From the IMG/VR virus record IMGVR_UViG_3300022690_002279, positions 1 through 26,750 of that record: a DNA stretch of 26,750 bases, one strand, 5' to 3'. This document shows positions 1 to 26,750 of the stretch, one piece after another. The DNA comes from a virus (lineage: Duplodnaviria; Caudoviricetes). The notes beneath the pieces were generated by a model. It was not told where the DNA came from. It saw only the letters and a program-made list of their open reading frames with translations, and did no database searches. The number at the start of each line of letters is the position of its first letter. Within the stretch, counting starts at the first letter, position 1. A program made the translations under genes and the position numbers.

Positions 1-336
1 AGCAACCTGTATCAGCAAGGTCACTCTACAGATATAAGTTTCGAGTTCACTCTTAGTCTGGGGTTTACAGATGTTACTTTCCAAGAACTCTTCATGGGTG
101 GAACATCTCCATCAGCTACGAGTGACCCTACAGTTTACAACATATTACTCCAGGCAGATAATGGGGTGGCTCTTGGGAGTGGTAGAAGGGAATTCAGTCT
201 TAAACTAGAAAACTGCATTGCACCATCTTTCAACGAATCTACTTCTGTTGGTGGTTTGACGTTTATTGACTGGACAGGAATAGGAACGCTTAATGAGTGT
301 TTCTCAATAGATAACATACCGTCAGGTACTTGGTAG
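1..336 (+). CDS. Major tail tube protein, C-terminal part (5' truncated)
   Basis: Frame is open from base 1 (SNLYQQGHSTDISFEFTLSL...) to TAG 336; beta-rich; directly precedes the chaperone/tape measure genes. Confidence 0.7.
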   Translation, partial: SNLYQQGHSTDISFEFTLSLGFTDVTFQELFMGGTSPSATSDPTVYNILLQADNGVALGSGRREFSLKLENCIAPSFNESTSVGGLTFIDWTGIGTLNECFSIDNIPSGTW

Positions 337-345
337 GTGATAAGT

Positions 346-678
346 ATGAAAAAGAAGATAAAAACAGACAATGGAGAAGAAGAAATAGAACTTGCAAACC
401 CCAAAGGTAAGCATACTAAGAAAGGTTTCAAGTTGTTGATGGCTTCCAGGAACAAAGACGATACCGAAAATATATCCGCAGTTGATAAATATACCGATTA
501 CTTGGATGAAGTTGCTTGTTGGGGTTCTGGAAAAGACCAGGACTGGCTTGACGAACTAGACGATGAAGAGAAACAAAAAATCGTTTCTTTCTATCATGAT
601 AAAGTAATGGCAAAGTTCGATTTTTTGAAATCCTCGTCGAAACAGCAAAGCTCTGTGCAGAAGGCCACGGTTCAATAG
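346..678 (+). CDS. Tail assembly chaperone (gpG-like)
   Basis: GGTGA at 336-340 then ATG 346; small charged protein between tail tube and tape measure; slippery heptamer near its 3' end. Confidence 0.75.
   Translation: MKKKIKTDNGEEEIELANPKGKHTKKGFKLLMASRNKDDTENISAVDKYTDYLDEVACWGSGKDQDWLDELDDEEKQKIVSFYHDKVMAKFDFLKSSSKQQSSVQKATVQ
621..627 (+). other. Programmed -1 frameshift slippery site T TTT TTG
   Basis: X XXY YYZ heptamer phased in the gpG frame; the -1 frame is open with no stop into ORF 687..875. Confidence 0.75.
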
Positions 679-686
679 TAGAAATA

Positions 687-875
687 ATGTTTAAGCGGGG
701 AGTAGAGCCTTGGATAACCTTCAAAGATGAGATTATAGAGTATATGGATAAGTTAGCATTTAGTAATCGTTTTGGGTGGACACCATCCCAAGTCGATGAA
801 CTGGATGAGTATGACTATATGGCCTATACCTCTATGATGAAAGGGCAGGGGGAAGCAAAACAAAAAAATGGCTGA
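687..875 (+). CDS. Tail assembly chaperone extension (gpT-like), probably made as a G-T frameshift fusion
   Basis: LAFSNRFGWTPSQVDEL resembles gpT-type C-termini; no clear SD before ATG 687; lies in the -1 frame of the slippery site. Confidence 0.7.
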   Translation: MFKRGVEPWITFKDEIIEYMDKLAFSNRFGWTPSQVDELDEYDYMAYTSMMKGQGEAKQKNG

Positions 876-1959
876 TCTAAAATTCAAAGTCGTTGCAGAC
901 TTACGGAAACTCGAAAAAGACCTTAGCAAAGTACTTAACCAGAAGGTTAGCGTAGAAGGTGCTGGTGGTGGAGCTGTTGCTGGCCCTGCTGGTAGAGCAG
1001 GAAAGAAAAGAACAAGTCTTCTTACTAAGGGGGTTGCCGCTTTAGGAGTTATCGCTGCTCTTTTGAAAACTGTACAACCAGTTTTGGATCTTATAAAAAT
1101 AATATTGAGCATTGTGGTTTTACGTATAATACAGATAGCTAAATTTATTTTTATAACTCTTCCAGGACTCTTGAGCACTATATGGACTAAGATAGTTGAA
1201 TGGTTAAAGATAGGATGGGCATTCATAAAGGCTCTTCCAAAGAGGATCTGGGAGTTTCTTAAAGCTCTCCCAGCTAGGATATGGGATTTCGTGAAGAACT
1301 TAGCAGTGGACATCTGGAATCTTTTGAAGTTGGGTTTCGATTTCTTGAAAGAAACCCTGATTAGTTGGTTTACTAAAGTTGTTGATTTCATCAAAGGACT
1401 TGCTGGAGCTATATGGGACAAGTTAAAGGCGGGTTTCGAGTTCGTTGTGGAGATCTTCAAAACTGTTGGTTCTTTCCTAAAAGAAAAACTCATACTTATA
1501 GGACAAAAGATTAAAGAGTTAGCTATCAAGATCAAAACAAGGCTCATTGCTTTAGGTAAAAAGATAGGTGAAAAACTTTCCAAACTTACAGAGAAATTCA
1601 AAGAAATAATAGAAGGAGTAAAAACAAAGATTGGGGAGTTAAAAGATAAACTTTCAAGCATCCTTTCCAATATTAAAGATAAGATCTTCAATCTAGCCAG
1701 GGACATCGCTAGTGCTATCAAGTCCAAGATAGGTAGCTTTCTGGGAGGAGGAGGAGGCGAAGAACAGGATTTCATTTCGAGACCAGGAAAAGCCCCTGTC
1801 TCTTTTAGCCCAGGGGATACTATTATTGGTGTGAAAGACCCAGGAATGCTGGGTGGTGGTTCCAAGACTATCAACATTTTTGGATCAACAAATCAAGAGA
1901 TCATCGAAATAGTGAAGAGAGAGCTCGGTGTGGATGTCAACCGTAGCACGAGGCTTTAG
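868..1959 (+). CDS. Tape measure protein (short, 363 aa)
   Basis: Follows the chaperones; amphipathic 11-residue W/F repeats (IKALPKRIWEF/LKALPARIWDF/VKNLAVDIWNL); hydrophobic segment near aa 55-100. Confidence 0.85.
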   Translation: MADLKFKVVADLRKLEKDLSKVLNQKVSVEGAGGGAVAGPAGRAGKKRTSLLTKGVAALGVIAALLKTVQPVLDLIKIILSIVVLRIIQIAKFIFITLPGLLSTIWTKIVEWLKIGWAFIKALPKRIWEFLKALPARIWDFVKNLAVDIWNLLKLGFDFLKETLISWFTKVVDFIKGLAGAIWDKLKAGFEFVVEIFKTVGSFLKEKLILIGQKIKELAIKIKTRLIALGKKIGEKLSKLTEKFKEIIEGVKTKIGELKDKLSSILSNIKDKIFNLARDIASAIKSKIGSFLGGGGGEEQDFISRPGKAPVSFSPGDTIIGVKDPGMLGGGSKTINIFGSTNQEIIEIVKRELGVDVNRSTRL

Positions 1960-1962
1960 AAG

Positions 1963-2424
1963 ATGGCTGCGACGACGGAACTTAGAATAACAAACAATGG
2001 AAACAGTAGACAGTTCTTGTTTAGAGCTGTATCTAGCTTATCTATTAAAAAGATTCAACCGCCCATAACTATCCCTCTTGTTGGTAGACCATCTTCCGCC
2101 GCATTCCAGTTCCGATTCATTGGGCAACTTGAAGAGGTAACATTTAGCTTTGCACTTTTTGATGATGGTGTTGATGTAAGTAATGGCACTAATCCAGGGG
2201 TTGTTATTACAGTAGATGATCAGATTAGTTATTTGAAAGATACCATTTTTAGTGAGGAGTTCGATACGGATTGGGATTTAACCGATTTTGTTTATTCCCC
2301 CTCCTTCATTTATAATAGTCAGAAAGTTTTGATAGTCAATCTTGACATCCCTATAACTCAAGGTAGTAAAAACATCGTTGTAGGAACTATGACGGTTCAA
2401 CTGGGGGCTTTGGTGAGTCTATAA
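1963..2424 (+). CDS. Distal tail (Dit-like) protein
   Basis: 153 aa beta-rich ORF immediately after the tape measure gene; synteny only. Confidence 0.6.
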   Translation: MAATTELRITNNGNSRQFLFRAVSSLSIKKIQPPITIPLVGRPSSAAFQFRFIGQLEEVTFSFALFDDGVDVSNGTNPGVVITVDDQISYLKDTIFSEEFDTDWDLTDFVYSPSFIYNSQKVLIVNLDIPITQGSKNIVVGTMTVQLGALVSL

Positions 2425-4409
2425 TGGTTGTTGATAGATTAAGATTGTTTAGGGGAGCGACAGAACTTGACTATTCCGAGGCTAGTTTTAGCCGCACCGA
2501 TGATCACATCGTCGATCAGGGATTTGCGGAGATAGGCCCTGAAGATCTTGTTACTGTAGGTTCTGTTATTGATTTTAAGCAGAATGATGGTAGTACTACT
2601 GTTTTTAGTGCTAAGGTTATTGAGAAGCAGGAGAACGAGATGTGGCTTTTGAAGATCCTCACGAACGGTTACGAGTTGAACAATGTTAATGTCCAGCAGA
2701 CATTCACTAATAAAAGTCCTGAGTTCATAGTTGAGGACATCATTACTAACTTTACTACTACCCTTACTTATGTTAGCGGTGTCGCTAGCGGTGTCGTTCT
2801 TGATCAGTATATCGCTAATGGTTATGCTATAGACATCATTAGGGATATGATGAATTTCTTGCAGTGGAGGCTTAGGATAGATTTTAATGATAACGTGTCT
2901 TTTGAACCTAGAGCCACTGTAGATAATGGAAGATCATTCACTAATGGGGTTGGTGCCCAGTTTCTTAGTCGGCAGGAGGACCAGAACAATTTGGTTAACC
3001 ATGTGCGGGTCGTTGGGGGGTTTGAGAACTTCGCCACCGAAGAAACCATTGTTGATACCAATACCGTTTTTACTTTAACAAAGAAACCCACTGGGGTTAT
3101 GAGGATCGTCGTTTCAGGTACCGAGGTCGATAGCGCGACTTATACTGTGGATGGCGAGAACAAGATCGTGACTTTTGATGCTAGTAAGACTGATCCTACT
3201 TTCTTTTACAGTTTTGATAAGCCTGTCATCGTTGAGGATCAGAACGATCCATCTATTGCCCAGTTCGGGGAGATTTTCCAAGAGATCCAAGCACCTTGGC
3301 TTAACAGCATATCTGATGCTAGACGCTACGCCCAGAACGTTTTAGACGTGTTGGCTTTCCCCCTTGATAAAGTTAAGGTTATGCAACCTGGCCTGGATTT
3401 CACTAGCGATGTTGATGAACTGTTCACTTTGACAGATACCGTCCGTAACGATCCTGCTGAGCAATTCATCGTTACTAAGATCACTTATGATGCTGCTAAG
3501 AACACGACTACTTACGATTTTGGCGAGAGAGATTTCATAATTTTTGATTGGCAAAGAAAGGTAGAGAGCAGGATTAAAGATATTGAGCGACGCCTTACTA
3601 ACCAGGATGTTGTCACTTTTGCTAGGAATTTTAAAGATAATATGCTGATAGAGTTAACCGTTACGCAGGTTAACGAATTTAACAGCCCTGTAGATAGTTT
3701 TATTCTTAGTCATAAGACTCTTGGTCGTTTGAGGACTAGTCTGGATTTCGAGGCTGACTGTAGCGATAGTGGCAATAATGGCACTTGGAACGGTACTGGG
3801 ATTGCTGGTAGTCAGTATACTACTAGCGGTTTTCGGCTGAGTGCAGGTACTTTTAATGGAAGTGATAACTTTATCGATGTTGCGGACGTTGCTGGGTTGA
3901 GGTTTACTGGAGATTTCAGTATTGCTCTTGTTGTCAAAGTCACGCCTCTACCTGGTGCGGAGACTTGGATCTTGAACAAGTGGGATACGACTGATGGGTA
4001 CGCTGTGCGCATCAATGCTAGTAACGAGGTGGAGCTTATCTATAGCGATACCGGTGCGGATACCGTTTTTGCTGCAAGCACTGCTTTGACTGATAACACT
4101 TTTCAGCATGTCGTGTTTACTAAGAGCGGTACAGCTTTAACGGTTTACGTTGCGGGAGTTAGCGATAACACCGCTACGGGTGGTGCCACTGTTGGGAGTA
4201 ATACTAACAATTTAGAAGTTGGGAGGCAGGGCGCAAACTTTTTTACCGGAACCCTTGACGAGGTCCATTTCTACAATAGAGCTTTAACCGCCGATGAGGC
4301 TTCCAAATTGAATAGTAAACTCCACGTCGTTAGTGGCGATGTTTGCTATATGAGCATGGACAACCCCCGGCTTGGCGATAGGAGTAGTGCGAGGGCTCCA
4401 ATACCATGA
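2424..4409 (+). CDS. Baseplate hub/tail tip protein with C-terminal LamG (concanavalin A-like) domain
   Basis: Hub-like N-terminus (NHVRVVGG, SIAQFGEI); LamG signatures FNGSDNFIDV, FQHVVFT, LTVYVAG, FTGTLDEVHFYNRALT. Confidence 0.8.
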   Translation: MVVDRLRLFRGATELDYSEASFSRTDDHIVDQGFAEIGPEDLVTVGSVIDFKQNDGSTTVFSAKVIEKQENEMWLLKILTNGYELNNVNVQQTFTNKSPEFIVEDIITNFTTTLTYVSGVASGVVLDQYIANGYAIDIIRDMMNFLQWRLRIDFNDNVSFEPRATVDNGRSFTNGVGAQFLSRQEDQNNLVNHVRVVGGFENFATEETIVDTNTVFTLTKKPTGVMRIVVSGTEVDSATYTVDGENKIVTFDASKTDPTFFYSFDKPVIVEDQNDPSIAQFGEIFQEIQAPWLNSISDARRYAQNVLDVLAFPLDKVKVMQPGLDFTSDVDELFTLTDTVRNDPAEQFIVTKITYDAAKNTTTYDFGERDFIIFDWQRKVESRIKDIERRLTNQDVVTFARNFKDNMLIELTVTQVNEFNSPVDSFILSHKTLGRLRTSLDFEADCSDSGNNGTWNGTGIAGSQYTTSGFRLSAGTFNGSDNFIDVADVAGLRFTGDFSIALVVKVTPLPGAETWILNKWDTTDGYAVRINASNEVELIYSDTGADTVFAASTALTDNTFQHVVFTKSGTALTVYVAGVSDNTATGGATVGSNTNNLEVGRQGANFFTGTLDEVHFYNRALTADEASKLNSKLHVVSGDVCYMSMDNPRLGDRSSARAPIP

Positions 4410-5257
4410 CATTAATGACTAGTTTACTCAGCCAGATAGTAAGCGATGTGAAAGATGATATTGAAGCTTTATTCCTTTTTGGAGCTATAGGTGTTGGAAC
4501 TACTGCCGCCGTTGCGGGAGATACAGAGCTTGAAGAAGAAATATTAAGAAAAGGTATTGCCAATTTCGATAAGAGTGTTGGCGATGCGGTCACTGCCAGC
4601 CTGGAGATATTAACTATTGAAGCTAATAACAATGCGGTTTCCGAATTGGGCTGGCTCGATACAGACATCTCCGTTGTGGATAATTGCGACGTGGTTACTG
4701 GGTGGACTGATAGTGCGGATATGACTATTTCTGTTAATAGTACTGAGTTTAAAGAGAACGATTTATCCCTTAACTTGACTAAAGATGCTGGGGGGGCTGC
4801 TGAAGCAACCACTGCAAAGACTATTGCTTCTCCTATAGATTTCACTAGTAAAGAGGTAGGTATCTGGATCTTTATTGTTGATGCTGCCGCTCTTACTAAA
4901 ATGGCTGTAACTAACGGGTTCGGTTTGCGTTTCGGGAGCGATAGTGGCAATTATTTTGAGTGGTTTAAAGACAGGGCCGATTTCAGTGTTGGTTGGAATC
5001 TTATTAAAGATTTGACTACGGGGAATGCTGATAACACTGTTGGTGCTCCGGTCACTACGGCTCTTGACTTTGTGCGGGTGGCTTTGACTGCTACCAGTGC
5101 TGCTATTACTTGGAGTGCTGGCGATTTCATCATGGATGATATTAAGGTTAGTAGCGGAACCCTGTTCTATAGGGATAATTTGACTGCTATTAACAAGATT
5201 GATAGTATTCAGTTGTTTTTGGACACGACGATTACTATTACCGTTATTGAAACTTAG
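4406..5257 (+). CDS. Tail/baseplate structural protein with probable inserted beta-sandwich (carbohydrate-binding-like) domain
   Basis: GAIGVGTTAAVAGDTELEEEILRK and ELGW resemble tail-fibre anchor domains; internal segment with VGWNLI and MDDIKV. Confidence 0.55.
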   Translation: MTLMTSLLSQIVSDVKDDIEALFLFGAIGVGTTAAVAGDTELEEEILRKGIANFDKSVGDAVTASLEILTIEANNNAVSELGWLDTDISVVDNCDVVTGWTDSADMTISVNSTEFKENDLSLNLTKDAGGAAEATTAKTIASPIDFTSKEVGIWIFIVDAAALTKMAVTNGFGLRFGSDSGNYFEWFKDRADFSVGWNLIKDLTTGNADNTVGAPVTTALDFVRVALTATSAAITWSAGDFIMDDIKVSSGTLFYRDNLTAINKIDSIQLFLDTTITITVIET

Positions 5258-5261
5258 GATT

Positions 5262-5501
5262 ATGGTAGATACAAATTTCGAGAAAGTGCTGGGTAAGCTT
5301 AGGGAGATTCATAGAAAGTATCCTGATCTCAGGTTTGGAGAGGTCGTTCAGAAAGCCCTAGATGAGAGTACCAGGATTAAGAATACCGATTTTCATGACA
5401 GGAACAGTAAACAGCTCTTGAAAGCTTTGGAAGAATTCGATAAGAATACTAAACAAAGAAGAAAAAATAAGAAACCAAAAAAGGATAAAGGTGATAGATA
5501 A
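5262..5501 (+). CDS. Hypothetical protein (YPDLRFG motif)
   Basis: ATG 5262 just after the upstream stop; basic C-terminus; its stop overlaps the next start. Confidence 0.6.
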   Translation: MVDTNFEKVLGKLREIHRKYPDLRFGEVVQKALDESTRIKNTDFHDRNSKQLLKALEEFDKNTKQRRKNKKPKKDKGDR

Positions 5502-5980
5502 TGGTGCAAATACCTGATAAAGTAGATGGGGATAGTTTAGCTGAATCTGAGATTTTTAAATTTATAGATGAAGACACGAGTACTGGAAGTACAACTAGTA
5601 GTTCCGAAACCGAAATTGGCGAAGTAACAGTTCCGGCAAACGCTATTAGTAATGGTATTCTTATCTTGGCTCATTGCCGTATCGATAATGGTCATGAAGA
5701 TTCTATCAATACTATCCGTATCAGGGTTGGGGAGAGTGCTACGGCTACGAGTAACGCTTTGGTGGAGACTAGCACTCACCAAATAGCTCAAAGCAATGCT
5801 GGCAACAATGATGATTCTCAAGTATCGACTCAGCATCATGTGACTATACATGCTTGGTATACGGGAGCTACATTTACGAATGAGAACTTCGTGCATGTTA
5901 CTGGTCAGCAGAGTGGCAGTACTGGTGGCGGAGCATTTATTACATTGACTTGTGATAGGATCACGGTGTTTGGTTTTTAA
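5501..5980 (+). CDS. Putative tail fibre/receptor-binding protein
   Basis: AGGTGA SD; Ser/Thr-rich beta protein at the end of the tail module. Confidence 0.5.
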   Translation: MVQIPDKVDGDSLAESEIFKFIDEDTSTGSTTSSSETEIGEVTVPANAISNGILILAHCRIDNGHEDSINTIRIRVGESATATSNALVETSTHQIAQSNAGNNDDSQVSTQHHVTIHAWYTGATFTNENFVHVTGQQSGSTGGGAFITLTCDRITVFGF

Positions 5981-5981
5981 A

Positions 5982-6512
5982 ATGTTTAGATGGTGGCGTA
6001 GGTTTTTTAGAAGTCTTTTGTGGTGTGACGCTTCTAAAGTGTTGACCGAGGGAGATCTCGAGGATAAACCTACGCAGAGGGATAAGCCTAGTCCTAGTAG
6101 CCATTTTCCTAGGGATGAGCTTCTGCGTAAGAAGAAGCGTCAGTGGCCTCGGAGGGATGGTTATTGGATTACTCTTGTTGCTAATACGAACTCCATGGAG
6201 CCCGTGATTGATGATAATTCGGTGGTGGTGTGTGAGGATTTGCGCACTGTCAAGGGTAAGGAGTTCTTGGAAGAGTGGCCTTTGCAGATAGGCGATGTGT
6301 GTGTGTATGTGGGAGATCAGAAGTTGTGGGGTGGTAGGCCTTGGATCATTCATCAAATCTATCAGATCAAGACAGATGCTTATGGGGATAAGAGTTACAA
6401 GTTTAGGGGTGTGAACAATTTCGGTGTCGATCCAGGATGGGTGTGGGAAGAGAACATCATTTTAAGAGCTTTCGAGTTTTGTAGCGCTAGGCATTTGAGG
6501 GAGGGCGACTGA
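5982..6512 (+). CDS. S26-family (Sec11/archaeal-type signal peptidase I-like) serine protease
   Basis: Boxes in correct order: TNSMEP (Ser), IGDVCVY, WIIHQI (His), FRGVNN..VD. Confidence 0.7.
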   Translation: MFRWWRRFFRSLLWCDASKVLTEGDLEDKPTQRDKPSPSSHFPRDELLRKKKRQWPRRDGYWITLVANTNSMEPVIDDNSVVVCEDLRTVKGKEFLEEWPLQIGDVCVYVGDQKLWGGRPWIIHQIYQIKTDAYGDKSYKFRGVNNFGVDPGWVWEENIILRAFEFCSARHLREGD

Positions 6513-6617
6513 TGGATTGGCCTTGTTGTCTTACGTGTTCATTTATGTTAAGTAGAAAGTGTAGGTCTAAGGATGCTCCGAGATGGGTTGATCAGGAACC
6601 TCTGGAGGGTGACTAGG

Positions 6618-6905
6618 GTGGTGAAGAGGCAGAACGGGACAGATATAGTGGTGGCGGTTCTTAAGACCGAGATGGGCCATCTTAAAGAGATGCATTCCAG
6701 TAATGCTAAGAAGATGGATAAGATCTTTGCGGAGTTTAAGAAGAGCGTGGGCAATGCGCATAAGCGTTTGGATGACCATATCGTTGATGCTCCTAAGGTT
6801 ATGGATGCTAAGGATCAAGAGGTTAGAGGTTTTGTGTGGAAATTGGTGACTGTTTCCCTCACGATTATCGGGATCGGGACTGGGCTTGTTGCTTATTTCG
6901 TGTAA
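6618..6905 (+). CDS. Coiled-coil protein with C-terminal TM helix (XhlA-like lysis accessory candidate)
   Basis: GGTGA 6608-6612 then GTG 6618; heptad region followed by LVTVSLTIIGIGTGLVAYFV. Confidence 0.55.
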   Translation: MVKRQNGTDIVVAVLKTEMGHLKEMHSSNAKKMDKIFAEFKKSVGNAHKRLDDHIVDAPKVMDAKDQEVRGFVWKLVTVSLTIIGIGTGLVAYFV

Positions 6906-6922
6906 TGAAGAGGTGATGATGT

Positions 6923-7120
6923 ATGGCTAAAAAGAAATATATTGATACCAAAAAGTTTTATGAGAGTAAGACTTTGTGGTTTAACGCCCTGATGACTGTG
7001 TTGTTGTTGGCGGAGCTTTTGAGGGAGTTGCCTTGGGTGAGTCCTGAGATGTTGACTGTGCTTATCGGAGCTGGGAATGTCGTTTTGAGAGTGTGGTTCA
7101 CTAAGAAAGCAGTGGAATAA
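6923..7120 (+). CDS. Holin-like two-TM protein
   Basis: GAGGTGA SD; YESKTLWFN...GNVVLR pattern with two hydrophobic helices; last gene of the late module. Confidence 0.65.
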   Translation: MAKKKYIDTKKFYESKTLWFNALMTVLLLAELLRELPWVSPEMLTVLIGAGNVVLRVWFTKKAVE

Positions 7121-7205
7121 TCATTTAAAGTAATTTATTTTATTATTTATTTATAAATCATTAGTAGTTTATTATAAATCATTAGTAGTTTATTTTTCTA
7201 TAATA
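7121..7205. other. Extremely AT-rich tract (candidate duplex unwinding element; T-runs may also terminate the late operon)
   Basis: Almost only A/T; adjacent to ORB-like boxes. Confidence 0.6.
7151..7192. repeat. Perfect tandem repeat, 2 x 21 bp (TTATAAATCATTAGTAGTTTA)
   Basis: Read directly at 7151-7171 and 7172-7192. Confidence 0.95.
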
Positions 7206-7258
7206 GTTTCATGTGGAAACAAGTGGAACTTTTAAGACCCCCTTGTTTCCTGTGGAAC
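7206..7258 (-). promoter_or_regulatory. Archaeal origin recognition box (ORB)-like elements
   Basis: Minus strand 7258-7238 GTTCCACAGGAAACAAGGGGG (TTCCA-N3-GAAAC plus G-string); 7220-7206 GTTTCCACATGAAAC; partial GTTCCACTTG at 7229-7220. Confidence 0.65.
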
Positions 7259-7302
7259 TCTAGAAAAAGATTTTGTATGTTGTTTCTTTCTTTTTCTTTC
7301 TT

Positions 7303-7314
7303 AACTTTTATATA
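7303..7314 (+). promoter_or_regulatory. Candidate archaeal promoter (AACT-TTTATATA)
   Basis: Canonical TTTATATA at 7307-7314 upstream of a hairpin-rich region with no credible ORF. Confidence 0.4.
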
Positions 7315-7366
7315 CTTCCCCTTCCCAATCTACTTCAAACCAACTTTTCACCGTTAAAAATTTTTA

Positions 7367-7618
7367 GACACCCATCACATAGGTGGGTGTTTGTTTCTAT
7401 CGGAAGTGAAGGGGTCTCCCCTGGTAGGGTTCGTTGGTTTTCCTTTCACTTCCGCGTCATCTCTGGTACTAGCCCAATCGTGCTTGTCACCGAGGCTCCG
7501 CTTTGTCCAGCGTGGCAGCGCTACCCGTATTGGCTCTGCTCGTTTCTCGTCATTACTTATATTTAGTTGCGGTATGGCCATGCCCCTTTGGGGTTCCTCG
7601 TCACGTTGTGGGTTTTTT
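7367..7618 (+). ncRNA. Candidate structured non-coding RNA
   Basis: Stems 7367-7376/7382-7391, 7401-7414/7441-7454, 7471-7478/7529-7535 and 7480-7490/7512-7521; G-U pairs favour the + strand; T-run at 7613-7618. Confidence 0.45.
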
Positions 7619-7809
7619 ATTGAGTTAGTCATCATATATTTGCGATAGGTTTATAACCAAGAATGAGATTCTTCTTCTTGGTTATTTCTACGATATTTCC
7701 TCGTAGATCTACCTCCTTTGCTGGGGGTAATTCCCCGGCATTTATATTTCTTTCTTATCACTGGGTATATGTTTTATATGTTTTTCTGGGTTGTATATGT
7801 TTTATTATA

Positions 7810-7846
7810 GAAAGGTTTAAATAGATTCATTACTATTACTATTACT
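7810..7846 (+). promoter_or_regulatory. Early promoter: BRE (GAAAGG) + TATA (TTTAAATA), followed by 3 x ATTACT
   Basis: TATA at 7816-7823, 31 nt before a leaderless ATG at 7847; ATTACT x3 at 7829-7846. Confidence 0.75.
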
Positions 7847-7954
7847 ATGGCGAAATGCACATTCCAACCCTGCGGATACAAATGGAAAAATAGGACAGAA
7901 AACCCAGTCTCTTGCCCAAAATGCAAAAGGCGATTTGACTATGACAAAGCTTAA
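7847..7954 (+). CDS. 35-aa zinc-finger protein
   Basis: MAKCTFQPCGYKWKNRTENPVSCPKCKRRFDYDKA (C-x4-C...CPxC); below the ORF-track cutoff. Confidence 0.75.
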   Translation: MAKCTFQPCGYKWKNRTENPVSCPKCKRRFDYDKA

Positions 7955-8040
7955 ACCAACAGGTGCTGATAAAAGAAGAGTTGAAATCATTGCAAAGAAA
8001 GAACAAACAAGGTTAGATGAGTACACGGAGGTTGATCGAA

Positions 8041-8220
8041 ATGGAAATAATAGTAAAAAGAGAGGACAGTTTTTGGAACAATAGTACTAAGAAATTCTCA
8101 GAAACAACGTGCAACAGTTGCAAATCCACAGATGTGGAAGACAGCACTATGCCTGAAGATGGGGAGCTTTTCCCAATAAAACACTGCCGGCCCTGCGGGA
8201 ACTGGTGGGGAGCCGATTAG
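8041..8220 (+). CDS. Small zinc-ribbon protein
   Basis: GGAGGT SD before ATG 8041; CNSC...CRPC. Confidence 0.65.
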   Translation: MEIIVKREDSFWNNSTKKFSETTCNSCKSTDVEDSTMPEDGELFPIKHCRPCGNWWGAD

Positions 8221-8221
8221 A

Positions 8222-8452
8222 ATGATAAAAAACATATTTGAAATAATAAAAAAACAAGAAGAAAAAGAGAGGGTCATCAAGTTTGATCAGTTTCTAAATA
8301 ATACTGGGAGTTGGGAGGATAGCTTTTTTGATTCAAGCACTAGAGAAAACTGCATCCTCATAAGGAGTGACTACAAATATAAATATTATTTGCTCTTTAA
8401 TGATGATACAGCCAATATTGAGGGCGTAGAACTAAAGAGGGTGAAAATATGA
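8222..8452 (+). CDS. Hypothetical protein
   Basis: ORF tightly packed in the operon; ATGA overlap with the next gene. Confidence 0.6.
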   Translation: MIKNIFEIIKKQEEKERVIKFDQFLNNTGSWEDSFFDSSTRENCILIRSDYKYKYYLLFNDDTANIEGVELKRVKI

Positions 8453-9012
8453 CCGAGACAAGAATCACTGCAGGAACTATTAGGGCATGGGCTAAAGAAG
8501 TCAAACCTTTCAAGACAGGCGACAAGGGAGTTAGGGGTTGCAGGATAGGTGACGAATGGCACAACTTCCTAGCAAGTATTGATGACTTAGAAACACTCCC
8601 AGAAACATTCCTAGTAGGGGAGGACATCACCTTTATGGAGACACAAAACAAGACAGGGTACTGGAATGCAGACATCACAACCATCAAGAAAGAAGAAGAC
8701 ACTTCTCTACCCCCACAGAGTTCGGAACCCGCAAAAGATACTGGTGCTGGTGGAGGTAGAGGTGGCCCCGGAAATTTTCCCATGGCTCAAAGCATTGGCG
8801 AAAGAAACGGGGAACGTCAAAAAGACATCAAAATCCAGTGCTGCTTCAAAGGAGCCATAGATGTAGTCAAGCTTGCGCATGAAAAGATAGAGGCCATAAC
8901 GGGCGAACTCACCTCAGAGATCCTCATAGGTGAAGTAAAGCAAGCAACCAAGCAACTCTACAAAGCCCTACAAGAAGCAAAAGAAGAACTACAGGAGGAA
9001 AACAAATGGTAA
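8449..9012 (+). CDS. Putative OB-fold ssDNA-binding/recombination protein
   Basis: GGTGA SD; ~80 aa beta N-domain, G/P-rich linker, helical C-domain (RQKDIKIQCCFKGA). Function is inferred. Confidence 0.4.
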   Translation: MTETRITAGTIRAWAKEVKPFKTGDKGVRGCRIGDEWHNFLASIDDLETLPETFLVGEDITFMETQNKTGYWNADITTIKKEEDTSLPPQSSEPAKDTGAGGGRGGPGNFPMAQSIGERNGERQKDIKIQCCFKGAIDVVKLAHEKIEAITGELTSEILIGEVKQATKQLYKALQEAKEELQEENKW

Positions 9013-9255
9013 ACGGAAACGACATAATCGAACATATGCAATCATGCCAGGAATGCCACAAACTAGAAGAAAAAAAATACCAGATAGATAGTGAACAATT
9101 AGACTGCTACAACAACACACAGGTTTCAAAAGCGGAAGCCCTAGGGGAATAAACAATGAAGAAAGTATTGATTAAGAATGGAAGAATTGCTGGATATGTG
9201 ACTGAAGAGTTCCTGCAGAAAAAGTTTGAACTATACAGTTAAACAGGTGATGAAA

Positions 9256-9549
9256 ATGCATGAGAAAGAAAGAGAAGATTTGATTGCTCGTATGAAATAT
9301 AACTCTAGCGACTTCGGAGATATGGGAAGGTATATCAAGTTAGAATATGTTATTAATTTTCTTAATGATAGTACTGCAAGATTTTTGAACATGGCCAAAA
9401 CAGGGGTGAAGAGTATGAAATGCGAGTATTGCGGTGTGGAAGTTTGGGAACGTTATATAGATGGTGTCAAAGTTAGAGTGGTGAAAAATAAGACTGCTAT
9501 AAAAATCTGGATTAACCATAATTGTAATGATGTACAAAGATCACACTAG
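9256..9549 (+). CDS. Hypothetical protein with C-terminal CxxC...HxC module
   Basis: AGGTGA SD; second in-frame GGTGA+ATG at 9415 (MKCEYC...). Confidence 0.55.
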   Translation: MHEKEREDLIARMKYNSSDFGDMGRYIKLEYVINFLNDSTARFLNMAKTGVKSMKCEYCGVEVWERYIDGVKVRVVKNKTAIKIWINHNCNDVQRSH

Positions 9550-9671
9550 ATATGGATTGAGAACAAGGGGGTGCGTCTATGTTGGAAGAACGAAGGAAAT
9601 GCGTTAAATGTAAAGACTATATGCCAATGATCATGCATTGCGGTGAGAAAACCTTACCAGAGGCGTACTAG

Positions 9672-9998
9672 ATGACATGGAAGTTTGTTGGCTTTTTTAT
9701 TTTTATCATGGTTGTCATCTGCATGCTTATCATAATTATTAGTGTAGCAAGCGATATTAAAGAACTTGACAAGCAACAATTAGAAGAGATAAGAGATCTG
9801 GAAGAGTCACCAACCATGATAGAATTAGTTGTTAAAACAGGAGAGATAGAAAGAATTACCAATTCTCTAAACCAAAAAGTGAACACCCTTATCTTATCTA
9901 GAAAGGAAAGCTTGGAGAGTTGTAGAGAAAGAGTGTTGGAAGCTGAAAAGAGGGGGATCTTATTTAAATTAGAAATGAATACTACTCTTAATAATTGA
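9672..9998 (+). CDS. Membrane-anchored coiled-coil protein
   Basis: N-terminal TM helix followed by heptads. Confidence 0.6.
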   Translation: MTWKFVGFFIFIMVVICMLIIIISVASDIKELDKQQLEEIRDLEESPTMIELVVKTGEIERITNSLNQKVNTLILSRKESLESCRERVLEAEKRGILFKLEMNTTLNN

Positions 9999-10080
9999 GA
10001 CAACGTTGCAAATAGATGTCCTACTCCGTGAGGGTGGGAGGGTGCTCAACGCCTTCAATCATCTATGCAAGAACCTTGTC
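9999..10080 (+). promoter_or_regulatory. Structured RNA element upstream of the cold-shock gene
   Basis: Closing helices GACAA/TTGTC and TTGC-ATAGATG/CATCTAT-GCAA enclose two hairpins, one with a GTGA (GNRA) loop. Confidence 0.55.
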
Positions 10081-10106
10081 CAAAAAAAACTGAGGTGTTA
10101 TAGAAA

Positions 10107-10298
10107 ATGGAAGGAACAGTAAAATTTTTTAACGAGATCAAAGGCTTCGGATTCATCTCCGGAAGCGACGAACAAGACTATTTCGTGCACAAAAGCAATC
10201 TCTTACCTGGCGTAAGGCTTACCGATGGCGCAGAAGTCATATTCGACCCTGTGGAAGGGGATAGGGGGATGAAGGCTACGAACGTGAGCCTCGTCTAA
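10107..10298 (+). CDS. csp: Cold-shock domain protein (CspA family)
   Basis: GTVKFFN, RNP1 KGFGFI, RNP2 YFVH, KATNV; GAGGTG SD. Confidence 0.95.
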   Translation: MEGTVKFFNEIKGFGFISGSDEQDYFVHKSNLLPGVRLTDGAEVIFDPVEGDRGMKATNVSLV

Positions 10299-10306
10299 AA
10301 AAAAAT

Positions 10307-10483
10307 ATGGTGGTCATGCTCAAGCTAAAAGGGTATAAGATCCAGAATCGTTGTCAGCGCACCAGTTGTGGCAAAACATTTAGTTACCATGGAAAATCTG
10401 GCAGTCTCAAACATTATTGCCCTAGCTGCGAAAAAGATCTCTACACTGCAAGTAGGCTAAAGACGATGAGGACGCAACCGTGA
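10307..10483 (+). CDS. Small zinc-finger protein
   Basis: CQRTSCGKTF...YCPSC; GTGA overlap with the next ORF. Confidence 0.6.
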   Translation: MVVMLKLKGYKIQNRCQRTSCGKTFSYHGKSGSLKHYCPSCEKDLYTASRLKTMRTQP

Positions 10484-10695
10484 GGGTTTTCATGAAAGAC
10501 AAAGACGGCGTAATCATGCCTAGAACTATCAGTCCTAAAAACTTTGATGGTAGAAGAATGAAACTAAAAAGGAATGATTGGTGGATTAGACGATTACCTG
10601 TTTGCAAGAGTTGCGGAAAGGGAAGATACAGCCACACCAAGCTCACAGGAAGACTCTGTTGCAAGAAATGTAACTACATGCCTGCTGGGGAGTAA
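10480..10695 (+). CDS. Small basic zinc-ribbon protein
   Basis: CKSC...CKKC. Confidence 0.6.
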   Translation: MRVFMKDKDGVIMPRTISPKNFDGRRMKLKRNDWWIRRLPVCKSCGKGRYSHTKLTGRLCCKKCNYMPAGE

Positions 10696-10745
10696 ATACG
10701 AAAGTTTAATATAAATTGGCTCATTACTTTGTATAAACTTCCGCC

Positions 10746-10934
10746 ATGACCAAATACAGGAAAAAAAGAAATCCCAGGATAAGACGATGCAAAATACTCC
10801 TATCCATAGCGTGCAAACCCCTCTTCCACACCGAGAAAAAAAGGCCTCATAGCTGCGAAGAATGCAAAAAAGAACTAAGCAATAAAGGACTCAATATAGA
10901 GAATTATCTAAAAAAACGGGAGGAATACAAATGA
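10746..10934 (+). CDS. Small basic Cys-containing protein
   Basis: CKILLSIAC...CEEC; TATA-like AAAGTTTAATATAAAT at 10701-10716. Confidence 0.55.
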   Translation: MTKYRKKRNPRIRRCKILLSIACKPLFHTEKKRPHSCEECKKELSNKGLNIENYLKKREEYK

Positions 10935-11350
10935 AAAAAGAAGATTTACCTAAAGAAAAAATTGAATGGATTAGTAAAGACAAAGCAAGAATGACCATCG
11001 AGAAAGAGATCTCTATAGATGATGGAACAACCAAAGGAGTAAAGAAAGAACACACGGTTGTCGAAACCATGGCGGAAGAAATAATTCAAGGCTTGGAATT
11101 GATGAAAACCAGACTGGAAAAAAACACGGAAAAAAAGGGATCATTGGAAAAACAGAGAGAAAGCAAGGGTAAGAAACCTCTTAGGACGCCAGAAATGGTC
11201 AAGCTTGAGAAAAACTTCCAAGCATTACAGAAGATTGCGGAAATAGGAAAGATCGAACAACAACTCAAAAGCCTAGAAACCCAGATCGAGTGGGACACAG
11301 AGCTTATCAAAAGAAGACAAGAACTGTTAGATCAAAGACCCAAAGAGTAA
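10931..11350 (+). CDS. Coiled-coil hypothetical protein
   Basis: GGAGG SD; K/E-rich heptads. Confidence 0.65.
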   Translation: MKKEDLPKEKIEWISKDKARMTIEKEISIDDGTTKGVKKEHTVVETMAEEIIQGLELMKTRLEKNTEKKGSLEKQRESKGKKPLRTPEMVKLEKNFQALQKIAEIGKIEQQLKSLETQIEWDTELIKRRQELLDQRPKE

Positions 11351-11368
11351 TCGCTATAAAGAGGTGAA

Positions 11369-11614
11369 ATGATGCAAAAGGAACCAGACCCCTACCCTGA
11401 ACTTAGCGAACTCGAAGCAGTACTCATCAGCGAATTCGCCACCAAAGGAAGACTCCACATCGCCCTCGCAAAAAGCCTCCTCACACCAACAGGAGGAGTC
11501 CACTACAGCAACATGCCCAAATACTTAGTGCACAAAGCCAAAGCGCAAGTCTACGTAGAAATCGTAAAATACGTCAAAAGATACGCACAAAATAGAGGGA
11601 TGAAAATACCCTGA
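11369..11614 (+). CDS. Hypothetical protein
   Basis: GAGGTGA SD. Confidence 0.65.
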   Translation: MMQKEPDPYPELSELEAVLISEFATKGRLHIALAKSLLTPTGGVHYSNMPKYLVHKAKAQVYVEIVKYVKRYAQNRGMKIP

Positions 11615-11878
11615 TGGCACATACTATTTGTAAACGGCACGGAACCTTAGAATTCAAAGCGAAAAACAAACCGAGAAGTAAAGGTTGCCACGCCTGTATG
11701 AAAACCAAACCGGGCCCGAATGACAACTTACCTTGGGAGAAAAGATGTGTTATGAAATTCAGAAAAAAGAAGAAATGAAATGTGATAAATGAGGGGAGGT
11801 TTTTTACTCTATAACCAAAGAAGGGAAGAAAGCTCTTGAAGAACTATAGTGCATGTAGGCGTAGGTTGAGGTGGAAAA

Positions 11879-12085
11879 ATGAAATATAAATTTAAATGTA
11901 CTATATTATACGTTTCAGTTGGGAATCCAAAATATTTGAAAGTTTTTTTGGTTCCTTTTATAGGTTCAACATCAGTTGAGATCCAATTAAATGATAGTAA
12001 AATATTGAATTATAAATATAATAAAATCACTCTTGATGATATGAAGTTTATTTGTGAACAAATAGCAGGAGAATATTTAGAGTGA
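11879..12085 (+). CDS. Hypothetical protein (AT-rich; stop codon lies in the first repeat)
   Basis: GAGGTG SD; TGA 12083-12085 is inside the GTGAGTAC repeat. Confidence 0.6.
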   Translation: MKYKFKCTILYVSVGNPKYLKVFLVPFIGSTSVEIQLNDSKILNYKYNKITLDDMKFICEQIAGEYLE

Positions 12086-12124
12086 GTACGACTAACATTG
12101 GGTGAATGATAGGAGGAACTAATA

Positions 12125-12313
12125 ATGAGTCTTAAAGATGAAGTTATGAAAATGATTGAAGAAGCAATACTGATGAAGGATTTCATAAAAGTTACAGATC
12201 AAACAAAAGAGTTTGAATTATATCGTTCAGCAATGATAGAACATATCGAAGTTTGTATAGAACACAATATAGATAGAGAATTACAAGAGTGTATATGCGT
12301 AACAACCAAGTAA
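12125..12313 (+). CDS. Hypothetical cassette protein
   Basis: AGGAGG SD supplied by the repeat. Confidence 0.6.
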   Translation: MSLKDEVMKMIEEAILMKDFIKVTDQTKEFELYRSAMIEHIEVCIEHNIDRELQECICVTTK

Positions 12314-12333
12314 ACGAAGGATAGGAGGTAACA

Positions 12334-12507
12334 ATGGAATCAGATTTAAAATACAAGGAAGAAGAAAGTTACGGGGTGTTAACATTAGATCCAAGTACTG
12401 AAGCAGAATATTATGCTTTAAGACATTGGTTAGATCACGCAAGAAATTGTGGTTTACCAATGCACATGATTGAATTGAAAAAGCCGAGTTGGTTAAAGAA
12501 TAAGTAG
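12334..12507 (+). CDS. Hypothetical cassette protein (57 aa)
   Basis: AGGAGGT SD supplied by the repeat; MESDLKYKEE...; fills the gap between two repeats. Confidence 0.6.
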   Translation: MESDLKYKEEESYGVLTLDPSTEAEYYALRHWLDHARNCGLPMHMIELKKPSWLKNK

Positions 12508-12560
12508 CATGCGTACAACCAATATGAACGAATGATATGGGTGAAAATGATAAAGCTAAA

Positions 12561-13148
12561 ATGAAAGTATTGAATCTATATGCGGGGATAGGAGGCAACC
12601 GTAAGCTTTGGCCTAAATGGTGCGAAGTGACGGCTGTTGAAAATGATCCAGTTATTGCTCAAGTCTATCAAGACAATTTCCCAGATGACAAAGTTATAAT
12701 CGGTGATGCTCATCAATACTTGTTAGATCACTATAAAGAATTTGACTTCATCTGGAGCAGTCCACCTTGCCAAAGCCACAGCAGTTTTAGACACAACATT
12801 TGCGTAAGGTATAGGGGAACTAAGCCTGTATATCCAGATATGAAACTTTATCAAGAGATATTATTCCTTAAACACCATTTTGAGGGTAAATGGGTAGTGG
12901 AGAATGTTAAACCATATTATAAATCTTTAATTGAAGGGAAGCTTATTCAACGCCACATGTTTTGGAGTAACTTCGAAATTGAAGATGTAGTTGATTTTAG
13001 TGGTGATAAGATAAGGACAGCTCAAATACCGCAACTTCAAGAACTTCATGGTTTTGACTTATCAAAATATAAAATAAAGAACAAAAGACAAGTACTAAGA
13101 AATTGTGTGTTCCCACCGTTAGGATTATATGTGTTTGAATGTGCTTAA
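12561..13148 (+). CDS. Compact C5 DNA cytosine methyltransferase
   Basis: Motif I LYAGIGG, motif IV SPPCQ, motif VI ENV, motif X-like LRNCV; very short variable region. Confidence 0.85.
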   Translation: MKVLNLYAGIGGNRKLWPKWCEVTAVENDPVIAQVYQDNFPDDKVIIGDAHQYLLDHYKEFDFIWSSPPCQSHSSFRHNICVRYRGTKPVYPDMKLYQEILFLKHHFEGKWVVENVKPYYKSLIEGKLIQRHMFWSNFEIEDVVDFSGDKIRTAQIPQLQELHGFDLSKYKIKNKRQVLRNCVFPPLGLYVFECA

Positions 13149-13165
13149 CGTAATTTAAAACGAAG

Positions 13166-13348
13166 ATGAAACATTTTAAAGATGGAGACCAGCTTTGCGT
13201 GACTAGAGATGATTTCATCAATTTACAGGAAAGCCCAGCCATATTTTTCGATTTAGAAAGCACTACAGCTAAAACGATAATGTCAGAAGGTTTTACTATG
13301 CTACATTTAGAAGACTTAAAAGAAATTACTAAGAATTTAACTTTATGA
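13166..13348 (+). CDS. Hypothetical cassette protein (DGDQ...FINLQES)
   Basis: ORF between two repeat copies. Confidence 0.6.
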   Translation: MKHFKDGDQLCVTRDDFINLQESPAIFFDLESTTAKTIMSEGFTMLHLEDLKEITKNLTL

Positions 13349-13369
13349 ACGAATAATAGGAGGTAAAGA

Positions 13370-13477
13370 ATGATAAAGATAATATGTGAAGGGATCCCAA
13401 TAGGGTTTTTTAGTAGTAAAGAAGATGCACAAGAAGCATTAAAATATATCAAATCAGGATTCATCAAAGAAGAATGA
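13370..13477 (+). CDS. 35-aa hypothetical cassette protein
   Basis: AGGAGGT SD; MIKIICEGIPIGFFSSKEDAQEALKYIKSGFIKEE. Confidence 0.55.
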   Translation: MIKIICEGIPIGFFSSKEDAQEALKYIKSGFIKEE

Positions 13478-13521
13478 GTGTACGTGCAACGTAGTTTTAA
13501 ACGCACAATAGAGGTGAAAAA

Positions 13522-13683
13522 ATGGAAGGTAAAAAAATGGATAAAGAAAGTCTTACTGTTGTAATAGATGAAACCAAATTATGGATAATGCGTAATTACA
13601 TTAGTACTAATAAAGTTCCGACAAAAAAAGATTTATTGTTCATTTATGAATTGTTAAATCGCTGTAAGAATGAAATAGTGTGA
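13522..13683 (+). CDS. 53-aa hypothetical cassette protein
   Basis: GAGGTGA SD; stop TGA lies within the next repeat. Confidence 0.55.
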   Translation: MEGKKMDKESLTVVIDETKLWIMRNYISTNKVPTKKDLLFIYELLNRCKNEIV

Positions 13684-13721
13684 GTACAACCAATATGAAC
13701 GAATGATAGAGGTAAATAAAA

Positions 13722-14027
13722 ATGGAAAAGAAAATTGAAGAATCTGGAAAACCAGTTGAAAAAATAGATTGTGAAGTGCATGGAAGATGTTCAAGTATGG
13801 AGTTTAGTGTAGATGAAGAAGTGATAGGGAGATATTGTTTTCGTTGTTATAATGATTTCCTATCTAAAAATTTAAAGAACCATGTTGGAGGTAAAGATGA
13901 GGAAATATTAAAAATAAAAGAGATACTTGATGATTTTGAGAAGGAAGTTTATAGAGTTGATAAACAACCTATAACAAAAAAGACTTGTATAGATTATATC
14001 ACTTTGTTAAGAGAGTTAGAATTATGA
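13722..14027 (+). CDS. Hypothetical cassette protein with CxxH...CxxC
   Basis: CEVH...CFRC; GAGGT SD supplied by the repeat. Confidence 0.6.
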   Translation: MEKKIEESGKPVEKIDCEVHGRCSSMEFSVDEEVIGRYCFRCYNDFLSKNLKNHVGGKDEEILKIKEILDDFEKEVYRVDKQPITKKTCIDYITLLRELEL

Positions 14028-14067
14028 CGTGAGTACAACCAATAATTAACGAACAATAGGAAGTAAA

Positions 14068-14277
14068 ATGATAAATCCAGAAAGGCCAGAAAAAGAAAAA
14101 CTGTACAGGTTCAGCGAACTACTAGACCGAGGCATAACGTACAACACCAGAGTAGAATACTTCATCTTCCAACGAGGAAATGAGAGGTTCCTTATGGAGA
14201 AGAAGATGGAGGGGATGTATGAGATGCTTGAGACTATTATTGTGGATGAGAATGATCAACAAAGCATAATATTATAG
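14068..14277 (+). CDS. Hypothetical protein
   Basis: Follows the last repeat copy; resembles 16298..16573. Confidence 0.6.
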   Translation: MINPERPEKEKLYRFSELLDRGITYNTRVEYFIFQRGNERFLMEKKMEGMYEMLETIIVDENDQQSIIL

Positions 14278-14286
14278 ATTTATATA

Positions 14287-14300
14287 ACAACATTTATATA
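14287..14300 (+). promoter_or_regulatory. Archaeal promoter (TTTATATA) for a leaderless transcript
   Basis: TTTATATA at 14293-14300, 29 nt before ATG 14322. Confidence 0.7.
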
Positions 14301-14321
14301 GTATTATAGTTTACTTGATTT

Positions 14322-14441
14322 ATGGTAAAAACGATAGCGATAAGCGACAAACACTGGAAAAAACTCAAACTAGCAGCAATACAAAAAGAACAAACTATCA
14401 AAAAAATAATAGAGGAATATGCGGAGGTTATAGAAAAATAA
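14322..14441 (+). CDS. Ribbon-helix-helix-like DNA-binding protein (39 aa)
   Basis: MVKTIAISDKHWKKLKLAAIQKEQTIKKIIEEYAEVIEK: alternating beta strand plus two helices; not in the ORF track. Confidence 0.7.
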   Translation: MVKTIAISDKHWKKLKLAAIQKEQTIKKIIEEYAEVIEK

Positions 14442-14446
14442 TTACC

Positions 14447-14782
14447 ATGAGAATCATAGACCAAGCCAAAACGTACATCACAGAATACGCAGTCTACTAC
14501 ACTGATCGCATCGCGGAAAAGAACAAAGAATACAAAGCACTCACCACCGCAAACCCAGGCTTTCCCCACGGCATATCGGTAGATGACTGCAAGAGGGCAG
14601 TAGAACTAGACCGAGAAATAACAGGGCTCGAAGGCAGGAGGATAGGAGCAAGTCACTTTCTCGAATTCATAATCAACGCAGATGAAGCCATGATCGAAAG
14701 AGGCAGACAAGACATGCACATCCCTGCTCCTTATGCAGATCCTTTCCAACCAGGAGACGGCGGTGGGGGGAATGCAGCTTGA
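14447..14782 (+). CDS. Hypothetical protein
   Basis: ATG 14447 just after the RHH gene stop; its stop overlaps the next TTG start. Confidence 0.6.
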   Translation: MRIIDQAKTYITEYAVYYTDRIAEKNKEYKALTTANPGFPHGISVDDCKRAVELDREITGLEGRRIGASHFLEFIINADEAMIERGRQDMHIPAPYADPFQPGDGGGGNAA

Positions 14783-15438
14783 AATGGGTGCACGGTCTAG
14801 CCTTAGCCGCTTTCCTTACGGCATGCGCTTCTCCACAATCCAAACCTACAGGGGTGAGCAGGATGGATGTATCGTTTAAAGTAAGCAAGTTTGATGACGA
14901 AGCACTTCTAGAAGTACTAACAGAACTCAACAAGGTACCTAGGTGGTATCGGAAAGTCGTTGATGATTACGAAGGCAAAATGGTCTTGGCCGAAGGTAGC
15001 CTAGTAGATTACGTGGAGTTTGCCGATAACGCTGGCGTATTCCACCCTACCGCAGGCCTGTGGGATAACATCCCTGGGGCTTACGACAAGACTACCAAGC
15101 AGGCGTTCATCATCGTAGGACGACAAGGAGGTAGTGGAAGTTTACCGCTTCACGAATACGGCCACCTACTAGATGATGCTCTTGGCACTCCTAGCAGAGA
15201 TATGGATTTCAGGGCTATCTTTTCGGTATGTAGAATAAGGGAGCGTTACGGCCGTCCAGTCATGAGGGACCATGCCAGACTGGACATGGATGCGGAAGAG
15301 TTCTGGGCTGATAGCTTTACGGATTACCACAGAGGTGTGGAAAGCCGGGCGGAGTTACTGGATTATTTTCCTGAAAGCTTCCACTACTTTAGCAGGTTAG
15401 AGAAGCAGGTGCGGAGCAGTGAAGGTGTGGGAAGATGA
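14779..15438 (+). CDS. Lipoprotein zincin metallopeptidase (ATLF/lethal-factor-like)
   Basis: Signal peptide with lipobox LTAC; HEYGH plus downstream EEFWADSF. Confidence 0.75.
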   Translation: MKWVHGLALAAFLTACASPQSKPTGVSRMDVSFKVSKFDDEALLEVLTELNKVPRWYRKVVDDYEGKMVLAEGSLVDYVEFADNAGVFHPTAGLWDNIPGAYDKTTKQAFIIVGRQGGSGSLPLHEYGHLLDDALGTPSRDMDFRAIFSVCRIRERYGRPVMRDHARLDMDAEEFWADSFTDYHRGVESRAELLDYFPESFHYFSRLEKQVRSSEGVGR

Positions 15439-15611
15439 GACTGAAAATATGTTGTAAAGAATTAGAAGAAAACATTTGTGCTTTCAAATTCCGCTATAGT
15501 ATTACTCAAGGAGAAACAGATGATATAGAAATCTCGACTTATGAAGATCATTACTATCGTTTAGAATATGTAAAATTTTGCCCTTTTTGTGGGAAAAAAC
15601 TTGAGGTTTAA
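15435..15611 (+). CDS. Small zinc-ribbon protein
   Basis: CC...KFCPFCGKKL; AGGTG SD and ATGA overlap. Confidence 0.65.
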   Translation: MRLKICCKELEENICAFKFRYSITQGETDDIEISTYEDHYYRLEYVKFCPFCGKKLEV

Positions 15612-15615
15612 GAAG

Positions 15616-16113
15616 ATGAGAGAGATAAAATTCAGAGCATGGGATAAACGTAAAAAGAAACTAATCTATTTTGATGAATTAGAAATAGCAGATACGGGAG
15701 GTTTCTGGAAGGGGGATCGTGAAATATGGAAAGTTTCAATGACTGCGGGTATTGGAAAATGTAAAGGTTCAGGTTATTGGCATAGTGATTTAGCTGAAGA
15801 AGTCAAAAGAGAAGATATATGCTTAATGCAGTTTACTGGTCTCCAAGATAAGAACGGGCGAGACATCTACAAAGGAGACATTGTTAAAGTAGAATCTTGG
15901 GATATGGTTGGTAAAAATCCATTTGCCGAAATCATTTGGGAACCTGATTATAAAGTTGAACATGATCTTTACGGGCATTATTCTATGTGTAGTACCCATT
16001 TAATTAGGGGGAGAAATGTTTCTGTAATGTTAAGAGAAGCTTTGGACATTTTAAACATAGAAGTTATTGGCAATATTTACGAAAACTCAGAACTACTAGA
16101 GGAAAAGAAATGA
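15616..16113 (+). CDS. yopX: YopX family protein
   Basis: MREIKFRAWDK, LMQFTGLQDKNGRDIYKGDIV, EVIGNIYEN. Confidence 0.92.
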   Translation: MREIKFRAWDKRKKKLIYFDELEIADTGGFWKGDREIWKVSMTAGIGKCKGSGYWHSDLAEEVKREDICLMQFTGLQDKNGRDIYKGDIVKVESWDMVGKNPFAEIIWEPDYKVEHDLYGHYSMCSTHLIRGRNVSVMLREALDILNIEVIGNIYENSELLEEKK

Positions 16114-16301
16114 AACTGAAAACAATGAAACCAATAATAATAAGTCCATCACAAATCTTTGGAGTATTATTATGGCTGAGATTAGCACAATTACACAACT
16201 ATGATGGTTTTACTGGATGGCATCTTCATGATTATTTCTATTTATTGATGTCGTTGCTATTTATCGTATTGCCTTATTTTTGGTGGGGCAAAAACAAATG
16301 A
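16110..16301 (+). CDS. Small two-TM membrane protein
   Basis: Two hydrophobic stretches; ATGA overlaps at both ends. Confidence 0.6.
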   Translation: MKLKTMKPIIISPSQIFGVLLWLRLAQLHNYDGFTGWHLHDYFYLLMSLLFIVLPYFWWGKNK

Positions 16302-16573
16302 AGAGGGAAGATGTGGATGGCGTGGTTTCTGGTAGGAGTTATAGTTTAGATACCCTTTTAGGGAAGGGTTTCATATTGCAAGTAGGTATAAAAGCGGAAG
16401 AGGGTGTCTTGTTCGTGAAAGATAATAAGGAAGTGGAAGCCTATCTTGTTCATGAGGGCAAGCAGTTTTATGAGGTGTTGGGCGTGTACGTGAACCGACC
16501 TGAAGAAGTTAAAAAGAGGATTCTTTGGCGCAGTTCGTATCGTGAGGGGGATTTGAATGAAGAAGAAGGATAA
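16298..16573 (+). CDS. Hypothetical protein
   Basis: ATGA-coupled start. Confidence 0.6.
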   Translation: MKREDVDGVVSGRSYSLDTLLGKGFILQVGIKAEEGVLFVKDNKEVEAYLVHEGKQFYEVLGVYVNRPEEVKKRILWRSSYREGDLNEEEG

Positions 16574-16811
16574 GATCAATATACGTATTGGTAAAGTGAG
16601 GCCTGGTGACAAGTTATTCATTGATGATGTTATTGATGCTTCTGATGTGATGGTGATGGGTTTGCAAATGGAGATCGCTGATAATCATCCTATCATGTTC
16701 AGACAGATGTTGACGAGGGAGCATGACAGGGTTTACCGTTTGGGTGATTACGGGCCTAAGGAATACATTGTGAAAGCTGCTATGGAGAACTTTTATGGAG
16801 TAAAAAAGTAG
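16557..16811 (+). CDS. Hypothetical protein
   Basis: GAGGGGG SD-like sequence; overlaps the upstream gene. Confidence 0.6.
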   Translation: MKKKDKINIRIGKVRPGDKLFIDDVIDASDVMVMGLQMEIADNHPIMFRQMLTREHDRVYRLGDYGPKEYIVKAAMENFYGVKK

Positions 16812-17030
16812 GATGAGTCAAAAACATATAATGATAGTAATAGCAATCATTGTCATAATACTTATGATCCGCACCTGGAACGAATGGCACGAATGCTTCA
16901 AACTAATTCAAGAAACGAAATACTGCCTATGGGAGGCTATCAGATGAAAATAGGATATAGAAAGACAAAAGAATTACTAAATTATGATAACCACTCATTA
17001 AATTATACGCAATCAGAAAGATAAAAGAAA

Positions 17031-17453
17031 ATGGCAAACGAACAAAACCTAGCACCAAAATTCCAACCGGGAAAACGAGCCCGAGAGATGGGTAGAAAAG
17101 GCGGAAAAGTGAAAAGTATCAAAAAAACAAAAGCAAGCAGACTAAGCGGAAAGATAAGAAGCCTCAAAAGAAAAGGAGAACTAGGAGACCAAGAAGCAAA
17201 AGAACTAGCAGAAACCCTAAGCGACCCATCACTAAGCTCCCTAGAACTAAAAATCTACCTCAAAAAGATCCAGAAAATAGTGGACGACTGGGACCAACCA
17301 TTCCTGATGCTTAAACTAGTAGATCACATGATGAAATGGCACAAACTTCACCATGGAGAAAGAACAGATGCAAACATGAGCCAAGTACAAGCAATCCAAA
17401 TCATTATAAACGATGAAAGGAATAAGTACCCAGTTATAGATCCTGAATCATGA
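17031..17453 (+). CDS. terS: Terminase small subunit
   Basis: MANEQNL...AREMGRKGGK N-terminus; ATGA overlap with terL. Confidence 0.7.
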   Translation: MANEQNLAPKFQPGKRAREMGRKGGKVKSIKKTKASRLSGKIRSLKRKGELGDQEAKELAETLSDPSLSSLELKIYLKKIQKIVDDWDQPFLMLKLVDHMMKWHKLHHGERTDANMSQVQAIQIIINDERNKYPVIDPES

Positions 17454-18754
17454 TGATTGATCCGCCAAAACGCATAATTTTCAATGCAGCGAACGAGCAA
17501 CAAGCCAGATTCCTCTACAGCCGAAAAAGGTACCTGATGCTTTCTGGTGCCGTGGCTGCAGGAAAAAGCCTCATTGGGTGCTATAAAGGATTTCTTCTTA
17601 ACTACAATTATCCGGGTAATAGGGGCTTGATCTGTAGAAAAGAGGGGGTTAGTCTTAAGGGGAGCACGGTCAAGACCTTGCTTGAGCAGGTCATCCCTCC
17701 AGAGATCATTGTTTCTTATAACCAGATGGTGGGGGAGCTTTGGCATAAGACGAGGATTCCTGGTAAGAATAGCTGCATCGTTTTCTCAGGTCTTGATAAG
17801 AAAATGGGGCAGAGCTACCCTACCAAGATTGGGAGTACGGAGTTTGGTTGGATATTCGTTGATGAGGGTGTGGAGATTGATGAGGGGGATTGGATGATGC
17901 TCTCGACACGGCTTAGATACAAGCTTTTGGGCTATACCGATTCGCAGAACAGTCTTATTCCTAGGCAGATGTTTACGGCTACTAACCCGGACACGCCACA
18001 TCATTGGTTGTATAAGTTCTTTTTTGGAAAGAAACAAGAAGGCAGAGAGGTTTTCCTAACCACTCCTTATGATAATCCTTACCTGCCTGCGGAATATCTT
18101 AAAGCTTTGGAGGAGAACCTTACCGGAATCGCAAGAGAAAGACTACTCTTAGGTAAGTGGGTCATAGCAGAAGGCCTGGTCTACAGCAGTTTCGACCCGA
18201 AGAAGCACGTATTCAAGGATGGGTTCCTGGATTACAAGGATTATAAAGAACTCATAATAGGAGCGGATGCTAACTATCCCATCCCTAGAGCGGCGGTTCT
18301 TATAGGTATCAAAGGGGATGGTTCAATAGACGTTTTGGAAGAGTTCTACAGGGCCGGAAGCCACGTTGAGGAACTAGGGGAATGGGCGGGAAACATTTAT
18401 AAAGAGAAAGATGTTATCCCTGTGATATATCATGATCCGTCAGACCCAGAAGCTATAAACAAACTAAGACAAGTAGAGGGTGTTGTTTGTAAGAAGGCAG
18501 ATAATACCGTGCTTGGTGGTATTAGTGAAGTATCAAGACATTTTGATAGCGATAAATTATTGATACGGATAGATTCCCGATGTGTTAACTTGATCAAGGA
18601 GCTTCACTCTTATAGGTGGGAGCAGGGCAAGGTTGGTGGTAAGCCTAAGAAGGTTGATGATCATTGCGTTGATGGTTTGAGGTATGCGCTTTATAGTCAT
18701 AAGAAGAATATGGATTTTTCCTTACTGGAAGATAAAGAAGGAGTGTTTTTTTGA
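17450..18754 (+). CDS. terL: Terminase large subunit (PBSX/SPP1-like)
   Basis: Walker A GAVAAGKS, Walker B IFVDEG, ATNP coupling motif, nuclease IGAD, YHDPS and DDHCVDGLRY. Confidence 0.96.
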   Translation: MMIDPPKRIIFNAANEQQARFLYSRKRYLMLSGAVAAGKSLIGCYKGFLLNYNYPGNRGLICRKEGVSLKGSTVKTLLEQVIPPEIIVSYNQMVGELWHKTRIPGKNSCIVFSGLDKKMGQSYPTKIGSTEFGWIFVDEGVEIDEGDWMMLSTRLRYKLLGYTDSQNSLIPRQMFTATNPDTPHHWLYKFFFGKKQEGREVFLTTPYDNPYLPAEYLKALEENLTGIARERLLLGKWVIAEGLVYSSFDPKKHVFKDGFLDYKDYKELIIGADANYPIPRAAVLIGIKGDGSIDVLEEFYRAGSHVEELGEWAGNIYKEKDVIPVIYHDPSDPEAINKLRQVEGVVCKKADNTVLGGISEVSRHFDSDKLLIRIDSRCVNLIKELHSYRWEQGKVGGKPKKVDDHCVDGLRYALYSHKKNMDFSLLEDKEGVFF

Positions 18755-18771
18755 ATAAGAGGTGATTTAGA

Positions 18772-18999
18772 ATGGGAAAAGAAAATGGGGGCTTTCTGCT
18801 CTTTGTAAGTGTTATTACTTTGTTTAGTTTAGTGGTAAGTGCGGTTATGGGTTTTGCATTGAGTTTCTTTATTTTGAAAGAATTAAATGCTAGTAGTGGC
18901 TTGTGGACTCTTTTCTGGATTTATATAGTTGTTGCGGGTTTGAGTATTTTTACGAATGGAGTAATTGAAGTAGTCAGGGGCTGGTTGAAAGAAGATTAA
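18772..18999 (+). CDS. Two-TM membrane protein
   Basis: GAGGTGA SD; two long hydrophobic helices. Confidence 0.7.
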   Translation: MGKENGGFLLFVSVITLFSLVVSAVMGFALSFFILKELNASSGLWTLFWIYIVVAGLSIFTNGVIEVVRGWLKED

Positions 19000-19182
19000 A
19001 GGGGTGTTTTTTTAAATGTCATATAAAGAAAGATTAAGGGAATTCAAATCCATGATAGGATGGTTCCATGAAGAAATGAAAAGCAACTCGGTTACGGATT
19101 TAGTAGTCTGGGTGGATTGCAAATTGGAAGTGGAACACGCAAAGGAAAAAGAAATGAGAACAAAGAGTGGGTGAGTCCTGAA

Positions 19183-19464
19183 ATGAAAGAAATAAAAATT
19201 GGTAAAGTAGATATTAGCAATCTCAGAAAACTAGCACAGTATCTGGATTTTATAATTATCTTGGAGGCTAATCTTCTTCAGCCAGAATTGTTAATTATAA
19301 GCGTTGATTTATTCGAGGCTCACTTAGCAAACATTAATGATTTTAACAGGATACAAGTTCAAAGAGATGAAAGCAAAGGGAATTTAATCATAGAGGGAGG
19401 ATATAAGTGCAAAGTTAAATGGCCAGAGGAATGTAAAGAATGCGGTGTTGTAAAACACTTTTAA
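19183..19464 (+). CDS. Hypothetical protein
   Basis: GGTGA at 19170-19174 before ATG 19183; C-terminal CKEC. Confidence 0.55.
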   Translation: MKEIKIGKVDISNLRKLAQYLDFIIILEANLLQPELLIISVDLFEAHLANINDFNRIQVQRDESKGNLIIEGGYKCKVKWPEECKECGVVKHF

Positions 19465-19853
19465 AGAGGGGGTTTTTTTGAAATGGATAAAATAACTAAG
19501 AAATATGTTTTGGAAGCTTCGTTTTGGATTATTTTATTATGTACATTTTTAACTGTATTCATAGCTAAGATTCTTTCTTGGGGGTTCAAATGTTAAAGAT
19601 TATGTCTAAGAGGAAGTTAGAAAAGATGATGTTAATGATAGGGGCAACAGCCTTGTTTGTTTGGCTTTGGGCACTGTTATCAATATTTATAATGTGGTTA
19701 ATGGGGGCACGCTGGTAAAATGAAGCCAGCGCACATCGTCAGAAGTAAGATAAGAGTCCTGCAATTGAAGTATAACGAACTGCAACGAGCAGGGATCATT
19801 GCGAAAGCCGAGTTGGTCAAGGCAGAAATGGACGCTCTTGGTTGGGTGCTACA

Positions 19854-20228
19854 ATGAAAGATAAAATAGAAGCTTTAATTGAATATACCAGGGGTAAATA
19901 TTGTGAGTGTATTGAGGGGGGTAATATAGAACTTTGTGATTGTTGCAATAGGCTAAAAACATTCATAAAATGGGTTGGTAAAGGTGATTGGGACATCCAT
20001 GAATTTGTTGATTTAGTTAAAATGGTTCCTAGACTTAAAAGATTAGTGGACGATCAAAATGAGATGGGTTTGTTGTTAGAGAAGATAAGGAAACTACACT
20101 GCGTCTGCCATGAAGATAAAAAGAATGTTCATATACATCAAACTTTTCAAGGGCAATTTTATTTATTTCAAGGAGATATATGTTTTAATTGCGAGAAGCT
20201 AGACGAACTCTTAGAGGAAGAAACATGA
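19854..20228 (+). CDS. Cys-rich hypothetical protein
   Basis: CEC...CDCC and CVC...CFNC; ATGA overlaps. Confidence 0.6.
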   Translation: MKDKIEALIEYTRGKYCECIEGGNIELCDCCNRLKTFIKWVGKGDWDIHEFVDLVKMVPRLKRLVDDQNEMGLLLEKIRKLHCVCHEDKKNVHIHQTFQGQFYLFQGDICFNCEKLDELLEEET

Positions 20229-20410
20229 ACAAATGCAAAGGCTTTAATGGATGGTTATTTGGTCACGTTTTTGACTATTTTAATCAAAGAGTTAGAGATT
20301 ACGAATCCCTCACCGAAATAGATGATACAATGAGGGGTCGTTTTGGAATAACAAAAACAAGAGTAGATAAAGAATTTTATCCAATTTGCAAAAGGTGTGG
20401 GGTAGAATGA
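20225..20410 (+). CDS. Small Cys/His protein (C...FGH...CKRCG)
   Basis: Pattern typical of small prophage proteins (DUF1660-like, from memory). Confidence 0.55.
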   Translation: MNKCKGFNGWLFGHVFDYFNQRVRDYESLTEIDDTMRGRFGITKTRVDKEFYPICKRCGVE

Positions 20411-20814
20411 TTATAAAATCTATATTCCTATCTCTAATAACAGCCGGTTTTTGTTTATTGATAATGATAATCCTATACAAAATAGAAATTTTACATGATG
20501 ATGTTAAAGAAATAAAAAAACTCTTGAAGAGGAACAAATGAATCAGGCGCAACACGTACTCCTAAACATCCTAATGTTCATTACGGGGTTCATAGTGGGG
20601 AAGTTGCTTACAGCTTATTTATTGATCAACAAAAAGGCTAGGAGGAAAGAATGAAAAAACACAAATTCGAATTGGAAATACCCAACATGTTGAACTCTGC
20701 AATAGTGATTACGTGGTTAGCTATAGCAATATTAAGCACTTTTTCATGGGATTCTAGAAGCGTGATCATATGGCTGGCTTTTGTATCCATGTGTTCACTA
20801 ATATGGGGGAATAA

Positions 20815-21249
20815 ATGATGAAAACAAGAAACATGACATTCATGGAAGCAGTCCAAGCAATGAGGCAAGACAAGAAAGTAAGAAGAGCTATTTGGGCACC
20901 TTCAGGTCATTTCTTAAAAGTCTTTGATGAAATAAGAACAGAAAATAATGACCCTGTCAACATGTTTCTTTCTACAATAATAGATGCTATCGATTGGGAG
21001 ATCGTGGAAGAGAAGAAAACTTTGAGTGATAAGATAGTACATCAAGATATCAGAAAATTTGAAGAGATGTATGAAAATGGAAAATTGATTTATGAAAATC
21101 GGACAATAACTCAATATGTCATTTTTAGTGATAATGTCAAAGAAGCATTGAAAAAAGTAATTGTAAATCTAGGATTGTATGATATGGTTAAAGCAAAAGA
21201 TATAATTAAACATATCAAAGAGATCTTCGGGGAGGAATTAACAAAATGA
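20815..21249 (+). CDS. Tad2/DUF2829-like domain fused to a C-terminal helical domain
   Basis: MTFMEAVQAMRQDKKVRRAIW...AIDWEIVE matches the terminal signatures of the family. Confidence 0.65.
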   Translation: MMKTRNMTFMEAVQAMRQDKKVRRAIWAPSGHFLKVFDEIRTENNDPVNMFLSTIIDAIDWEIVEEKKTLSDKIVHQDIRKFEEMYENGKLIYENRTITQYVIFSDNVKEALKKVIVNLGLYDMVKAKDIIKHIKEIFGEELTK

Positions 21250-21500
21250 AAGGATTTATAGAAATAAAAGCACTAGACAAAATAGACTTAAAAACGGAGT
21301 TCGATGTCAGCATCAAAGCAGAAGCCATAACTTACGTTTCCGAAAACTGGAGAGATGTGCCTAAAAAAGAAGGAGAAATGGGTGGAGGAATTAAAACGTT
21401 CAAGTTTAGAGAAATAGGACTGCCAGGAAGCGCATTCTTCCTCACCAAGCTCGGCAAAAAGTTCATAGAAGAAAAAGTAGAAGAAGCATTAGATCAATAA
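21246..21500 (+). CDS. Hypothetical protein
   Basis: GGAGG SD; ATGA overlap. Confidence 0.6.
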   Translation: MKGFIEIKALDKIDLKTEFDVSIKAEAITYVSENWRDVPKKEGEMGGGIKTFKFREIGLPGSAFFLTKLGKKFIEEKVEEALDQ

Positions 21501-21509
21501 GGGGCATAT

Positions 21510-21725
21510 ATGAAAAAAGCAAAACCAACCCACACCATATGTTCATCAGAGAAAGAAGTTCAAGTAATAGAAAAAACAAGACGGATCAAAATTTCGGCAA
21601 ATGATGTAGATATAGAAATAAGTTCAATGCATGATAAAGATACTCTTTATCATATTTATAATTTAATTAAGATGGCACATAATGATTTCAAATCTAAGAA
21701 ACAAAAACAAGGTTATATAAGATAA
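21510..21725 (+). CDS. Hypothetical protein
   Basis: ORF with AGGGG SD-like sequence. Confidence 0.55.
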   Translation: MKKAKPTHTICSSEKEVQVIEKTRRIKISANDVDIEISSMHDKDTLYHIYNLIKMAHNDFKSKKQKQGYIR

Positions 21726-21732
21726 GTAAAGT

Positions 21733-21747
21733 AACTGATATAAATAA
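21733..21747 (+). promoter_or_regulatory. Conserved late-type promoter AACTGATATAAATAA (copy 1)
   Basis: Identical 15-mer at 24571 and 25921; contains TATAAATA. Confidence 0.8.
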
Positions 21748-21768
21748 CTAAACCAGACAAACACTCAT

Positions 21769-21841
21769 GGCCGTGGTACGCAGAACCATTATTCCCTTTA
21801 AATAATTGTTTCTGGGGGGGGATCAAACCCCCCTACGGTCA
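21769..21841 (+). ncRNA. tRNA-like RNA lacking a D-arm
   Basis: Acceptor GGCCGTG/TACGGTC plus A; T-arm GGGGG-ATCAAAC-CCCCC; long central hairpin 21781-21814; starts 30 nt after the TATA start. Confidence 0.6.
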
Positions 21842-22053
21842 ACCCACTCAGCCATTAATAAAGAGGTGAAATTATGAAAGTAATATTAAAAAAAGAATAT
21901 GAAATAAATACTCAAAAACCAATAGAAGAAATACAAGAACAAGTAACAAATAAATTAAAAGAATTAGAAAAAACATTTTTAATAGAATCTTATGGAGTTC
22001 ATCAAAGAGGAGTATTAACAATAATTGGTTACCAGAAAAATTAAACCCCCCCC

Positions 22054-22188
22054 ATGACAGGATATACATGTATGGAATGTGGATTGATGGTCACAGAAGT
22101 CCCAGAACCTCAAGAAACAAGATGCCCATACAACCCCTACAGGCACGTATTCCTAGAAACTAATATAAATAAAAAACCCCACACCTGA
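22054..22188 (+). CDS. Small CxxC protein (44 aa)
   Basis: YTCMECG...CP...H; no SD seen. Confidence 0.4.
   Translation: MTGYTCMECGLMVTEVPEPQETRCPYNPYRHVFLETNINKKPHT
22158..22172 (+). promoter_or_regulatory. Late-type promoter AACTAATATAAATAA (copy 2), portal gene
   Basis: One mismatch to the 15-mer; TATA starts 30 nt before ATG 22194; no SD (leaderless). Confidence 0.8.
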
Positions 22189-22193
22189 CTAAG

Positions 22194-24497
22194 ATGGCTA
22201 AATGGAAATTTCTAGAAAAAGCTGACAAGTTCTTAAGGCCAACGCTTTACGAAACAAAAAAGCAACTCAAGATAGCCATGGATGGCCTACTCAGACCTTT
22301 TGGCGGCTCGAGCAGGCATGGTAGTGGCTATTCAGGAACCGTTTTCGCTTACCCTATCTTCCCTTTCCATCACCACATGCTTTACGATATCGCTTACAAT
22401 TCCGACGCCCTTTCCGCAGTGCATAACGCTTTGAGAAGAGAGATTTTCAGAAACGGTTTCGAGTTCCTGGAAGCGAAAAACACTGACGAAGTAGGAAGCG
22501 AAGAAGAAACCCAAACCACCAACGAAGTAGACAGGAAAGAAGCCCTGGAATTCTTAGAAAACATTAACGAGAACGGCCAAAGCATCATAGATGTCCTCAT
22601 GGAAATAGAAGATGACTTATCCATTAGGGATGATGGTTTCATGCTGTTCATCAACCAATACAGTTTCGACTTCGCAGGAGACATCTTATCTGAAGAAACC
22701 AAGCTCACCCAGGTCCTACGAGCCGATCCTAGATACATGGGAAAGATCATGAACAAGTATGACAGGCCAGGATACGATGACCAAAACATCCCACTCTTCG
22801 TTTGCCCTATCCACCGAAGCGACCTCCTAGAAGGCAAAGATAGATGCGATAAACACGATGAGGGTAGAGGGCTTCAAGCCCTAAAAGCCTACTTCTTCAC
22901 AGACTACGGAGATAAAAGGATATTCTATGGCAAGAAAGAAATAGTGCACAGAAGCAAATACCGGCCAAGCAAGCGTTTCGGTTACAGTCCTGTCTTGACG
23001 GTTTGGCAAAAAGTGAGAACCCTCTTCAGTATGGATACTTACATGATGCAACTCTACGCTAGCCAAAGACCTCCAAAAGCCGGACTCTTCTTCAAAACGG
23101 ATAACCAAGCAGGACTAAAAAAGACTTGGGATGAAGCTAAACAGAACGCTAGACTCCACCCGCACTTGCCTGTCATCATGAGCATTCCTAACACCACTAA
23201 TGGAAAGAGCTTTGTAGAGTTCATAGACTTCATGAAGCCACTGGCAGAGATGCAATACACAGAAGCTAGGAACGAGATGCGCCAAGTCATAGGAAGCGTC
23301 TATGGTGTTATGCCTATATTCCAGGGGGATATGAGTCAAGGTGGCGGATTGAACAATGAAGGGCTTGAATTAACCGTTACTAATAGGGCTGTCGAATATG
23401 GCCAGGGTATTCATAATAAGTATTATCTTGCTAGATTAGTGGAAGCTATGGGCGCTAAGGGAATGCAGATACTCCTAAAACCTAACGAGGAGCAAGACGA
23501 GATGGCCAAGTTGCAAAGAGAGAATCAAAGCTTGATAAACGGCCAATTAGCTATGAGTCTTGGTCTCGAAGCGGAATTCGATGATGATTCTAAAGAAGTA
23601 ATTATAAAAGGAGGAGAGCTTTCGAGTTCATCTGGGTTGGAGGGGTTCGAAGATGGCCTTGGCGGATCAAGCGACTTCTTCACAGACTCAACTATTCCTG
23701 GTTCTGGCGAACCTCCCCAACCCAATCTCAACCTCCAAAAAGCAGAGATGGAATCCGTTCTTAAGCAGGCTAGGAAGAGGCCGCCTTTCACCAAATTGGC
23801 ATCCACCCTGCGCAAAAAGATTGATGATGCTCTGAAAGCGCTAGGCCGGAAGCCTACAGAGGATGACTTGCAAAAAGTGATTAGGGAGGTCAATCTCAAT
23901 TTGCAGAAACAGATGCATGATTCTACCAACAGCCTTTTCAAGAAGAGTTATGAGAAGGAAGCGGATAAAGTATTCAAGGAACTCAAAGTCGAGGGAGCTT
24001 TTGGCGTTCGTGATGAGAACGCCCTGGTGGCTTTGCAGAACCAGTCTGTGTTGAGCGATGCTTTCTCAAATATATCTTCCGATTTGGTAGTGAAGGTTCA
24101 GGACGTGATTACTGATGCTTTCCGTGACCCTGCCGGTTTGAGCGTTGGAGCTATCACTGAGCGTATTAAGAACATTTCGGACGTGGCGGATTTCCAAGCT
24201 GAGCGCATCGCAAGGACGGAGATTGGTAAGGTTTCCTCGGCTGCTAGGAAGGTATCTTATCAGAAACAAGAGGGTTTTGATACGTTCAAGTTTCGTTGGA
24301 TTGGCCCTAACGATTTTAGAACTACTGATACTTCTAAGCGTATCAAATCAAGAACGAAAAGTGGTGTTAGCTATGCGGAACTTGTTAAGATAGTTGAGGA
24401 AGAAAGTGCTAAAGATTTTCCTGATTGGACGGTTAATAAGGATGCGCCTCAGAGTCATTGGAATAGTCGTCACATATTTTTGAAATTGTCTTCCTAG
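22194..24497 (+). CDS. Portal protein fused to a MuF/SPP1 gp7-like head morphogenesis domain
   Basis: Portal-like FGYSPV and IGSVYGVMPIF; C-terminal AERIARTE, WIGPNDFRT and HWNSR; first large gene after terL. Confidence 0.85.
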   Translation: MAKWKFLEKADKFLRPTLYETKKQLKIAMDGLLRPFGGSSRHGSGYSGTVFAYPIFPFHHHMLYDIAYNSDALSAVHNALRREIFRNGFEFLEAKNTDEVGSEEETQTTNEVDRKEALEFLENINENGQSIIDVLMEIEDDLSIRDDGFMLFINQYSFDFAGDILSEETKLTQVLRADPRYMGKIMNKYDRPGYDDQNIPLFVCPIHRSDLLEGKDRCDKHDEGRGLQALKAYFFTDYGDKRIFYGKKEIVHRSKYRPSKRFGYSPVLTVWQKVRTLFSMDTYMMQLYASQRPPKAGLFFKTDNQAGLKKTWDEAKQNARLHPHLPVIMSIPNTTNGKSFVEFIDFMKPLAEMQYTEARNEMRQVIGSVYGVMPIFQGDMSQGGGLNNEGLELTVTNRAVEYGQGIHNKYYLARLVEAMGAKGMQILLKPNEEQDEMAKLQRENQSLINGQLAMSLGLEAEFDDDSKEVIIKGGELSSSSGLEGFEDGLGGSSDFFTDSTIPGSGEPPQPNLNLQKAEMESVLKQARKRPPFTKLASTLRKKIDDALKALGRKPTEDDLQKVIREVNLNLQKQMHDSTNSLFKKSYEKEADKVFKELKVEGAFGVRDENALVALQNQSVLSDAFSNISSDLVVKVQDVITDAFRDPAGLSVGAITERIKNISDVADFQAERIARTEIGKVSSAARKVSYQKQEGFDTFKFRWIGPNDFRTTDTSKRIKSRTKSGVSYAELVKIVEEESAKDFPDWTVNKDAPQSHWNSRHIFLKLSS

Positions 24498-24570
24498 ATC
24501 CTTGCCATGGTTTATTTCTTGGTTAACCACCCTACAAAGTACGTTGTGGCTTGGAGGGAAAAAGTCAGGA

Positions 24571-24585
24571 AACTGATATAAATAA
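24571..24585 (+). promoter_or_regulatory. Late-type promoter AACTGATATAAATAA (copy 3)
   Basis: TATA starts 29 nt before leaderless ATG 24606. Confidence 0.8.
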
Positions 24586-24605
24586 ACAATCTCTCTTATA
24601 ACTAC

Positions 24606-25019
24606 ATGGCTGAAGAAAACAAGAAAGCAGTAGACACGATTCTTAAAGCAGTAGATAAAGAAATGGACAAGATAGCCGACAGAGTCTTTGAACTCAGCCA
24701 GACAAACCTTGTGCGTGATGAAAAGATAGATACTGCCACCCTTCTAAAAACCGCCAACGTCAATAGGGACTTTCTCGATAAAGAAGTAGTCTACCCAGCC
24801 AGCTACGCCTCTTTTGTAGAGTTTGGAAGAAGTGCTGGAACCATGCCACCAATAGCCCCACTACTGAAATGGGTCAAAAGAAAGCTAGGAATAGCCGATG
24901 AAAAACAAGCAAGAAGCATAGCCTTCGCCATAGCACTCTCGATCAAACGCAGAGGCATAGCTGCCTCACCATACTTGCGGCCAGCCATAGAGCAAACGGC
25001 AGCGGAGATGAAATTATGA
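24606..25019 (+). CDS. HK97 gp10-like virion morphogenesis protein
   Basis: IDTATL, YASFVEFG and PYLRPA motifs. Confidence 0.8.
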   Translation: MAEENKKAVDTILKAVDKEMDKIADRVFELSQTNLVRDEKIDTATLLKTANVNRDFLDKEVVYPASYASFVEFGRSAGTMPPIAPLLKWVKRKLGIADEKQARSIAFAIALSIKRRGIAASPYLRPAIEQTAAEMKL

Positions 25020-26542
25020 AAGAAATCGTTTTTACAGGTCAAGAAATACTTTCCGTATCCAAACAAGATAAAGAAGACAATCTTAAGACTTCTGAGATTA
25101 TAAAGATATTTGAGAACAGCACAGACTTGGAAAAGATAAAAGAAGCTGTTCGGAAGGCAGAAGAAAGAATGGTCGTTACCTGGGCTAGTGTTGAGATGAA
25201 AGATAATGCTGGAGAATTGATCCCTATGGCCGATTTGATAAAGCAACAGAAGATATTACTAGAAAGAAATGGCCCCATAACGGATACCCATACTAACAAG
25301 GTTCATGGTCAAACACTTGCTTTTAAAGTAATGGAGAACCAGCATAGCAAAAGTTTAGGAGTTCTGCACTTGGATAAGATGTTTGCTCATGATGTAAGAG
25401 ATGATAAATTGTGGGGCGAGATCAAGAGCGGTGAAAGGGCTGGGAGTAGTGTGGGGGGTTTCAATACATCTGTTTCTTTCGGAAGAGATAAAGTTACAGG
25501 GGAAAGTGTGAAAGTTTTAGAAGGGTTTCACCATAGGGAAACAGCAAGCGTGAGAAATCCTTGCAATCCTTTATCTCTTAATGAAGCTTTTTCAGTAGTT
25601 GCGAAAAGTTACACTTCCAAAGGGCAAGATGTTGAGAAGCCTAAAATGGTAGATGATTGCGTTGATGCTTTAATGGAAGATCCTGACTTCAAACCTGAAC
25701 CAGGCAGAACCAAGGAAGAAGCAGCGCATGCTGTGTGTAATGCTCGTTTTGCTGAGAAAAACAAGGGAGAACACAAAGAAGAAAACACAGAAAACGATTC
25801 TTTTGCAGGATTTGACACGTTAGGAGATTGCGTTGCGGCAAACGTAGGAGTGGAAGCAGATCCTGTGGGTTATTGCATGTCTATGAGGAATAAGGCAGTG
25901 CACAAAACCGAAAATCGGGAAACTGATATAAATAAGCTTAACCTTCAAGAAAATATAAAAAAGACTGAAGGTGATCCCATGGACTCAAATGAATTAAAAA
26001 AATCCCTTTCTGAAATGAAAGAAATCCTTAAAAGTAATTCTGCAGAAATAGCCAAACTGAAAAAGACGGTTGAAGAGAGACGAGAAGAAGAGGAAGAAAA
26101 GCGTGAAGATGCTCCAAAACCTCCAAAAGAAGAAGAAGAGGGAAAAGTACGAGACAAGAAGAAAGTCATCCAAGCAGGCGAAGAAATATTGCCAACCGAA
26201 GAAGAGGAAGAAAAGAAGAAAGAAGAAGCGGCTAGCGACATCGCAGGTGAAGAACCTGCAAGAGACCAACCCGAATCGTCTATCGAAGAACAAAGCAACC
26301 AAGAAAACACTTTCAAAGAAATGAAGAAAGAACTTGCAGACATCAAAAAGATGGTTGCCCTCAAAGCTATAACCCCTCACCCAGCAGCGGTAGCTTCTGA
26401 CGTGAACAAAGCAGACGTGGCAAAAGCTACAGATCTCAGAAACCTCGGTTTAGACCTCGCAACAGGAAAAAAGACGATGACCTGGAACGATGTCCACAAA
26501 GCGGAAGAGGATTACTTTAAACTAAGTGGGAGGAGGATATAA
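25016..26542 (+). CDS. Prohead maturation protease (XkdF/HK97-like) with C-terminal scaffold region
   Basis: WASVEMKD..GE, HTNKVHG, WGEIKSGERAGSSVGG, ETASVRNPCNP; charged coiled-coil C-terminus; precedes the capsid gene. Confidence 0.85.
   Translation: MKEIVFTGQEILSVSKQDKEDNLKTSEIIKIFENSTDLEKIKEAVRKAEERMVVTWASVEMKDNAGELIPMADLIKQQKILLERNGPITDTHTNKVHGQTLAFKVMENQHSKSLGVLHLDKMFAHDVRDDKLWGEIKSGERAGSSVGGFNTSVSFGRDKVTGESVKVLEGFHHRETASVRNPCNPLSLNEAFSVVAKSYTSKGQDVEKPKMVDDCVDALMEDPDFKPEPGRTKEEAAHAVCNARFAEKNKGEHKEENTENDSFAGFDTLGDCVAANVGVEADPVGYCMSMRNKAVHKTENRETDINKLNLQENIKKTEGDPMDSNELKKSLSEMKEILKSNSAEIAKLKKTVEERREEEEEKREDAPKPPKEEEEGKVRDKKKVIQAGEEILPTEEEEEKKKEEAASDIAGEEPARDQPESSIEEQSNQENTFKEMKKELADIKKMVALKAITPHPAAVASDVNKADVAKATDLRNLGLDLATGKKTMTWNDVHKAEEDYFKLSGRRI
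25921..25935 (+). promoter_or_regulatory. Late-type promoter AACTGATATAAATAA (copy 4), inside the protease CDS
   Basis: Exact 15-mer, upstream of internal GGTGA SD (25970-25974) and in-frame ATG 25979. Confidence 0.8.
25979..26542 (+). CDS. Nested in-frame scaffold protein (187 aa)
   Basis: Own promoter, SD and ATG in frame with the protease (codon 322); E/K-rich coiled coil. Confidence 0.75.
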   Translation: MDSNELKKSLSEMKEILKSNSAEIAKLKKTVEERREEEEEKREDAPKPPKEEEEGKVRDKKKVIQAGEEILPTEEEEEKKKEEAASDIAGEEPARDQPESSIEEQSNQENTFKEMKKELADIKKMVALKAITPHPAAVASDVNKADVAKATDLRNLGLDLATGKKTMTWNDVHKAEEDYFKLSGRRI

Positions 26543-26543
26543 G

Positions 26544-26750
26544 ATGTCAACTCAATTAAGAACAATCGGACAATTATTAGAATACTATTACGGGCCTCAA
26601 AACGTGGCTAAAGTAGATGACCCTCTACTTAGGGGAACCACAGGGGTTTTCAACGCCGTTTTCGGTGCTCAAGCTTTCAGCCAGTTAAACAATGAAGCTA
26701 ACGCTTTCGCTTTGCTTCCTAAACTGCCATGGGCTAAGAGCGGATGGAGA
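26544..26750 (+). CDS. Major capsid protein, N-terminus (3' truncated)
   Basis: GGAGGAGG SD; MSTQLRTIGQLLEYYYG...FNAVFGAQAFSQLNNEANAFALLPKLPWAKSGWR; follows the scaffold; recalled resemblance to archaeal tailed-virus capsid proteins is unverified. Confidence 0.8.
   Translation, partial: MSTQLRTIGQLLEYYYGPQNVAKVDDPLLRGTTGVFNAVFGAQAFSQLNNEANAFALLPKLPWAKSGWR

Follow-up and report, generated by a model that had tools for sequence, protein, structure and literature searches.

Introduction

The tRNA-like domain of tmRNA and mascRNA each combine an acceptor stem with a T arm in the absence of a normal D stem or anticodon arm, and the tmRNA domain is distinguished by the G3-U70 pair of alanine identity and by an attached tag-coding domain. 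Among the described RNAs, those closest to the locus studied here are the t-elements, found upstream of the 5S rRNA of Haloferax volcanii (PMC4326828, PMC4946936) and in plant mitochondria (PMC1920247). As these sources present them, they have a non-canonical fold built on an acceptor and T-arm motif, are CCA-less and lie 5' of another RNA, and they are cut by both RNase Z and RNase P, in Haloferax (PMC4326828) as well as in plant mitochondria (PMC1920247). Regarding the features that such enzymes recognize, one account has RNase P RNA, RNase Z and CCA enzymes using the elbow of the tRNA (PMC4810234), while in another a 12-bp top half is described as enough for some tRNA enzymes (PMC4033280). 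Related departures from the canonical tRNA include the (8/4) phage tRNAs and the G-1 tRNA species that take no part in translation, which offer a precedent for charged, non-decoding tRNA-like RNAs; both are described as bacterial and as retaining the cloverleaf, D and anticodon arms included (PMC5389517). The Y RNA YrlA of bacteria and phages is portrayed as a further tRNA mimic, one member of which is cut by RNase P and gains CCA; its D and T arms are both kept but arranged differently, and it is paired with Ro60 (PMC4201824). In viruses, 10,006 candidate RNAs have been reported, a set that could include related motifs (PMC10690425), and the function of the tRNA-like genes of archaeal viruses is called unknown in the account available to us (PMC13532342). 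In the literature searched, we found neither half-tRNA genes nor t-elements in archaeal viruses, and t-elements only for Haloferax rRNA and plant mitochondria.

Here we analyse a 73-nt element at positions 21769-21841 (+) of a viral sequence from marine sediment (IMG/VR record IMGVR_UViG_3300022690_002279, positions 1 to 26,750), the whole 26,750-nt stretch being referred to below as the window. The sequence features described below make the element a candidate for a tRNA-derived, non-decoding RNA gene, present in a single copy.

Results

A viral window with a probable DPANN host

The window comes from the genome of a tailed virus and has genes for a tape measure protein, a terminase (17450-18754) and a portal protein (22194-24497). 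Its best terminase matches are the haloviruses HVTV-1 and HCTV (33%) and its genes carry archaeal-type Shine-Dalgarno sequences, and judged by these features the window is that of an archaeal tailed virus. The nearest viruses share only 46-56% portal identity and are mostly partial sequences. In cellular genome bins, the two closest portal relatives are L092 (52%, Pacearchaeota, genome G005) and L093 (46%, genome G001), and these two genomes share a phylum, in that a genome search draws the same set for both. Since they do, the host is probably a DPANN archaeon, an assignment made through binned contigs at 46-52% portal identity. The label attached to L093 and G001 is Methanosarcinales, yet it draws the same phylum set as the Pacearchaeota relative L092. 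Among five genomes of the candidate phylum, with the host itself only inferred, RNase Z was found in 5/5, the RNase P RNA in 4/5 and a CCA enzyme in 5/5 (two of them over the cut-off). HARP-type PIN_5 was found in 0/5 candidate host genomes.

In most close relatives the terminase gene borders the portal gene or lies close to it. In the window they are separated by 3.4 kb (18755-22193) of mostly orphan small ORFs, and the element lies near the end of this block. The block includes a Tad2-like (Thoeris anti-defence) ORF at 20815-21249 (+; Pfam E 1.6e-6). Downstream of the element follow an orphan 56-aa ORF (21874-22044, +), which has no homologue but itself and only Pfam matches under the cut-off, and a 44-aa ORF with a CxxC motif (22054-22188, +), whose Zn ribbon match is not significant (E 0.38). 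The former is probably, and the latter possibly, co-transcribed with the element.

Several other regions of the window deserve mention in their own right. A 219-aa ORF at 14779-15438 (+) matches the Pfam domain ATLF (PF07737, E 2.7e-12), named after anthrax lethal factor, in what is probably an archaeal virus, and an ORF at 12537-13148 (+) has a match to a C5 cytosine methyltransferase that is confined to the N-terminal portion of the enzyme. The region 7120-7830 is non-coding, with an AT-rich direct repeat at about 7140-7195 and stable hairpins at about 7350-7470 and 7670-7740, and is a possible origin or control region.

The element folds as a tRNA top half with a rebuilt middle

An initial annotation of the sequence had described a D-armless tRNA look-alike of 73 nt, and both sequence and folding bear this out, including its stems, linker, hairpin, A73 and the lack of an encoded CCA. 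The 5' strand of the acceptor stem occupies 21769-21775 (reaching 21776 in the 8-bp registers) and is followed by a 5-nt linker (21776-21780) and by an irregular hairpin (21781-21814; about 12 bp, with a loop of 7 nt at 21794-21800), which stands in place of the D and anticodon arms. The T arm, with its G5/C5 stem, covers 21817-21833, and the acceptor 3' strand with the discriminator completes the element at 21834-21841. The 73 nt have a minimum free energy of -29 kcal/mol (z -2.59), which 2 of 200 shuffled sequences equal. Pair probabilities are 0.88-1.0 for the seven acceptor pairs, two of which are G-U, 0.68 for the T stem and 0.56-0.99 for the middle hairpin, and acceptor and T arm together form a stack of 12-13 bp. 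Taken alone, the middle hairpin is borderline, its energy being matched by 126 of 2000 shuffles and its pair count by 49 of 2000. The element has a GC content of 51%, as against 20-38% in its flanks.

Mapped onto tRNA numbering, the T loop falls exactly at positions 54-60, and the canonical tRNA length is kept, with 41 nt between acceptor and T stem. In comparison with the canonical tRNA (RF00005), the element thus shares the 7-bp acceptor on a 5-bp T stem, if in an ambiguous register, as well as C72, the discriminator and the invariants G53, U55, C56, a purine at 57 (A57), A58 and C61. It differs in having A instead of U54, in lacking the D arm with G18 and G19, and in a hairpin loop that has C at 33 and U at 37 where a tRNA would have U33 and a purine, on a 5-bp stem. 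The ambiguity arises from runs of G8 and C6, which permit three registers of the stack: 7/5 with a 7-nt T loop (-23.8 kcal/mol), 8/4 with a 7-nt T loop (-23.1 kcal/mol), in which U8-A9 is restored, and 8/5 with a 6-nt T loop, which has the lowest energy of the three (-26.6 kcal/mol). A His-like reading with G-1:C73 was not preferred because it would need a 6-nt T loop, and a tRNA on the minus strand, which the nearly palindromic T arm might suggest, was rejected since no matching acceptor strand exists at the required place.

At its default threshold ARAGORN called no tRNA or tmRNA gene at the element or elsewhere in the window, the outcome that had been predicted for tRNAscan-SE or ARAGORN, and Rfam found no family in the window, with five weak matches near the element that fall far under their cut-offs. 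ARAGORN in mitochondrial mode with a low threshold was uninformative, as it called hundreds of sites. These empty searches, the absence of G18/G19 and the unusual loop all agree with the earlier claim that the element resembles a tRNA without being a decoding one. A strict acceptor and T-arm descriptor, composed after the element had been seen, has the element as its single match in the window. Of 300 block-shuffled windows, 10 contain a match when the spacing is left free and 1 when it has to be that of a tRNA.

The contigs of the source run cover the element at 103-145x with no alternative letters, and a contig that breaks off at the G8 run would be consistent with variation in the length of that run. 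A second strain is seen at 22208-22999 in run X1 (38.5x), where it differs at 97 of 792 positions of the portal gene. We considered a strain breakpoint at the element and rejected it, as the point where the second strain departs falls within the portal gene.

Comparison with described tRNA-like RNAs

The tRNA-like domain of tmRNA and mascRNA had been put forward as the comparison for this RNA, and we find the t-element to be the closer known kind. The element has C3-G70 and no tag reading frame, and it yields neither a tmRNA call nor an Rfam match. It possesses the sequence features of a t-element, and we class it as putatively working like one, with its cleavage predicted. It differs from the t-elements in being viral and in having its own TATA promoter at +1, the full length of a tRNA, a rebuilt middle hairpin and A54. 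With the (8/4) phage tRNAs and the G-1 species the element could share an 8/4 acceptor branch, which lies within 1 kcal/mol of the 7/5 register, but it is without the D and anticodon arms that these are described as keeping. YrlA likewise differs in its D arm, and we found no member of the Ro60 family among the 31 + 7 window proteins scanned, the window being a partial genome, nor any Y RNA match in Rfam.

Promoter geometry and ends

The initial annotation had placed the element at the expected start of a perfect late-promoter copy. The element does have its own promoter, an archaeal TATA motif at 21733-21747 (+; TATA box 21739-21746), near-identical copies of which make four in the window (21733, 22158 before the portal gene, 24571 and 25921), whereas the term late is a suggestion drawn from the copies at the portal and head genes. 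The distance from the TATA box is 30 nt to 21769, 30 nt to the ATG of the portal gene and 29 nt to the ATG at 24606. The fourth copy lies inside a 508-aa ORF (25016-26542), where within 25921-25981 (+) it precedes a Shine-Dalgarno sequence and, in frame, an ATG at 25979; the match of most relatives to this ORF is confined to its first 200-245 residues, and the promoter may belong to a nested gene of protease/scaffold type.

Our reference set comprised 100 starts of tRNA genes in four genomes, all from the phylum to which the two closest genome-borne relatives belong. A TATA-type box is present 22-40 nt upstream of 61 of these starts, with a mode of 30 nt (13/61), and the distance of 30 nt seen for the element equals this mode. 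The two bases before the element, AT at 21767-21768 (+), could form a 2-nt leader if transcription starts there, and together with G21769 they read ATG, the start codon of a 12-codon ORF (21767-21805, +). AT is the commonest dinucleotide at -2/-1 among the reference genes (33/100), and in 27/100 an ATG spans -2 to +1; hence the ATG at 21767 needs no peptide as its explanation. Within the fold, U21768 pairs with A21841 with probability 0.81 and the G of the same ATG is paired with probability 1.0.

A T-rich trailer follows 56 of the 100 reference tRNA genes, and none follows the element: its trailer (21842-21873, +) has no T-run terminator and contains the Shine-Dalgarno sequence of the next gene (21863-21869), and the next run of five T occurs at 21976, within the 56-aa ORF. 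The 3' end of any discrete RNA from the element would therefore have to come from cutting. Scans for sigma-70 promoters and for terminators stayed at chance level.

Different best tRNA matches for the two ends

We compared the element with a set of 155 tRNA entries, some of them counted twice and 22 of them taken from loci that had been picked with a pattern containing the same acceptor sequence. The isotypes of intron-bearing genes were read from the sequence, as their ARAGORN labels were wrong. For the 3' 25 nt the top score is 39, against a mean of 18.3 (sd 6.3), and is reached by the elongator tRNA-Met of G001 (CAT, with an intron; C10:18448-18569), with 23 identities and two 1-nt gaps. 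The runner-up score is 33, in a tie that includes the elongator tRNA-Met of G006. The G001 gene has A54 and G60, and is the only one among the 155 entries with A54. The 5' 18 nt (21770-21787) score best with DPANN tRNA-Ser (27; mean 10.6, sd 6.0), a lead that the choice of loci partly predetermines in the selected genomes, though it also appears in G006 and G461, and that in G001 becomes a tie with Leu. For the middle 29 nt there is no likeness to any tRNA: when compared with 51 tRNAs, 294 of 300 shuffles reach at least the same score. From this comparison, the ancestor would be a GCCG-led Met or Ser tRNA, with the 5' end favouring Ser and the 3' end Met.

The element thus resembles the G001 elongator tRNA-Met at its 3' end and class II tRNA-Ser at its 5' end, shares the promoter geometry of tRNA genes of the phylum, and differs from them in being without D, anticodon and variable arms and without a T-rich trailer. 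Its register is shifted by one base: compared with the G001 tRNA-Met it has one base fewer at the T loop and one additional pair at the top of the acceptor. The two gaps appear to offset each other and to restore the 12-bp stack, the 7-nt loop and C72-A73, when set against this non-orthologous reference tRNA. With the same reservation about the reference gene, the offsetting changes hint at selection on a length measured by processing enzymes.

We rejected A54 as a host marker, the control pattern being present in only 4 of 121 genomes. The A54 pattern itself was found in 1 of 301 genomes of the phylum and 1 of 101 of the order, G001 in both cases, and not in the other genome of its family (n=1); intron-less tRNAs with this acceptor and A54 occur in 0 of the 301.

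Searches for homologues

No relative of the element was recovered in any of our searches. Exact or degenerate patterns had 0 matches in viral contigs. A further pattern scan gave 8 matches, all due to chance, two of which are bacterial-type terminators with the same hairpin, and another gave 43 matches, of which the 41 inspected include many reverse complements of ordinary tRNA T arms and none that is element-like in its fold. With blastn, phages and plasmids returned short chance matches only. After the element itself, the next match had an E value of 21 with nhmmer (192 loci and the window) and of 4.8 with a single-sequence covariance model (74 sources), and the best values of the covariance model in 5 + 5 genomes or records were 0.17 and 0.87. 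A relaxed descriptor run on 52 sources (671,879 nt) produced 11 raw matches, of which 6 were kept after folding: the element, three ordinary tRNA genes and two non-tRNA folds. The proteins neighbouring the element led to no related loci. As no search yielded a homologue to compare for covariation, any selection on the element is putative.

Discussion

Our best reading, to which we give about an even chance, is that the element is a tRNA-derived, non-decoding gene that works like a t-element, in that trimming by the RNase Z and RNase P of the host would free both a stable mimic and the downstream mRNA. Host RNA polymerase would start 0-2 nt before G21769, probably late in infection, and RNase P would either take off the leader or cut read-through RNA from the upstream cluster of small ORFs. 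RNase Z would then cut after A21841 and CCA would be added without a template, leaving a stable non-decoding RNA of 73-76 nt and, as a second product, an mRNA with an end of its own that carries the 56-aa and 44-aa ORFs. A processing signal, a decoy and an enzyme ligand had all been among the functions initially proposed, and of these a substrate of RNase Z and RNase P appears to fit best, given that no CCA is encoded, that there is no T-run terminator, that the downstream gene has its own Shine-Dalgarno sequence, and that the enzymes are present in candidate hosts. The contrast between a 3' end with 23/25 identities to tRNA-Met and a middle unlike any tRNA suggests that the top half was kept and the bottom half replaced, and we propose that the top half was kept because it is the part that RNase P, RNase Z and CCA-type enzymes measure. 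Several features speak against this reading. Without G18/G19 the element would have no normal elbow, the register predicted to be lowest in energy has a 6-nt T loop, the ancestry appears split between a Ser-like 5' end and a Met-like 3' end, and there is a single copy. Furthermore, with a promoter at +1 a processing signal for the downstream gene seems needless, which favours the RNA itself as the product.

The last point leads to a different view of the same first steps, in which the released RNA is what selection acts on, an abundant late decoy that binds tRNA-handling proteins of the host, which might be a synthetase, a defence nuclease that cleaves tRNAs, or the machinery of CCA addition and RNase Z. 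The RNA lies at +1 of a promoter identical with the one before the head genes, which would suit this role, as would the exact tRNA length with its 41-nt spacing and the location in a variable terminase-portal block that also houses the Tad2-like ORF. Yet the non-canonical hairpin loop would give an anticodon nuclease little to recognize, no candidate partner protein was found, and such a decoy was not found described in the literature searched, so that we regard it as rather unlikely. A bolder version is similarly doubtful: a DPANN virus may have rebuilt a captured host tRNA into a late RNA gene, shifting the register while keeping the 12-bp ruler and replacing the decoding half, with the matured, CCA-tailed RNA acting in trans as a decoy for host proteins that handle tRNAs or cleave them in defence; its gene would then be one of a class of half-tRNA genes of archaeal viruses not described so far. 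One could also speculate that the element is a viral tRNA gene in decay, formerly an elongator Met or Ser tRNA, which has kept its promoter and now serves only as the 5' leader of the downstream ORFs. Both ends are clearly tRNA-derived, the two G-U pairs, A54, the ambiguous register and the borderline middle hairpin could all be marks of decay, and related viruses carry ordinary tRNA genes, while tRNA pseudogenes are described as occurring in archaeal viruses (PMC13532342). Uniform loss, however, would not spare the 3' matches and all 12 pairs of the stack while erasing the middle, the length and T-loop position are exactly canonical, and the GC-rich element stands out from its AT-rich flanks, all of which leads us to think decay rather unlikely, on a par with the decoy. 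The tRNA genes of the relatives are a Met gene with a 65-nt intron (L033, 2622-2759), a Trp gene (L121, 3074-3145) and a gene with an oddly enlarged anticodon region (L102, 670-750).

Two readings in which the sequence would be translated, or take part in translation, find less room. That the transcript is a leaderless mRNA for the 12-aa peptide, with an incidental or regulatory fold, had been raised as an alternative, and its ATG lies 28 nt past the TATA box, near the spacing found at the portal gene (30) and the gene at 24606 (29), whose starts are leaderless, with GC following the ATG at all three starts. This alternative is weakened by the frequency of an ATG at the same position in host-phylum tRNA genes and by the pairing of its U and G at the end of the strongest helix; since a peptide would leave the T arm and the acceptor 3' strand, both beyond the ORF, without an explanation, we consider it very unlikely and judge the ORF incidental. 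Least probable of all, in our view, is a working D-armless tRNA that reads its loop as the lysine anticodon CUU, in the manner of the D-armless tRNAs of metazoan mitochondria. The canonical length, the 7-nt hairpin loop and the 8/4 register with U8-A9 would be in its favour, and (8/4) tRNAs are described in phages (PMC5389517), but the residues at 33 and 37, the missing D arm and G18/G19 and the silence of ARAGORN at its default threshold do not fit, and D-armless tRNAs are, in the account we drew on, known from metazoan mitochondria and dependent on adapted factors (PMC4033280).

If the t-element-like reading is true, archaeal tailed viruses would reuse the tRNA maturation enzymes of their hosts to punctuate transcripts or to make tRNA mimics, and genes of this sort would escape both tRNA finders and Rfam. 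The element would then constitute a short natural substrate with which to ask if the elbow must include its D-loop half for the RNase Z, RNase P and CCA enzyme of archaea to act, and it bears on the question of why archaeal viruses carry tRNA-like genes.
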